Origin: Bacilli bacterium
GTDB lineage: Bacteria; Bacillota_I; Bacilli_A; RF39; UBA660
Length of the DNA: 64,000 nucleotides
Direction: 5' to 3'
Assembly (NCBI GenBank): GCA_016296185.1
Contig: JAEDJT010000003.1
Location: 7,125-71,124, forward strand
In this document: positions 1 to 64,000 of the stretch, one piece after another
Numbering within the stretch: the stretch's first letter is position 1
How the letters are laid out: the number at the start of each line of letters is the position of its first letter
Position numbers and translations under genes: made by a program
Notes under the pieces: generated by a model
Told to the model about the DNA's origin: nothing
Database searches by the model: none
What the model saw: the letters and a program-made list of their open reading frames with translations, nothing else

Positions 1-612
1 ATGAACAAGAAGACAATATTTAATATCATTTTTATAATATGTATTATTGTCTTTATTACTTTATTAGTTATGTATAATATGGGGAGATTAAATTCTTTTG
101 ATACAACTATTTATAAGTATGTTACTTATTATAAAAATGATATATTAACTGATTTGGCTATGTTATTTTCATTCTTATGTAGTACATGGTTTATTGCTGT
201 AGTATGCATATTTATTATGATAGTTTTTAAGAATAAAAAGATTGGTTTTTATACTACTTTAAGTGTTATGATATGTTATGTATTAAATACTTTAATTAAA
301 AATATTGTTTTAAGACCTAGACCTACAGGTATTAATTTAATTAATGAGAATGGCTTTAGTTTTCCTTCAGGTCACTCTATGGAAGCTATATCTTTTTATG
401 GATTTATAATGTATGTAGTTTATAAAAGTAATTTGGATAATAAACTAAAATGTTTAGTATATATAATAGATTCATTAATTATATTCTTTATAGGTATTAG
501 TAGAATATATCTAGGAGTTCATTATCCTAGTGATGTAATTGCTGGTTTTTCGTTAGCGACTGCTTTAATGATCTTATATATTCATATTGTAAATATAAAA
601 GAGAGCAATTAA
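1..612 (+). CDS. PAP2-family lipid/undecaprenyl-diphosphate phosphatase, integral membrane
   Basis: Multi-TM 203-aa ORF with the three PAP2 blocks LRPRP, PSGHS and SRIYLGVHYPSD. Confidence 0.8.
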   Translation: MNKKTIFNIIFIICIIVFITLLVMYNMGRLNSFDTTIYKYVTYYKNDILTDLAMLFSFLCSTWFIAVVCIFIMIVFKNKKIGFYTTLSVMICYVLNTLIKNIVLRPRPTGINLINENGFSFPSGHSMEAISFYGFIMYVVYKSNLDNKLKCLVYIIDSLIIFFIGISRIYLGVHYPSDVIAGFSLATALMILYIHIVNIKESN

Positions 613-624
613 TGCTCTCTTTTT

Positions 625-1401
625 TTATGAACCTGTACTTAAATATTTTTTTGTTCCTTTATTAAATATTAATATACATGGAATAATATATATAAATACT
701 AATAATGGTAAGAAGATATTATATATATTATTAGTTTTATCTAATATATATAATAATGGGTAATAATTTACTAAAGAATATGGGATTATGAATGTAAAAA
801 TATTTCTAACAACTTTATTAAATACTCCCATTGGGTATTGTGCAATATTTTTACCTCCATCTGTTAATAAGTTTCTGACTTCTAATCCTTGGACTGTAAT
901 AAAGCAATATGAAGCTGCTATTAGAAATATTGAAAAGAAGATTGCAATACTACTCAATAACATAAATAGTAATGTAATAACTTTTATTATATTCCATTTA
1001 ATTCCTAAATGTGTAATAGATATAATTAATACAACTAAACTAAATAGTAATCTAACAATCTTTATATATTGTATTTTATATCCTAATACTTGTAATATTA
1101 TACTTCTTGGTCTTGTAAGTAATCTATCAAAATCGCCTGTTACTATTAATTCATCAAATTGATCTATACCTCTTGCAAATACTTCATTAACTGAATAGCC
1201 GAAAAAAACTATTGCAAAAGTTAATAATACTTCATATTTAGTATATCCCCCTATATTATTAAATTTTCTAAATAATGAATCTAATGAAAAATAGAAACTG
1301 TATATTATAAATGTTTGGGCTATTATTGATAATATAAGTGATAATTTATATTCGAATAATGTTTTTAAGTGTAATTTTAAATATGTAATATATAATTTCA
1401 T
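625..1401 (-). CDS. ABC-2 type transporter permease (second permease of an ATPase + 2 permease triad)
   Basis: Six or so hydrophobic spans. Its start overlaps the stop of the upstream permease by 1 nt, in an operon with an ABC ATPase. Confidence 0.6.
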   Translation of the reverse strand: MKLYITYLKLHLKTLFEYKLSLILSIIAQTFIIYSFYFSLDSLFRKFNNIGGYTKYEVLLTFAIVFFGYSVNEVFARGIDQFDELIVTGDFDRLLTRPRSIILQVLGYKIQYIKIVRLLFSLVVLIISITHLGIKWNIIKVITLLFMLLSSIAIFFSIFLIAASYCFITVQGLEVRNLLTDGGKNIAQYPMGVFNKVVRNIFTFIIPYSLVNYYPLLYILDKTNNIYNIFLPLLVFIYIIPCILIFNKGTKKYLSTGS

Positions 1402-2204
1402 TATCCACCTTGTACAACTACTCTTTTTAATATTCTGTTAGTTAATATATAACCAATAACAGTTAAAAATATAGTCCATAATAATTCTATTATTATTCCC
1501 TTAGTTATAGCAAATCCTACTATATTTCCAGAGAATACTCTAAATGCAAAATCACTTATATATGCAAATGGTAAGAAAGATATTATAGTAGCAAATAATG
1601 GTGGAAATAAAGCTAATGGTATAGCTTGTCCTGATAAGATATCTGATATTGTACATACTATGGCAAATATTCCTTTATCATCAACTGTATATGATGAAAT
1701 AATATATAGTAATACAATAATAGATGTTATTAGTAATGTAGATATAATCATTATAAATATAAATAAAATAAATGCATTTATACTTATTGGCAGCATCATT
1801 TTATATGGTTTAGGCAATAAATAAGCAATCATTATTATAGGTACTGATCTTAATAATACTGCTGATAATTTTGATGATAGTATTCTCATATACCACATTA
1901 CATATAGATTTTGAGGTCTACATAATTCGTATGCAATATCTCCATTACGTATCATTTTTAATATTTCATTATCTTTATGCCATATATATATCAATGCAAA
2001 GAATGCTTGATTTAACCATAAATATGTAATTATTTGTTCTAATGTTATACCTACATTTGATGTTCCACTACTATAGAATAATATATATACCATTACACTT
2101 ACTATGCCAAAAAATAATTGTGTTGATAGTCCTGCTAAAGCTGCTGCTCTATATTGTAGTCCACATATAAATTTTAATTTAAAAAATGATATGTATTGTT
2201 TCAT
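1401..2204 (-). CDS. ABC-2 type transporter permease
   Basis: Polytopic 267-aa ORF translationally coupled (1-nt overlaps) to the ATPase upstream and the permease downstream. Confidence 0.6.
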   Translation of the reverse strand: MKQYISFFKLKFICGLQYRAAALAGLSTQLFFGIVSVMVYILFYSSGTSNVGITLEQIITYLWLNQAFFALIYIWHKDNEILKMIRNGDIAYELCRPQNLYVMWYMRILSSKLSAVLLRSVPIIMIAYLLPKPYKMMLPISINAFILFIFIMIISTLLITSIIVLLYIISSYTVDDKGIFAIVCTISDILSGQAIPLALFPPLFATIISFLPFAYISDFAFRVFSGNIVGFAITKGIIIELLWTIFLTVIGYILTNRILKRVVVQGG

Positions 2205-3184
2205 TAATTATATTGTTCGTATAAATTAATTATGATATTGTCTAATGTTTCATTATCTATTTCTAAATCTTTTATATCAGCTTTAGATGATAGATAACTT
2301 AAGAAATCAGAAACGTTAATTTTTGTTGAATCAATTTTAAATCGATATCCCTCTTGGATTTTCTCTTGTGATATTAATCCTTTTTTCTTTAGTTTAGAAA
2401 GTTTAGTGTTTGTTGTAAGAGTTACATATTTGTTATGATCAAATTTACTTTTTAAATTTTTTAGTGTTCCATCATATATAACTCTTCCCTCACCGATCAT
2501 GATTATTCTCTTAGCTAATGCTTCGATGTCACTCATATCGTGAGTGGTTAGAATAACTGTCACTTTTTGTTCTTTATTAATTTTTTTAATAAAGTCTCTT
2601 ACTATTTGTTTAGATAATGCATCCAACCCTATTGTAGGTTCATCTAAAAATAGTATTTTAGGTTCATGTAAAAGTGATGCAGCTATTTCACAGCGCATTC
2701 TTTGTCCAAGACTTAATTGTCTTACTGGGACTTGAATGATATCTTCAATGTTTAATAATTGTACTAGATATTTTTTTCTTTCTTGAAATTTTTCATCATC
2801 TATGGAATAAATATCTTTTAGAAGATCGAATGTATCTTCTGCTGGAATATCCCACCATAGTTGACTTCTTGCTCCAAATACAACTCCGATTTTGGAAACG
2901 AATTCTTTTCTACTTTTCCAAGGTGTTAGGCCGTCTATTGTGACATTTCCTTTATCGGGTATTAAAATACCAGACAATATTTTGATAGTTGTTGATTTTC
3001 CCGCACCGTTTTTTCCTATGTAACCAAGAATACTACCTTCTTCAATCTCAAAAGATATATCTTTAATTGCATCTATATAAAGATATTCTCTTTTCAAGAA
3101 TGACTTTAAAGTTTCTTTTAGTCCACTTTTCTTTTTTGAAACTTTAAAGGTTTTACTTATGTGCGCAACATTGATGAAAGACAT
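2204..3184 (-). CDS. ABC transporter ATP-binding protein
   Basis: Walker A GKNGAGKST, signature LSLGQRMR, Walker B ILFLDEPT, H-loop TTHD. Start trimmed to the ATG at 3184, preceded by GGAAGGAGTG. The ORF-track start 3265 is an in-frame upstream extension. Confidence 0.85.
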   Translation of the reverse strand: MSFINVAHISKTFKVSKKKSGLKETLKSFLKREYLYIDAIKDISFEIEEGSILGYIGKNGAGKSTTIKILSGILIPDKGNVTIDGLTPWKSRKEFVSKIGVVFGARSQLWWDIPAEDTFDLLKDIYSIDDEKFQERKKYLVQLLNIEDIIQVPVRQLSLGQRMRCEIAASLLHEPKILFLDEPTIGLDALSKQIVRDFIKKINKEQKVTVILTTHDMSDIEALAKRIIMIGEGRVIYDGTLKNLKSKFDHNKYVTLTTNTKLSKLKKKGLISQEKIQEGYRFKIDSTKINVSDFLSYLSSKADIKDLEIDNETLDNIIINLYEQYN

Positions 3185-3217
3185 TTTTTCACTCCTTCCT
3201 CTAACCTTTTTAACACG

Positions 3218-3279
3218 AAAAAAACCACATATTTTTATTATGCAGACTATAACGCAAAAAACCACATATTGCTATGTAG
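3218..3279 (-). promoter_or_regulatory. Two tandem terminator-like hairpins (each + U-run) in the 5' leader of the ABC operon; possible attenuator
   Basis: 3279..3262 is a 7-bp stem with a GCAA loop, then U6. 3245..3225 is a 7-bp stem (2 G-U pairs), then U7. Both share the 3' arm UAUGUGG+U-run and lie between a TTGACT-16-TACATT promoter candidate (3327..3300) and the SD. Confidence 0.35.
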
Positions 3280-3365
3280 GTACCCTGTTGTAAAATAAAA
3301 ATGTAATTTTCTTGTAAAAAAAGTCAATTTCATTGTAAGACTAAAACAAAAAGAATGCAATAGAT

Positions 3366-3821
3366 TTATTGCATTTTTCTATATTTTGAATATCTAATTA
3401 TTGTTTCTTTTTCATATCCAGCATTTTTAGCTACCTTTTGACTTCCTATATTATCATTGCAAATAATTAATGATAACTTGTTAATGTCTTCATATGTTTT
3501 TAATACTTCATATGTAAATTCTCTTAGTAGATTTGTACATAAGTGTTTACCTCTATATTCAGGTATTAATCCATAGCTAATAGTACATTTATTATCTACT
3601 GACATTAATGATATATATCCAATAGGTTTATCTTCATAATAAACTATAAAAGCTTTATTCTTTTTATCATATATATATAATTCATTTAATAATTCAATTT
3701 CTTTTGATAAATCATATAAATATTTATGTGATAATTTATCATTCCATAATTGAATAATAATAGATCTATGTTCTTGTTTTGAATCACTATAATTTTCTAA
3801 TCTAAATGATTTTAGTTCCAT
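3366..3821 (-). CDS. GNAT-family N-acetyltransferase (RimJ/RimL-like)
   Basis: About 150 aa with a GNAT-like core (...YISLMSVD...GLIPEYRGKHL...NIGSQKVAKNAGY). Start moved to the ATG at 3821, 5 nt after GGTGA. Confidence 0.6.
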   Translation of the reverse strand: MELKSFRLENYSDSKQEHRSIIIQLWNDKLSHKYLYDLSKEIELLNELYIYDKKNKAFIVYYEDKPIGYISLMSVDNKCTISYGLIPEYRGKHLCTNLLREFTYEVLKTYEDINKLSLIICNDNIGSQKVAKNAGYEKETIIRYSKYRKMQ

Positions 3822-3897
3822 ATAAATCACCAGTGATTAATTATATTATTACTTATATAATTTAGCAAATTTTAATAAAAAAATAGGACTTATAGTC

Positions 3898-4968
3898 CTA
3901 TTTTAAATATTCGTCTAATGGTTTAATACGATATGTTGGTTCTGGTAATTGACTTGTAGGAATAAATCCAGATTCTGCATTAATTACATCAGGAATTCTG
4001 TTAACTATATCAGCACATGTTAATTCAACAGTAGCTGGTTGTTTTACTGTTATTGTTGTTTCAGGTTCACCAATTACAGTCCATTCATTTGTATCAACTT
4101 CATCTGGTGCATATACTTTTCCAATACATTCTGCTTCTAGAATAATACCTTCTTCTGTTTCTGCAGTAACTACTGCTGACATACCAGTAGCATCTCCAGC
4201 TTTAATTGTCATACCTAATGTTGAAGATTCTAAATCTTCTTCACAAGTTTGTGGTACACACACTTGAGATGTTTTAGTAATATGTAATCCTAACTTATCA
4301 GCTAACCATCCTACTGTATTCCACATATATGATGGTGCATAGTCACCTGATTCAATAATTGCTTTTCTTTCTTCTTCACTCATTCTATCAACTGCTGCTA
4401 TTTCTTTATCAAACTTTTCTAAAGAATATCCTGCACCATGAGCTTCTGCTAATGCAATACCATAATCTTCTACATTATAAGAAGATGATCCTTTAATTTT
4501 AGCAATTTTATGTGTTGTGCCTGATAATACTGAGATTAGATTACCCCAGAATATATCTTGATATCCACTACCTGTTATTGTACATTTATTTGCTTTAGCT
4601 ACTACGTCTAATTCTTTCCATAATGTTGGATTTGAATTTGATGCAAAGAATGCTTCTTCACATGTTGTAATAACATTTACACCGTTTGATAAACAAATTC
4701 TTGCTACATCTCTAATGTCTTTTAATAAACTCATTGTAGTTATAATAGCAATATCAGGTAATGATTCTTTTAAATATATATCTAGTTCTTTTAAACTTCT
4801 AATCATTACATCTTTTGGTTTTTCAATTTCCATTATTTCACTAATGTCTTTTCCTATTACATTAGGATTGATATCTACTGCTCCTACTATTTCTGCATCA
4901 TGTTCATATACATATCTCATTGTATATTTACTCATTTTACCGCAACCGATTTGAAATACTTTAATCAT
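3898..4968 (-). CDS. DapB-like NAD(P)-binding oxidoreductase (amine dehydrogenase / 2,4-diaminopentanoate dehydrogenase-like family)
   Basis: N-terminal Rossmann motif VFQIGCGKMS. Size of about 356 aa and overall pattern resemble the DapB N-domain family. SD GGAGTG. Confidence 0.45.
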   Translation of the reverse strand: MIKVFQIGCGKMSKYTMRYVYEHDAEIVGAVDINPNVIGKDISEIMEIEKPKDVMIRSLKELDIYLKESLPDIAIITTMSLLKDIRDVARICLSNGVNVITTCEEAFFASNSNPTLWKELDVVAKANKCTITGSGYQDIFWGNLISVLSGTTHKIAKIKGSSSYNVEDYGIALAEAHGAGYSLEKFDKEIAAVDRMSEEERKAIIESGDYAPSYMWNTVGWLADKLGLHITKTSQVCVPQTCEEDLESSTLGMTIKAGDATGMSAVVTAETEEGIILEAECIGKVYAPDEVDTNEWTVIGEPETTITVKQPATVELTCADIVNRIPDVINAESGFIPTSQLPEPTYRIKPLDEYLK

Positions 4969-5067
4969 GTTTTCACTCCATTCTTATAATAAAATTATAA
5001 CTCATATATTGTTAATAACTATCAAATTATCCACAATATTTTTTTCTTTACGTAAAATAAACAGATA

Positions 5068-6279
5068 TTAATCAATATCTGTTAAGTCTACTTGTTCTTC
5101 TTCAATTAAATCACTGAAGTCAATTTTAAATTTTTCAATAGCTTTCTTTTTAGCATCTTCATATATATTTCTTGCATTAGCTACTGCTTTATATATATGT
5201 TTTATTCTACATACGTTTTCATTATCAAATAATGCATATGTAAAGGCATTGGAAACTATTGTTAAGCAAATGTCAGGATATCTACTTGATATTTCGTAAA
5301 TTCTTTTGTATTCGTCTGTCATATCAACAATAAACTTCATTATTCTTTCTATAACATATTCTGTATATTCAAAATGTACACCTGTTTTTGCTTCAATTTT
5401 TGGATATGTTCCCATTAGTATTTTTACACATGTTTCTTGGTCAGCTTCTGCTACATCAATTTTTTGGAATCTTCTTAAGAATGCTCTATCTTTCAAAATA
5501 TATTGTTCATATTCTTCATCAGTAGTGGCACCAATCATTTTGATTTCTCCACGGTCTAATCCAGCTTTAAACATGTTGGCAAAGTCTATTCCACCTTCTC
5601 CACCCTCTTTGTTTACTAATACGTGAGTTTCATCTAAGAATAGAATTGTTTTTGGAGAATTAGCTAATTCTTTTACTAACAAATCTACTCTACTTTCTTG
5701 TTGTCCTTCACTTTCTGTTTTTCCTAATAATGAAGTTACATTTAATTTATATATTTTATAACCTAATAATGCATCAGGTACCATACCATTAATAATTCTA
5801 TATGCTACTCCTTCAACAATAGAAGTTTTACCTACACCTGCTTTACCAACTAATAATGCACTTTTTTCTGGAGTTAATAAAGTCATAATAACTTGTTTTA
5901 TTTCTTCATCTCTACCAATAGATGGATCAGTTATATATTCTCTGTCAGTTAAATTTTGTGCATATCTTTCTAGTATGCTTACTTTACCATTATATATTCC
6001 TACTGGTTCATTTTTTGTTTCTATTGGTTCACTAACAATTGCTGATTCTTCATTTATTGTAGATTCTTCAACAGTATCTTCAATTACAGGTTCTTCAATA
6101 GGTTCTTCAATAATTTCTTCTACTACTGGTTCTTCTGGAACATATAATTCTTCTACAGGTTCTTCAACTTTTTCAATTATTGGTCTTTCAAATTTATTAA
6201 CAACTGGAGTTGAAATATCTAATGAATCTATATCATTATTACTATTAGGTCCAATTGAGTATCTTATTGGTTCTGCCAT
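5068..6279 (-). CDS. AAA+ ATPase resembling a single ClpA/ClpB D1 module, with an acidic E/P/V/I-rich N-terminal region
   Basis: Walker [10 protein letters not shown], Walker B ILFLDETH, and IGATTDEEY...[13 protein letters not shown] typical of Clp D1. No Clp N-domain, no D2. Confidence 0.6.
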
Positions 6280-6305
6280 AATATATCACCAATACCATTA
6301 TATCA

Positions 6306-6331
6306 AATAAAAAAAGGATTTAACATCCTTT
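6306..6331 (-). terminator. Intrinsic terminator after the bPH gene
   Basis: AAAGGAU-loop-AUCCUUU stem (6331..6313) followed by a U-run on the minus strand. Confidence 0.6.
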
Positions 6332-6735
6332 TATACTTTATCAAAATATGTAATTTTTCTTTCCATTACATCTGCTTCAATAGCATCACGTAATATCTTT
6401 CTTACTTTTTCTGCATTTCTAACATTTTTAATATATTTTTTGTAATGATTTCCTTCAGTAGTTTCACTATGTGTATCAACAGTAACTTCTATAGTTCCTA
6501 TACCTAAGATTCTTTGATATAAACTAATAGTCATATCTGGATCTTTTAATAAGTATAATTCTATTGTATTTGTTTCTTGTTTAAAAAATCCTGTTTTAAT
6601 AATTAATTCATCTTTAGTAATTTGATAATAAGTAAAATTTAAATGTATTTTACTTAAAAATCTTTGCCATAATCCTGCTGGTTGATCTTCCCATATTATT
6701 TCGAAATCTACATCTTTTAATTCTTTTTTTGCCAT
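6331..6735 (-). CDS. Bacterial PH (bPH_2/YdbS-like) domain protein, soluble
   Basis: YQITKDELIIKTGFF...IELYLLKD...RILGIGTIEV pattern of bPH domains. Start moved to the ATG 5 nt after AGGTGA. Confidence 0.5.
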   Translation of the reverse strand: MAKKELKDVDFEIIWEDQPAGLWQRFLSKIHLNFTYYQITKDELIIKTGFFKQETNTIELYLLKDPDMTISLYQRILGIGTIEVTVDTHSETTEGNHYKKYIKNVRNAEKVRKILRDAIEADVMERKITYFDKV

Positions 6736-6769
6736 TTTAATCACCTTTTTAAATTATATCATATATTTA

Positions 6770-7600
6770 TTATAAACCTAAGTATTGATCCATAAAATAT
6801 GTTTGGTCATCTATATTAGTATATATATTATTTACTAGTTTTAATGCTTTTTCTTTTTTTTCTAATTCATAGTTTTCTAATAAATATGTTATTCCATATC
6901 TTTCTATATACTTATTTAGCTCATTTAAAGAACATTTATTACTTTTTGAGTATTCTATTAGGTAATAGAATAAAGTAATGTAATTTTGCCATAAAATAGG
7001 GTTTAATGTACTATTTGGTGTTCTAAACTCTATTAAATCTTTTTGTTCTTTAAAACATATACCAGATCTTTTTTGATCTGTGTATTTTGCTATCATATAT
7101 TCTTCGTCTTTTAGAAATGTTTTCATCTCTAAAATTATAGGATATGCATAAGTAGTTAAAGAGGTTCTAAATTCTGTATCTTCTCCTTTAGAGAATCTAT
7201 AAATAATATCTTCATACATAGCAAATAATTTTAAAAATTTTACTTTATCAGCATCTGTAGGAAGTAAGCTACCATCAAAATTTATTTGAAAACTACTTCT
7301 TTCTAGTACTGGATTTAATTTTTGAAATGCTTCAGCAATATTTTTTAACATAATCCATGTATTTTTGTCATTTCTTAATACTGGAGAAACTAATTCAGCA
7401 TTATTATATTTAGCTAATGATTGGTCTTCTTTTACTTGCCATTTTTTAGAATAATTACCTAAAACTCTTTGTGCGGTTTTTAATGATACATTCTCTAATT
7501 CTATTTCTAATCCAAAGTTTATATTTGATGGAATTGTTAATTTCGATCTGTATGTTGTTGGATTATTTTTTAGACAATTTAATAAATTTTCTGAAGTCAT
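6770..7600 (-). CDS. Glutamine-synthetase-like amidoligase family (Amidoligase_2-like) protein, divergent
   Basis: N-terminal FGLEIELE, AELVSP, C-terminal IEFRTPNSTLN blocks. Paralogous pattern to 38467..39543. The central HVH block reads QINF here. Confidence 0.4.
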   Translation of the reverse strand: MTSENLLNCLKNNPTTYRSKLTIPSNINFGLEIELENVSLKTAQRVLGNYSKKWQVKEDQSLAKYNNAELVSPVLRNDKNTWIMLKNIAEAFQKLNPVLERSSFQINFDGSLLPTDADKVKFLKLFAMYEDIIYRFSKGEDTEFRTSLTTYAYPIILEMKTFLKDEEYMIAKYTDQKRSGICFKEQKDLIEFRTPNSTLNPILWQNYITLFYYLIEYSKSNKCSLNELNKYIERYGITYLLENYELEKKEKALKLVNNIYTNIDDQTYFMDQYLGL

Positions 7601-7740
7601 TTAAATCACCTGATATGGTATTTTATTACTAAGTATATTTAAAGTCAAAAAATTGTATATATTCACTTATACATCAAATAATTCACGTTTTTAATTATAC
7701 GAATAGTGTAGTTGTTTTAGTTTTATAATTTCATAGCACG

Positions 7741-7766
7741 AAAAAAGCACTTATTTCTAAGTGCTT
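7741..7766 (-). terminator. Intrinsic terminator after tRNA-Asn
   Basis: 9-bp stem AAGCACUUA/UAAGUGCUU (7766..7745) followed by a U-run on the minus strand. Confidence 0.75.
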
Positions 7767-7777
7767 ACAATTTCTAA

Positions 7778-7853
7778 TGGCGCCTGATGTAGGACTCGAA
7801 CCTACGACCTAACGGTTAACAGCCGTGCGCTCTACCGACTGAGCTAATCAGGC
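7778..7853 (-). tRNA. tRNA-Asn (anticodon GUU), CCA encoded
   Basis: Reverse complement GCCTGATTAGCTCAGTCGGTAGAGCGCACGGCTGTTAACCGTTAGGTCGTAGGTTCGAGTCCTACATCAGGCGCCA folds as a canonical cloverleaf with GG in the D loop and a GTTCGAGTC T loop. Confidence 0.95.
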
Positions 7854-7864
7854 ATTGCTCTTTA

Positions 7865-7892
7865 ATTATAGCATTCTTATAATTAAAGTCAA
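7865..7892 (-). promoter_or_regulatory. Promoter of tRNA-Asn
   Basis: TTGACT-16-TGcTATAAT on the minus strand, with the -10 ending 11 nt before the tRNA 5' end. Confidence 0.6.
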
Positions 7893-7923
7893 TAAAAATT
7901 TTAAATTTTTTTTAATTTTTTAT

Positions 7924-8481
7924 TTATTTTATTATTTCTTGAGGAATTTCTAGTGTTTTACAGTTAAATAATGATGCTTGGTTTCTTGTTAAGTTGGCAT
8001 TTAATATTATAACTGTATTACCTTCACTACTCAATTCATTATCTTTTTCTACTGGTAATTCAGGATTTGCACCAGATATTTTTAATTTAAATTGATATGT
8101 ATAATAGTTATCTGTTACTTCTTTAACATATTTAACATCATATACTTGATATGTTTCCCAAGTTTTTATTTGTTTCCAACTTACTAATTGATCTTTAGTA
8201 TAGTTATCTAATACTTCATCAATATGTTTTTTTATTATATCTTCTTTATCTTCTTTTACTAAAAAATATGGTTCTTCTGTTTCATTATTTTCATTATTAT
8301 TTGTTTGTTGTGGTGGTTCTGGATTTTTTATTTCTTGAATTGCTTCTTTTACATCAGACTTTATTGTTTGATCTGCAGACATAGAATGAACATAATCTAT
8401 AGCACTAATTCCTACACATATAATTGCAGCAAATAATGATAAATATATAATATAATCTAATCTCTTCTTTTTACTTTTCAT
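7924..8481 (-). CDS. Hypothetical N-terminally membrane-anchored protein
   Basis: One TM (YIIYLSLFAAIICVGISAI), then an N/E-rich linker and a globular domain. Start moved to the ATG after AGGTGA. Confidence 0.5.
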   Translation of the reverse strand: MKSKKKRLDYIIYLSLFAAIICVGISAIDYVHSMSADQTIKSDVKEAIQEIKNPEPPQQTNNNENNETEEPYFLVKEDKEDIIKKHIDEVLDNYTKDQLVSWKQIKTWETYQVYDVKYVKEVTDNYYTYQFKLKISGANPELPVEKDNELSSEGNTVIILNANLTRNQASLFNCKTLEIPQEIIK

Positions 8482-8539
8482 ATCCTTCACCTATATTGAT
8501 TATATAATAAAAGCTAAGATTTCACAATAAAAGGACAGT

Positions 8540-9304
8540 TTATTTACTGTCCTTATTTAAATCATCTAAATTTATACTTGGTTTTATAGTAGAATCACTA
8601 TGTTCTATTACTATTTCTGCATCTTCTTTTTTCTTAGGAAGATCTTCCAATAAAACATTTTCTCTTCTCATTAATTGTTTATTTAAATTTGCTAATGAAT
8701 CAATTTCAGGTTCTTCTTCTTCAAACGCTTCAAAATCATTACTATATGTATCTTTTTTTGGTGTATCAAATAATATATATTGTGATGGTAATTGTAATAT
8801 ACTAACTAAATATTGCATTGGAAATTCTAATGCTTTTTCGTTATATCTAAATGCTAAAGTATTATACTCTTTTCTAGCAAATTCTAATCCATTATCAATT
8901 GATTCTATTTCTTCTGTTGTAAATGTTTGAAATGAATTAATTTGATCTAATTTTGGGAATCTGTTTAAATCTAATTTTGAATTTAATTTTAGTTTATTTA
9001 TTTTATTACTTACATCTACATAGTTATTTAATGTACCACCTATTCCAGGTTCTATTATTTTATCTATTCTTTTTAATTCTATTTGAATTTCTTCTATTAA
9101 ATATTCATCTAATAAATCCATTACTATATTCTTATATTTTTTAAATCTTTCATCTAAGTAAGGATATAATCTTTCCTTGAATTTTTCTTGGACTGTATGA
9201 CTTTCTTCTTTTAAAGCTTTATATTTTATATAAATATAAAACATAGAACCTATGAATAAAAATATATACCATCTATCAAATACAAAATTAAATAAATCGC
9301 GCAT
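8540..9304 (-). CDS. lemA: LemA-family membrane-anchored protein (extended)
   Basis: N-terminal TM plus a C-terminal block ARKEYNTLAFRYNEKALEFPMQYLV...ILFD resembling the LemA Y-N-x-A-x-x-x-Y-N-x-x-x-x-x-F-P signature. Confidence 0.5.
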   Translation of the reverse strand: MRDLFNFVFDRWYIFLFIGSMFYIYIKYKALKEESHTVQEKFKERLYPYLDERFKKYKNIVMDLLDEYLIEEIQIELKRIDKIIEPGIGGTLNNYVDVSNKINKLKLNSKLDLNRFPKLDQINSFQTFTTEEIESIDNGLEFARKEYNTLAFRYNEKALEFPMQYLVSILQLPSQYILFDTPKKDTYSNDFEAFEEEEPEIDSLANLNKQLMRRENVLLEDLPKKKEDAEIVIEHSDSTIKPSINLDDLNKDSK

Positions 9305-9343
9305 TTATAATCACCTATTCTTTAGTAATTATAACATATTTTT

Positions 9344-9994
9344 TTATTTAGTTTTAAACATATTTATAAATTCTTTAGGATATGGTGTTATAAAATCATA
9401 TTCTCTATTTTTTAATTTAAAATTGATATGATATGCATGTAAACACATTCTTCTTATTGGGTTAGATTTTGAACCATATTTTTTATCTCCTAATATCGGA
9501 TTTCCTAGATTACTTAATTGTACTCTTATTTGATTTTTTCTACCTGTTTTGATATTAATTTTAACTAAAGAGTATGCTCTACTTGTTTCTAATACTTCAT
9601 ATTCAGTAATTGCTAATTTTCCTCTTCTTTTATCTTTTGTTATATATACATTATGAGTTTTATCTTCTATTAAATAATTTGTTAATGTTCCTTTTTTATT
9701 TGGCAATTTACCTTCTACTACACAGATATATTCTCTAGTAACATTTTCCCATATATTTTGTATTTCTATTTTTTTATTTTGATTTTTACTAAATATTACT
9801 AACCCTGATGTATCTTTATCTAGTCTATGAACTATAAATATTTTATTTCTAGCAAATTGTTTTTTTACATAATCACTAGCTTCTCTATATAGCGTTCTAT
9901 TTTTTTCTTTGTCTGTAGCTATAGTTAGTAGTCCTGATTCTTTATCAACTACTAATAGTTCTTTATCTTCATAAATAATATTCATTTTTTTCAC
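9344..9994 (-). CDS. RluA-family pseudouridine synthase
   Basis: Catalytic motif HRLDKDTSGL, KNQIRVQL block. The start is ambiguous (GTG 9994 is 5 nt after GGGGTGA; ATG 9985 is the alternative). Confidence 0.8.
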   Translation of the reverse strand: MKKMNIIYEDKELLVVDKESGLLTIATDKEKNRTLYREASDYVKKQFARNKIFIVHRLDKDTSGLVIFSKNQNKKIEIQNIWENVTREYICVVEGKLPNKKGTLTNYLIEDKTHNVYITKDKRRGKLAITEYEVLETSRAYSLVKINIKTGRKNQIRVQLSNLGNPILGDKKYGSKSNPIRRMCLHAYHINFKLKNREYDFITPYPKEFINMFKTK

Positions 9995-10086
9995 TTTAAT
10001 CACCCCAAATGTCTTACGTATTATAACATATTAATTTGATTTTTTGCTTATTTAGTAGTAAATTATTTGATTATTAGGAGTGGTTT

Positions 10087-11085
10087 GTGGTGGAATGTAT
10101 TACTAAAAGAAAAACAATTAATGCTAAAAGAAAAGAATTGTTAGAATATATTAAAAAGAATCCTAACAAATTAATTCATATGGATAAAAGTGATTTGGAA
10201 GAATTATTATTTGAAACAAATTATGCATTAGGATTTGATTCTAATAGCTGGGGAAATGAATGGTTTAATTTAAAAGGTTTTAAATCTGCAGAAGAATTAA
10301 CTTCTACATATAAATCTATGAATGATGTAAAAAAATATGGTATATTAGCCAAATTCCCAGTTTGGACTGGTGATTTTTTAAAACATATTGATCTTAGCGA
10401 AGTTGATTGGTCAAATGTTGTATGGGATCCAGAAGTTATAAGTGAATTTGATATTCAATGGTTATATGATATGGAAGAATTCGAATATATTACAAAGCCT
10501 CAAGCTATTCCAAGTTGTATCGATACTGAATGCGATTTTTGTGTTAACTTATCTGGTACAAACGCTATTATAGATTTTAACGAATCATTCTCTGCTAAAT
10601 TATTTAAGAATGGTATTAATAATTTACTTAATATTAATTTTAATGGTGTTAATCTTTCTAAATCTAATACAAAGAGTATTACATCAATTGGTAATTGTGA
10701 TTTAAGATATACTGGTTTTGTTGTTAATAGAGATGATTTTGTTGCTAATTCAAGTGATTTAAGAACATTAAATTTAGCTGGAATCAAATCATTATTTATG
10801 GCGGGATTTAGTGATAATGATAATTGTACTTGTTATTTTGAAAATTGTAATGTTGCTGATACTGGTCTATATATTTATTCTCATATGTTAGAACAAGGAA
10901 AGAATTTTTATACTAGTAAATTTGCCGAAGATATTGAAAAAGGGTTCTATGATAATTGTACAATTAATTTAGGAATCATTGATTTAAACGATGATTTAGA
11001 TGATTATGATGATTACGATGATGATAATAATTTTGATGACGATGATTTAAATGATGGTTTTGATTTTGGATTTAGAAGACATTAA
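10087..11085 (+). CDS. Hypothetical protein, possible pentapeptide-repeat-like middle region and poly-Asp C-terminal tail
   Basis: GTG start 6 nt after AGGAG. N/L/F-periodic segment NLSGTNAIIDFNESFSAKLF...NFNGVNLSKSN. Tail DDLDDYDDYDDDNNFDDDDLNDGFDF. Confidence 0.4.
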   Translation: MVECITKRKTINAKRKELLEYIKKNPNKLIHMDKSDLEELLFETNYALGFDSNSWGNEWFNLKGFKSAEELTSTYKSMNDVKKYGILAKFPVWTGDFLKHIDLSEVDWSNVVWDPEVISEFDIQWLYDMEEFEYITKPQAIPSCIDTECDFCVNLSGTNAIIDFNESFSAKLFKNGINNLLNINFNGVNLSKSNTKSITSIGNCDLRYTGFVVNRDDFVANSSDLRTLNLAGIKSLFMAGFSDNDNCTCYFENCNVADTGLYIYSHMLEQGKNFYTSKFAEDIEKGFYDNCTINLGIIDLNDDLDDYDDYDDDNNFDDDDLNDGFDFGFRRH

Positions 11086-11115
11086 AAAAAAGAATTCATA
11101 AGAATTCTTTTTTTA
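11084..11115. terminator. Bidirectional intrinsic terminator between convergent genes
   Basis: AAGAATTC-ATAA-GAATTCTT stem flanked by an A-run and a T-run. Confidence 0.7.
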
Positions 11116-11640
11116 TTATTGTTGTTGTGTAGTTGATGCAGGAGCAGCAGCTTGCACGTTAACATTACCGTTAATATAGTTTAATACTTTATTAACATAT
11201 TCATTAATCTTAGTAGTTAATGGATTAGTTGAAGCAGGTTTAAATGTAAATACTGAAACAACGAAACCTAATTTAACAATTAAGAATAATAAATCCATTA
11301 CTGAATCAGCAATTGCTAAAATGTTTTTAATAGGAACTATTAATTTAGTTGTTTCAATAGCTTCTGCTGGATCTAAATAAGTATTAATTGTAGCAACAAT
11401 ATTAGTGATTGCTCCTTCAGCAGTAGAAACTCCTGAATAAATAACACTCCATCCCATAGAAACAATTGTGTATGCAACATAGAATGTAATAACTCTAATA
11501 GCTACGTTTTGGATTTTATCGTCTACTTCGCAGAAGATAAACATTAATAATGTAACTAATAATAAACATTCCCATCCACCAAAAATAGATGCAACTAACA
11601 TAACGCTTGCTAATCCTGGATTGATTTTAACTTTAGTCAT
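11116..11640 (-). CDS. Hypothetical polytopic membrane protein
   Basis: Start trimmed to the ATG at 11640, preceded by AAGGAGG. Four or more hydrophobic spans and a Q-rich C-terminus. Confidence 0.55.
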   Translation of the reverse strand: MTKVKINPGLASVMLVASIFGGWECLLLVTLLMFIFCEVDDKIQNVAIRVITFYVAYTIVSMGWSVIYSGVSTAEGAITNIVATINTYLDPAEAIETTKLIVPIKNILAIADSVMDLLFLIVKLGFVVSVFTFKPASTNPLTTKINEYVNKVLNYINGNVNVQAAAPASTTQQQ

Positions 11641-11683
11641 TTTTATATCCTCCTTTGTTATCAATATTATACAATAATTATCA

Positions 11684-11713
11684 AATAAAAAAAATGCTTT
11701 TGAAAGCATTTTT
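11684..11713 (-). terminator. Intrinsic terminator after the FIST-ALDH operon
   Basis: AAAUGCUU-loop-AAGCAUUU stem (11711..11692), then a U-run on the minus strand, directly after the ALDH stop. Confidence 0.7.
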
Positions 11714-13153
11714 TTATTTTAAAATATTCTTTAATATTATAGTTTTTGTTCTAGACATTTCTTTTAATGTAGACATAACACCTTCATTACCAATTCCAGA
11801 ATGTTTCCATCCACCAAATGGCATTTCAAATGATCTGAAGAATGATGCACCATTAATAATTGCTCCACCACATTCTAATTGATTTGCAACTTTAATAGCA
11901 TTATTAACATCTTTAGAAATGATTGAACCACATAATCCAAATGATGATTGATTTGCAATTTTAATTGCTTCATTTATATCATCGAATCCAATTATTGATA
12001 CTACTGGACCAAAGATTTCCATATCTTTAGCAACAGCCATGTTTTTAGTTACACCATCAATAATTGTTGGGTCAAAGAATGCTCCATCTCTTTTGCCACC
12101 GATAACAATTTTTGCACCTTCTGCAACTGTTTGATTAACTTGTTCTTCTACTCTTTTTGCAGCAGCTTCACTTATTAAACATCCTAATTGTGTTTCAGGA
12201 TCAGATGGCATTCCTCTTTTAATTTTTTCAATTCTATCTTTTAATTTTTTAATATATTCTTTTTTAACTGAATTGTGAATTAAGAAACGTTTTGATGCAC
12301 AACATACTTGTCCAGTATTATAGAATCTTCCCCAGATAGTTTCTTCAACAGCTAAATCGATGTCTCCGTCTCTATCTAAAATAAATGCATCATTTCCACC
12401 TAGTTCTAACATTACATGAGTTAAGTTAGCACTACATGTTTTCATTGTTTCCATTCCTGATTTAGTAGCTCCAGTTAAACTTACTAATGCTACTCCAGGA
12501 TTAGCAGCTAATGCTTGTGCAGCGTCTCCGCCTGTACCATTAATTACATTAATAGCACCTTCATCAACACCTGCTTCTAATAATAATTCAGCGTATTTGT
12601 TTAATGTTAATGGATTATGAGGAGATGGTTTCATTATAACTGAATTACCCATTAATAATGCTGGTGGGATTTTTTGACAGAATAAGTCACTTGGGAAATT
12701 GAAAGGAATAATTGCAACTACTACTCCTAATGGAGCTTGAACTGTATATTGTAAAGTATTTTCATTTCCTGCTTCTTGACCAGCCGGAACCATATTTCCA
12801 TATTCATGTTTTGCTTTTTCACAGAATGCTGGAATACCAATTGAAACGTTTGCGATTTCTCCATATGCTTCTGTTATTGGTTTACCAGTTTCATCGCTTA
12901 ATAATTTTGCTAATTCATCTTTATCACGTTCTACTAATGAAACGAATTTCATTAATATTTTTGCACGTTCATGTAAAGGTCTTTTAGCCCATATTTTTTG
13001 TCCTTTTTTCGCTGCTTGAACTGCTGCATCGCAATCTTTTACGCAAGTTTCAGGAACTGTATCTATAACTTCACCAGTTGCAGGATTAGTAATAGTTATT
13101 ACTTTTCCGTCTGATGAGTCTACCCATTTACTTCCTATTAAATTTTTAGCCAT
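11714..13153 (-). CDS. NAD(P)-dependent aldehyde dehydrogenase family protein
   Basis: ALDH blocks MLELGGNDAF (Glu active site), GQVCCASKR (Cys active site), FPSD, GxTxxG. Start moved to the ATG after AGGTGA, which overlaps the FIST stop. Confidence 0.85.
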   Translation of the reverse strand: MAKNLIGSKWVDSSDGKVITITNPATGEVIDTVPETCVKDCDAAVQAAKKGQKIWAKRPLHERAKILMKFVSLVERDKDELAKLLSDETGKPITEAYGEIANVSIGIPAFCEKAKHEYGNMVPAGQEAGNENTLQYTVQAPLGVVVAIIPFNFPSDLFCQKIPPALLMGNSVIMKPSPHNPLTLNKYAELLLEAGVDEGAINVINGTGGDAAQALAANPGVALVSLTGATKSGMETMKTCSANLTHVMLELGGNDAFILDRDGDIDLAVEETIWGRFYNTGQVCCASKRFLIHNSVKKEYIKKLKDRIEKIKRGMPSDPETQLGCLISEAAAKRVEEQVNQTVAEGAKIVIGGKRDGAFFDPTIIDGVTKNMAVAKDMEIFGPVVSIIGFDDINEAIKIANQSSFGLCGSIISKDVNNAIKVANQLECGGAIINGASFFRSFEMPFGGWKHSGIGNEGVMSTLKEMSRTKTIILKNILK

Positions 13154-13162
13154 TTTTTTCAC

Positions 13163-14320
13163 CTACTTTGAGAATGATGTGAATGATAAAGATAATCCTC
13201 CGATATTTGCACCTGAGTGATTTGCTTGACCATATTCACCAAATGTAAATGCTACGATGAATGGAATATCTCCTGCAGCATTTTTAATTGCTACGAAGTC
13301 TTCATCAATTCTATCGCCTATACATAATTTTCTTCCGCCACAATGAATCATAAATAATGCAGCTGGATCTATACCTTTTTTAGCTTCTTTAACTGCATCA
13401 ACAGCACCTTGGATTAATCCATCAACTGTATTTTCTAATTGAATAATAGCTGTTTTTTCTGCAACTTTTGCTCCAACATTGAATGAATAATCTGGGTTAC
13501 CAACCATTGGGTGACGTACACAAGTTAAATCACCTTGAACAGTTTTAACACCTAATGCATATGGAATAGATGCTACTAATAGGTTTTGTCCCATTAATTC
13601 ATCTGGATTCATGTTATTCCATTCAGCATATTTTTTAAGTGCTGGTACTCCATCGATTTCACAAATCTTACGATCATTTTCAACTTTAGTTACTATACCA
13701 ACTTTATTTGTTTCTTTATATGCACCTGTAAATACATTTTTTAAATCTTTTGTTGTATAGAAGAATGCTACAGCACATCCATCACCAAAACTCTTATCTT
13801 GGCAGAAGATTTTCCAATCTCCAACTACTGCGTCATCAGCTGCAGATCCACCAAACATTGGAACTTCACCAATTACATCTTGGATACCTTTTAAATAATA
13901 TTCTTCTTCAGCTGGTGATGCAAACATTGCAAATGCAACTGGAGCAAATTTCTTTCCAGCATCTTTCATTGCTTCTGTAGCAATTTTTACACCTGTAGCT
14001 CTTGGGTCTTCTCCTCTTGGAGATGAAGCTACACCTACTGTTAATTCATTATCATCTAATGTTAACATACCTGCGAATCCGTTTTCACCAGAAATAATTC
14101 CTTCTGGAGTCATGATTGCACCTGAAGATGTACATCCTAATACTTTAATGTCAGAATTAACAGATTTAATACCTTTAATTAATTCATCTTGGTTATATTT
14201 TACTGATGAAAATAATAAACCAACTTTTGGATTTTTAATTCCTTTTAATGCTCCTTTTGCTGTTTCAACGCCAGCTTCGAAGCTGTCAGCTAGAATACTT
14301 GATCCAACCATTGCTTTCAT
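13163..14320 (-). CDS. Stand-alone FIST (FIST_N + FIST_C) domain protein
   Basis: 385 aa with N-terminal ...GLLFSS...VLGCTSSGAI and C-terminal ...MIHCGGR...FTFGEYG pattern as I recall it for FIST proteins. SD GAGGAGG. Confidence 0.5.
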   Translation of the reverse strand: MKAMVGSSILADSFEAGVETAKGALKGIKNPKVGLLFSSVKYNQDELIKGIKSVNSDIKVLGCTSSGAIMTPEGIISGENGFAGMLTLDDNELTVGVASSPRGEDPRATGVKIATEAMKDAGKKFAPVAFAMFASPAEEEYYLKGIQDVIGEVPMFGGSAADDAVVGDWKIFCQDKSFGDGCAVAFFYTTKDLKNVFTGAYKETNKVGIVTKVENDRKICEIDGVPALKKYAEWNNMNPDELMGQNLLVASIPYALGVKTVQGDLTCVRHPMVGNPDYSFNVGAKVAEKTAIIQLENTVDGLIQGAVDAVKEAKKGIDPAALFMIHCGGRKLCIGDRIDEDFVAIKNAAGDIPFIVAFTFGEYGQANHSGANIGGLSLSFTSFSK

Positions 14321-14393
14321 AAATAATTCCTCCTCTTTATTCTTTAAAGCATTTTTACTTTAAAATGGATTATCTTATAATCCCTCTATGTTA

Positions 14394-14422
14394 ATTTTAT
14401 TACTTTTTTGTCTATTTTTCAA
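14394..14422 (-). promoter_or_regulatory. Promoter of the FIST-ALDH operon
   Basis: TTGAAA (14422..14417) - 17 nt - TAAAAT (14399..14394) on the minus strand, located downstream of the 14446..14476 terminator. Confidence 0.6.
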
Positions 14423-14445
14423 GGGGGGTATATTTAAAAAAAGGC

Positions 14446-14476
14446 ACAAAAAAAAGGAAATATTAATCATTTCCTT
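14446..14476 (-). terminator. Intrinsic terminator closing the large non-coding unit
   Basis: AAGGAAAU-GAUUAAU-AUUUCCUU 8-bp stem (14476..14454) immediately followed by U8 on the minus strand. Confidence 0.75.
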
Positions 14477-15519
14477 TCTAACAATTTATTAATTATCTTT
14501 GCGGAGATAATCATTTAATTGCTATTTGTTGCATTTGTACGTTTTTTTAAATTAACTCCCATATAGCAGAATGAATTTGACATACTATTTTGACAGTTTC
14601 ATAAATATGGTGACATCAATCATCCTATATTTCAAATACATACTACATTCACGTCTAACTATACTGTTGTATAAGAGTTCTCCAATTCATCGCTAAATTT
14701 TATTTATACGCGCACACACGATATAGCATATTGTGATTAACCTCATGGAAGCTAACCATGAAGAATTTCACTCAACATTTGGATTGCTTGATTCTCTTGC
14801 AAGACAAGTTTAAGACTCTCCAATTTTTAAACGCGGTCAGATTACTTTGTACCAATACACTTAACTTAAAATCCCAAAGTTTTCTTCTCTATATGCTATT
14901 TCACCAGAGAATGAAATCTAATTCAAAAAAGTCAGTTGTAGAAATACTCCATAAAATAACTATCAATGCATAACATACTTGCGACTATATTAACTTGTAA
15001 TATAATCTGGACTAGTATGAAAGCTATCCATCATTTTCATTACAATATTATCACTCATATTGAGAATGTTGAAAATGCTAACAACTAATAACACTATAAT
15101 GGCAGTCAGTACTCCAATTTCTTGAATAATGATCGATTGGTGATGAATTAAGAAACCAATCAACGATTAACTTTCAACGGCTAGAATTTATTTTTACATA
15201 AATCCTCTTCAGATGCATTTCTGCACTGGAACTTCTGCCTGGGGGCTTGGTGATGCAACACCAATATACAAATGTACTGCAAATACACATGTTACAGACA
15301 GACAATTACGTCACTTGCAATAACGTAAGCCACCTTTAAATAATTTTGCGGATTATTTATCAGTGAAGGTATGATAATCTTATACATATCATTTCACAAA
15401 ATGAAATATAAGTTTCCTTATATTTTCGCTATTTTTCAAGTTTATGCCCTATGAATATGTTCGTCATATATACCAGATACCGTCTCCAGTATACCTCCTT
15501 ACTATATTAAGTATATACT
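14446..15519 (-). ncRNA. Candidate very large (about 1.07 kb) structured non-coding RNA of unknown class; ends approximate
   Basis: Promoter-to-terminator unit with no ORF of 60 aa or more on its strand. G+C is far above other spacers. There are many local helices, several with G-U pairs valid only on the minus strand, a GAAA tetraloop hairpin and twin CCGCAA loops. Confidence 0.5.
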
Positions 15520-15553
15520 TTTTTAATTATATAGTCAATTGAAAATTTTACAA
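15510..15553 (-). promoter_or_regulatory. Candidate promoter(s) of the large ncRNA
   Basis: TTGTAA-16-TATAAT (15553..15526) overlapping TTGACT-17-TATACT (15538..15510) on the minus strand. Confidence 0.5.
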
Positions 15554-15557
15554 TTTA

Positions 15558-15586
15558 TTGATAATTTCAGAATGCTATGTTAATAT
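15558..15586 (+). promoter_or_regulatory. Promoter of the M3-like peptidase triplet, back-to-back with the ncRNA promoter
   Basis: TTGATA-17-TAATAT on the plus strand. The ORF-track ATG at 15587 abuts the -10 hexamer and lies upstream of the predicted transcription start. Confidence 0.55.
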
Positions 15587-15613
15587 ATGCAATTATCAAG
15601 GGAGTTTTGTGCT

Positions 15614-16771
15614 ATGAAAAAAATTAAATGGGATTTTGATACTATTTTAAATGATAGAAATGTATTAGTTGATATGGCAAACAATGAAGAAGATGTTGTA
15701 AAAAAATATCAATTAATGTCTGTCATCTCATTCTTAGATAATTACCATTTTATTAATTTATCAAAAGCAAAAGCTCCTAAACAGGACTTACATTCTAGGC
15801 TATATTACACCGCATCGGAAAGAGTTGGATACCAATCTGCATATTTCTTAGTTCATCAGTTTTATAACGACTTATTAGCTCTTCAACCTTTATTTGATGA
15901 TAACAAAAAACTACTAGGAAAAGTATTAGGATCGGAAGCTGATTTTACTAATAAACTTGGTCTACATATTTCAAATAAACAAGCATTTGCTGCTGTTGAA
16001 TCTTTTTATAATTCATTTGATTCTGAATTATTAGAATATTTTTATCCTACTTTTTTAGAAAAAGATAAACAAGTTAGATTTGTAAAAGATAATAATACTA
16101 AAGGCGCTGATTCTGAAAGTGATGGTTTTTGTTTCTTTGTTGGTGGTTTAAATAAAAATTATATTTCAGTAAATAATGAAAAATCACCATCTAAAGCTTA
16201 TAACTTAATTCACGAATTCGGTCATTCAATCGCTAACTTAATTAATCCTTTTTATTGTTATCAAGAAAGAACAACATTCTTCGGTGAAGTTCAATCTATG
16301 TTCCCAGAATTAGTTGCAATGTATGAAAATCCATTAGGTTTACCTGAAATAGAAAATCTTCATTTATTATATTGTAATTTATTAGCTAATTATCAAAATG
16401 CAAACTATCTTGTTATGCACGATTTAATTATTAATGAATGGGAAGATAATAAATATAGAATTAATATTCCTTTATATTTTAGATTAAAAAGAAAATATAA
16501 TATTGATAAATATGAATTATATAATTCTTTAAGTAAAAGTATTACAGACAGTGGTGAATATATTTTAAGCTTTGCTGTATGTTGTGAATTACTATATATT
16601 TATAAACAAGATAAAGCTAAAGCTTTAAAACTATTTAAACAAATATTAAACATTTCATCATATGGTAATGAATTATCTCAAGTATTAAGTATTATAAATA
16701 TAAACGAACATACTTTAGATATCTCTCAAGATATTTGTGAAAAACTTAATTTAGCTTTAAGAAAGATGTGA
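15614..16771 (+). CDS. Half-size M3 (PepF/oligoendopeptidase F-like) zinc metallopeptidase, paralogue 1
   Basis: HEFGH followed about 20 aa later by FFGEVQSMFPE (HExxH...E-x-x-S-x-x-x-E gluzincin pattern). Start at the ATG 15614 after AAGGGAG. Confidence 0.55.
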   Translation: MKKIKWDFDTILNDRNVLVDMANNEEDVVKKYQLMSVISFLDNYHFINLSKAKAPKQDLHSRLYYTASERVGYQSAYFLVHQFYNDLLALQPLFDDNKKLLGKVLGSEADFTNKLGLHISNKQAFAAVESFYNSFDSELLEYFYPTFLEKDKQVRFVKDNNTKGADSESDGFCFFVGGLNKNYISVNNEKSPSKAYNLIHEFGHSIANLINPFYCYQERTTFFGEVQSMFPELVAMYENPLGLPEIENLHLLYCNLLANYQNANYLVMHDLIINEWEDNKYRINIPLYFRLKRKYNIDKYELYNSLSKSITDSGEYILSFAVCCELLYIYKQDKAKALKLFKQILNISSYGNELSQVLSIININEHTLDISQDICEKLNLALRKM

Positions 16772-16775
16772 TAAT

Positions 16776-17897
16776 ATGCGTAAATGGGATAAAAAAACAT
16801 TAAATGAATTAAAAGATTATTATTCATTAATGTATGAGTATTCTTCTAATGATCCTTTTCAACAAAATGAATACTATAATACTATTTCTTCATTAAATTA
16901 TATTGCTAGTTTAAATACAGGATTACATATTGCTTTGCCATCTAAGGTTAAATATGTTGATGTTGTAAATAGTGATCTTGGTATATTATCAACTTATGGT
17001 CATTATTGCCCTATTCTTAGAACTATGCAACCTCATTATGATAATTATTATATAGGTAATTCTAACTTAAAAAATGTTAAAAGTGATCCAAAGAAATTAT
17101 TACAAGTTACTGATGATTTTTACGAAGATTTTTATGATACTATTACATTATCATATAGAGAAATCAGAAAATGGTTTGATACTAATATGATGTTTTTTAA
17201 TATATCTAAAGATAAAATATGTTCAGGCGAAACATATGGCGTATATGGAACTGGTATAAGTTTTTATAGTATTGGTATTGCTAATACTATACAGGATTAT
17301 ATTTCTGTTATACACGAAGCTGCTCATGGAATAAATAATAACGTTAATCCTAACATAATGTATGATCAAGAAAAATATTGTTTTATTGAAGCTGATGCAT
17401 TATTTATGGAATTAATAGGCGCTGATTTTGTTGCTAATTCTTTAAACGCTAAAAAAGAAATATTTAAATTAAAATTAGATACTTTAAAAGATTATTTATA
17501 TTCATGCGATGTAATATGTACTAAGATGGACATGTATAATGAATTATCAAAAAATGATAAATATAATAAAAAAGAAGCAATTTCATTTTTAAAAAATGGA
17601 TTAGGTTGTGATAAACAATACATTAAAGATGTTACTGAAACATATATTAGTGAATTATTTCATTACATCATTTCATATTTAACAGCTATAGAGTTATATC
17701 AATTATATAAAACTGATCCTGATGCTGCTATCATTCATTATATTCAAATTAGAGATATTAAAGGTTTATCTAATGTAGAATACTTGGAATATGTTAGAAG
17801 TCTTGGAATTAACCCTGGAGAAAATTTAGAGGCTTATATTTCTAGTTTATTAAAAATTGATAAAGAAAAAAAACTTATTTATGAAAAAAAGATATAG
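16776..17897 (+). CDS. Half-size M3-like zinc metallopeptidase, paralogue 2
   Basis: HEAAH ... FIEADALFMEL. N- and C-terminal blocks are colinear with paralogues 1 and 3. It starts 5 nt after the stop of paralogue 1. Confidence 0.5.
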   Translation: MRKWDKKTLNELKDYYSLMYEYSSNDPFQQNEYYNTISSLNYIASLNTGLHIALPSKVKYVDVVNSDLGILSTYGHYCPILRTMQPHYDNYYIGNSNLKNVKSDPKKLLQVTDDFYEDFYDTITLSYREIRKWFDTNMMFFNISKDKICSGETYGVYGTGISFYSIGIANTIQDYISVIHEAAHGINNNVNPNIMYDQEKYCFIEADALFMELIGADFVANSLNAKKEIFKLKLDTLKDYLYSCDVICTKMDMYNELSKNDKYNKKEAISFLKNGLGCDKQYIKDVTETYISELFHYIISYLTAIELYQLYKTDPDAAIIHYIQIRDIKGLSNVEYLEYVRSLGINPGENLEAYISSLLKIDKEKKLIYEKKI

Positions 17898-18930
17898 CAT
17901 TGATTTAGAATATATAAAAGAATTAAAAGAGTTAATGGTTATGTGTAATTCTGATCAATTAGATATTGATAGAATAACTAATTTAATAGATAGATTAAGC
18001 AATGGTTTTAATCAAGATGAAACAAATGATACTTTATCAAATATCAGAAACAATTCTGAATATTATACTGATTTTAAAGAGTTATATAAAGCTATTAGAC
18101 TATTCGTATCACGTGGAATATTTATAGATTCTATACCTGAACCTTCTTATAAAGAAATGATTATTTCTGATGATGATTCTATAACTCTTGCTCATGATTT
18201 TTATAAAGAACAAGGTAATTTCTTCTTAGACGGTTTTAATGATTTTAAATCTGATATGAATGATCATTTAGAGTTTATTGAACCTAATGATTATACTGAT
18301 GGTGAAATACATTTTTATAAATCAAGTGGTGATGCTTTTTTATTTACACCTGATCACAAAAATTTTACTAAAGTTAGTATTTTAATTCATGAACTTGAAC
18401 ATGTTATTGATTGTTTTAATAATCATGATTTTTATGAAAATCTATTAATAAGAGAAATATCCGCTGTATTTATGGAAATGATAGGTCTTGATTATTTAGC
18501 TAATGTATTCAAATTAGAAGATGCTCATTACATCAGAAGATTTACTCTTCACAGTATTGTAAAATCAGATGCTTATAATGCTTACTACAAAAATCAATTA
18601 TTATATCTAACTAACAAATATAAAGATTTAGATGATCAAAAATTACGCAAGTTATTAGTTAGTAAATTCGGAATGTCTAATGGATTTATTAATTTTTGCA
18701 ATAGTTATAATCTTTATCAAGATTATTATTATCAGTTAGCGCAATTAGTTTCTATAGAATTATATAAAATATATAATAACGACAAGGAGAAAGCTTTATT
18801 CGTCTTAAAAGACATTATTATGAATGGAACTGATGATAATATATTTAATATATTAAAAAAACATAATATTGTTTTAGTATCAAATGTAGTTAATTATGAA
18901 AATGATATGTGTTTAAAATTAGGCATTTAA
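17881..18930 (+). CDS. Half-size M3-like zinc metallopeptidase, paralogue 3
   Basis: HELEH ... IREISAVFMEM. The start is uncertain (ATG 17881 overlaps the paralogue 2 stop by 17 nt; TTG 17857 is the alternative) and no clear SD is present. Confidence 0.5.
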   Translation: MKKRYSIDLEYIKELKELMVMCNSDQLDIDRITNLIDRLSNGFNQDETNDTLSNIRNNSEYYTDFKELYKAIRLFVSRGIFIDSIPEPSYKEMIISDDDSITLAHDFYKEQGNFFLDGFNDFKSDMNDHLEFIEPNDYTDGEIHFYKSSGDAFLFTPDHKNFTKVSILIHELEHVIDCFNNHDFYENLLIREISAVFMEMIGLDYLANVFKLEDAHYIRRFTLHSIVKSDAYNAYYKNQLLYLTNKYKDLDDQKLRKLLVSKFGMSNGFINFCNSYNLYQDYYYQLAQLVSIELYKIYNNDKEKALFVLKDIIMNGTDDNIFNILKKHNIVLVSNVVNYENDMCLKLGI

Positions 18931-18958
18931 AAAAAAGAGACTTATGTCTCTTTTTTTA
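18929..18958. terminator. Bidirectional intrinsic terminator
   Basis: AAGAGAC-TTAT-GTCTCTT stem (18935..18952) flanked by an A-run and a T-run, between convergent genes. Confidence 0.7.
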
Positions 18959-19942
18959 TAGTTTATTTTCTATTATATATTGTTGATATTCTTTTATTAT
19001 TTTAAACATATCTTCAGTATTTTTACTTTGGCAGATAAGATTCTTTATTTCTTTTGATTTTGGCATGCCTTTTAAGTACCAAATGATATGGCTTCTTATT
19101 TCTAGTAATGCTCTTTTTTCATCTTTATCTTCTACTAGTAATTCATAATGTCTTTTCATCATTTCTACTTTATCTAGGAATGGAATTTCAGTCGGTTCTT
19201 TTCCTTCGTATAAATATTCTACACATTCTTTTATTAACCAAGGATTACCTAATACTCCTCTTCCGATCATTACTGCATCGCATCCTGTTTCTTCTAACAT
19301 TTGTTTTGCTTTATAACAATCCGTAACATCTCCATTACCTATTACTGGAATATTAACTGCTTCTTTTACGTTTTTTATTATATTCCAATCAGCATATCCA
19401 CTATATCCTTGTGATCTAGTTCTTCCATGTACAGCGATTGCACTTGCTCCGGCTTCTTCACATTTTTTAGCAATTTCTACTGCATTTATATGTTTCTCAT
19501 CCCAGCCACTTCTTATCTTAACTGTAACAGGTACTTTTACGCTCTCTACAACGGCTTTTACAATTTCATATACTTTATCTGGATCTTTTAATAAAGCACT
19601 TCCTGCTTGAGCTCTTACTGCTACTTTAGGAACAGGACACCCCATATTTATATCTATTATATCTGGATGCATTTTTTCTTCTACAATTTTTGCAGCTTCT
19701 ACAAATGATTCTTTATCACTTCCAAAAATTTGTTGTGATATTGGTCTTTCTTTTTCGCTCATTTTTAATAAATCAAATGTTTTATCATTTGAATAGCATA
19801 TAGCTTTATCAGATACCATTTCTGCGTATATTAAGCCTGCACCCATTTCTTTAATTATCTTTCTGTAAGATGTATTTGATATACCAGCCATAGGTGCTAA
19901 TACTATTTGATTTTTTATTTCTACATTACCTATTTTCCACAT
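18956..19942 (-). CDS. dusB: tRNA-dihydrouridine synthase
   Basis: LAPMAGISN, DINMGCP, and the FMN-binding TIM-barrel pattern. Start trimmed to the ATG 19942 after GGGGA. The ORF-track 62-aa N-extension overlaps the tspO promoter region. Confidence 0.85.
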   Translation of the reverse strand: MWKIGNVEIKNQIVLAPMAGISNTSYRKIIKEMGAGLIYAEMVSDKAICYSNDKTFDLLKMSEKERPISQQIFGSDKESFVEAAKIVEEKMHPDIIDINMGCPVPKVAVRAQAGSALLKDPDKVYEIVKAVVESVKVPVTVKIRSGWDEKHINAVEIAKKCEEAGASAIAVHGRTRSQGYSGYADWNIIKNVKEAVNIPVIGNGDVTDCYKAKQMLEETGCDAVMIGRGVLGNPWLIKECVEYLYEGKEPTEIPFLDKVEMMKRHYELLVEDKDEKRALLEIRSHIIWYLKGMPKSKEIKNLICQSKNTEDMFKIIKEYQQYIIENKL

Positions 19943-20033
19943 AAGCAATCCCCATTTCGAATGTATTATATCAAATAATATATAAATATGTATAGTTTTG
20001 AATATATCGTACATATTATTTAATGGTGATATT

Positions 20034-20477
20034 ATGAATTTAATAAAAAAAATATTGATTGGTGTTATTCCTTTAGCAGTTGGTACTATTGCAGCTTTGT
20101 TTAATAAGTTTGATTTATATAAGAACATAAATATGCCTAAAATCGCTCCTCCAAGTTATTTATTTCCAATAGTATGGACAATTCTATATATTTTTATGGG
20201 GATTGTTTTAGTTAGATTAGTTGAAACAAATAAAAAAGAAAATATTTTTATATTCTCTATTCAATTATTCTTAAATTTTATCTGGACTTTTTTATTTTTT
20301 AAATTTAAAGCATTTTTATCTTCTTTTATTATAATTATATTTTTAGATGTTTTTGTTTTCTATTTAATATTAAGATTATTTAATGATGATAGAAAATCTG
20401 CTTATTATTTAATGCCATATTTATTATGGATCTGCTTCGCTAGTTATTTAAACTGGATGGTATATTTATTAAATTAA
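20034..20477 (+). CDS. tspO: TspO/MBR family tryptophan-rich sensory protein
   Basis: Five TM spans, with PPSYLFPIVWTILY and YLLWICFASYLNW blocks. Start at the ATG after GGTGA. Confidence 0.7.
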   Translation: MNLIKKILIGVIPLAVGTIAALFNKFDLYKNINMPKIAPPSYLFPIVWTILYIFMGIVLVRLVETNKKENIFIFSIQLFLNFIWTFLFFKFKAFLSSFIIIIFLDVFVFYLILRLFNDDRKSAYYLMPYLLWICFASYLNWMVYLLN

Positions 20478-20489
20478 AAAAAGCTAAGA

Positions 20490-21317
20490 TTACTTAGCTT
20501 TTTTTGCTGTTTGTTTTTTTACTTTTTTAACAACTTTTTTTGTTTCTTTTTCAACTTCATCTACTACATCTGCAATAGTTTCTTTAACTTCTTCAACTTT
20601 TGTAGATATTTTTTCTTTAGTTGAAACATTTAACACAAATCTAAATAGTAAAGATGCTAATACAGCACCTACTATTGGAGCAACGATGAATACCCATAAT
20701 TGACTTAATACTAATCCATCATCACCAGTTGTTAATAAAGCTGGTCCAATACTTCTAGCAGGGTTAACTGATGTTCCAGTAAATGGAATACCAAATAAAT
20801 GAACTAAAGCTAAACTTAAACCAATACCTAATCCAGCATTTTTATTTTTTTCTTTTGAAGCTGTTAATACAACTAATACAAAAGCAAAAGTTAAAATTGC
20901 TTCTACAGCAAATGCAACACCTGCAGTAGTTATTTCAGGTAAGTTACTTAATGTAGCATATCCATTAGCTCCTAAGCTTGCATAGTTACCAAATAATAAT
21001 CCTACTATTTCAGCACCAACAATACCACCTAGAATTTGAACAACAACGTATTCAACACATTCAAGAACAGACATTCTTCCATCTATTGCCATAGCAATTG
21101 ATACTGCTGGATTAACATGAGCACCTGAAGTATTACCAAACATATAAATAATTGCTGTTAGTGATAAACCAAATCCTAAAGCGATTACTAATAGAGTATA
21201 TGGTAATGTTACTGTAGTAAGTGTATTCATGTATGTTGTAAATCCAACTGCAATTCCACAACCAAATAGAACTAAGAACATTGTTCCTAAAAATTCTGAT
21301 ACTAACTTTCTAATCAT
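20490..21317 (-). CDS. MIP-family aquaporin/glycerol facilitator with a Lys/Glu-rich C-terminal tail
   Basis: Two NPA boxes (HVNPAVS, SVNPARS) and six TM spans. The last 45 aa or so are charged (KKVVKKVKKQTAKKAK). Confidence 0.85.
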   Translation of the reverse strand: MIRKLVSEFLGTMFLVLFGCGIAVGFTTYMNTLTTVTLPYTLLVIALGFGLSLTAIIYMFGNTSGAHVNPAVSIAMAIDGRMSVLECVEYVVVQILGGIVGAEIVGLLFGNYASLGANGYATLSNLPEITTAGVAFAVEAILTFAFVLVVLTASKEKNKNAGLGIGLSLALVHLFGIPFTGTSVNPARSIGPALLTTGDDGLVLSQLWVFIVAPIVGAVLASLLFRFVLNVSTKEKISTKVEEVKETIADVVDEVEKETKKVVKKVKKQTAKKAK

Positions 21318-21406
21318 ACAAAATCCTCCTTGTATTTATTATATCACTTATACTTCTATTATGTTATAATTTCATTATAATAATTAATTATAATAAGGAG
21401 GATAAA

Positions 21407-21754
21407 ATGAGAAATTTGTTTAAAGTTGCTAAAAGATTTATTTCATTAATTTTAATTATAGTTGCAGCAATTGCAGTTGTATTAACTATTTATTTTGCAT
21501 ATCAAGATATGACATCAACAGATGTTAAAGAGTATATTGTAGAAAAATACGATTTTGGTACTTTTGATGTTTTTACTTATAAAACTACAATATATGTTTA
21601 TGAAGAAGATGCTAATTGTAATTCTTTATGGTTAAAAGAATGTACTGACGATAAAGATTTGGAAAAAGAAGTTATCTACTATACTAAAGGTGGTATAAAA
21701 TTTACTGTTAAATCTTTTAAAGATGGTTCTTTTGAAGATGATTATAATGGATAA
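21407..21754 (+). CDS. Hypothetical small membrane-anchored protein
   Basis: SD AAGGAGG, one N-terminal TM, 115 aa. Confidence 0.5.
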   Translation: MRNLFKVAKRFISLILIIVAAIAVVLTIYFAYQDMTSTDVKEYIVEKYDFGTFDVFTYKTTIYVYEEDANCNSLWLKECTDDKDLEKEVIYYTKGGIKFTVKSFKDGSFEDDYNG

Positions 21755-21783
21755 AAAAAAGAGTATTTAATACTCTTTTTTTA
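21753..21783. terminator. Bidirectional intrinsic terminator
   Basis: AAGAGTA-TTTAA-TACTCTT stem (21759..21777) flanked by an A-run and a T-run. Confidence 0.65.
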
Positions 21784-23109
21784 TGCAACTTTTTTGAATA
21801 TTATTTCTGTATTGTCATCTTGAGGAAGAATATTATTAATAACATATGATATTAATTTATCTCTGTTATTTTTAACATCACCATTTAGAACTTTAGAATA
21901 TAGGTCATTTAATACTCTACCTACTTCTTCTTGTTCTAAACCCATATTAACTAAATCACTACCATTTAATTTCATTTCATTTTTCTTTATAAATGATGAT
22001 TTTTTAGCTAATGACATTACTCTTTCATAATCTTTGTCTATGTTTATTAAATCTGTAGCATATGCTGGATTTTTGGCATAGAAATTTGCTTTTTTAAGTT
22101 TAAATAAATCTTCAATATCTTCTGTTCCAAATCTATTTAAGAATTCTTTAACTTTAACATCTTTATCTGAGAATTTATAATCATGATTTTCAATTAACTT
22201 AATTGTTTTTTGAATTATTTTTTTACTAAATCTTAATCTATTTAATATTTCGCGAGCCATTTCTGCGCTCTTTTTAGCATGATCTTTATATTCTGTTGTT
22301 CCATCTTCTTTTCTTACTGCAGTAAATGGTTTAGAAATATCATGGAATAAAATAGCTAATCTTAATTCTAATGTTGAATCAATGTTTTTCATAGCTACTA
22401 ATGTATGTTCTAACGCATCATATATATGATGACTATCATTTTGATCAAATCCTTCAAGTAATGCTAATTCAGGAATTACTTCTAAGAATATTTCAAAATA
22501 TTTCTTTATATAAAAGTCAGCTCTTCTTGTTACTAGTAATTTACTTATTTCATCTCTTACTCTTTCTGGAGCTACATCTTTTAATAATTCTTTGTCTTCA
22601 AACATATATTCAATTGTTTGTTTATCTATTTTCATTAAATATTCAGCTGATAATCTAATAGCTCTTAGTATTTTTAATGGATCATCTTGAAATATAGTAT
22701 CGTCATCACCATTTAATCTAATAATACGATTATTGATATCTAACAATCCTGTACTATAATCTATTAATCCATCTTCATCTGATAACGCTAATGCATTCAT
22801 TGTGAAGTCTCTAGTTGCTAAATCAGCTTCAAGGGTATTTTCTTTTGTTCTATATTGAGTTATTTTCATTGGGAATTTTGGATTTACAATATATAATGTT
22901 TTATTATTTTCACCTGTTAGATATGTACGATAGTTTTTATAGATTCGTTTAATATCTGACATTGTCGCATTTGTACTGATATCATAAGTTTTTGGTTTTT
23001 CGCCCATTACTAAATTACGAACAGTTCCACCAATGACATAACCTTCAAAGTCTTTGTCATATAGTAATGTTAATGCTTCATTGACCGGTTTTGGAATTAC
23101 TGCATCCAT
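21781..23109 (-). CDS. cca: CCA-adding tRNA nucleotidyltransferase with HD domain
   Basis: GGTVRN and RDFTMNA PolyA-pol/CCA motifs, HD region LFHDISKP. Start trimmed to the ATG 23109 after GGAGGT. Confidence 0.85.
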   Translation of the reverse strand: MDAVIPKPVNEALTLLYDKDFEGYVIGGTVRNLVMGEKPKTYDISTNATMSDIKRIYKNYRTYLTGENNKTLYIVNPKFPMKITQYRTKENTLEADLATRDFTMNALALSDEDGLIDYSTGLLDINNRIIRLNGDDDTIFQDDPLKILRAIRLSAEYLMKIDKQTIEYMFEDKELLKDVAPERVRDEISKLLVTRRADFYIKKYFEIFLEVIPELALLEGFDQNDSHHIYDALEHTLVAMKNIDSTLELRLAILFHDISKPFTAVRKEDGTTEYKDHAKKSAEMAREILNRLRFSKKIIQKTIKLIENHDYKFSDKDVKVKEFLNRFGTEDIEDLFKLKKANFYAKNPAYATDLINIDKDYERVMSLAKKSSFIKKNEMKLNGSDLVNMGLEQEEVGRVLNDLYSKVLNGDVKNNRDKLISYVINNILPQDDNTEIIFKKVA

Positions 23110-23206
23110 AACTATACCTCCATATCTTTTATTTTTACCCTCTATATTATTATACAATGATTTTGTCAAATTTGTATAGTAATTTTTTATAAAAAAATGA
23201 TGAAGA

Positions 23207-24889
23207 TTATTTCTCTTCATCATTTATTATTGAACTTATTAGTCTTCCTATACTATTATTAAATTTTTGAATTGTGAATTCTCCATCAAATTCATACCAT
23301 TCTGGTTGTTTTATATTTTGTTTTTTGGCTTTTGTTGTTAATTTATTATTACAACTTGTTATAAATGTATATGGTAATGCATCATAATAATAGTTTTCAT
23401 TAGTTTCTAATACTCTTTTTAATTCTTCATCTTTACATGTATTTATAAATTGTTTAAATCCTTCTACTTTTCCCATTTCTCTAGTTGCATATATAGTTCT
23501 TTTTGGCATATATTTGTATAATACTAGAATTGATAATGAGCTAATAATGCCAATTATATAAGATAGTATATATACTTTTTTCATTTTTAATATAATTGTT
23601 ATTAATATTCCCCATATTATAACTAATCCAATAATTGGTAACATTTTCTTTTCATATTTAAGATTAGTTACAACTACTCTTTCAGAAATATTAATTAATT
23701 CTAATAAAGTTACTATACTAAACATTACTGATATTGGAATTAAGTTAATCATATTTAATTCTATAAAAGGAATACTTGTAACCAACACTAGAATTAATGC
23801 AATCATTGTTGATAGTATTACTTTCTTTGATTCTGCTTCTTTTTCAAAATATTTATTTTTTTCTTCATCAGAATTTGATAGTAGTAATACTTCGTTTGTT
23901 ATATATCTCATTCTGTTTCTTAAATCATTTAATGATATTTCATTTAAATATTCTATTCTTTTATTATCATTTTTATTAGTTAACATATTTATATATTCTG
24001 ATAAGCCACCAGAAATATTTTTTCTAAAAATTGATTTAAATAATACTGATTCTTTATAATTACTACCATTGTATTGTTTTGTTCTTATAAACGTAAAATT
24101 TTTATTCTTTTCTATTATTTTTATATATCCTTTATTCGCTAATTCTAAGATCATATAAACTATATCTTTAGTTGTACATTTTCCGTTATACATTAAAGCT
24201 AATTCTAATGGATTTTCTTTCTTTGGCACTATAGATGTTTTTTCTATTTTTATTCCTCTATCTTTGCCAAATATTAACCATAATACGTAACTTATCATTA
24301 CAAATATAATTGGACCTATAATACTTAATTTAGTTAATGTTTCACTTAATAAAATATCATTTTTTCTTACTTCTACTATTAATTCATCATTTTCTTTTAG
24401 TGTTGTATATGAACCTGTTATTTTATTCTTTTCTACTTCAAATTTTATATCTTTTAATTCATTGCCATTTAAGTAAAATTTAATATTTTCTTCTTTTGTT
24501 TCAAATGGTAAATCTATATCGTAATTAAATATATTTATATTTGCATTGTAATCATTAGAAATTTTTATTTTATATATTTCATTGTTTTTATTATCTATTT
24601 CATTTCTAATTGTATATTTATGATTATCATAATTATTACTATCAATTATTATTTTAGAATCTTCATTATTATAAGACGAACTTACATTAATGTTTTTAGA
24701 TTTTTTATCAATGTTTTTTTCTATTTTAGTATTTGGTTTATCAAAAGATGCTGTAATTGTATCACGATATGTTATTTTATCTTTTGTTACATTTACGTAT
24801 GTATCGCATCTATTGATTGTGTATGCGAATACAATATTTGGAAAACACATAAGTGCTAATATAAATAGTATTTTTTTTATATTTTTCAT
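23207..24889 (-). CDS. Large membrane protein, DUF2207-like architecture
   Basis: Signal/anchor, about 190-aa N/K-rich extracellular domain, TM, cytoplasmic domain, then 3-4 TMs and a C-terminal domain. The family call is from architecture only. Confidence 0.4.
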   Translation of the reverse strand: MKNIKKILFILALMCFPNIVFAYTINRCDTYVNVTKDKITYRDTITASFDKPNTKIEKNIDKKSKNINVSSSYNNEDSKIIIDSNNYDNHKYTIRNEIDNKNNEIYKIKISNDYNANINIFNYDIDLPFETKEENIKFYLNGNELKDIKFEVEKNKITGSYTTLKENDELIVEVRKNDILLSETLTKLSIIGPIIFVMISYVLWLIFGKDRGIKIEKTSIVPKKENPLELALMYNGKCTTKDIVYMILELANKGYIKIIEKNKNFTFIRTKQYNGSNYKESVLFKSIFRKNISGGLSEYINMLTNKNDNKRIEYLNEISLNDLRNRMRYITNEVLLLSNSDEEKNKYFEKEAESKKVILSTMIALILVLVTSIPFIELNMINLIPISVMFSIVTLLELINISERVVVTNLKYEKKMLPIIGLVIIWGILITIILKMKKVYILSYIIGIISSLSILVLYKYMPKRTIYATREMGKVEGFKQFINTCKDEELKRVLETNENYYYDALPYTFITSCNNKLTTKAKKQNIKQPEWYEFDGEFTIQKFNNSIGRLISSIINDEEK

Positions 24890-24988
24890 ATACTCACCTT
24901 ATTCTGATATCATTATATCATAATGTTTATTTTTTTATTAACTTATTGTTTTATTTTTGCTATAATACCATTTGCAAGGGGTGTTATT

Positions 24989-25675
24989 ATGGCAACAATT
25001 GTGAATGAAGGTACAAAAGATTATAGAGTAACACGCAATTCAATATATGTTGGTAGTGTTGTTAAATTAAAAAATGGGAGCAAATTAACTGATGATTTAA
25101 GTATAGTTAATTGTGAAAAATATAGAACAATATTATTTTCTAAAAATGAAGATAATAATGCTGTAGATTTATTATATAAATCTCCTCTTTATCCTATTTT
25201 TGGTTACAATGATAATATTGATCAAGATAGCTTATTTGTTACTGGTGCTTGTTCATTAGAAGAAATTCTTGAATTTTATGGTTTTAATTATTTACTATAT
25301 TATGATGATGCAATCGCTATAAAAAATATTTACTTTTCTGATACATTTTTAAAACACAATTTACATTTATTTGGTATTACTAAAAAATTTGTTGATGAAA
25401 CATGTGTTTATCCAAAAGATAAAGATACTGATGATTTTTATATTAAATTAAGATTTATTGTTAAATCAATTTGTAGTGAATTAGATGAAAATGGAAAAGT
25501 ATCATTTAGTCATTTATATCAAAGTGGTAAATTACCTGTTGAAATCATTGATGCTATTTTAGAGGCAAGAGAATTATCGGAATATCAAACTAATAAAAAA
25601 AGTTTTATTAGTAAGTGTGATTCTTTTACACCAGTTAAAGAAGAAGGTATTATTAAAAAGTTAAGATACAAATAA
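24989..25675 (+). CDS. Hypothetical cytoplasmic protein
   Basis: Start trimmed to the ATG after AGGGGTG. No recognisable motifs. Confidence 0.45.
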   Translation: MATIVNEGTKDYRVTRNSIYVGSVVKLKNGSKLTDDLSIVNCEKYRTILFSKNEDNNAVDLLYKSPLYPIFGYNDNIDQDSLFVTGACSLEEILEFYGFNYLLYYDDAIAIKNIYFSDTFLKHNLHLFGITKKFVDETCVYPKDKDTDDFYIKLRFIVKSICSELDENGKVSFSHLYQSGKLPVEIIDAILEARELSEYQTNKKSFISKCDSFTPVKEEGIIKKLRYK

Positions 25676-25676
25676 A

Positions 25677-25705
25677 AAGATTAGTCAGTGACTAATCTTT
25701 TTTTA
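25677..25705. terminator. Bidirectional intrinsic terminator
   Basis: AAGATTAGTC-AGT-GACTAATCTT 10-bp stem followed by a T-run. Confidence 0.7.
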
Positions 25706-26416
25706 ATTATATATTTCTAATCTATTTTCAATAAACCATGAAGTTAAGAAATATGATGCAGCAGTAACGCATAATAATATCAATGATTCTATATATAGAA
25801 TTGTATCATATGAAGATGAATTTCCAATCATTTCATTTATGAATTCCATTACAAATGAATAACAGAATATACCAGTTAGCCATGCAATAACTGATGCACC
25901 ACCCATTTTAGGTACTATAGATTTAAATGCAATATATAATAATGTAATTACAGATGTGAATGTTATTGATGATGACATTAAGAATACGAAGAATTGGAAT
26001 ATCATTTCTTTAACATCACTATCAATATGTGCTAATTCTTTCATTATTGTTTCAATCAGATTTATATCTACTTTAGCTAGAGATATTTGTATTCCAATTA
26101 AGAATACTACTGCACAAAATACATTATATATAATTGCTAATATATATTTGGATAATAATATTTTTTTAGGAGACAATGGAATCATGCTTTCTAGTAAGAA
26201 TGTTTGTTTTTTATAGCTATTTAGTACTTTGTTAGTACCATATGCATATGCCATAAGCATTGAGCATATTAATACTAATCCGAATAAGAATGCAAATATT
26301 CCTTCTGGATCTGTTACAATATTAATAAAGAATATTGCTGCTACAAATAATAATACGTATTTTTTAGCTTTTAATTCATTTAATAATTCCCATTTAATAT
26401 AATTAAGCATTTGCAA
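25703..26416 (-). CDS. ABC-2 type transporter permease
   Basis: Six hydrophobic spans. Overlaps the upstream ABC ATPase gene by 14 nt. Confidence 0.55.
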   Translation of the reverse strand: MQMLNYIKWELLNELKAKKYVLLFVAAIFFINIVTDPEGIFAFLFGLVLICSMLMAYAYGTNKVLNSYKKQTFLLESMIPLSPKKILLSKYILAIIYNVFCAVVFLIGIQISLAKVDINLIETIMKELAHIDSDVKEMIFQFFVFLMSSSITFTSVITLLYIAFKSIVPKMGGASVIAWLTGIFCYSFVMEFINEMIGNSSSYDTILYIESLILLCVTAASYFLTSWFIENRLEIYN

Positions 26417-27104
26417 ACACCTCCAAATAATATTGTTCTATTGTTCTTCCAGTATCGATAATACTTTGTTTAAAAGCATTTGCTGCTACAGTACCATTTT
26501 TTAAGAATACTAATTGATCTAATATATCTTCAGTATCTTTAATTAAGTGTGTAGATATTATTATTAGATTTGATGGTGTACTGCATTCTTTTATTACAGT
26601 TAGCATTTGATTCTTTATAACAGGATCTAATGCTCCTAATGGTTCATCTAATAGATATATAGGTGTATTTCTTGCTAATGTTAACATTAGTACAACTTTT
26701 TCTTTGTTACCTTTAGATAAACTTTCTAAATTAGCTGTTCTATCAAGTCCTAATTTTTCACATAAATAGTTACATTTATTTATATCAAAATCAGTGAATG
26801 CTTCTTGATAATATTTAATAGCGTCATTTACTTTCATTGTTTTATATAAAAATTCTCTATCTGGCATAAATGAAATATATTTTCTTGTTTCATAAGATAC
26901 ATCCATTCCACATATTTTTACTGTACCAGTTTGATTTCTTATTATTTTCATAAGTGTTTTTAACATTGTAGTTTTACCACTACCATTTGGTCCTAACAAG
27001 CCTACTATATGTCCAGGTTGTAGTACTAAGTTAACATTATTAAGTGCTGCAAATCTACCATATAGTTTTGTTACGTTTGTTAATTCAATATAATTATTAT
27101 TCAT
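26403..27104 (-). CDS. ABC transporter ATP-binding protein
   Basis: Walker A GPNGSGKTT, signature LSKGNKEK, Walker B IYLLDEPL, H-loop STH. Confidence 0.85.
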   Translation of the reverse strand: MNNNYIELTNVTKLYGRFAALNNVNLVLQPGHIVGLLGPNGSGKTTMLKTLMKIIRNQTGTVKICGMDVSYETRKYISFMPDREFLYKTMKVNDAIKYYQEAFTDFDINKCNYLCEKLGLDRTANLESLSKGNKEKVVLMLTLARNTPIYLLDEPLGALDPVIKNQMLTVIKECSTPSNLIIISTHLIKDTEDILDQLVFLKNGTVAANAFKQSIIDTGRTIEQYYLEVFANA

Positions 27105-27146
27105 ATAAACTTCTCCTATGATTGATTATATCATATAATTATGCAC

Positions 27147-27173
27147 AAAAAAAAACTAGTCTTTCGACTAGTT
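27147..27173 (-). terminator. Intrinsic terminator after tRNA-Gly
   Basis: AACUAGUC-loop-GACUAGUU stem (27173..27154), then a U-run on the minus strand. Confidence 0.75.
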
Positions 27174-27182
27174 AATTTCTAA

Positions 27183-27256
27183 TGGAGCGGATGATGGGAA
27201 TCGAACCCACGTTATCAGCTTGGAAGGCTGAAGCTCTACCATTAAACTACATCCGC
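27183..27256 (-). tRNA. tRNA-Gly (anticodon UCC), CCA encoded
   Basis: Reverse complement GCGGATGTAGTTTAATGGTAGAGCTTCAGCCTTCCAAGCTGATAACGTGGGTTCGATTCCCATCATCCGCTCCA is a canonical cloverleaf. Confidence 0.95.
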
Positions 27257-27276
27257 AAATCAAGTAGGCAATTTAA

Positions 27277-27304
27277 ATTATACTATTTTTTTGTATAAAT
27301 GCAA
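27277..27304 (-). promoter_or_regulatory. Promoter of tRNA-Gly
   Basis: TTGCAT-16-TATAAT on the minus strand, about 20 nt upstream of the tRNA. Confidence 0.6.
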
Positions 27305-27324
27305 GTGTTTTTGCCTACTTTTTT

Positions 27325-27351
27325 TAAAAAAATAGCGATTTTTTCGCTATT
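27325..27351 (-). terminator. Intrinsic terminator after murE
   Basis: AAUAGCGA-loop-UCGCUAUU stem (27351..27331), then a U-run on the minus strand. Confidence 0.7.
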
Positions 27352-27357
27352 TTCTTA

Positions 27358-28728
27358 TTATTTTAAAGAATTTATGTATTTTTGTACTTCTTCTGCGTCA
27401 TCTAAGTGAATTTTTTCATGACCAATTATTTGATAATCTTCGTGTCCTTTACCTAAAATTAGTACTACATCATCTTTTTCAATTTTATCTAAAGCTATAA
27501 CTATTGCTTTTCTTCTATCAAGTTCTACTTCATAATTATTTGTATTAACTCCAGCTAGAATATCATCCATAATAGCTTGTGGTTCTTCTGTTCTAGGGTT
27601 GTCACTAGTAAATACTACATAATCACTATTTTCAGTTGCTATACGGCCCATTATTGGTCTTTTTTTAGGATCTCTATCTCCACCGCAACCTACTATTGTT
27701 ATTATCTTACCTTTTTTATGTTCATTAAATGCATCTATTATTTTTTCTACTGCATCTGGTGTATGTGCGTAATCTATTACAGCTATACCTTCTTTTACTG
27801 GTATTATTTCGCATCTACCTTTTGGTGGATAAATATCTTTTGTTGTATCTATTATTTCTTCAATACTGTATCCTAAATTATTTACAATAGATAATGTAGT
27901 CATATAGTTATATACATTAAATTTTGATTTTAAATTTGTTTCAACTTCATAATTTTTTTCTGGAGTTTTAAATTTAACTATTGTTCCTTTTAAAGTATCT
28001 TCATATGAAATTATCTTATAATCAGTTCCTTCAAATCCGTATGTTTTTGTATTTTCATAACTATCTATCCATTTAGAAGCATATGGGTCATCAGCATTTA
28101 TAATCATTGGACCATCTAATTGTTTTAATATTAATTTTTTAGCTTCTAAGTAATTATCCATTGTTAAATGATAGTCTAGGTGATCTTGTGTAAGATTTGT
28201 AAATGCTGCTACTTTATAATTAATACCTTTTACTCTTTCTTGATGTAATGCATGTGATGATACTTCCATCATTACATTTTTACATCCTTTTTCTTTAGCT
28301 TCTAACATTAGTTCATATAAATCTAATATATTAGGAGTTGTATTTGGTAATTCAATAAATTCTTCATCTGGAAGATAAAATCCTATTGTTCCAATATATG
28401 CAGTTTTTGAACCTAGTTTATTTAACAATTGATATGTTAAATATGCTGTAGTTGTTTTTCCATTTGTTCCGGTTACACCAATTAAATTCATTTCATTTAT
28501 TTCTTTACCATAATTTTTGCTAACGTAATCTGTTAACCATTTATTTGTATTTTCAACTATTTCTTTTTCTACAGTAGTTTCAACATCATGTTCTACTATT
28601 ACTTTTACTGCGCCGTTTTCTACTGCTTTATCTATATAATCATGTCCATCAACTGTAGCACCTGGTAATGCTACAAATATATCTCCTGGTTTAACTTTTC
28701 TTGAATCGATTTTTATGTTAATCATCAT
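27358..28728 (-). CDS. murE: UDP-N-acetylmuramoyl-L-alanyl-D-glutamate--2,6-diaminopimelate ligase
   Basis: GVTGTNGKTTT P-loop, Mur ligase blocks, DNPR motif (SDNPRTEEP) typical of meso-DAP-adding MurE. Start trimmed to the ATG 28728 after GAGGTGA. Confidence 0.9.
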   Translation of the reverse strand: MMINIKIDSRKVKPGDIFVALPGATVDGHDYIDKAVENGAVKVIVEHDVETTVEKEIVENTNKWLTDYVSKNYGKEINEMNLIGVTGTNGKTTTAYLTYQLLNKLGSKTAYIGTIGFYLPDEEFIELPNTTPNILDLYELMLEAKEKGCKNVMMEVSSHALHQERVKGINYKVAAFTNLTQDHLDYHLTMDNYLEAKKLILKQLDGPMIINADDPYASKWIDSYENTKTYGFEGTDYKIISYEDTLKGTIVKFKTPEKNYEVETNLKSKFNVYNYMTTLSIVNNLGYSIEEIIDTTKDIYPPKGRCEIIPVKEGIAVIDYAHTPDAVEKIIDAFNEHKKGKIITIVGCGGDRDPKKRPIMGRIATENSDYVVFTSDNPRTEEPQAIMDDILAGVNTNNYEVELDRRKAIVIALDKIEKDDVVLILGKGHEDYQIIGHEKIHLDDAEEVQKYINSLK

Positions 28729-28834
28729 TTTCACCTCTATATAAATTATATTACTTATATTATATATCTTACTACTTATTATAATCCACACTTTAGATAA
28801 AATTTTACATTTAATTCCACAAAAAAAGAAGCTA

Positions 28835-30655
28835 TTATGCTTCTTTAAAGAATTGATCATACCAAACAAGGAATGTATAGATTGCCCATACTTTTTTATA
28901 ACAATCTTTTTTCTTTGATCTATGATCTTCTAGTAATTTATTAATTCTCTTAGTATCAAAATATTTTTTTGCTACAGGTGAATTAAATTTCTTTTTAATA
29001 TCATTATATAAATCGTCTTCTCTTATCCATTCTCTTAATGGTACTGGAAAACCTAATTTTTTCTTTTTATATGATTCGTTAGGAATTACTTTTTTAGCAG
29101 CTTCTCTTAATGCTGGTTTTGTTGTTTGTTTATTTATCTTAGCACTAACTGGTAATTGTCTAGCTACCTCATACACTTCTAAGTCTAGGAATGGTGTTCT
29201 TGCCTCTAAACCAAACATCATTGTGTTTCTATCTACTGCATGTAGAAAATCTCTAACTAACCAAAAATAGAAATCGATTACTTGTCTTTTTACTATATTT
29301 GAGTTATCACTAAATTCTTTATAGAATGGAGCAACAATATCTCTTGTATGAATTTGATTTTTTGGTTTAACAATTTTCATAGCTTCTTCATCTCTGAATA
29401 CTCTCCCTAAACCTATATTATAATCTTCTAATTTCATACCTCTTCTATATACAAAATTAAATCCTCTTACTTCTGGAAATAATCCAGCAATACGTGAAGC
29501 AGCATGTCTTATTGGATATGGTATTTTCATATACCAGCTTTGATCTATTTCTTCTTTATATGTGTTATATCCACCAAAGAATTCATCTGCACCCTCACCA
29601 GACATAACTACTTTAACATCTTTTGCAGCTATTTGTGCAACAAAGTATAATGCAATTGCTGATGGATCTGCTAATGGTTCATCCATATGATACATAATAT
29701 TAGAGAATGCTTTCATGTATTCTTTTTTGGTTATTTTTTTAGATTTATTATCTATATTTAATTTTTTTGCTAAATCTTTAGCGTAAGATATTTCATCATA
29801 TTTTGGATTATCATATCCTACTGTATATGTTTTATCTGGTTTAGCAATTGAAACTAAATATGATGAATCTATACCACTAGATAAAAATGATCCTACTTCA
29901 ACATCTGCTATTTCATGATGTTTAACTGAATCTTTCATAGCTTTATCTATTTCTTCAACGATTTGTTCCATAGGTTTATTTGTTTCTTTAAATTCCATAT
30001 GGAAGAATTGTTCTATTTTCTTTTTACCATTTTTATATACTAATTGATATCCTGGTTCTAATCTAAATACACCTTTAAAGAAAGTTTCTTCTGTTGGTGT
30101 AGAATTAAAACATAAATAAGCTGATAGAATTCTATCATTAAATTCTTTTTTAAATTCTGGATGATCTAGGAATGCTTTTATTTCTGAAGCAAATAATAAT
30201 GAGTTATCTGTTTCATAATAATATAATGGTTTAATTCCCCATTGATCTCTTGCCATATATAGTTCTTTTTTATTTTTATCCCATATTGCGAATGCAAACA
30301 TACCTCTTAATTTTTTTGTAAGCTTATGTCCCCATTCTTCATATCCATGAACTAATACTTCTGTATCAGACTTTGTAATGAATTTATGTCCTTTGGATAT
30401 TAATTCTTCTCTTAAAACTTGATAGTTGTATATTTCACCATTAAATACTATAGCTATATCTTTAGTTTCATTATATATAGGTTGATTACCTGTACTTAAA
30501 TCGATTATTGATAATCTTCTATGTCCTAAAGCTGCGTTATCATCTAAATAGAATCCTTCTGCATCTGGTCCTCTATAAGCTATTCTGTCAGTCATTGCTT
30601 TTAGTATTTTTTTCTTTGGTTTTGTGTTACTTACATATCCTGCTATTCCACACAT
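28835..30655 (-). CDS. asnB: Asparagine synthase (glutamine-hydrolysing) family amidotransferase
   Basis: N-terminal MCGIAG Ntn-Cys, PP-loop LSSGIDSS, 606 aa. Confidence 0.9.
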   Translation of the reverse strand: MCGIAGYVSNTKPKKKILKAMTDRIAYRGPDAEGFYLDDNAALGHRRLSIIDLSTGNQPIYNETKDIAIVFNGEIYNYQVLREELISKGHKFITKSDTEVLVHGYEEWGHKLTKKLRGMFAFAIWDKNKKELYMARDQWGIKPLYYYETDNSLLFASEIKAFLDHPEFKKEFNDRILSAYLCFNSTPTEETFFKGVFRLEPGYQLVYKNGKKKIEQFFHMEFKETNKPMEQIVEEIDKAMKDSVKHHEIADVEVGSFLSSGIDSSYLVSIAKPDKTYTVGYDNPKYDEISYAKDLAKKLNIDNKSKKITKKEYMKAFSNIMYHMDEPLADPSAIALYFVAQIAAKDVKVVMSGEGADEFFGGYNTYKEEIDQSWYMKIPYPIRHAASRIAGLFPEVRGFNFVYRRGMKLEDYNIGLGRVFRDEEAMKIVKPKNQIHTRDIVAPFYKEFSDNSNIVKRQVIDFYFWLVRDFLHAVDRNTMMFGLEARTPFLDLEVYEVARQLPVSAKINKQTTKPALREAAKKVIPNESYKKKKLGFPVPLREWIREDDLYNDIKKKFNSPVAKKYFDTKRINKLLEDHRSKKKDCYKKVWAIYTFLVWYDQFFKEA

Positions 30656-30665
30656 AATATCACCT

Positions 30666-32615
30666 CTATTTGTTTAATATATAGTTGTAGTAATTTGTAT
30701 CTAATATCATTTTACTTACACTAAATGAATTAGCTACTCTATTATTTATTCTGTTGATATATGCTTCTTGATCTTCTAATGTTTTTCCTTCTTTTAAAAC
30801 AAATCTTTTTTGTGATACATAGTACCATCCGTAATCTGTTACCCAACTTCTGTTTGAGAATATTGCTATTCCTTCGTAGTTACTTAATATATCTTGTCCA
30901 ACTATTAATCTTGAATCATAATCAATACCAAATAAATTTAATAATGTTGGTAATACATCTATTTGACTTCCAACTTTATCTACAACAATAGGTTCTTCAA
31001 TTTGACTATTCCAAATAATGAAGTTACTTCTATTTACTTCTATTGTACCATCTTTTTCATAACTTGATACTTCATTTACTTCTTCAGTTGACAGTGTATA
31101 TGGATAATGATCTCCTACTAGAGCTATTACTGTGTTGTCTAATTCACCAGTTTCTGTTAGTTTTAACACTAATTGTTCTAACATTTTGTCAAGTTCCATT
31201 TGAGCTGCTAAGTAGTATTTTACTTGTGAACTATATGATGTTCCTTCTAAGTTTGACAAATATTCTTTTGCTATATTGTCACTATTATTGTAAGGTGAAT
31301 GTCCACTTACAGTTACATAGTAAGTTGCAAATGGACCTTCCATATTTGCATAGTCACCAAATGTTACATTTATCATTTCACTATCTTTTGGTAACCATGA
31401 ACACCTCATTCTTTTTTCCAATCCATTACCGCATCCTAAATAATTTGTAAATCCTAAAGTTTGCATTGTAATATTTCTTTTATAGTAAGTATATGTCCAA
31501 TCATGGAAACTATATGTTCTATATCCTTTATTAGCATATGAATTACCAATAGCATAACTAATTGTTGGAGTTTTTTCTTTCCAAGCTTTTAATGTTTCTT
31601 GTGTTGGAATTAATCCTGTTGTAGCTTGGAATTCTCCACCAGTTGTTGATAAGAATACTGGAGAATAAAAATTTGTAAAATTAAATCCTGTATTTATCAT
31701 TTTATATAATGTTGGAGTTCTAACTTCGTCTACTGCTATTTCGTTAAATCCTTCAGCTAATATAAATATTAAATTTTTTCCTTCAAACATTCCTGTATAC
31801 TCATTCTTATTTGAAGATTGTTTATTTTGAATATAATTATTTAATTGGTTAATTGTATTATTATCTGATTCTTCAAAGTTTAATTCTAATTGATTATATC
31901 CATAATCTATTATTTCTTCTCCTTCTTCTATTTCTACAGGAGGCATTTCTGATTCTGTTTCATTAAATCCTATTGTTAATTCTTGTTCGTAACCAATTAA
32001 ATCTCTTTTTATATCAATTTTAGTATAGTTTAAAAGTCCAAAATTATTTATTATTCTTTCAGCATCGTCTGTATTAAAATATAATTTATATAATGAATTG
32101 GATTCGTTTTTATTAGGTAATAAGTAGGCAAATGTTGATAAGTATGAAGTTATAAACATAATGATTAATGTTATAATTTGATATTTGTTATATCTTTCTG
32201 TATTTATTTTCTTATAGAATAATATTAAAAATATTAATGGTATTAATAAAAGAGTAAATGTTAAAATATTTGTTTTTATTGTATCAATAACAATATTAGA
32301 AAAATCCGAAGCTTGGTCTGCTAAGCTTATAGTTGAAAATGAAAATGGTACTGAAAATAATATATAGAAAATTAATTGTACTTCAAAATATACTGTTAAT
32401 AAGATCATAGTTATGAACATTATTATTTTATTTACTATTTTATTAAATGCTTTTGTTAATATTGTTAATAATAATACTAATGGCAATAAAAAGATTATCA
32501 ATAATATTATTTCATTATTAATTATATTTTTAGTTATTATATTTTTCATAATCAATTCTAAATACAGTATAGATATTGATAAATATAATATTGGATTAAT
32601 GTTTAATTTTTTCAT
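30666..32615 (-). CDS. LTA synthase (LtaS)-family sulfatase-domain membrane protein
   Basis: Five N-terminal TMs followed by an extracellular alkaline-phosphatase/sulfatase-like domain (…FILAEGFN…, …VGDHYPY…). Confidence 0.75.
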   Translation of the reverse strand: MKKLNINPILYLSISILYLELIMKNIITKNIINNEIILLIIFLLPLVLLLTILTKAFNKIVNKIIMFITMILLTVYFEVQLIFYILFSVPFSFSTISLADQASDFSNIVIDTIKTNILTFTLLLIPLIFLILFYKKINTERYNKYQIITLIIMFITSYLSTFAYLLPNKNESNSLYKLYFNTDDAERIINNFGLLNYTKIDIKRDLIGYEQELTIGFNETESEMPPVEIEEGEEIIDYGYNQLELNFEESDNNTINQLNNYIQNKQSSNKNEYTGMFEGKNLIFILAEGFNEIAVDEVRTPTLYKMINTGFNFTNFYSPVFLSTTGGEFQATTGLIPTQETLKAWKEKTPTISYAIGNSYANKGYRTYSFHDWTYTYYKRNITMQTLGFTNYLGCGNGLEKRMRCSWLPKDSEMINVTFGDYANMEGPFATYYVTVSGHSPYNNSDNIAKEYLSNLEGTSYSSQVKYYLAAQMELDKMLEQLVLKLTETGELDNTVIALVGDHYPYTLSTEEVNEVSSYEKDGTIEVNRSNFIIWNSQIEEPIVVDKVGSQIDVLPTLLNLFGIDYDSRLIVGQDILSNYEGIAIFSNRSWVTDYGWYYVSQKRFVLKEGKTLEDQEAYINRINNRVANSFSVSKMILDTNYYNYILNK

Positions 32616-32675
32616 ATTTTCACCTTTTTCAGTTAGTTATTATATCATAAAAAAAAGAATATATTTACTATATTC

Positions 32676-34829
32676 TTAATTTTTTATTAATGATAATTGT
32701 ACTTTTTGTTTTGTTAAATCAATACTGTCTACATAACAAGTAACAATATCACCAACATGTACTATGTCATTAGGGTTTTTAACAAATGATTTACTCATTT
32801 TTGATATATGGATTAATCCATCATCATGTAATCCAATATCAACGAACGCTCCGAATGATGCAACGTTTCTTACTGTTCCTTGAAGTTCCATTCCTTCTTT
32901 TAAATCTTCGATATGTAATACATCACTTTTTAGAATTGGTGCTTCTAATTCATCACGAGGATCTAAACCAGGATTTAATAATTCTTTAATAATATCTTCT
33001 ACTGTGTAGTATTCTGAATTTAATTCTTCTGCTAATTTAACTGTATTTTGATTTGTTAGTGTTTCTTTAAATTCTTCTTTATTAATATCTTTAATATCTA
33101 AGTTTAATTTTTCTAATAGTTTATTTGTTAAATCGTAGCTTTCTGGATGGATACCAGTTCTATCTAATGGATTTGTTCCATCTGGTATTCTTAAGAAACC
33201 AATTGATTGTTCATATACTTTATCAGAAATACCTTTTATTTTCTTTATTTCTTCTCTACTAGTTATTTTATGTTGTTCTTTATAATCATATAATTTATCA
33301 ATTACTGATTTAGTTAAACCTGATACGTATTTTAATATAGATTTAGATGCTGTATTAACATTAACACCTACTTCATTTACTACTTTTGATGTTGTAAAAT
33401 CTAATGCTTCTCCTAATTGTTTTTGGTTAACATCGTATTGATATTCTCCAACACCAATAGATTTTGGATCTATTTTAACTAATTCTGATAGCGGATCTTG
33501 TAATCTTCTTCCTATTGATACAGCACTTCTTTTTTCAACTGCTAAATCTGGGAATTCATCTATAGCTAGTTTTGATGCACTATAAATAGATGCACCTGCT
33601 TCAGATGTTATTACATATTTACATGGTAAATTATATTCTTTAATCATTTCAGCACACATTTTTTCTGATTCTCTTGATGCTGTTCCATTACCTATTGAAA
33701 TAATATCTACATGATATTTTTCTATTAGATTCTTAATAATTAATTTACTAGCTTTAATATACTCATCTTGTTTTGCTCCATTTAAGAATGGTTTTACTAC
33801 TGTTGAATCTAAATATGTACCATTTTGATCTATAACAGCTAATTTACAACCATTAACGTATCCAGGATCAAATCCTAATACTGTCATTCCTTTAATTGGT
33901 CTTGTTAATAATAGATGTTCTAAATTAGTACTAAATGTTTCTATTGCTAGTGTTTCTGCTTTTTCAGATATTTCACTTCTTACTTCTCTTTCAATACTTG
34001 GTAGTATTAATCTTTTTAGAGAGTCTTTAATAGAAGCTTTTACTAAATCTACAACAAATGAATCTTTATTTCTTATTAATTTTCCTTCTAAATAGTTTTC
34101 TATTGTTTCATTATCCATATCTATAGATACTGTTAAAACCTTTTCTTTTTCTCCTCTATTTAAGGCTAATACACGGTAGTGTTTAATAGTCTTAACTTTA
34201 TCTTGGAAATCATAATACATTTCATATAATTTATGTTCATCTTCTGCATCTTTTTTCTTTTTTGAAGTTATTATTCCGTTAATCATTACATTTGTTCTGA
34301 TCCATTTACGATAAGCTGCGTTATCACTTATCCATTCTGCGATAATGTATCCTGCACCTTCTAAAGCAGCTGCTTCATCTTTAACATTTTCGTTTAAGAA
34401 TTTTTTGGCCATACTGTTTAAGTCCCCAGTAGTTGGAAATGACATAATCATTTTTGCTAATGGTTCTAATCCATTCTTTATAGCTTCACTTGCTTTTGTT
34501 TTTTTCTTTTCTTTATAAGGTCTGTATATATCTTCTACTTCTGTTAGCTTTGTACATTTCATAACGTTAGCTTCTATTTCTGGAGTTAACATTCCTTTTT
34601 CATCAATTAATCTTATTACATCTTGTTTTCTTGTTAATAAGTTTTCTTGATATTTATATTGTTCTTCTATAGCTCTTATTTGGTCTTCATTAAGATTTCC
34701 TGTAGCATCTTTACGATAACGTGCTATAAATGGTATAGTTGCTCCTTCAGCTAACATTGCTAAAACTGTTTTTATTTGTTCTTCTTTTAAACTTAATGTT
34801 TCTACTAAATATTTTATTACTTCTTCCAT
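32676..34829 (-). CDS. tex: Tex-like transcription accessory protein (YqgF + HhH + S1 domains)
   Basis: GFDPGYVNGCKLAV (YqgF/RuvX-like), C-terminal S1 domain GMELQGTVRNVASFGAFVDIG. Start moved to the ATG after GGTGA. Confidence 0.9.
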   Translation of the reverse strand: MEEVIKYLVETLSLKEEQIKTVLAMLAEGATIPFIARYRKDATGNLNEDQIRAIEEQYKYQENLLTRKQDVIRLIDEKGMLTPEIEANVMKCTKLTEVEDIYRPYKEKKKTKASEAIKNGLEPLAKMIMSFPTTGDLNSMAKKFLNENVKDEAAALEGAGYIIAEWISDNAAYRKWIRTNVMINGIITSKKKKDAEDEHKLYEMYYDFQDKVKTIKHYRVLALNRGEKEKVLTVSIDMDNETIENYLEGKLIRNKDSFVVDLVKASIKDSLKRLILPSIEREVRSEISEKAETLAIETFSTNLEHLLLTRPIKGMTVLGFDPGYVNGCKLAVIDQNGTYLDSTVVKPFLNGAKQDEYIKASKLIIKNLIEKYHVDIISIGNGTASRESEKMCAEMIKEYNLPCKYVITSEAGASIYSASKLAIDEFPDLAVEKRSAVSIGRRLQDPLSELVKIDPKSIGVGEYQYDVNQKQLGEALDFTTSKVVNEVGVNVNTASKSILKYVSGLTKSVIDKLYDYKEQHKITSREEIKKIKGISDKVYEQSIGFLRIPDGTNPLDRTGIHPESYDLTNKLLEKLNLDIKDINKEEFKETLTNQNTVKLAEELNSEYYTVEDIIKELLNPGLDPRDELEAPILKSDVLHIEDLKEGMELQGTVRNVASFGAFVDIGLHDDGLIHISKMSKSFVKNPNDIVHVGDIVTCYVDSIDLTKQKVQLSLIKN

Positions 34830-34859
34830 TTTTATCACCAGTTTTTATTATACTATAGA

Positions 34860-34891
34860 CAAAAAAAATAAGTAAAGGTACTTTACTTATT
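34860..34891 (-). terminator. Intrinsic terminator after the yihY-like gene
   Basis: 11-bp stem AAUAAGUAAAG/CUUUACUUAUU (34891..34867), then U8 on the minus strand. Confidence 0.75.
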
Positions 34892-35788
34892 TTTAACTTC
34901 TTTTTTTGTTAATATTTCTGTTTCATCACCATATATTGATGCACTATTAGCTGATTCAGCAATTACTTTTTGTACTTCTATTACACCTGTTTTTTCTAAT
35001 TCTTCATGATAGTTCATTGCCATACCAATAACAAGAATATATGCTAAAAAATAGAACCATAACATTAGTATAACTATATTGGCTAATGAGCCATATAATA
35101 CTGAGTAATTTGCAAAATGATTAATATAATATGAATATCCATATGTTAATAATATCCATCCTAATGATGTGAAGAAAGCTCCTCCATTAACTTTTCTACT
35201 TGGTACTTTTTTATCTGGTGCTAATGTATATATTATTTTTATAAATATAAATATAATAACCCATGAGAAAGGACCTCTTAAGAAACTTAATGTATTTGCT
35301 ACTACTTCTGTAGTATGAGCATCAATATTAAAATAATGTAATATATTAATTATTATATTTCCTAATAACGGTACTACTACAACGAATAGTAATAGGAGCA
35401 CTATTACTATTTCCATTATAATAGCTTTTAGTCTTCTTTTAAAGAATCCTGAATCTTTTATACCATATATTGTATTTGATGCAACAATTATTGATGACAT
35501 TCCATTAGATGCTACAAAATATCCAAATCCTAATGTAATAAAGAATGCTGGACTTATATTTGTATTTGTAATTAACGGTGTTATCAATGATGATGTACTA
35601 GCACCAAATCCTTTTGTAATTAATGTTGATATTATATCGTTTGAAATATTTAAATATGAACATGTATAACCAATCAATGTAATTGTTGGTACTAATGATA
35701 AGAATAAGAAAAATGCTACTTGTCCAGGCAAGATAAGCATTTCAGGACGCCAAAATGCGTCCCAAAATCTTGAGAAGAATTTTTTCAT
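34883..35788 (-). CDS. YihY/BrkB-family membrane protein
   Basis: Six TM spans with the YihY-like pattern (…LSLVPTITLIG…, …YGSLANIVILMLWFY…). Shares 1 nt with the upstream gene stop. Confidence 0.65.
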   Translation of the reverse strand: MKKFFSRFWDAFWRPEMLILPGQVAFFLFLSLVPTITLIGYTCSYLNISNDIISTLITKGFGASTSSLITPLITNTNISPAFFITLGFGYFVASNGMSSIIVASNTIYGIKDSGFFKRRLKAIIMEIVIVLLLLFVVVVPLLGNIIINILHYFNIDAHTTEVVANTLSFLRGPFSWVIIFIFIKIIYTLAPDKKVPSRKVNGGAFFTSLGWILLTYGYSYYINHFANYSVLYGSLANIVILMLWFYFLAYILVIGMAMNYHEELEKTGVIEVQKVIAESANSASIYGDETEILTKKEVKNK

Positions 35789-37827
35789 TATTTATTATCT
35801 TCTTCGGCTTCTAATTCTTCTTTTTTATTACGCATATCTTCAACTGATTCGTTGATTGCGTCTTCTATAGTTTTCATATCATTTGTTATCATGCTATATC
35901 CTATAGCAGCTCCATGTTCATATGGTAAATTTTTAAATTCTTTATATAATTTTCTAATGTAACTTACTACTTGTTTTTCTTGATATCCTACTAAATAAAT
36001 TAAATATTCATTACCATCTGTTCTCATTATATCTGTATTATCTAATTGTGTTTTTATTAATACATTTGCTGCAGCTTTAATTTGATTATCACCTTGTTCA
36101 TAACCTAATGTATCATTAATAGTTTGAACTTGATTTAAATCTATAATTATTGTTGCTTGAGGATAAATAGTATTTTTATTCCAATTTTGAATGTTTTCAT
36201 TTAAGTAATTTCTGTTTTTTAATGAAGTTAATTGATCGATATATTTCATCTTATCTTCTTTTTTAATCTTTTTAGATATTTTTATTTTCTTAGTAGATTT
36301 ATATGTTAAATATAATACTATTATAAATACAAGAACTACAATAATTGAATATCTTGCAACTTTTCCTAGTATTGTTCCAGATTTAATTGTAATTGAATGG
36401 TTATATATACCATTAACTCTTAATTGTTCTGGATCTAATGTTTGAATATATTTATTAAATAAAATTGTAAATGTTTCATTATTTTTAACATAGAAATTAT
36501 ATGTATCAGATAATGTATTTTCGTATCTAACATTATAACTAGATAATATTGATTTATTGTAATAGTTATATGTTTCTTTATCTAATACAATAATATTATC
36601 TTTTTTAGATATTTTTCTTAATTCTTTTTCATTTGAATATGTTTTGATATTTATACCACCAAGTGATGTTAAATATTTTTCTAATAAACTATTCTTTAAT
36701 ACATATACTGTTTTATTAGTTAATGATCTAATTGAATTAATTACTAAATCATTGTTTTCTTTACTTGCAATAACAAAAGTTATATTCATTAATGAGTTTA
36801 TTTGTGTATAATCTGTATCTAAATTATAGTAATTATAGAATATATCTATTTTATTATTAGCAATAGCTTCAGTGAATTTACTGAATGAATTATATTTTGT
36901 AAATGTTATTTCTGTACCACTAAATGCTTGGAATTTTGATAGATATTCACTTACAATTCCACCGTATGATCCACTAATTAATACTTCATATGGACTATTA
37001 TTGATAAATCCATAGTTATATGTATTTGATTGAATATTATTAATTTCCTTATCTGAAATTGTTAATGCTTCAACAAATGTTTTTAATTCATTAGTATTAA
37101 ATACTTCTTCTTGTTTTTTCTTTGACCATTTTGAATAGTATTTTTTTAAGATATTACTAAATGTATCGTCATTATTATCATATATTATATATTTATTTAA
37201 ATCATTTACATGATAATCAATAAAATAATTAGCAGTTAAGATTGAAGTAAGGTTTTCTTCTAATGGTATTAATGCATATTCTATTTCATTGTTTTCATTT
37301 AATTTTTCAAATAAATCTGTAGATGTTTCATAAGGTACTAAAGATACTTTATTAACATCATTTAAATATTTATTAATGATTTTTTCATCTCTACTTAGAA
37401 TACCTATTTTTTTGTTTGCTAAGCTAGATAATGATGTGAAATCAGTTTTTGTTTTACTAATAATTACATAATGTTCTGTATAGAATAATACGTCATCTTC
37501 TGGAACATCATATACTATTTGGAATGATTTATTTCCAACTTCTTCACCATAATTATATGTTATTAAGTTAACATTTAATTCATATTCTGTTTCTAAATCT
37601 TTAATAAAATCATAAAGTAGACCACTACCATTTTTACCAAATACGTCTACGTTATTTAAAACATATACATTTTGAACAACATTTTTATTGGCAGTAATCC
37701 ATTCTTTTTCTTCTACTGTAAGTTTATTTTCATCACTTACAGTTTTATATGTTGCGTATGTTCCACCAATTACAATTAATGAAATTAAGAGAACTATTGC
37801 TATTACTTTTTTTGTATTCTTTTTCAT
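35788..37827 (-). CDS. Membrane receptor with two extracellular solute-binding-like domains and a degenerate GGDEF domain
   Basis: Signal anchor, about 480-aa extracellular region, TM, then DQLTSLKNRNYL...IIIDLNQVQTINDTLGYEQGD...RTDGNEY (GGDEF replaced by DGNEY, DxD replaced by DLN). Confidence 0.6.
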   Translation of the reverse strand: MKKNTKKVIAIVLLISLIVIGGTYATYKTVSDENKLTVEEKEWITANKNVVQNVYVLNNVDVFGKNGSGLLYDFIKDLETEYELNVNLITYNYGEEVGNKSFQIVYDVPEDDVLFYTEHYVIISKTKTDFTSLSSLANKKIGILSRDEKIINKYLNDVNKVSLVPYETSTDLFEKLNENNEIEYALIPLEENLTSILTANYFIDYHVNDLNKYIIYDNNDDTFSNILKKYYSKWSKKKQEEVFNTNELKTFVEALTISDKEINNIQSNTYNYGFINNSPYEVLISGSYGGIVSEYLSKFQAFSGTEITFTKYNSFSKFTEAIANNKIDIFYNYYNLDTDYTQINSLMNITFVIASKENNDLVINSIRSLTNKTVYVLKNSLLEKYLTSLGGINIKTYSNEKELRKISKKDNIIVLDKETYNYYNKSILSSYNVRYENTLSDTYNFYVKNNETFTILFNKYIQTLDPEQLRVNGIYNHSITIKSGTILGKVARYSIIVVLVFIIVLYLTYKSTKKIKISKKIKKEDKMKYIDQLTSLKNRNYLNENIQNWNKNTIYPQATIIIDLNQVQTINDTLGYEQGDNQIKAAANVLIKTQLDNTDIMRTDGNEYLIYLVGYQEKQVVSYIRKLYKEFKNLPYEHGAAIGYSMITNDMKTIEDAINESVEDMRNKKEELEAEEDNK

Positions 37828-37829
37828 AA

Positions 37830-38333
37830 TTATTCCTCTACTATAGGTTCTTCAATCACTTGACGATTTAAATTCCAACTAAATCCTGAACCATGTGAAT
37901 TATATGATCCTTCAATTAGGAATGAATCATTTGTTTCTGTTGCTGCTTTTGTTAAAGTAAATGCAAAATCATAGAATGTAACTTCATCTTCACTAAAGTA
38001 TTCTAATGATTTTTGAGCAATTCCTTGTGCTTCAACTAGATCAGCTTCTGGAGTACAAACTAATTTAATATAAATTATTTTTCCTTGAATAGTAATATTT
38101 GCTTGAGAAATAATTCCTTCTTGAACTAATTTGTCTTCAATATCTTTTCTTGTTTCAGAAGAAATTTCACGTTGTTCTATTCCTTCTAATCTAGCTCCAT
38201 ATTTATCTTTTCCTTTTCCTACATAAAAGCATTGAATTAATACTGTAATAATTAATATAAAACAAACTATTACTAATGCCATTAGGATTGTAAAAATACG
38301 ATGTTCATTATAAAATTTTTTAATTTCTTTCAT
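37830..38333 (-). CDS. Hypothetical membrane-anchored protein (first gene of the GGDEF-like operon)
   Basis: SD GAGGTGA, one TM, 167 aa. Confidence 0.5.
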   Translation of the reverse strand: MKEIKKFYNEHRIFTILMALVIVCFILIITVLIQCFYVGKGKDKYGARLEGIEQREISSETRKDIEDKLVQEGIISQANITIQGKIIYIKLVCTPEADLVEAQGIAQKSLEYFSEDEVTFYDFAFTLTKAATETNDSFLIEGSYNSHGSGFSWNLNRQVIEEPIVEE

Positions 38334-38466
38334 CCTTTTTCACCTCTTAAAATGTAATTAAATTATACTACATTATAGTCTTTTAAGCAATAATCTAGAA
38401 TATTCTATCTTGACTATTTAATATGTTTATTCTATTATAAATTTCAACTATGAAAGGGGTATTTTT

Positions 38467-41526
<3,060 letters not shown>

Positions 41527-41529
41527 CTA

Positions 41530-42423
41530 TTAATTCCATAAGTTATTTGGATATTCTCCACTTTCAACTAAATTTTTGAAAGCTCTTTTTACACTATCTG
41601 TATCTTCTTTATAAGTTACACCATACCATACAGCACTTGTATCTAATACATTTACTTTAGCATATCCTTCTTCATTAGCTTCACTTAATACTTCAGGGAT
41701 TAAGAATTCGCATTTTGATAAATCTTCTTCATTTTCTTTAAAGAATACATTCATTTTTTCTTCTAAATATTTAAAGATTGAAGGATCAAATGCTAACATA
41801 TTCATTGATACTAATGTATCTGAAGAAATTTCGAATGCTGGTTCTCCACTTAATGGAGTAGCAATAATTTTATCTCCTTGTCTTTCTATTGAACTTTCAG
41901 TAATTTTTGTTAATAGTCCATCTTCAAATGATAAAACTCCTCTTTTAACTGAACCATTTTCTGTCATTGTATTTGCAACTTTATATCCAATTGTTGCATA
42001 TTCATTATTATTTGATTCTTTCAAGAATTTTGCTGCAACTTCAAATGCGTCTCTTCCATAGAAGTCATCTGAATTAATAACAATAAATTTTTCAGTTACT
42101 GCATCTTTTGCACAATAAATTGCTTGTGCTGTTCCCCAAGGTTTTACTCTATCTTCAGGGATTGTAACAAAACTTGGTATATTGTCCGCTTTTTGGAATA
42201 CATAATCTACTGCGATATGTGGTTCTACTCTTGAACCTATTGTTTCTTTAAAAATATCATAGTTTTCTTCTTTAATAATGAAAATTATTTTTGAAAATCC
42301 AGCTTTAATTGCATCATAAACTGAATAATCAATGATAAATTCATCGTTTGGTCCCATTGGAGCTATTTGTTTTAGTCCTCCAAATCTACTGCCCATTCCT
42401 GCAGCCATAATTACTAATTGCAT
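41530..42423 (-). CDS. Sugar-phosphate nucleotidyltransferase family protein
   Basis: N-terminal MAAGMGSRFGG signature (GxGxR), KPWGTAQAI, INSDDFYG. Confidence 0.7.
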   Translation of the reverse strand: MQLVIMAAGMGSRFGGLKQIAPMGPNDEFIIDYSVYDAIKAGFSKIIFIIKEENYDIFKETIGSRVEPHIAVDYVFQKADNIPSFVTIPEDRVKPWGTAQAIYCAKDAVTEKFIVINSDDFYGRDAFEVAAKFLKESNNNEYATIGYKVANTMTENGSVKRGVLSFEDGLLTKITESSIERQGDKIIATPLSGEPAFEISSDTLVSMNMLAFDPSIFKYLEEKMNVFFKENEEDLSKCEFLIPEVLSEANEEGYAKVNVLDTSAVWYGVTYKEDTDSVKRAFKNLVESGEYPNNLWN

Positions 42424-42447
42424 AAATCTTTCCTTCTTTCTATCTAT

Positions 42448-44535
42448 TTATATCTTTTTTATGCTTTTATGTGTTTTCATTAATTTTTTTATGCCAAAAT
42501 TCTTTGCAAATGCTACTGTTATAAAATCACCTTTTACTTCTACAATAACTCCTCTACCATATACTAAGTGCATTATAACGTCACCTGCTTGGAATTCAAC
42601 ATCTTCTTTATCGTTATATAATTCTTCTTTATTAATTTTTTCTTCTTCAAACATATTATTGTTTTTAACATCTAGCAATTCGCTATCTATTTCTTTTATA
42701 AATCTACTTGGTGGATTTATAACATCTTTACCATATAACATTCTTCTTTTAGCATTTGAAATATATAATTTTTCTCTTGCTCGAGTTATACCTACATAAC
42801 ATAATCTTCTTTCTTCTTCTAATCCTTCTTCTTCTAAAAATGAATTTTGATGTGGGAAGATTCCATCTTCCATACCAATTAGGAATACTACTTTAAACTC
42901 TAATCCTTTAGCACTATGAATTGTCATTAATGTAACTACATTTTCATCATCTTTATGTTCTGTTACGTCAGCTATTAAACTTATTTCTTCTAAGAAATCA
43001 GCTAATGATTCAGAACCTGTTCTATCTTCAAATGTTTGTGTAATAGATTTAAATTCTTCTAAGTTATCTAATCTTAGTTCATTTTCAAGTGATTTATCTG
43101 CTTCAAGTTCAGCTCTCATTCCAGATTTATCTAGTATTAATTCAATTAATTCTGTTAATGATAAATTATCACTTTCTTGAGTTAAATCTCTTATTAATTC
43201 TTTAAATGCTAATTCTTTACCTTTAGATATTGTTTGAAATATAGATGTATTTTGTTCTTTTGCTTCTATTTCTAGTTTAGCTATTGTTGCATCTCCAATT
43301 CCTCTTTTTGGTACGTTTATTACTCTTCTTAATGAAATTTCATCATCATTATTAAGTATTAATCTTAAATAACATATTAAGTCTTTAATTTCTTTTCTAG
43401 AGTAGAAATAATAACTACCTACTACTTTATATGGTTCTCCTGATTTTAAGAACATTTCTTCTACAAGTCTGGCTTGTGCATTAGTTCTGTATAGAACACC
43501 AAAATCTTTACTTTGATATCCTTGTTCTTTTAATTTTTTTATTTCATCTAATACTAATTGTATTTCATGTTTTCCATCGTATGCTCTTAGATATGATACT
43601 TTTGTACCATCTCCATTATTGCTCCATAAGTTTTTTTCTTTTCGTTCTTTATTATTTTTTATTACTGAGTTTGCAGTATCTAATATATATCTTGTTGAAC
43701 GATAGTTTTCTTCTAATGGAATTACTTTTGCATCTTTATAATCTTTTTCAAAGTTTAATATGTTTCTAAAATTAGCTCCTCTAAACATATATATTGATTG
43801 ATCTGGATCTCCAACTATAAATATATTTTTATTCTTTTTAGCTAATAATTTTGATAGTTTATATTGTACTTCATTTGTGTCTTGATACTCGTCTATTAGT
43901 ATATATTTAAATTTATCTTGATATGATTCTAGTATATCTTTATTTTCAGTAAAAAGTTTTACTGGTAGTCTTAATAAGTCATCAAAGTCTACAGAATTAT
44001 TTTTTCTTAGTACATCTTGATATTCATAATATACTGCTTTTGCAACCTTATCTTGAGGTTGAATAAATAATCTTTCTATTTCATCTTGTGTTAACATATC
44101 GTTCTTTATTGAACTTATTTTATTTCTTATATATGATGGTTGATTCATTTTTGGATCATAACCATTATCTTTTAATATTTTTTTTATAATTGATAATACA
44201 TCATCACTATCTACAATAGAAAAAGTTCTATCAAGTCCTAGTACGCTAGCGTTTTCCCTTATTATTCTTACTCCCAAAGAGTGAAATGTTCCAACAAATG
44301 CATTATTGTTTGGTACTATTTTTTCAAGTCTTTCTCTCATTTCTTTAGCTGCTTTATTTGTAAATGTAATAGCCAATATATTATAGGAGGGTATTCCTTG
44401 GTCTATTAAATTTGCTATTCTAGTTGTTAAAACTTTTGTTTTACCTGAACCAGCTCCAGCTATTACTAAACAAGGTCCATCAACATGCATTACTGCTTCT
44501 CTTTGTTTGTCATTTAATCCGTCTAAATAATTCAT
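42448..44535 (-). CDS. pcrA: ATP-dependent DNA helicase PcrA (UvrD family)
   Basis: AGAGSGKTKVLT Walker A, DEYQDTN, and the SF1 motifs throughout. Start at the ATG 44535 after AAAGGA. Confidence 0.9.
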   Translation of the reverse strand: MNYLDGLNDKQREAVMHVDGPCLVIAGAGSGKTKVLTTRIANLIDQGIPSYNILAITFTNKAAKEMRERLEKIVPNNNAFVGTFHSLGVRIIRENASVLGLDRTFSIVDSDDVLSIIKKILKDNGYDPKMNQPSYIRNKISSIKNDMLTQDEIERLFIQPQDKVAKAVYYEYQDVLRKNNSVDFDDLLRLPVKLFTENKDILESYQDKFKYILIDEYQDTNEVQYKLSKLLAKKNKNIFIVGDPDQSIYMFRGANFRNILNFEKDYKDAKVIPLEENYRSTRYILDTANSVIKNNKERKEKNLWSNNGDGTKVSYLRAYDGKHEIQLVLDEIKKLKEQGYQSKDFGVLYRTNAQARLVEEMFLKSGEPYKVVGSYYFYSRKEIKDLICYLRLILNNDDEISLRRVINVPKRGIGDATIAKLEIEAKEQNTSIFQTISKGKELAFKELIRDLTQESDNLSLTELIELILDKSGMRAELEADKSLENELRLDNLEEFKSITQTFEDRTGSESLADFLEEISLIADVTEHKDDENVVTLMTIHSAKGLEFKVVFLIGMEDGIFPHQNSFLEEEGLEEERRLCYVGITRAREKLYISNAKRRMLYGKDVINPPSRFIKEIDSELLDVKNNNMFEEEKINKEELYNDKEDVEFQAGDVIMHLVYGRGVIVEVKGDFITVAFAKNFGIKKLMKTHKSIKKI

Positions 44536-44603
44536 GTTTAATCCTTTCATATATAAAATTATACCATATATGTAATAAAAAAAGAGTAGTTTCTCTACCC
44601 TTT

Positions 44604-44891
44604 TTATAAATATTCCATTATAGCTACATTCTTTTCTAGTTTAACAACTAGGTCTTCTCTATCATATTTTGAGAAGATTTCATCGAATTCTTCATTATCC
44701 ATTAAAAACATATTATAGAATTTAACAAATGCTACTTGATAATTAGATATTCCTAATTCTTTCATATATTTAACATTTTTAATTACTATTTCTTTTTTTG
44801 CTTCTAATGTTTCTAATGCTTTTTTAGGTAAGCTTTCATTTATTATATTTATTGTATTTTGATCAAATCCTAAATCTTTTAAATAATTCAT
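44604..44891 (-). CDS. Small helical-repeat protein related to the C-terminal repeats of the upstream gene
   Basis: 95 aa with two L-K-x-L-G-[FI] units. The SD GGAGG overlaps the upstream stop. Confidence 0.5.
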   Translation of the reverse strand: MNYLKDLGFDQNTINIINESLPKKALETLEAKKEIVIKNVKYMKELGISNYQVAFVKFYNMFLMDNEEFDEIFSKYDREDLVVKLEKNVAIMEYL

Positions 44892-44903
44892 AATTTAAGC
44901 CTC

Positions 44904-47093
44904 CTATCCTATAAATCCTATATAATCATTTACGATATCTTTAACATCATTTTCAGGTAATCTTAAATTGTATAATGCTGCAATTAATAAGATATTTTTT
45001 TCTAATCCTTCTAATGATTCACCATCTTTAGCTAATACATCAATAATATATTTCGCATTTCTTTCAATTTTATTTTTTGAAATTAATTCATCATGAATCT
45101 TATATATATTACCACTTACTTGTTCAGCTTTTAATGTGTTAATAACATCATCTTTAAGTCTATTATATTTATCATTTGAAGTTGGATCTAAATTAATTTC
45201 TTCATAATTTTCTTTATTATATACTTCATCTAATGATGTTATTATTTTCTTAGTTAAATCATTATTCATTGCTTCAATAATTGCATCATTGTTAGATTTT
45301 AAAGATGTTAGATCTTTTAATTCAGCTGTTTTAAATAATTTTCTGAATTCTTCATAATCATAAATGTATTTGTAGAATGTATTTTGATTATCTTCATCTA
45401 TAACTGGAATGTTATTTTCTTTACAATAGTTAATAACTTTTAATACTGTTTCAACATTTTTTCCTAATACTTCTGGATTAGATTCAATTAATCTTTCTAA
45501 ATCATTTTCTAATAATTGATCTATTTCTGTACTTAATTCAACAGGACTATTCCATAATGTATCTACTGCATATTTTCCATTTTTTCTTACTATTTTAATT
45601 AAGTAATTCTTTAAAATTTCAGTATTAGCATCTATATAGTCTGTTGTTGATAATAATTCTTTATAGATTTTAGATTCTTTTTCATCTAATTCAATTCCAG
45701 CTTTATTTAATTTATCAATATTTTCATAGTATTTTGCAATATCTAATTCTAATAAATTAATGTTATTATCTTTTATTTCTACATTATTAGTTTTAAGTGA
45801 TTCAAATTTATTTTTTAATGATTCTACACTGTATTTAATATTTCCTGCTAAGAATTCTTTTTTGATGGTTTTATCTGTAATTCCTTTGCTTCTTAGGAAT
45901 GTTATTTTATTTCCTAATTCTTCATCTGCTAAATACATATAGTTGTCAAATCTAATTGGCTCATCTTCTTTAGCAAAATCTATACTTCTTAAGTGTTCAT
46001 CATTTTTTCTAATTATACTTTCATCTGTATTAGATAAAATTTCTTTTGTTTTATCATCTAATTTAGATTCATCAATATTTAATTCTGATAATAATTTTGA
46101 TAATTCACTTTCTTCAGGTTGTTGTACTTCTTCTGGTTCATTTACTTCTTCAATAATATTTTTATCTTCGAATGGATTCATTTCACTTTCTTCTGGTTCT
46201 TCATTATAAAGTGTAATGATGTCTTCTTCTTTTTCTTCTATTATTGGAGCTATTTCTTCTTCCTCTTCTTCGATGATAGCTGGTTCTTCAGTTTCTTCTA
46301 CTTCTTCAATAATATTATTTTCTTCTGTTTCTTCAACTGTTTCTTCTACTTCTTCAGTAGGTTCTTCTGCTTCTTCATCTTCTTCGATAACGATATCTTT
46401 GGCGAAAATATTATTTTCTCCTCTATCAAAAACAGGGATGAATTTATCTTCCCTGTCTTTATATTCATTAACATATTCTGATAATCCTTTTTCAGGGAAT
46501 AGGATTAAGAATTCTAATTCAGATGTTTCATCATCATTGAATACACCTAGTTCAGTTAATAATTTTTTAATGTAACCCCTATTGTATGAATCATTTTCAT
46601 TTACTAGAATATCATCTAATAAATTATTTAATTTCACTTTAACGTTTTCAGCATTTTGTAGTTTTTCTTCTTCTTCTTTTTTATTCTCATTTAGTTTTTC
46701 AATTTCAACTTTTTTATCTTCGATAATTTTTTCAGTATCGCTGATTTTTTCGTTTAATTGATTTTCATGTCTAGGTTTTTCATCTTGTAGTTTTTGTACT
46801 AAAGATCCTAATTCAATATTTACATCAACTGCATTTAATGCTTCAAAACTATCGTTATCGTATTTACTGAAAGCTTCAAGAAAACTAGTGGCCTGTTTAG
46901 TAAATGTGTTTAATTCGCTTTCTAAATCAGTTTTTATTCCTTCTTGTTCCCTTTTTACTCTTTCAGTTTCATCTGTTGAAGAAATGATATCGTCTATTCT
47001 AGTTTGAATACTAGTTGTAACAATACTTTCATCTCCACGAAGATTATATAACCTGTCTAATAATCGTAATTTTTCTTGTGTTAAATCGGCCAC
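44904..47093 (-). CDS. Large coiled-coil / Glu-rich / helical-repeat protein of unknown function
   Basis: GTG start 47093, 6 nt after GAGGTG. N-terminal heptad-rich 200 aa, EE-rich linker, then repeated units such as FLRSKGITDKTIKKEF and LNKAGIELDEKE. Confidence 0.55.
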   Translation of the reverse strand: MADLTQEKLRLLDRLYNLRGDESIVTTSIQTRIDDIISSTDETERVKREQEGIKTDLESELNTFTKQATSFLEAFSKYDNDSFEALNAVDVNIELGSLVQKLQDEKPRHENQLNEKISDTEKIIEDKKVEIEKLNENKKEEEEKLQNAENVKVKLNNLLDDILVNENDSYNRGYIKKLLTELGVFNDDETSELEFLILFPEKGLSEYVNEYKDREDKFIPVFDRGENNIFAKDIVIEEDEEAEEPTEEVEETVEETEENNIIEEVEETEEPAIIEEEEEEIAPIIEEKEEDIITLYNEEPEESEMNPFEDKNIIEEVNEPEEVQQPEESELSKLLSELNIDESKLDDKTKEILSNTDESIIRKNDEHLRSIDFAKEDEPIRFDNYMYLADEELGNKITFLRSKGITDKTIKKEFLAGNIKYSVESLKNKFESLKTNNVEIKDNNINLLELDIAKYYENIDKLNKAGIELDEKESKIYKELLSTTDYIDANTEILKNYLIKIVRKNGKYAVDTLWNSPVELSTEIDQLLENDLERLIESNPEVLGKNVETVLKVINYCKENNIPVIDEDNQNTFYKYIYDYEEFRKLFKTAELKDLTSLKSNNDAIIEAMNNDLTKKIITSLDEVYNKENYEEINLDPTSNDKYNRLKDDVINTLKAEQVSGNIYKIHDELISKNKIERNAKYIIDVLAKDGESLEGLEKNILLIAALYNLRLPENDVKDIVNDYIGFIG

Positions 47094-47223
47094 AATACAC
47101 ACCTCGCTTATTATGTAGTTATTATAGCAAATAATCATTGATAAGTAAATGCTTTTTGTTGTGTTTTATAACTACACATTTGAACTTTTTTTGAATATAC
47201 TACATTGAAAGTGGAGGGTTAAA

Positions 47224-48195
47224 ATGAAAAAATTTATAATTATATTTATTAGTTTATTCTTAGTTGTTTTTTCTATATTATATAGTACTTTTTTTACTAA
47301 AAAAGATACTATTAAAGTTGCTGAAGTTACTCATTCTCTTTTCTATACACCTTTTTATGTTGCAATAGAGAATGGTTATTTTAAAGATGAAGGCTTAAAT
47401 ATAGAATTAATACTAACAAGTGGAGCTGATAAAGTTGCTAGTTCTGTTTTATCTAATGATGTTCAAATTGGTTTTGCAGGTCCAGAAGCTACTATTTATG
47501 TATATAAAAATAATGAAAAAGATTACTTAGTTACCTTTGCTGGTTTAACTAAAAAAGATGGTCAATTTATTGTTTCTAGAAATAATATTAGTAATTTTAA
47601 TATTGAAGATTTATATGGCAAAAAGGTATTAGCTGGTAGAGCTGGTGGAATGCCTGTTTTAAATTTCCTTAATGGTATAAAAAAATTAAATGGTGATTCA
47701 AGTAAGATAGATATTGATACAAGTATTGATTTTAGTAGTCTTACTGGTACTTTTATATCAGGTTATGGAGATTACGTTAATTTATTTGAACCTAATGCAA
47801 CAAAGTTAGAAAAACTAGGTTTAGGTCATGTAGTTGCTAGTATTGGTGAATATAGTGGTGATTTACCTTATACTGCATTCTTTAGTAGAAAAAGTTATAT
47901 AAATAATAATAAAGATACTATTGAAAGATTTAATAAAGCTTTAAATAGAGGTTTATTATATGTACAACAACATGATGAAAATGATATTGCAAAAGTTGTA
48001 TTAAATCAATTTAGTGATACTTCATTAGATGATATTAAAACTATTGTTAAAAGGTATAAAGATAATGATACTTGGTTTAATAATACTACTATAGAAGAAA
48101 AATATTTTAATAATTTAGAAAATATAATGATTGATAATAATCTTCTTGATAAATATGTACCATTTAATAATTTAGTAATTAACTTAAATGAATAA
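47224..48195 (+). CDS. ABC transporter substrate-binding protein, NMT1/THI5 (SsuA/ThiY)-like
   Basis: N-terminal anchor, with the TauA/SsuA-like pattern (…IKVAEVTHSLFYTPFYVA…GYFKDEGL…). First gene of an SBP-ATPase-permease operon. Confidence 0.6.
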   Translation: MKKFIIIFISLFLVVFSILYSTFFTKKDTIKVAEVTHSLFYTPFYVAIENGYFKDEGLNIELILTSGADKVASSVLSNDVQIGFAGPEATIYVYKNNEKDYLVTFAGLTKKDGQFIVSRNNISNFNIEDLYGKKVLAGRAGGMPVLNFLNGIKKLNGDSSKIDIDTSIDFSSLTGTFISGYGDYVNLFEPNATKLEKLGLGHVVASIGEYSGDLPYTAFFSRKSYINNNKDTIERFNKALNRGLLYVQQHDENDIAKVVLNQFSDTSLDDIKTIVKRYKDNDTWFNNTTIEEKYFNNLENIMIDNNLLDKYVPFNNLVINLNE

Positions 48196-48958
48196 AATAA
48201 TTGAATTAAAAGATATAAGTAAGAAATTTAATACATTATCTGGTGAAGTCGAAGTTTTTAATAATATTAATATAGACATTTATAGCAATGAGTTTTTATC
48301 TATTATTGGTACAAGTGGTTGTGGTAAAAGTACTTTACTAAATGTTATTTCTAAATTAGACAATCATTATGATGGTTCTGTTAACTATTTAGATGATATT
48401 ACTATAGGTTATATGCTACAAGAAGATGCATTAATTGAATATTATAATGTGTTTGATAATATATGTTTAGGTTTAAAAATCAATAATAAATACAATGAAA
48501 ATACTATTAATTATGTTAATAGTTTATTAGATAAATATGATCTAATTTCATATAAATATAAACATCCTAGTGAATTATCCGGTGGTATGAGACAAAGAGT
48601 TGCTCTTATTAGAACTTTATCATTAAAACCTGATGTTTTATTATTAGATGAACCTTTTTCGGCTTTAGATTATACAACTAGATTATTAATTAATAATGAT
48701 GTTCATAAAATTATCAAAGATTCGGGTATAACTGCTATTATGGTGACACATGATATTGAAGAGGCATTAAGTATGTCAGATAGAATTATTGTATTAGATG
48801 GCAAACCTGCATCTATTAAGAATATTTATACTATCAATAACAATAATATTCCTTCTAAAAATAGAAACAATAATAAAGAAATATATGAAAGTATTTTGGA
48901 TGATTTATGTCAGAAGAACAAAGAAAGTTTATCAAATCCTATAATCGAAACAAATTAG
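48188..48958 (+). CDS. ABC transporter ATP-binding protein (nitrate/sulfonate/taurine-type)
   Basis: GTSGCGKST, LSGGMRQR, LLLDEPFSALD, THD. Confidence 0.85.
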   Translation: MNKIIELKDISKKFNTLSGEVEVFNNINIDIYSNEFLSIIGTSGCGKSTLLNVISKLDNHYDGSVNYLDDITIGYMLQEDALIEYYNVFDNICLGLKINNKYNENTINYVNSLLDKYDLISYKYKHPSELSGGMRQRVALIRTLSLKPDVLLLDEPFSALDYTTRLLINNDVHKIIKDSGITAIMVTHDIEEALSMSDRIIVLDGKPASIKNIYTINNNNIPSKNRNNNKEIYESILDDLCQKNKESLSNPIIETN

Positions 48959-49695
48959 TAATAATTATTATAAGATTATTTCTTATTATTTCATTTTTAT
49001 TATGTTGGGAATTATTATCTAAGTATAATATTATTAATTCTTTTATATTTTGTAGTCCATTAAAAATAGTAAAATGTATTTATAATTTATATATTAATAA
49101 TAATTTGTTTAATCATATATGTATTACTTTATATGAAACATTAATATCTTTTATTATCAGTATGTTTATAAGTATTACGTTATCAACAATTTTATTTTTA
49201 TTTAATAATGTTTATAAAATATTTGAACCTATTATTAATCTATTTAATTCATTACCTAAAGTAGCTCTCGGTCCATTAATTATTATTATTTTTGGAGCAA
49301 ATATTAACAGTGTAATAGTTATGGGAATACTTATTAGCTTTATAGTAACAAGTATAATGATTACTAATAGTTTTTATAATACTAATAAGACTATGATTAA
49401 ATTATTTAAAACATTTAAATCTAATAGTTTTCAACTTATTTATTATTTAATATTCCCATATAATATTAATACTATTATATCAGCATTTAAATTAGGTATT
49501 AGTATGTGTTTAATTGGAGTTATATCTGGTGAGTTTTTAATTAGTAAGTCTGGTTTAGGATATTTAATAATATATGGAACACAAGTTTTTAATATGGATT
49601 TAGTTTTTAGTGGAATATCTTTATTATTAATACTATCTATCATTTTATATGAAGTTGTTAATTTTCTAGATTATTTAATTATTAAAAAAAAGTAA
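48907..49695 (+). CDS. ABC transporter permease (binding-protein-dependent type)
   Basis: Six TM spans. Follows the ATPase with a 52-nt overlap, so the true start may be later. Confidence 0.65.
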   Translation: MSEEQRKFIKSYNRNKLVIIIIRLFLIISFLLCWELLSKYNIINSFIFCSPLKIVKCIYNLYINNNLFNHICITLYETLISFIISMFISITLSTILFLFNNVYKIFEPIINLFNSLPKVALGPLIIIIFGANINSVIVMGILISFIVTSIMITNSFYNTNKTMIKLFKTFKSNSFQLIYYLIFPYNINTIISAFKLGISMCLIGVISGEFLISKSGLGYLIIYGTQVFNMDLVFSGISLLLILSIILYEVVNFLDYLIIKKK

Positions 49696-49700
49696 GATTA

Positions 49701-51215
49701 CTATCTTACTTTTTCTATTGATATAATAGGTTTTCTTGGCTTTTTAATCTTTTGATTTTTTACTTTTTGAACCTTACCTTTTTTTGGTAAATTATTTTGT
49801 TTTTCTAATAATTCATCTATTGGTAATTTTGCTGGTTCATCTTTCTTAGTAGATTTTCTTTTTACAGTTTTAATATCTTTAGGATCAAGATTTAATCTTG
49901 GTTTTTTATTTTTTTCCTTTTCTGTAATTTGTTTTTCAACTACTGGTTTTAATGTTACTTCAACTTTTTTAGATTCAGTTTTCTTTGGTTCTATTTCTCT
50001 AACATAAGTTTTATTAACACGTTTTTTATTTTTAGTTTCCTCTTCTGATACTACTTTAATACGGTTTCCTTTCAAGAAGTTTTCTTCTCTAACTTTTTTA
50101 GTTTTCTTTTCTTCTTGTTTATTTTCTTTTAATTTATCCATATCTTTTAGCATTTTATCAAGTTCTGCAATTTTACTATCATATTCTTTTATTTTACTTG
50201 TTAATTCATCAGTATCTAATATTTCATATTGTTCATTAACTACTGTAGTTTTTACTTTTTTAGGTTTTGGTTTTTTAACTACTTTATCTTCTATAGGTTC
50301 TTGAACTATTTCTTCTTTTGATTCATTTTCAATATTAAATATTCCTAGAGGATCAAATAATGCTAAATCTTCTTCATCAAGTTGTTCTATTTCTTCAATT
50401 TCTTGTTTTGTTACAACTTCCGGTTCTTCAACTTTTTTTGTTGTATATTTATTATTTTTAACTTCAATTATTGTTTCTTCATATTTTTCTAAGAAACTTT
50501 CATGTTTTGTTTTTATTTTTTTATCTAATTCTTTTTCTTTTAGTTCTGTTACTATTTCTTCTTTTCTTTGTTGCTCCATTTCTTTTTTATCTTCTTTTGA
50601 TTCTATTACTTTTTCTTCTTTTACTGTAACTTTATTAACTTTATTTTTTAATTTAATTAATTTTATTAATTTATATACATCTATAAATATATATATTGCA
50701 ATTGGAATTAATAATAGGAATAGCCATCCTTTTTTTTCTGATATTAAAAATTGTACTTTTCCTAGTTTTGGAATAATAGCTATTTTTTTACCAATTACTT
50801 GATCATGTGTTACAAATAAACTATCAGGTTCTGAATTGTTATCACCTTGTGTCATATATTCATATTGTCCATCTGGTAACTGAGCTACTTCAACTACTCT
50901 ATGAGTTATTGTCATTCCTTCGCTATTTGGAGCTTTAGATATATAAGTAATTATATCTCCTACTTGAATATTTTCAGGATTGTCTTCTCTAGCATTAATT
51001 ACTACATCATATACTTCTATAGTTGGAGTCATACTTGGACTAACTATTGTATAAATAGATATTTTAGATCTATAATCTTCATTATTTTGATTTATTTGTG
51101 ATGTTATTATGTAATAAATTAAAAATAAACCAATTAGGCACACAAAAACAATTGCTATGTAATATAGCACTTTTAACAAAACTGATAAAAATTTGTTTTT
51201 GTTTTTGTTTTCCAT
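49701..51215 (-). CDS. sipW: SipW-type (ER/archaeal-type S26B) signal peptidase I with a long Lys/Glu-rich C-terminal extension
   Basis: IVSPSMTPT (Ser box), ITHRV (His box), QGDNN, flanking TMs. After the second TM come about 325 aa of K/E-rich sequence. Confidence 0.65.
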   Translation of the reverse strand: MENKNKNKFLSVLLKVLYYIAIVFVCLIGLFLIYYIITSQINQNNEDYRSKISIYTIVSPSMTPTIEVYDVVINAREDNPENIQVGDIITYISKAPNSEGMTITHRVVEVAQLPDGQYEYMTQGDNNSEPDSLFVTHDQVIGKKIAIIPKLGKVQFLISEKKGWLFLLLIPIAIYIFIDVYKLIKLIKLKNKVNKVTVKEEKVIESKEDKKEMEQQRKEEIVTELKEKELDKKIKTKHESFLEKYEETIIEVKNNKYTTKKVEEPEVVTKQEIEEIEQLDEEDLALFDPLGIFNIENESKEEIVQEPIEDKVVKKPKPKKVKTTVVNEQYEILDTDELTSKIKEYDSKIAELDKMLKDMDKLKENKQEEKKTKKVREENFLKGNRIKVVSEEETKNKKRVNKTYVREIEPKKTESKKVEVTLKPVVEKQITEKEKNKKPRLNLDPKDIKTVKRKSTKKDEPAKLPIDELLEKQNNLPKKGKVQKVKNQKIKKPRKPIISIEKVR

Positions 51216-51224
51216 ATATTTCCT

Positions 51225-51839
51225 CTAATCTAATAGACTTGTTTTGCTGTTGTTTTGTTCAATTATAATGTTTGCGTTATAAAAATTTGATGTATCTTCT
51301 GTGAATCCATTATAGTTAACATTAAATACATAAGTTATTGTTTCTTTAGGTGATATTTCAACATTTTCTAAAATATTAGTATCACTTAAAGGCAATTCTT
51401 TTTTTATTGATGTCTCATTATTATTTGTAATTGTATACATTAAATTATTTGTTGATAAAAGGGATGTATTAATATTTTTTATTTTAATATCAAAAGTTAT
51501 GTTAGTATCACCATCATTTGTTATTGTTATTATCTTAGGGCTTGATAATGAATAACCTGTAGTAATATTGTTTACTTCTAATTTTGAAGTATCGTTGTAA
51601 GTTGTTGAAAGGGTTTGATAATAAGTATGGGATACTGATTTTTTTTCTTTAGTTATATTATTAGTACTTGAGTATGCTTTTATAGCAAATATTGCTGATA
51701 CTATAGTTGATACCATAGTAATAGCTAAGATAGATATGATAATTGTTGTTCTTATTCTTTGTTCTTTTTCTTCAGCCTGAATAAGAATACTATATTGATT
51801 TTCAAGTTCTTCTTTAAAGTTTTCTTTCGGCTTCTTCAT
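51225..51839 (-). CDS. Secreted/anchored protein, distant TasA/camelysin-like candidate
   Basis: N-terminal hydrophobic segment ending ...IKAYSSTNN, with a beta-rich N/T-rich body (ITITNDGDTNITFDIKIKN). Start moved to the ATG after GGAAGTGA. Confidence 0.4.
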   Translation of the reverse strand: MKKPKENFKEELENQYSILIQAEEKEQRIRTTIIISILAITMVSTIVSAIFAIKAYSSTNNITKEKKSVSHTYYQTLSTTYNDTSKLEVNNITTGYSLSSPKIITITNDGDTNITFDIKIKNINTSLLSTNNLMYTITNNNETSIKKELPLSDTNILENVEISPKETITYVFNVNYNGFTEDTSNFYNANIIIEQNNSKTSLLD

Positions 51840-51856
51840 ATCTATCACTTCCTTTT

Positions 51857-52417
51857 TTATTCTTCTACTACAACTTTATAAGTACCTCCAAATGATTTAT
51901 TAAAGTTATAAGATTGATCTCCATCTTTTGATACAAAACTAAATGTTATAGTACAATCATTTGTTTTATTCGTTTTTAATTCTAGATTATTAATAATAGT
52001 TAAATCTTCGTCGTCAGCTAATGGCATTTGTTTATTTTCTATTTTTTCGCCATTAGAACAAATTAATGTATAAACAAACTCTTCAGGGTGAGCAGTTTGG
52101 TAATTATTTCCGGTATTCCATGTACTTGATACATTACTCCATAAAATCTTGTAATTAATTGTATTTGAATTATTGTTTGTTATTGAAAAAGTTTTAGTAA
52201 TTAAGTCTCCAGGGTTAAGATTAGACAAATTTAAAACATTATTTTGATTATAATTAATCGATAAACTTTTATACATATTATTTGCAGCTACTACTTCTTT
52301 GCTATTAATATCCGTTCTAGCCTGTTCACTAAAATATATTAAGCTAGTACATAGTACTGAAGATATTAATGTAAGCACAGAAAAAGAACCTAGTAGTATC
52401 ATCCACTTCTTGCCCAT
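51857..52417 (-). CDS. TasA/camelysin (M73)-like secreted protein with a SipW-type signal peptide
   Basis: Signal segment ending LIYFSEQA (compare the AYFSD motif), then NLSNLNPGDLITKTFSITNN resembling the TasA NLSNLKPGD..TK.F block as I recall it. Confidence 0.5.
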   Translation of the reverse strand: MGKKWMILLGSFSVLTLISSVLCTSLIYFSEQARTDINSKEVVAANNMYKSLSINYNQNNVLNLSNLNPGDLITKTFSITNNNSNTINYKILWSNVSSTWNTGNNYQTAHPEEFVYTLICSNGEKIENKQMPLADDEDLTIINNLELKTNKTNDCTITFSFVSKDGDQSYNFNKSFGGTYKVVVEE

Positions 52418-52525
52418 CTTAATCACCCTTTTATTATATATAATATAATAACAAAAATTGTATTCTTTTACAACAATAATGTATAAATATTAAATTTGTG
52501 ATATAATACCAACGAGGTGTTATAA

Positions 52526-53470
52526 ATGAAATTAAGTGTCATTATTCCTTGTATGAATGAAGAGGGAAATGTTCAAGGTTTATATAACAAAATTAGTGAA
52601 ACATTAAAAGGTAAAAAATACGAAATGATATATATAGACGATGGTTCTAAAGATAATACATTAGAAAAACTTCGTGAAATATATAAAAATGATACATTAC
52701 ATGTTAAAGTCTTATCTTTTTCAAGAAACTTCAAAAAAGAAGCAGCTATGTTAGCTGGACTACAACATGCTACTGGTGAATATACTTGTATTATCGATGG
52801 TGACTTACAACAAAATCCAGGTTATTTATTAGATATGATTAATTTCTTAGACGAAAATGACGATTATGATGAAGTTGCTATGGTTATGGAAGACAGAAGT
52901 TCATATGGTGGAATTATGGCTTTCTGTAAAAAAGCTTTTTATAAATTAATTGATAGTTTAAGTGAAGTTCATTTTGAAAATGGTGCATCTGATTTTAGAA
53001 TGTTCAGATCAAATGTAAGAAAAGCTATGGTTAGTTTAGGAGAAAAAAATAGATTCACAAAAGGTATTTTCTCTTGGGTTGGATTTAAAGTTAAATATAT
53101 GCCATACAAGGTTGAGCCAAGAACTTCTGGTAAATCAAGTTTTGGTTTCAAAAGCAGTATCAATTACGCTTTTGAAGGTATTTTAGCTTTCAGTACTAAA
53201 CCATTAACATACGCTATTAAGTGTGGTGTATTATCATTATTTGCTGCATTTGTTTATTTAATTGTTTTATTAATTCAAGTTTTAGCATTTGACTTAACTT
53301 TTAAAGCAACTTATGCAATTATTTTATTATTGTTAGCTTTATTTGGTGTTCAATTTATTATTCTTGGTATAGTAGGAATGTATTTTTCTAAAGCTTATGT
53401 TGAAATCAAAAATAGACCTGTTTATGTAATTAAAGAAAAATTAGGTTTTAATGAAGAAACTATTTTATAA
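52526..53470 (+). CDS. Family-2 glycosyltransferase, polyprenyl-phosphate sugar transferase (GtrB/DPM1-like)
   Basis: IIPCMNEEGN, DDGSKD, DGDLQ (DxD), two C-terminal TMs. Confidence 0.8.
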   Translation: MKLSVIIPCMNEEGNVQGLYNKISETLKGKKYEMIYIDDGSKDNTLEKLREIYKNDTLHVKVLSFSRNFKKEAAMLAGLQHATGEYTCIIDGDLQQNPGYLLDMINFLDENDDYDEVAMVMEDRSSYGGIMAFCKKAFYKLIDSLSEVHFENGASDFRMFRSNVRKAMVSLGEKNRFTKGIFSWVGFKVKYMPYKVEPRTSGKSSFGFKSSINYAFEGILAFSTKPLTYAIKCGVLSLFAAFVYLIVLLIQVLAFDLTFKATYAIILLLLALFGVQFIILGIVGMYFSKAYVEIKNRPVYVIKEKLGFNEETIL

Positions 53471-53517
53471 TAGTTTTTTTTTTTGATATAATTAATTAAT
53501 AATACGGAGGTAATTGT

Positions 53518-54444
53518 ATGACAAATAAGAAAAAACAACTTATTAACTATTTGTTAATTTTTATTATGATTATTGCTCCATTTACTATATCAATTGTTAA
53601 GGCCGATAGTGGTTGGGATTCTAGTTACGATTCTGGTAGTAGCTGGAGTTCTTCTAGTAGTTCTCATGATTATAGTTCTCATGATTATAGTTCTTATGAT
53701 TATGGTTCACATAGTAGTAGCGGAAGTTATAGTAGTGGTTCATATTCTGATGGATCTGGTGCTTTTGAAATAATGGTATTAATTTATGTAATAATAATTA
53801 TTATAATTATTTGTAACTCTAAGCCTTCTGATAAAGAAATGGCAGAAATAGCTCAAAGAGATGATAATTTATTAAAGAAGGCATCAGATATTACTGCTCA
53901 ATTAGAAGCAAAATATTCTACTGATAATAAGATTAAATTATCAAAAGAAGAACAAGATAAAATAATTGATGATTTATTTAATAATTATGTTGAAATACAA
54001 GATGCTTGGATGAATTTTGATTATGATTCTCTAAAAAAACTATGTACAGATGAGTTATATAATTCTTATATGTCTCAATTAAAAATATTAAAATCTAGTA
54101 ATAATCAAAATATTATGAATGATTATAAATTATTAGATAGTAAAATTATAAGTTATGTTGATTTAAATGGCACTCATTTAGTTAGAGTTTATATGAAAAT
54201 TTCTCTATTTGATTATGTTATAAATATGGGAAGTAAAAATGTTATTAGAGGAACAAAATCATATCCTTTAACTAATAATTACTATATGGAATTTATTAAA
54301 AAGTCTAATACTACATATGATAAATGTCCTTGTTGTGGAGCTGAATTAAAAGAATTAGTTCATGGTAGATGTTCATATTGTAGAAGTATTATTACTGATA
54401 CATCAGGGGAATTTGTGTTAAGTAAAAAGACAAATATGAGATAG
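53518..54444 (+). CDS. Membrane protein with extracellular S/Y/D/H low-complexity segment, Tim44-like domain and C-terminal zinc ribbon
   Basis: Signal, SGWDSSYDSGSSWSSSSSSHDYSSHDYSSYDYGSHSSSGSY, TM, about 170-aa alpha+beta domain, CPCCG...CSYCRS. Confidence 0.5.
   Translation: MTNKKKQLINYLLIFIMIIAPFTISIVKADSGWDSSYDSGSSWSSSSSSHDYSSHDYSSYDYGSHSSSGSYSSGSYSDGSGAFEIMVLIYVIIIIIIICNSKPSDKEMAEIAQRDDNLLKKASDITAQLEAKYSTDNKIKLSKEEQDKIIDDLFNNYVEIQDAWMNFDYDSLKKLCTDELYNSYMSQLKILKSSNNQNIMNDYKLLDSKIISYVDLNGTHLVRVYMKISLFDYVINMGSKNVIRGTKSYPLTNNYYMEFIKKSNTTYDKCPCCGAELKELVHGRCSYCRSIITDTSGEFVLSKKTNMR
53665..53709 (+). repeat. Three tandem 15-bp in-frame repeats (CATGATTATAGTTCT x2 plus diverged copy)
   Basis: Read directly. 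Encodes HDYSS-HDYSS-YDYGS inside 53518..54444. Confidence 0.9.
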
Positions 54445-54493
54445 AAATGTTAAGGCATTTCTATTTTTATGCTATAATTATTTTGGTGATATT

Positions 54494-55036
54494 ATGACTA
54501 TACAAGAATTACAGGAAAAAGATAAATCTTTTGTTGAAAGTTTATTTATAAGTAAGATAAATAATATTTTTGTTAAACTTTTTACAGCTATAATATTAGA
54601 TGAATTAAAAGATGTAGATCATTTTATTAATGATGATGTATATGAATATGCAAGTAATATAATTGAAAATGCTAATTCAAAGAATGCTCGTCAAATGTAT
54701 GATGAATTAAATGTTAAAGATAGTAAAATTTTAACTATAGAAGAAAATACTGAATGCTATATTATAAATGTATTATTAAATGCTAGATATATGGATTATT
54801 TAATTGATAAAGAATCTGGTAAATATATTTCTGGTAATAATAAATATAGAACTGAAGATGATTATTATTTAACATTTACTAAAAGTAAAAATGCTACTAC
54901 TCAAAACATTATAAAAAAATGTCCTGGTTGTGGTAATTCTCTTAGTGTTAATACATCTGGTGTATGTCCATATTGCCAATCAGTTTATGATCAAGAAAAT
55001 CATGATTGGGTATTAACATCAATTAAAAAAAGATAG
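54494..55036 (+). CDS. Soluble Tim44-like domain protein with C-terminal zinc ribbon (paralogue of the upstream gene)
   Basis: CPGCGNS...CPYCQS. The body is colinear with the C-terminal half of 53518..54444. Confidence 0.5.
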   Translation: MTIQELQEKDKSFVESLFISKINNIFVKLFTAIILDELKDVDHFINDDVYEYASNIIENANSKNARQMYDELNVKDSKILTIEENTECYIINVLLNARYMDYLIDKESGKYISGNNKYRTEDDYYLTFTKSKNATTQNIIKKCPGCGNSLSVNTSGVCPYCQSVYDQENHDWVLTSIKKR

Positions 55037-55049
55037 TATAAACTATCTT

Positions 55050-55268
55050 TTATTTTTTTATTAAATTACTGAATCTATTTTTAATAGATTCTTTTCTTTT
55101 TTGTTCTTCTTCATTATCAATATAATATTCATTGTCTTTATAAACTACTATTGAACCCTCATGAATATCATCTTGTAATTTTTCTTTATCAATTTCTATT
55201 ATTGATTCATTTTCTAAGTTTTCTAGTACTACTAGATTATCTTCTATTCTATCTACACAATATTTCAT
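55050..55268 (-). CDS. DUF3006-like small protein
   Basis: 72 aa, CVDRIEDNLVVLE...EGSIV pattern. Classic partner of ComEC-type MBL genes. Confidence 0.55.
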   Translation of the reverse strand: MKYCVDRIEDNLVVLENLENESIIEIDKEKLQDDIHEGSIVVYKDNEYYIDNEEEQKRKESIKNRFSNLIKK

Positions 55269-55270
55269 AT

Positions 55271-56188
55271 TTACTCTCCATTTGTATCTGTTTCAATACT
55301 ATTAATTTCTATTCTTGTTCCATCACTTGTTAATATAATTGTACCTAATTGGTCGGTACGATAAATCTTATCTGTATATTTTTTTATATTATCAATTGTT
55401 TCTTTTGAGGGATGTCCATAACTGTTATCTTTTCCTACACTAATAATTGCATAATCTGGTGTTACTTTTGATAAGAAGTCTTTTTTTGAACTGTATTTAG
55501 AACCATGATGACCTACTTTTAATACATCTACATCAATTACTTCTTTACTTAATAATTGTTCAACTTTAGATGATGCATCTCCCATGAACATATAAGAATA
55601 ATTTCCAAAAATCATTTTTAATACTATAGATGAATTGTTTAAATCTTCTTCATCTTCTCCTGTATATAGTATTTCAAATTCTGCTTCACCTAAATTAAAT
55701 TTATCACCAATTGTTGGTATTGTAACATTATAATTCTTCTTTTCTAATGATGATATAACCGATTCGAATGTTGATGTGTTAGCTATAGCATTTGGTAAAT
55801 ATACATTATCTATATCAAATGCATCAATTATGTTGTCTAATCCACCTATATGATCTTCGTGAGGATGTGTTCCTACTACATAATCAAATTTATTAATACC
55901 TAATTCTTTTATGTAATTAACAATCTTTTTTCCATCATCATTATTACCTGCATCAATAAGCATATTATGATCTTTATTTGATATTAAAATACAATCAGCT
56001 TGTCCGACATCTATAAACTGAATAGTTAAATTACTTGATACAATATTATATTTTTTTGTTTCTATATGTTTGATTGGTTCTTCAAACTCTAATTTATTTA
56101 AATTATTATAACCATATTCCAATATTACAGCTAATATGATACTAAGAATGATTAATGCTAAACTCCCCTTAGTGTTTCTTTTTGTCAT
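55271..56188 (-). CDS. Membrane-anchored MBL-fold metallo-hydrolase (ComEC C-terminal domain-like)
   Basis: N-terminal TM, HPHEDHIGG (HxHxDH), later GHHGS. Confidence 0.75.
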   Translation of the reverse strand: MTKRNTKGSLALIILSIILAVILEYGYNNLNKLEFEEPIKHIETKKYNIVSSNLTIQFIDVGQADCILISNKDHNMLIDAGNNDDGKKIVNYIKELGINKFDYVVGTHPHEDHIGGLDNIIDAFDIDNVYLPNAIANTSTFESVISSLEKKNYNVTIPTIGDKFNLGEAEFEILYTGEDEEDLNNSSIVLKMIFGNYSYMFMGDASSKVEQLLSKEVIDVDVLKVGHHGSKYSSKKDFLSKVTPDYAIISVGKDNSYGHPSKETIDNIKKYTDKIYRTDQLGTIILTSDGTRIEINSIETDTNGE

Positions 56189-56204
56189 ATCATCACCATA
56201 ATAA

Positions 56205-57107
56205 TTATATCACAGTTAATTTTTTTGTTATACCTTCGTCCTTAAATTCTTCTAATTGTTCTTCATTTAAATCTTTATTATTATGTGTTTTACTTACGTA
56301 CATTTCATAAATATTCTTTATTGATTCATATAAGAAAGATTGGTTATTTTTTAATATATTTATTATTTGATCTTTTGTTAATACTTCATATGTTTCTATA
56401 TGTTTTTTTGTTATTTCTTCACTAAATAATGAATATAGATATTTAGATATTTCATAATCATTTTCTGCTATTTCTAATATAAGTTTTATAGCATTATCAT
56501 TATCATATTTGCTTATATTTATGATAAAACCTAATACTTCTGTTATTATTCCTTCATCAAATGATAAAGTCATTACTTTATGTTGATATGATCTTTGTGA
56601 TTTCATATTTTTCATTATATCTGTTAATGTTATTTCTTTATCATATGTTTCTTTATCAACACTATGAAGACCAGTCATATTTAGTATTTTTTGATGTTCT
56701 TCTTCTGATAATGATTTCATCATTAATACTTTAGCTAAACCTGATGTTTCATTATAGTAATAAGTTGCTTCTAACATTCTACAAAATAAATCAGGATTTG
56801 CACTTATTTCAGTTATTAAATCTAAGCCATCTTCTAATACACATATATCATGAAATGTTTCTATTTCAGTCGGCTTATTGTTCATATTTTTTTGTTTATA
56901 TGAAAAATACTTATATGAATCTGCATATACAAGTCCCATTAAACATGACATTACTACTTTTGATTCTGGTTTGTTATTATCAATAAGTGGATATAATGAT
57001 TGTTGATAAATCATTACTGCTTCATGTAATGATTTAAACTTTTTAGTAATAATTGTTTCGATATCATTTACTATTGTTTTTCTTAATAATGTATTATAAT
57101 TCTTCAT
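56205..57107 (-). CDS. Hypothetical cytoplasmic protein
   Basis: SD AGGTGA, 300 aa, no recognisable motifs. Confidence 0.45.
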   Translation of the reverse strand: MKNYNTLLRKTIVNDIETIITKKFKSLHEAVMIYQQSLYPLIDNNKPESKVVMSCLMGLVYADSYKYFSYKQKNMNNKPTEIETFHDICVLEDGLDLITEISANPDLFCRMLEATYYYNETSGLAKVLMMKSLSEEEHQKILNMTGLHSVDKETYDKEITLTDIMKNMKSQRSYQHKVMTLSFDEGIITEVLGFIINISKYDNDNAIKLILEIAENDYEISKYLYSLFSEEITKKHIETYEVLTKDQIINILKNNQSFLYESIKNIYEMYVSKTHNNKDLNEEQLEEFKDEGITKKLTVI

Positions 57108-57148
57108 AAAATCACCTAGTGGTGATTATTCTAACATAAAATGCAAAA

Positions 57149-57176
57149 TAAAAAAACTAAGTATTTCTACTTAGTT
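57149..57176 (-). terminator. Intrinsic terminator after tRNA-Cys
   Basis: AACUAAGUA-loop-UACUUAGUU 9-bp stem, then a U-run on the minus strand. Confidence 0.75.
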
Positions 57177-57184
57177 ATTTTTAA

Positions 57185-57258
57185 TTGGAGGGACCTACCA
57201 GATTCGAACTGGTGCTCAGGGAGTTGCAGTCCCTTGCCTTACCGCTTGGCTAAAGTCC
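57185..57258 (-). tRNA. tRNA-Cys (anticodon GCA), CCA encoded
   Basis: Reverse complement GGGACTTTAGCCAAGCGGTAAGGCAAGGGACTGCAACTCCCTGAGCACCAGTTCGAATCTGGTAGGTCCCTCCA is a canonical cloverleaf with discriminator U. Confidence 0.9.
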
Positions 57259-57285
57259 CAAGAAAACATGTCCTTTGACATGTTT

Positions 57286-57314
57286 AATTTTATAGCAATT
57301 TATAGGAAAAGTCA
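57286..57314 (-). promoter_or_regulatory. Promoter of tRNA-Cys
   Basis: TTGACT-17-TAAAAT on the minus strand, starting right after the upstream stop codon. Confidence 0.5.
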
Positions 57315-57317
57315 ACA

Positions 57318-58964
57318 TTAATCAAGCTTAATATCTATTTCTTTATTTCTAATTGTTAGCTTTAACATTCTATCTTTAGAAATATATGCTTGGTTATTTA
57401 CTTCATATACTCTAGTTGTTATTCCATTTTCATCTGTATCTTTATATGTTGCTGATAGAGAAACTTTCTTTAATGGTACTTCATATGTTTTAGAAGTAAA
57501 TTCATGATAATACTTAAATGTTGCGAAATCTCCATAGAAATCTAATTTACTATATTTAAAATATGAACTCATTTCATCATATGTAATAATATCTTTAATT
57601 ATTACTAATACATTTCCGTTTGATGGCCCTACTGTTCTTTGAATATTTGTACAATTCTTTTTATTATCACAATTTTCATATGTATATGTGAATGAATTTG
57701 CTATTTGGTAATCAACTAATTTATATTTTGTTTTTCCTAGAGTTGTACTTGATAAATTTATTTCATCACCTATTTTTACTGTATCTATTTTTTCTTTACT
57801 AACAATATTTTTAGGTTTTATTTTAATAGTCTTATATGTTGCTACCATCTTGTTATTACTATTTTTTGAATAATTACTTAAAATTTTCATTTCATATTGT
57901 GCTTTAACTTGATTCTTATCAAGTTCATATACTAATACGTAATCATCATCTGTATATCTTAAACTTCCATCATCATTTCTTCTAAATCCTAATAATTCTT
58001 TTCCTAGATATTCTTTACCGATATCAATGAATCTACTACTTCTGCCATAGTTAGGATATACGGCTTCACCGTTTATATATATTCTAAATGCTGATCTATC
58101 TATTTTAACATCATCAGCTTGTGTATTTTTTAATCCTAGTTTTACTGCTAAGTAATATTTATCATTTTCTATTTTATTACCAGCTTGATCAACATTTGTT
58201 ATATAACTATCTTTTAATGTAATAGTTATACTATTTAAATTAAACGCTTGATTCAAACTATATTGTCTATTATAAACACCGAAAAACATATATGTATTAA
58301 AGCATATAATTACTAATACAAGTATTCCTAATGCTTTAAAAACAAATAAGTTTTCTAATATATAATATTGTGCTTCTCTTATGAAATGTACTATTTTCTT
58401 TTTTGATTCAAAGGTATCAGAACCTAATTTTACTTCTACTAATTCATCATCTTCATCTGTAACAATAATGTCATAGTTTCTTTCAAAACTTAATGTTTTT
58501 ATATTAAAGTTAAATCCTTTAATTATTGTCCATCCCATTAATATTATTGGTGGAAACTTTATTACACCCGCAAAGTCTCTTATGAATATAGCCATTGTTT
58601 CTTTAATTGTTTCAGCTTCAATAGAGTCCATAGCACCTGAGAAGAATATTAATGATATTAATGCTAATATATAATATATCAGCGATACTAAATATAACCA
58701 TCCTGGCTTCTTTTTACTTTTTTCTAGCCAATAAATAAAACCTTCTGCAAAAATCATAAAATACAGCGTATACGTCATTAAGTTTGGTATATATGTAGCT
58801 ATTAATTGATACTCTGTAGTTTTAAAGTTTTGTTTTATGAATAATGAAAAGAATTTATTAATATCTCCAAATGCTAAAAATAGATATAACATTGGAATCA
58901 GTAATAATAAGTGAATTAATTTATAATTTCTTTTGTAAAATCCATAAGGTTTTTTAAATATCAT
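57318..58964 (-). CDS. Hypothetical polytopic membrane protein with a large extracellular beta-rich C-terminal domain
   Basis: SD AGGAGGG. About 5-6 TMs in the first 230 aa, then about 320 aa of hydrophilic sequence. Confidence 0.5.
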   Translation of the reverse strand: MIFKKPYGFYKRNYKLIHLLLLIPMLYLFLAFGDINKFFSLFIKQNFKTTEYQLIATYIPNLMTYTLYFMIFAEGFIYWLEKSKKKPGWLYLVSLIYYILALISLIFFSGAMDSIEAETIKETMAIFIRDFAGVIKFPPIILMGWTIIKGFNFNIKTLSFERNYDIIVTDEDDELVEVKLGSDTFESKKKIVHFIREAQYYILENLFVFKALGILVLVIICFNTYMFFGVYNRQYSLNQAFNLNSITITLKDSYITNVDQAGNKIENDKYYLAVKLGLKNTQADDVKIDRSAFRIYINGEAVYPNYGRSSRFIDIGKEYLGKELLGFRRNDDGSLRYTDDDYVLVYELDKNQVKAQYEMKILSNYSKNSNNKMVATYKTIKIKPKNIVSKEKIDTVKIGDEINLSSTTLGKTKYKLVDYQIANSFTYTYENCDNKKNCTNIQRTVGPSNGNVLVIIKDIITYDEMSSYFKYSKLDFYGDFATFKYYHEFTSKTYEVPLKKVSLSATYKDTDENGITTRVYEVNNQAYISKDRMLKLTIRNKEIDIKLD

Positions 58965-59025
58965 TATATCCCTCCTATTCTACATTTATTATATCATATA
59001 AAAAGAAAAAAGAATTAAATTGTAT

Positions 59026-59475
59026 TTAATTCTTTTTAACTAATAATTGTTCAGGTAACAGATATATTGTTTCATTATTATCTACCATATCAGAAACTGA
59101 TGTTTTAAATTTATTTGCAACTGTTGATATAGTATCTCCTTCAGCAGTTACATAATAGCTATAGTTATCTTTAGGAATAAGTATTTCTTCATCAGGATAT
59201 ATATAATCATTCATATTTAATCCATTTAATAATGCCAGAAGTTTAGGATTAATGTTATACTTTCTTCCAATAGCATATAATGTATCTCCTTTTTCTATTT
59301 TATAGTAACTAAAATATTTATCTTTATTTTTAGGTACTATTATTTCTCTTCCTTCTATGAAACTTTCTCTATTAGAGATATTATTAATATCCATTAAAGT
59401 AAATTCATCTATATTGAATTTTTTAGCAATACTATTGATATCTTCTCCAGGTTGTATTAGGTATCTATCATACAT
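59026..59475 (-). CDS. LysM-repeat peptidoglycan-binding protein (three LysM domains)
   Basis: Three Y-x-[IV]-x-x-G-[DE]-[TD]-x-x-x-I-A-x-K-[FY] units. Confidence 0.8.
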   Translation of the reverse strand: MYDRYLIQPGEDINSIAKKFNIDEFTLMDINNISNRESFIEGREIIVPKNKDKYFSYYKIEKGDTLYAIGRKYNINPKLLALLNGLNMNDYIYPDEEILIPKDNYSYYVTAEGDTISTVANKFKTSVSDMVDNNETIYLLPEQLLVKKN

Positions 59476-59513
59476 AAAATCACTCCTAATATAAGATATG
59501 CAAATATTGTAAG

Positions 59514-60650
59514 TTAGTTATTAATAAATATCATATTTGTTTTGTTATATTCTAATTCACTATAATTTAACAATTTAGTTTCTCCATAATATAAATTATA
59601 TTTATATAAATTATCTTTACTTATATAATATACATTATCATTTTCAACATATACTATTTTATCAACATCATGTTTACTTATTAATGTTTTTTCTTTATTT
59701 TCTAGTATTCTCATATATAATTTATTATCTTCTATTTCAAATTTATAGTTGTTTTTATATGTAAATGTTTTTTTATCGGATATCATTTTATTCATTGATA
59801 ATTGTTCTGATTCACCATTGTTATATATTATTCCTTTTTTATTTTTATTACCTACTATACGCATTTTTTGTTTATGAGGCACTAATTCATATTCAACTTT
59901 ATTTTTATTGTCTACTAGAAAGATTGAATACTCATTTATACCTGCTATATAACTATCAAATGAAATATCATAGTCTAATTTCCATTTTTCTACTTTTTCT
60001 GTATCTAAATTTAATACATATACTTCATTAAAATTATATTTTTGTTCATAATTAGCTATAACAATATAATTATTAATCTTAACAGAAAGATTTATTTCAT
60101 ATATATCTTTATCAAATATGTTAATTGTTGATAGTTTATCACCTTTTATATAGTTAAAACCTTTGTAATTCCATATTAATATATTGTTATTTTTATTATA
60201 CATATTATAATTATTAATTTTTCCAGTGTAGTTTTCTTGATAATGATAATATGAAGATAATTCTTCTTTTAATTCGTCATTTACTAATCTATAATCTATT
60301 ACATTTTCTTCATTTGAACATAGTGGATAAGTATCTAAATATTCACTATTTATATCTAAACAAGTATATTCTTCACTTTCATATTTATTAATATGATCTA
60401 TTAGTTTTTTATCTTTTATATAATCTTTTTCAACTATTAAATTATACTTAATATTATTGTAGTTAAAATCAAAATAGTATAGATTGTCAGTAGAGATATA
60501 GTTTTCACTAATATCAACATTATCTACCGTATAATCTATACTATATCCTTTATTTTTAACTTTATTTATTAACATAAACATTACAATGAAGAATAATATT
60601 AAAAATAATAATACAATATAGACTTCTTTTCTTATTCTATATTTTTTCAT
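59514..60650 (-). CDS. Hypothetical membrane-anchored protein, Y/N-rich beta-repeat (propeller-like) ectodomain
   Basis: One N-terminal TM with repeated ...VYY/LYK.. strands. SD GGAGT. Confidence 0.45.
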   Translation of the reverse strand: MKKYRIRKEVYIVLLFLILFFIVMFMLINKVKNKGYSIDYTVDNVDISENYISTDNLYYFDFNYNNIKYNLIVEKDYIKDKKLIDHINKYESEEYTCLDINSEYLDTYPLCSNEENVIDYRLVNDELKEELSSYYHYQENYTGKINNYNMYNKNNNILIWNYKGFNYIKGDKLSTINIFDKDIYEINLSVKINNYIVIANYEQKYNFNEVYVLNLDTEKVEKWKLDYDISFDSYIAGINEYSIFLVDNKNKVEYELVPHKQKMRIVGNKNKKGIIYNNGESEQLSMNKMISDKKTFTYKNNYKFEIEDNKLYMRILENKEKTLISKHDVDKIVYVENDNVYYISKDNLYKYNLYYGETKLLNYSELEYNKTNMIFINN

Positions 60651-60663
60651 TGTATTTACTCCA

Positions 60664-61107
60664 TTATTCTTTTGATCTTATTCCATATTTCATTTTTTGT
60701 TCCATCATGTTACTAGTAACTGCTGTTTCAATTTCTGGTAATGATTTTTTGTCTAAGTTTGAAATATATACTGTTTCTTTAACTGTATCTATAGTAATTT
60801 TACCCCATAAAATACCTCTATATACTTGTAAGTCATTAAATAAGTCAGGTGTTACTGAATTTAGTGAGTAACCTACTATTATATGGTCTTGACCTATTAG
60901 TATTCTTTTATTAGTAATACATACTACACATGTATTAATAAAACTCATGAAATCATCATCTTTTTGACCTGCAAAAGAATATAATGGTTCTTCTCCTGGA
61001 TTCAAATGATCTTCAATTACTTTTGCATGTTTTCTTAATCTATACCATGTAATTGTTCCTGGATATTTTGCTTTAAACATACATACTTGATCATATACTT
61101 TTCCCAT
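60664..61107 (-). CDS. Bacterial PH-domain (YokE-like) protein
   Basis: ...CITNKRILIGQDHIIVGYSLNSV...GKITIDT pattern. Start moved to the ATG after GAGGTGA. Confidence 0.45.
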   Translation of the reverse strand: MGKVYDQVCMFKAKYPGTITWYRLRKHAKVIEDHLNPGEEPLYSFAGQKDDDFMSFINTCVVCITNKRILIGQDHIIVGYSLNSVTPDLFNDLQVYRGILWGKITIDTVKETVYISNLDKKSLPEIETAVTSNMMEQKMKYGIRSKE

Positions 61108-61108
61108 A

Positions 61109-61618
61109 TTATTCACCTCTACTAATTGAATCTACTATTGAATTTAAATAACTTGTATTAAAAGTAATTATTGATATTATTTCTTTATTTTTTATTGTAA
61201 TAATAAAATCACTATTTAGTTCTTTTAATCTATCATCAAATTCATAGAATAAGATTTCTTCTTTTTTACTTAATTTACTAATTTCTAATAAATATATATT
61301 ACTGTTTTTATAAAATGATTGTTTATTTATTAATTCTAAAAACTTATTATAAGTTGGAGATGAATTATCTATTATTGCAATATTATATACTTCATCCTTT
61401 AAACTCATTTTTTTGAATTGTTTATAGTTTATTTTTTGATAATAAACTTTTGATGGATCATATCCTTCCTTTAATTCATAAACATTCTTTTTTATTACTA
61501 TTTCTTTTTCATTATTATTACAATATTTTATTGTAATAAATATTAATGATATTAATAATACTATATTTATTATTGAAAGGATAATTAATTTTTTATCATG
61601 TATTATTCTTTTTGGCAC
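61109..61618 (-). CDS. Hypothetical membrane-anchored protein
   Basis: The ORF-track TTG start (61642) lacks an SD. GTG 61618 is 5 nt after AAGGTGG and sits just before the TM. Confidence 0.4.
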   Translation of the reverse strand: MPKRIIHDKKLIILSIINIVLLISLIFITIKYCNNNEKEIVIKKNVYELKEGYDPSKVYYQKINYKQFKKMSLKDEVYNIAIIDNSSPTYNKFLELINKQSFYKNSNIYLLEISKLSKKEEILFYEFDDRLKELNSDFIITIKNKEIISIITFNTSYLNSIVDSISRGE

Positions 61619-61687
61619 ATTAACCACCTTTTCATATTTCAATTCTAATATAATTTACTTTTTTATGCAATAAAAAGGAAACTATTA

Positions 61688-62977
61688 CTAGTTTCCAAAT
61701 GTCATCATTACATATACGATTCCAGAAGCAATTCCACATATAAATGCAACTGCTGAAACAATAATTGCAGATGATGCAAAACCTGATTTAGTTGATTTTT
61801 CTTTTTCAACCATTAGTTTTACTTCTTCTTTTTTCTCTTTTGATTGTTTTCTAATATTTTTAATTAATTCTGGATGATCTTTTGGATTAACTGGATATTT
61901 CTTTTGAATTAAATCAAGTTTAGCTGTTACTCTAACATTTAAGCTTTGAGTAGCCATAGTTTTTTCAACTTTGTTCATTTTATTTTCTTTACTTTGATTT
62001 TTTTCATATTCAGTTTGATGTTTTTTTATTAAAGATAAATTATCATCTATAAGATCTTCTAATACTGTAGCTTTTTCAATTTCAGTATTATTATATATAA
62101 TTCTATTAATTGCATCTTTATATAATCTTGTTGCTTCAGATAATGATTCAGTTACTTTTTTAATTTCATAGTAGAAACTTGTAAATAGTACGTTCATTAA
62201 TACTTTTTTATCAACTAATCTGTTGTTAATAAAGTATTCATTATCTCCGACCATTGCATCTTTTTCTAATGAATTAGAAATTGAGATAGGCGCAAATCTA
62301 ACGTTTTTCCATGTTGGTTTTCCTTGTTCATTTACTGAACTAACTAAATAATAATCTAATCCACGATATTTTCTACCAATTAAATTATCAAATAGAATCA
62401 TTCTTATATAATTTTTTCTTAATGCCTTTTTTTCTTTTTCATCCATTGGCATTCCAGTTTTCTTTTCAATATCTGTTGTTAAAGAAAACATACCAAGATT
62501 TATTAAGCTTTCAATTTGAGTTGGATCTTTAATTGCATTTCCTTTTGCTACTGCAGGAATTCTTAATGTATTACTTATCCAAATACTATTTTCTTGAGAC
62601 ATTTGTCCATTATTAATATATTCAACAATATCATTTATTACGTTAGTAGCTGATATTCTTGTTTCTATATCTTTACTATAATTTAATAGTGTAATAACTC
62701 CTATATTTTGATCTTCTGTTACTATTCTTTTAGTATTTTCATGATCTATATCTAATAGTTCTGCTATATCTGCTTTGATTATTTCATAATCATCTATATA
62801 CATTGTACTTTCATTCATACTATTTTTTTTAAGTACACCAAACACTGTATTATTTAATTGAACTAATTGAGAGCCATCACTGAAATTATTATAAACTTCA
62901 ATAGATACTGGTTCTTCTTCACGAATACCACTATCTAGGGATACTATATAAAATTGTTTATTTTGTGTATTATCCAT
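61688..62977 (-). CDS. Hypothetical tail-anchored protein (C-terminal TM)
   Basis: SD AAGGAG. 429 aa, with a single TM at the extreme C-terminus after a K/E-rich segment. Confidence 0.45.
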   Translation of the reverse strand: MDNTQNKQFYIVSLDSGIREEEPVSIEVYNNFSDGSQLVQLNNTVFGVLKKNSMNESTMYIDDYEIIKADIAELLDIDHENTKRIVTEDQNIGVITLLNYSKDIETRISATNVINDIVEYINNGQMSQENSIWISNTLRIPAVAKGNAIKDPTQIESLINLGMFSLTTDIEKKTGMPMDEKEKKALRKNYIRMILFDNLIGRKYRGLDYYLVSSVNEQGKPTWKNVRFAPISISNSLEKDAMVGDNEYFINNRLVDKKVLMNVLFTSFYYEIKKVTESLSEATRLYKDAINRIIYNNTEIEKATVLEDLIDDNLSLIKKHQTEYEKNQSKENKMNKVEKTMATQSLNVRVTAKLDLIQKKYPVNPKDHPELIKNIRKQSKEKKEEVKLMVEKEKSTKSGFASSAIIVSAVAFICGIASGIVYVMMTFGN

Positions 62978-63053
62978 AATAACTGCTCCTTATTCTAATA
63001 ACATTATAGCAAATATTCGTTAATAATGGTAGTAAAATAAGTAGTTTTTTTAC

Positions 63054-63076
63054 ATAAAAAAAAGGTCTTACGACCT
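63054..63076 (-). terminator. Intrinsic terminator after the tRNA-like gene
   Basis: AAGGUC-GUAA-GACCUU stem, then a U-run on the minus strand, 10 nt after the CCA. Confidence 0.65.
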
Positions 63077-63086
63077 TAATAATCAA

Positions 63087-63162
63087 ATGGTGCCGAGAGA
63101 CTGAGTTAAACAAGTCACCTTACGCATACAAAGCGTACATTCTAACGTTACAACTATCTCGG
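63087..63162 (-). ncRNA. Non-canonical tRNA-like RNA gene (UGU anticodon loop, encoded CCA)
   Basis: Perfect 7-bp acceptor stem + A + CCA, and a 5-bp anticodon stem with loop UUUGUAU. Lacks A14, G19 and C56, and has mismatched T-stem pairs 49:65 and 50:64. Gene layout matches the bona fide tRNAs. Confidence 0.5.
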
Positions 63163-63216
63163 CAGGAATATGTACTTTTTTGAAGTACATTAATATGATA
63201 ACACATTTTTTATTTT

Positions 63217-63735
63217 TTATACAATAATTTTATCTTCTTCTGTTTGTTTTATATATCTTATATAACCTACTATAGCTCCTGTTCCTGATAAAATCGAACT
63301 TAAACAATTAACTATAGCTAAATTATATGCATCATAAATGATACCAGTTATACTTACGATTATTATTATTAATTTTGTTACTTTAACATTATTTTGCCAT
63401 ATTCCATATCCATATATCATTATATTAAATACTGGAATTAATGACATTAATCCATTATATGCGGGAATATTTAATCCTATTGCAATAATATAATAAATAA
63501 TTAGTACATATAAAGGGACTTTTTTTATTTTGCCAAATACTACATTTCTTAATGTTGCAACGATACAACTTACAGCACCTGTATATGCTTGTAATAATAC
63601 ATATTGGATACTAGATGCAAAATTTGATAAACCGTTAAATAATAGTATTTTTTTCTTTTCTTCTTGTTGTGTGGACATTACATTAAGAATAAGTCCAAAC
63701 AAAGCGAAGAATTGAGCTATTACGATCAATTCCAT
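63217..63735 (-). CDS. YgjV-family inner membrane protein
   Basis: 172 aa, five or six TMs, with the N-terminal pattern ...AQFFALFGLILNVMSTQ... and the ...ATLRNVVF... block. SD AGGTGA. Confidence 0.5.
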   Translation of the reverse strand: MELIVIAQFFALFGLILNVMSTQQEEKKKILLFNGLSNFASSIQYVLLQAYTGAVSCIVATLRNVVFGKIKKVPLYVLIIYYIIAIGLNIPAYNGLMSLIPVFNIMIYGYGIWQNNVKVTKLIIIIVSITGIIYDAYNLAIVNCLSSILSGTGAIVGYIRYIKQTEEDKIIV

Positions 63736-63829
63736 AAGTATTCACCTATTATTATTTTATCATATATTTATTCTTTTATTATTCTGTTTTTGGTAATTTA
63801 CATTATTATATGTATATAAAAAAGAAGAA

Positions 63830-64000
63830 TTAGTTCTTCTTTTTTTGTTCAGTTAGTTCTTCTTTTATCATTTCTTCAAGTTTATTAATATTAATATCAC
63901 TTGCAAATTCTTTGTTTGTTACTCTGTTATTGTTAATTTTTATTTTTATTTTTGTTAATAATTCAATAGATGGTTTTTCCATGTATTTTGTAATCATTTC
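63830..64000 (-). CDS. C-terminal end of an ORF running off the window (or a 50-aa ORF from ATG 63982)
   Basis: The frame is open to the window edge. The stop at 63832..63830 is embedded in an AGAAGAAC-UAA-UUCUUCU terminator stem. No SD before the internal ATG. Confidence 0.3.
   Translation of the reverse strand, partial: EMITKYMEKPSIELLTKIKIKINNNRVTNKEFASDININKLEEMIKEELTEQKKKN

Follow-up and report, generated by a model that had tools for sequence, protein, structure and literature searches.

A predicted 1-kb structured non-coding RNA of a new class, transcribed as its own unit between dus and FIST in uncultured Bacilli

Comparative sequence evidence makes it nearly certain that positions 15503..14448 on the minus strand of the window (the whole stretch of DNA that was analysed, 64,000 nucleotides from a Bacilli bacterium) encode an independently transcribed, structured non-coding RNA of a new class. 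The predicted primary transcript (14448..15503, minus strand, as for all elements given below) is ~1,056 nt long, with ends placed from promoter and terminator, give or take a few nucleotides. As a mechanism, we propose that the RNA would act in trans as a stable architectural scaffold or RNA-protein particle, and not as a messenger or leader; a trans-acting, self-associating scaffold is a tentative proposal, to which we give somewhat less than an even chance. The statement as a whole, in which a new-class non-coding RNA is combined with a stable scaffold, a 5' stabiliser, self-association, and a partner-binding arm, seems to us rather probable.

The RNA lies in an ORF-free gap, 14321..15586, that extends 1,266 nt from the FIST start (14320, minus strand) to the next gene, which is upstream of the RNA and on the plus strand (ATG at 15587 or 15614). 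The gap is the longest ORF-free stretch within the 64-kb window, the runner-up being 323 nt long with a tRNA inside it. The longest ORF within the gap is 71 aa (78 codons from stop to stop), in agreement with an earlier note on this DNA, which had put the gap at 1.29 kb with only a 71-aa ORF; with TGA or TAG read as sense, nothing in the gap exceeds 104 codons. The same note had taken the region to be GC-rich intergenic DNA, and this contrast holds against spacers (30.9% G+C for the RNA, 13-21% for plain spacers, and 25.1% for the whole window), but not against all coding DNA, since the adjacent FIST/ALDH coding DNA, at 30-39%, is equally rich.

The predicted promoter of the RNA consists of a −35 hexamer, TTGACT (15533..15538), and a −10 hexamer, TATACT (15510..15515), separated by a 17-nt spacer, with the predicted start 6-8 nt downstream of the −10 hexamer. 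Promoter-like sites are not enriched in the stretch (16 vs. 13.8 ± 3.8 in shuffled sequence), and a promoter match is therefore by itself no evidence. All three promoters listed in the earlier note were located: the above site, TTGTAA-16-TATAAT at 15553..15526, and, outside the RNA, a separate FIST-ALDH operon promoter, TTGAAA-17-TAAAAT, at 14394..14422. The site TTGACT-17-TATACT is backed by conservation, TTGAC[T/A] being kept in the aligned homologues that reach that far upstream and the −10 hexamer being near-invariant (TATACT or TATAAT), which argues that it is the real promoter of the RNA. At the other end, the strong terminator that had been described is present as an intrinsic terminator (14448..14478) with a 9-bp stem (14477..14469 / 14461..14453), a 7-nt loop, and a T-run that follows (a U-run in the RNA); it was missed by a consensus scanner because the stem has only two G-C pairs. 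The stem is kept with compensatory changes in all homologues (helix 33 of the fold: 97% paired, double changes at 6/8 pairs), with 8-11 bp followed by 7-9 U, and the T-run is kept in most homologues, being interrupted in L017 and L050. The conserved body is joined to the terminator by a linker that is itself unconserved and ranges from 0 to ~90 nt. In every locus inspected, the terminator is followed by a −10 box, in most cases accompanied by a −35; these are the counterparts, in other loci, of the separate FIST promoter. Its own predicted sigma-70 promoter and strong intrinsic terminator point to an independent unit, as had been suggested: promoter and terminator are conserved, a promoter follows, and in many genomes other genes separate the RNA from FIST.

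The homologue search in related genomes and metagenomes that the earlier note had proposed shows that the RNA is strongly conserved. With a single sequence as query, nhmmer matched 15/19 genome loci (E 1e-72 to 1e-135), and with a profile it matched 33/33 metagenome loci (E as low as 1e-280); the RNA was also found in FIST-lookup loci that extend far enough upstream, and the profile match at 15510..14445 is the sole copy within the window. Some 70 fetched loci, about 50 of which are distinct, have a homologue; they come without exception from uncultured Bacilli (Candidatus Coprovivens and its relatives), every homologous sequence being of metagenome or MAG origin from gut and rumen Bacilli. 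Across the family the RNA measures 845-1,649 nt, typically 1.0-1.1 kb, most often 1,000-1,080 nt. It is confined to one family-level clade: more distant FIST homologues (38-44% identity; L016, L019) have another context, without the RNA. The family boundary lies somewhere between 44% and 58% FIST identity; the best 120 proteins of the FIST homologue search were all at least 59% identical and so did not narrow it further. The RNA is 65-76% identical to that of the window, compared with 42-64% for the fourfold-degenerate sites of the adjacent FIST gene, and in L015 and L018 the RNA, at 70% identity, exceeds even the FIST coding DNA (66-69%). These comparative data support the view that the sequence is under purifying selection as RNA.

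The synteny dus ... RNA ... FIST, with the RNA in the same orientation as FIST, holds in all fetched loci that have the RNA. Many genomes carry one to three lipoprotein genes, or another gene, between RNA and FIST, and the gene immediately downstream accordingly varies by genome (FIST, lipoproteins, or a 358-aa protein); the genes upstream also differ between loci, and the neighbours, pep paralogues and lipoprotein genes, come and go. The genes around the RNA are dus, pep paralogues, lipoprotein genes, FIST, ALDH, and NrdD, the last being a 780-aa flanking gene that looked, from its sequence, like anaerobic ribonucleotide reductase, and whose counterpart in related loci carries ATP-cone and NRDD Pfam domains. 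The upstream pep paralogues have an HEXXH motif and no Pfam match. The flanking genes give no functional clue, the inserted ones being small lipoproteins, and no protein-partner gene consistently adjoins the RNA among the fetched loci.

Searches with the 4,227 covariance models of Rfam 15, at the gathering threshold and at E ≤ 10, matched the RNA to no known family. At the gathering threshold the window yields only three tRNAs, all outside the RNA, and seven homologous loci yield tRNAs only; at E ≤ 10 the RNA region yields seven scattered matches with E values of at least 0.6 and scores of 15-24 bits, vs. gathering scores of 43-100, and two divergent homologues yield no recurring family. OLE, ROOL, GOLLD, HEARO, raiA, and group I/II introns, the families singled out in the earlier note for this comparison, are all absent at gathering score. 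That note had also seen no hallmarks of RNase P, tmRNA, rRNA, or group II, and here too Rfam gives no match and ARAGORN finds no tRNA or tmRNA in 14300..15700. A blastn search of plasmid and phage sequences at distant sensitivity gave no match, nor did a pattern scan of viral contigs, and no prior description of the RNA was found in the searched literature. Six-frame translation gives no Pfam match at E ≤ 1, and the longest stop-free stretches in 38 homologues, 37-79 codons on the RNA strand and 42-95 on the opposite strand, are out of register; by these two measures the region does not look like the decayed gene that the note had asked to exclude. Public gene calls, consulted for some of the loci, place no gene under the RNA, with two exceptions: short antisense ORFs of 117-217 aa within the repeat insert (L059, L062-64, L069) and a single 59-aa ORF (L074). 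The RNA lacks the marks of a riboswitch, T-box, or attenuator (there is no aptamer family, the linker is variable, and a promoter follows the terminator) and of an intron (it is single-copy in the window, at a constant syntenic site). Its length above ~500 nt, non-coding character, covarying helices, and invariant junctions place it among the 'large ornate bacterial ncRNAs', which are a descriptive grouping and not a homologous family.

The fold was tested with a 16-sequence alignment (A1) and later with a 38-sequence alignment, and compensatory support for it is massive. The 16-sequence alignment contains 229 pairs, 111 of them compensatory. The 38-sequence alignment contains 206 base pairs in 33 helices, including a pseudoknot, with 96.3% of cells paired vs. 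34-46% for slid partners; double changes occur at 114 pairs, in 850 cells, vs. 43-60 pairs and 132-196 cells in slid controls, and none of 500 shuffles reached the observed values. It is because the ~50 distinct sequences are only 63-76% identical that 114 base pairs with compensatory changes could be counted. The MFE z-score is −2.97 for the RNA strand vs. −2.10 for the opposite strand, a signal that is modest taken alone. The earlier note had argued from G-U pairs for minus-strand transcription, and the alignment agrees: pairs are canonical in 96.4% of cases read from the minus strand vs. 82.6% read from the plus strand, G-U pairs make up 14.7%, and promoter and terminator have the same orientation. 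The retention of G-U pairs, which would be A-C on the other strand, indicates strand-specific constraint at the RNA level. Junction nucleotides are invariant. The comparative data support a predicted fold in which a long-range helix closes off each of two large domains, with at least 33 helices and one pseudoknot in total. Those tests proposed in the earlier note as possible refutations that were run (decayed gene, conservation, covariation, Rfam) all favour the reading as a non-coding RNA.

The local helices that the note had picked out by eye fared well for the most part: 15164..15132, 15228..15210 (with a GAAA loop), 15264..15247, 15328..15306, 14760..14744, and 14917..14898 are consensus helices, 15077..15032 falls inside a long covarying hairpin, 15101..15038, and 15007..14983 falls in a variable stretch outside the tested consensus, with compensatory-looking differences by eye, uncounted.

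The predicted 5' domain is closed by a long-range helix, P1, between 15479..15490 (5' strand) and 15170..15181 (3' strand), identified by RNAduplex and covariation. RNAduplex finds P1 as a 10-14 bp helix in 38/38 sequences, with many different sequences, and in A1, where it is helix 3, double changes occur at 6/6 pairs; a small local hairpin just after the Shine-Dalgarno-like (SD-like) sequence (GGUAU..GUAUC) was dropped in its favour. Inside P1, a 5' sub-domain of two nested helices around an invariant GCAUAAACUUGA (15384..15460; helices 1-2, 6/8 pairs covarying) is missing in a natural variant, L001. It is followed by a hairpin with a conserved loop, CCGCAAA, which contains GCAA (15338..15358), and with stems that vary among homologues (GAUAG/CUAUC, GUUAAG/CUUAGC, and AAAUAAU/AUUAUUU; changes seen by eye, uncounted), by hairpin helix 4 (15306..15328; double changes at 7/7 pairs), by a three-way sub-domain of helices 5-7 with an invariant ACAUGU...AUUUGUAUA (15236..15300; double changes at 14/19 pairs, 97-100% paired), and by two hairpins, helix 8 and helices 9-10, that flank an invariant CUGAAGAG (15183..15228; double changes at 16/18 pairs), the loop of helix 8 being GAAA in the window sequence. 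Next comes hairpin helix 11 (15127..15169; 9/12 pairs covarying), the loop of which, UUCAUCA (15147..15141), pairs with UGAUGGA at 15027..15033 to form the pseudoknot. The pseudoknot (helix 12) emerged from a covariation scan and is 96.2% paired, with double changes at 4/7 pairs. Between its two strands lies a long hairpin of helices 14-16 with an invariant UUAGCAUUUUC loop region (15038..15101; double changes at 16/22 pairs).

The predicted 3' domain is closed by long-range helix 17, seen in the covariation alignment, in which a 5' strand, GGCUUUCAUA (15016..15025), pairs with a 3' strand, UAUGGGAGUU (14554..14563), ~460 nt away; the helix is 98.9% paired, and its pair 625:1111 changes from A-U in 27 sequences to G-C in 10. 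A scan helix pairing columns 624-628 with 667-671 competes with the better-supported helix 17 and was rejected, as was a scan helix pairing A2 columns 386-392 with the terminator T-run, an A/U-run artefact. The domain contains a variable arm with helices 20-21 and loop motif GGUGAAAUAG (14864..14932; 18/19 pairs covarying) and, in the 38-sequence alignment, the most conserved core of the RNA, a multi-helix junction of helices 22-30 (14651..14834) with long invariant stretches, GUCUUAAACUUG, AAGCAAUCCAA, CUAUAUCG, UUAGCGAUGAAUUGGAGAA, and UAUACAACAGUAUAGUU. A 3' arm of helices 31-32 (14570..14624; double changes at 4/10 pairs, 93-95% paired) precedes the closing strand, and a 3' tail, UUAAUUU..AAAACGUACAAAUGCA (14530..14553), conserved in the alignments, follows it. 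For AUGC of this tail, RNAalifold offered pairing with a 5' G[U/C]AU or with GCA of the CCGCAAA loop; neither pairing covaries, and since both partners are invariant and give only 3-4 bp, neither was accepted. Ahead of the terminator is a lineage-variable hairpin, with the loop CCGCAA in the window (14492..14511), that is missing in many homologues.

Within the core, a loop closed by helix 24 (14808..14805 / 14790..14787) contains a palindrome, UCUUGCAAGA (14795..14804), that is a candidate site for a symmetric kissing loop. A palindrome of at least 8 nt is present in 64/64 recovered instances of the loop, the remainder of which varies, and it takes six forms: UCUUGCAAGA, CUUGCAAG, CUUCGAAG, UUUCGAAA, UUUUCGAAAA, and UUUUGCAAAA. 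Folding predictions give the loop no consistent hairpin within the molecule, and its self-duplex is computed to be favoured by 6.7-11 kcal/mol in isolation. Among homologues the centre of the palindrome switches between GC and CG of adjacent bases; in GOLLD, such a central GC/CG switch of a loop palindrome marks a symmetric intermolecular kissing loop (PMC12286853). We propose that the palindromic core loop would pair with the same loop on a second molecule, and that the RNA would thereby assemble into dimers or larger homo-oligomers, which have been demonstrated for OLE and GOLLD. The alternative to a kissing loop is a short hairpin of 2-3 bp closed over a UGCA/UCGA loop. The C..G to U..A changes of the palindrome suit both models, and the one change that separates them, GC to CG at the centre, may have arisen just once in evolution.

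Natural deletion (845 nt) and expansion (1.65 kb) variants serve to mark core versus peripheral parts of the RNA. Most members have 0-1 copy of the module of the variable arm; the arm is deleted in L053-55 (the L053 form being the one of 845 nt), consists of 10-13 tandem hairpin modules in L056, L059, L062-64, and L067, which have the longest RNAs (to 1,649 nt), and has an insert at its position in L069. In each module, a pair of small hairpins is accompanied by the conserved single-stranded motifs GGUGAAAUAG and UGGAUACAUAA. We suggest that the arm would be a peripheral module, with the GGUGAAAUAG / UGGAUACAUAA units as putative partner-binding sites.

Near its 5' end, at nt ~4-10, the predicted RNA has an SD-like sequence, AAGGAGG (15494..15500), with no ORF behind it, the window's only orphan AAGGAGG after a −10 box. 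GGAGG is present in 37/38 aligned sequences (GGAGA in L022) and is retained in L001 despite the loss of the adjoining sub-domain, and no conserved start codon follows AAGGAGG in the aligned homologues. An SD-like sequence near the predicted 5' end without a start codon is what characterizes STAB-SD elements, of which the cry3A element of Bacillus thuringiensis binds the 30S subunit and blocks RNase J1 (PMC4113751). By analogy, AAGGAGG would bind the 16S rRNA 3' end in the 30S subunit, and the 30S-bound 5' end would be shielded from RNase J-type 5'-to-3' decay. STAB-SD is known from an mRNA leader, whereas here a predicted non-coding RNA would be protected. The FIST mRNA of the same genomes begins with a similar AAUAAGGAGG plus a hairpin, so that an SD-like 5' end may be a general feature of the lineage; the sequence resembles the lineage's ordinary short mRNA leaders and may have come with an inherited promoter/SD cassette, without selection as a stabiliser.

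The RNA resembles known large RNAs in some respects and departs from each of them in others. It shares with GOLLD very large size, an elaborate covariation-supported fold, a hypervariable internal region, and a palindrome with a GC/CG switch, but has no sequence or structure similarity to it, the Rfam model being unmatched at E ≤ 10; GOLLD is phage- or prophage-encoded, often near tRNA islands, whereas the present RNA is encoded on the chromosome between dus and FIST and has no match in the searched phage and viral collections. ROOL, ~580 nt long and with multiple pseudoknots, is likewise a large ornate RNA of rumen and gut samples, including those of reduced-genome Bacilli and Mollicutes-like organisms, but its model is unmatched, and it is phage- or prophage-associated near tRNA genes, as the present RNA is not. 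OLE is, as here, a chromosomal, housekeeping-like large structured RNA of anaerobic Bacillota, but it is ~600 nt vs. ~1,056 nt, its model is unmatched, it is widespread across many Bacillota and not confined to one family-level clade, and none of the genes around the present RNA is recognisable as OLE-associated. OLE, GOLLD, and ROOL each proved structurally unprecedented, and to our knowledge only a handful of bacterial ncRNAs >500 nt are known besides rRNA and introns. GOLLD, at ~800 nt, is the largest known 'ornate' bacterial RNA (PMC12286853), and a predicted ~1,056 nt is in line with the expectation in the earlier note that the RNA would exceed it. OLE dimerizes by symmetric contacts, a palindromic kissing loop among them, and is linked to ribosomal protein bS21 (PMC12286853, PMC12054373); ROOL forms RNA-only homo-oligomers, and the oligomers of OLE, ROOL, and GOLLD have been seen by cryo-EM, with symmetric kissing loops (PMC12286853). 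A specific picture modelled on these, of a chromosomal housekeeping RNA that would form RNA-only homo-oligomers via the kissing loop, would recruit 30S or another partner via SD-like 5' end and arm, and would constitute a fourth, non-phage class, is possible, although we think it unlikely as a whole.

Other accounts of the locus are less probable. The RNA might be a sponge or assembly platform that holds many copies of an RNA-binding protein on repeats, like CsrB/RsmZ, with the fold as a frame. The 10-13-module arms, with the L069 insert at the same position, favour this account, as does the CCGCAA(A) loop shared by three hairpins of the window RNA, and tandem short hairpin modules with conserved purine-rich motifs do recall CsrB/RsmZ. 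However, CsrB/RsmZ are nearly all repeats, whereas in the present family repeats occur as an optional insertion into a single arm of a large, unique fold; with modules mostly 0-1 in number or absent, a sponge role leaves the invariant elaborate core unexplained, and no candidate protein is consistently encoded beside the RNA. The GGUGAAAUAG / UGGAUACAUAA motif presumably also differs from the CsrA consensus. We regard this account as improbable. A giant cis-acting leader, which would sense a signal and attenuate read-through into FIST-ALDH or lipoprotein genes at the terminator, is more improbable still: it fits the position of the RNA upstream of FIST, in the same orientation, in every locus, and the short distance (~35-60 nt past the T-run) to a next gene with a weak −35 in some loci, but the terminator is strong, constitutive-looking, and conserved by covariation, the unconserved linker shows no apparent conserved anti-terminator alternative, every inspected locus has promoter elements past the terminator (a −10 box and, in most cases, a −35), the downstream gene differs, and no riboswitch, T-box, or leader family matches. 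We know of no leader of 1 kb with >30 helices.

A large catalytic RNA, with invariant junction nucleotides forming an active site, has the same slight probability as a leader. Size, long-range helices, the pseudoknot, and long invariant unpaired core stretches would suit a ribozyme, and features of this kind are given, for OLE, as consistent with the hypothesis that it is likely a ribozyme (PMC11332333); against this, no group I/II intron, RNase P, or self-cleaving family matches, a single-copy, syntenic RNA is not a mobile intron, the context suggests no substrate or chemistry, and catalysis has not so far been demonstrated for OLE, ROOL, or GOLLD (PMC12286853). A protein-coding origin (a pseudogene, an alternative code, or a small-protein mRNA that uses the 5' SD) could draw on the perfect AAGGAGG at the 5' end and the 71-aa ORF on the opposite strand; it is effectively refuted by the lack of Pfam matches at E ≤ 1, by stop-free stretches that are short and out of register in 38 homologues, by TGA/TAG recoding that opens no frame, by the absence of a conserved start after the SD, and by substitutions that obey base-pairing and not codons. 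Equally remote is a conserved DNA element (regulatory, replication, or recombination) or a remnant of a mobile element or intron: neighbour-gene turnover at the locus would suit it, but G-U pairs are kept (with the strand difference in canonical pairing given above), the sequence is framed exactly by promoter and terminator, and it is present in one copy in the window, with constant synteny and no plasmid, phage, or viral-contig match.

Returning to the preferred reading, a self-associating scaffold RNA, we note that with one lineage and one synteny, comparative genomics cannot part function from context, and the RNA may have a link to the downstream operon. The comparative evidence for the RNA, which is unrelated to OLE, GOLLD, and ROOL, is already unusually strong, and makes it a tractable target for cryo-EM and biochemistry that would test the generality of RNA-only self-assembly in large bacterial RNAs. 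On the more specific picture modelled on OLE, ROOL, and GOLLD, the RNA would form the largest ornate class so far seen in bacteria, with members mostly of 1.0-1.1 kb and at most of 1.65 kb, and the 'RNA nanostructure' phenomenon of those three would reach an unrelated, non-phage fourth class. The locus also indicates that uncultured small-genome Bacilli of animal guts retain a costly 1-kb RNA gene.

Between the FIST-domain gene, which starts at 14320 and runs to 13163 on the minus strand (Pfam FIST_N and FIST_C), and the next plus-strand gene (ATG at 15587 or 15614) lie 1,266 nt. This gap confirms the large ORF-free interval reported in the earlier note: it far exceeds every other ORF-free stretch in the 64-kb window (the runner-up, 323 nt, contains a tRNA), its largest ORF is 71 aa, and recoding TGA or TAG as sense yields no open frame across it. 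The elevated G+C content reported for the same interval holds against ordinary spacers (30.9% for the RNA region vs. 13-21%; window, 25.1%) but not against the FIST/ALDH coding DNA next to the RNA, which is equally G+C-rich.

All three promoter-like sites listed in that note are present; however, a promoter match by itself carries no weight, since shuffled sequence yields as many promoter-like sites, and conservation among homologues decides. The TTGACT-17-TATACT promoter (15538..15510, minus strand) is conserved in homologues extending that far upstream and TTGTAA-16-TATAAT is not, and we therefore place the RNA start at ~15503. The proposed intrinsic terminator (stem 14477..14469/14461..14453, minus strand, then a U-run) is real and conserved with compensatory changes, double changes being seen in 6 of the 8 pairs counted (helix 33 of the consensus); its absence from the consensus scanner's list reflects its A/U-richness. 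The conserved promoter and terminator give a predicted RNA length of ~1,056 nt, close to the unit first outlined at 14446..15519. In each locus inspected, a promoter for the next gene lies 3' of the terminator, and that next gene varies: FIST in some genomes, and in many others an inserted gene of 358 aa or up to three inserted genes for small lipoproteins. On the upstream side stands either dus directly or a set of one to three paralogous genes of ~360-450 aa in divergent orientation. We conclude, from this comparison of loci, that the RNA is probably an independent gene rather than a leader.

Homologues were found both by nhmmer and in metagenomes. Related loci fetched with the FIST protein, at one genome per species, numbered 19, all from uncultured gut Bacilli (source labels Candidatus Coprovivens, 'uncultured Bacilli/Tenericutes/Erysipelotrichaceae' and similar). 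The gap sequence matched 15 of the 19 over ~1 kb in nhmmer searches (E 1e-72 to 1e-135), with a 16th match (L013) at a contig end only; the matches include two loci with FIST proteins merely 62-64% identical. A pattern of 25 nt, taken from the best-conserved block, retrieved 33 metagenome contigs (rumen, human gut and other sources), all 33 of them true homologues by profile search (28 essentially full length, five cut at the contig end), and had no match in the viral contigs scanned. Twelve FIST proteins (61-94% identity) led to 23 further loci; nearly all contain the RNA, or its 3' part where the contig ends, and the remainder are short contigs or near-identical copies, unlisted. The window holds one copy. 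RNA identity to the window is 65-76%, vs. 42-64% for fourfold-degenerate positions in the neighbouring FIST gene, and is higher in 11/11 comparisons, which indicates purifying selection on the RNA sequence. As far as sampled, the RNA appears to occur in a single clade only, composed of uncultured Bacilli from gut and rumen.

Covariation, named in the earlier note as a check, was counted over 206 pairs in 33 helices, one pseudoknot included, using 38 distinct full-length sequences that share 63-76% identity with the window, with controls in which the 3' partner was slid by 1-3 columns and with 500 column shuffles. Standard pairs form in 96.3% of cells (34-46% after sliding), and double changes are seen in 114 pairs (43-60 after sliding) and 850 cells (132-196 after sliding); 0/500 shuffles attain any observed measure. 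A 16-sequence set gives the same picture, RNAalifold predicting for it 229 pairs, of which 111 carry compensatory double changes. The minus-strand assignment is likewise upheld: if the opposite strand is read, the share of cells that would pair drops to 82.6%, since G-U accounts for 14.7%. The MFE z-score (-2.97 for the RNA strand, -2.10 for the other) also supports the fold, weakly compared with covariation. Per homologue (n = 38), the longest stop-free stretch measures 37-79 codons on the RNA strand; the corresponding figure for the opposite strand is 42-95 codons. A decayed protein gene, the explanation against which the candidate had been set, is not apparent, in that six-frame translation gives no Pfam hit at E ≤ 1. 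For the loci looked up, public annotation places nothing under the RNA except short antisense ORFs in the repeat insert and a 59-aa ORF in L074.

In the predicted fold (coordinates on the minus strand), ~10 nt of single-stranded 5' end containing AAGGAGG (15500..15494) precede a 5' domain of ~310 nt, closed by the long-range helix P1 (15490..15479 with 15181..15170), which forms in 38/38 sequences from many different sequences. This domain comprises a dispensable sub-domain (15460..15384, missing in homologue L001), a hairpin with loop CCGCAAA, a three-way element surrounding the invariant ACAUGU...AUUUGUAUA, and two hairpins flanking the invariant CUGAAGAG. In the middle section, the loop of hairpin 15169..15127 pairs with 15033..15027 as a pseudoknot, and 3' of this hairpin lie a short hairpin and a long one (15101..15038). 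The closing helix of the 3' domain joins strands ~460 nt apart (15025..15016 with 14563..14554); the domain carries a variable arm (14932..14864) and a 3' arm. The core, a multi-helix junction (14834..14651), is the most conserved part, with invariant runs of 9-20 nt. The 3' tail, with terminal AAAUGCA, is conserved; neither of its two candidate pairing partners shows covariation. Related loops occur in three hairpins of the window RNA: CCGCAAA (15351..15345), UUGCAAG (15317..15312 region) and CCGCAA (14504..14499, a lineage-specific hairpin). The GNRA-type tetranucleotide GCAA is common to all three, which are candidates for tertiary-contact or protein-binding loops.

The variable arm is peripheral. 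Most members have a single arm and an RNA of ~1,000-1,080 nt; the whole arm is missing in L053 (L053:3053-3897), L054 and L055, with an RNA of 845 nt; and in L056, L059, L062-64 and L067 it consists of 10-13 modules arrayed in tandem, with an RNA of 1,422-1,649 nt (in one sub-lineage, L062:2272-3894, L056:2243-3891, L067:2292-3892 and L059:2462-3883). The array is inserted at the site corresponding to window 14932..14864, where L069 also has an insert. Modules are ~44 nt long, some 76-89 nt, and each combines two small hairpins of GNRA type with conserved GGUGAAAUAG and UGGAUACAUAA; such multiplication points to a binding module for a partner; the antisense ORFs of 117-217 aa called publicly on the array (L059, L062-64, L069) are spurious. 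Deletion variant L001:8168-9089 (~922 nt) lacks the 5' sub-domain and CCGCAAA hairpin and keeps the promoter, SD-like sequence and P1; L060:3014-3935 (922 nt) is also shortened. Together, L053-55, L001 and L060 outline a minimal core.

The helix-24 loop contains a palindrome of at least 8 nt in 64/64 instances, representing 18 distinct loop sequences, while the rest of the loop varies. The palindrome, UCUUGCAAGA in the window (14804..14795, minus strand), takes six forms in all, the others being CUUGCAAG, CUUCGAAG, UUUCGAAA, UUUUCGAAAA and UUUUGCAAAA. Its adjacent central bases switch from GC to CG among homologues, which cannot be reconciled with an intramolecular pair; isolated loops fold into no consistent internal hairpin and favour a self-duplex. 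Symmetric intermolecular kissing loops in GOLLD and OLE are reported to bear this signature, the central GC/CG change having served as support for the one in GOLLD (PMC12286853). We regard the loop as a candidate symmetric kissing loop; the evidence is suggestive and falls short of proof, as the change that discriminates may have arisen in a single event.

At E ≤ 10, neither the window region nor two divergent homologues match any family of Rfam 15 above chance level, and at the gathering threshold the window plus 100 kb of homologous loci return solely tRNAs elsewhere, so that the Rfam search envisaged earlier points to no known family. Plasmid and phage records contain no match, and literature searches for the conserved blocks, the organism and new large or ornate RNA classes found no description. 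The closest known RNAs are OLE, ROOL and GOLLD, 'ornate' large RNAs that reach more than 800 nt in their biggest members (PMC12286853); none of their models matches, which places the RNA outside them, and in contrast to ROOL and GOLLD it is chromosomal, syntenic and non-phage. The candidate very large structured ncRNA thus stands: judged from sequence comparison, it is almost certainly independently transcribed and of a class new to Rfam 15 and the literature searched.

The RNA's flanks are a hotspot for gene gain and loss. Three tandem genes at 15587..18930 (plus strand; 394, 373 and 357 aa), distant paralogues 22-40% identical to counterparts in other genomes, have no Pfam match; the first has a HEFGH zinc-protease-like motif. 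Copy number ranges from 0 to 3 across genomes, which makes this array between dus and the RNA a variable insertion. Between terminator and FIST, many genomes have one to three lipoprotein genes of ~150-180 aa (L014:1102-2036, L024:6487-6972, L039:6947-8564, L042:1287-2220 and others), whose products have a lipobox signal peptide (L-x-x-C-G), the bodies being acidic with cysteines; in L005 an unrelated gene of 358 aa occupies this position. ALDH (window 11714..13162) is missing in a sub-clade with FIST ~58-68% identical to the window's (L015, L018, L024, L028, L030, L038, L051, L053, L056), where an NrdD-like gene of ~775 aa directly follows FIST. FIST-ALDH pairing is therefore not universal, whereas RNA-FIST order is.

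The 5' AAGGAGG is perfectly complementary to the 3' end of 16S rRNA. The SD-like sequence is retained in 37/38 sequences with no ORF behind it, and L001 keeps it despite deletion of the sub-domain that follows. This anatomy, a 5' SD-like sequence without an ORF, is shared with STAB-SD, in which a bound 30S subunit blocks RNase J1 (PMC4113751). The cassette may be generic, since mRNAs of the lineage start alike (-10 box, ~6 nt, then AUAG..AGGAGG). The FIST-ALDH leader (window 14394..14340; L007-L012, L017) has SD-like AUAGAGGGA / AAUAAGGAGG directly after its -10 box, then a small hairpin GGAUU..AAUCC, ~50-60 nt ahead of the true SD; this may represent another 5' module of STAB-SD type, and that would suggest lineage-wide 5'-end protection.

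As to function, the constant position of the RNA upstream of FIST is compatible with a less likely cis-regulatory role for the downstream operon; the linker between body and terminator, 0 to ~90 nt and unconserved, argues against a precise anti-terminator switch. Protein-sponge and catalytic roles are further alternatives. Our best-supported guess is that the RNA would be a stable trans-acting scaffold, which would carry a ribosome-binding 5' stabiliser and for which self-association is possible.
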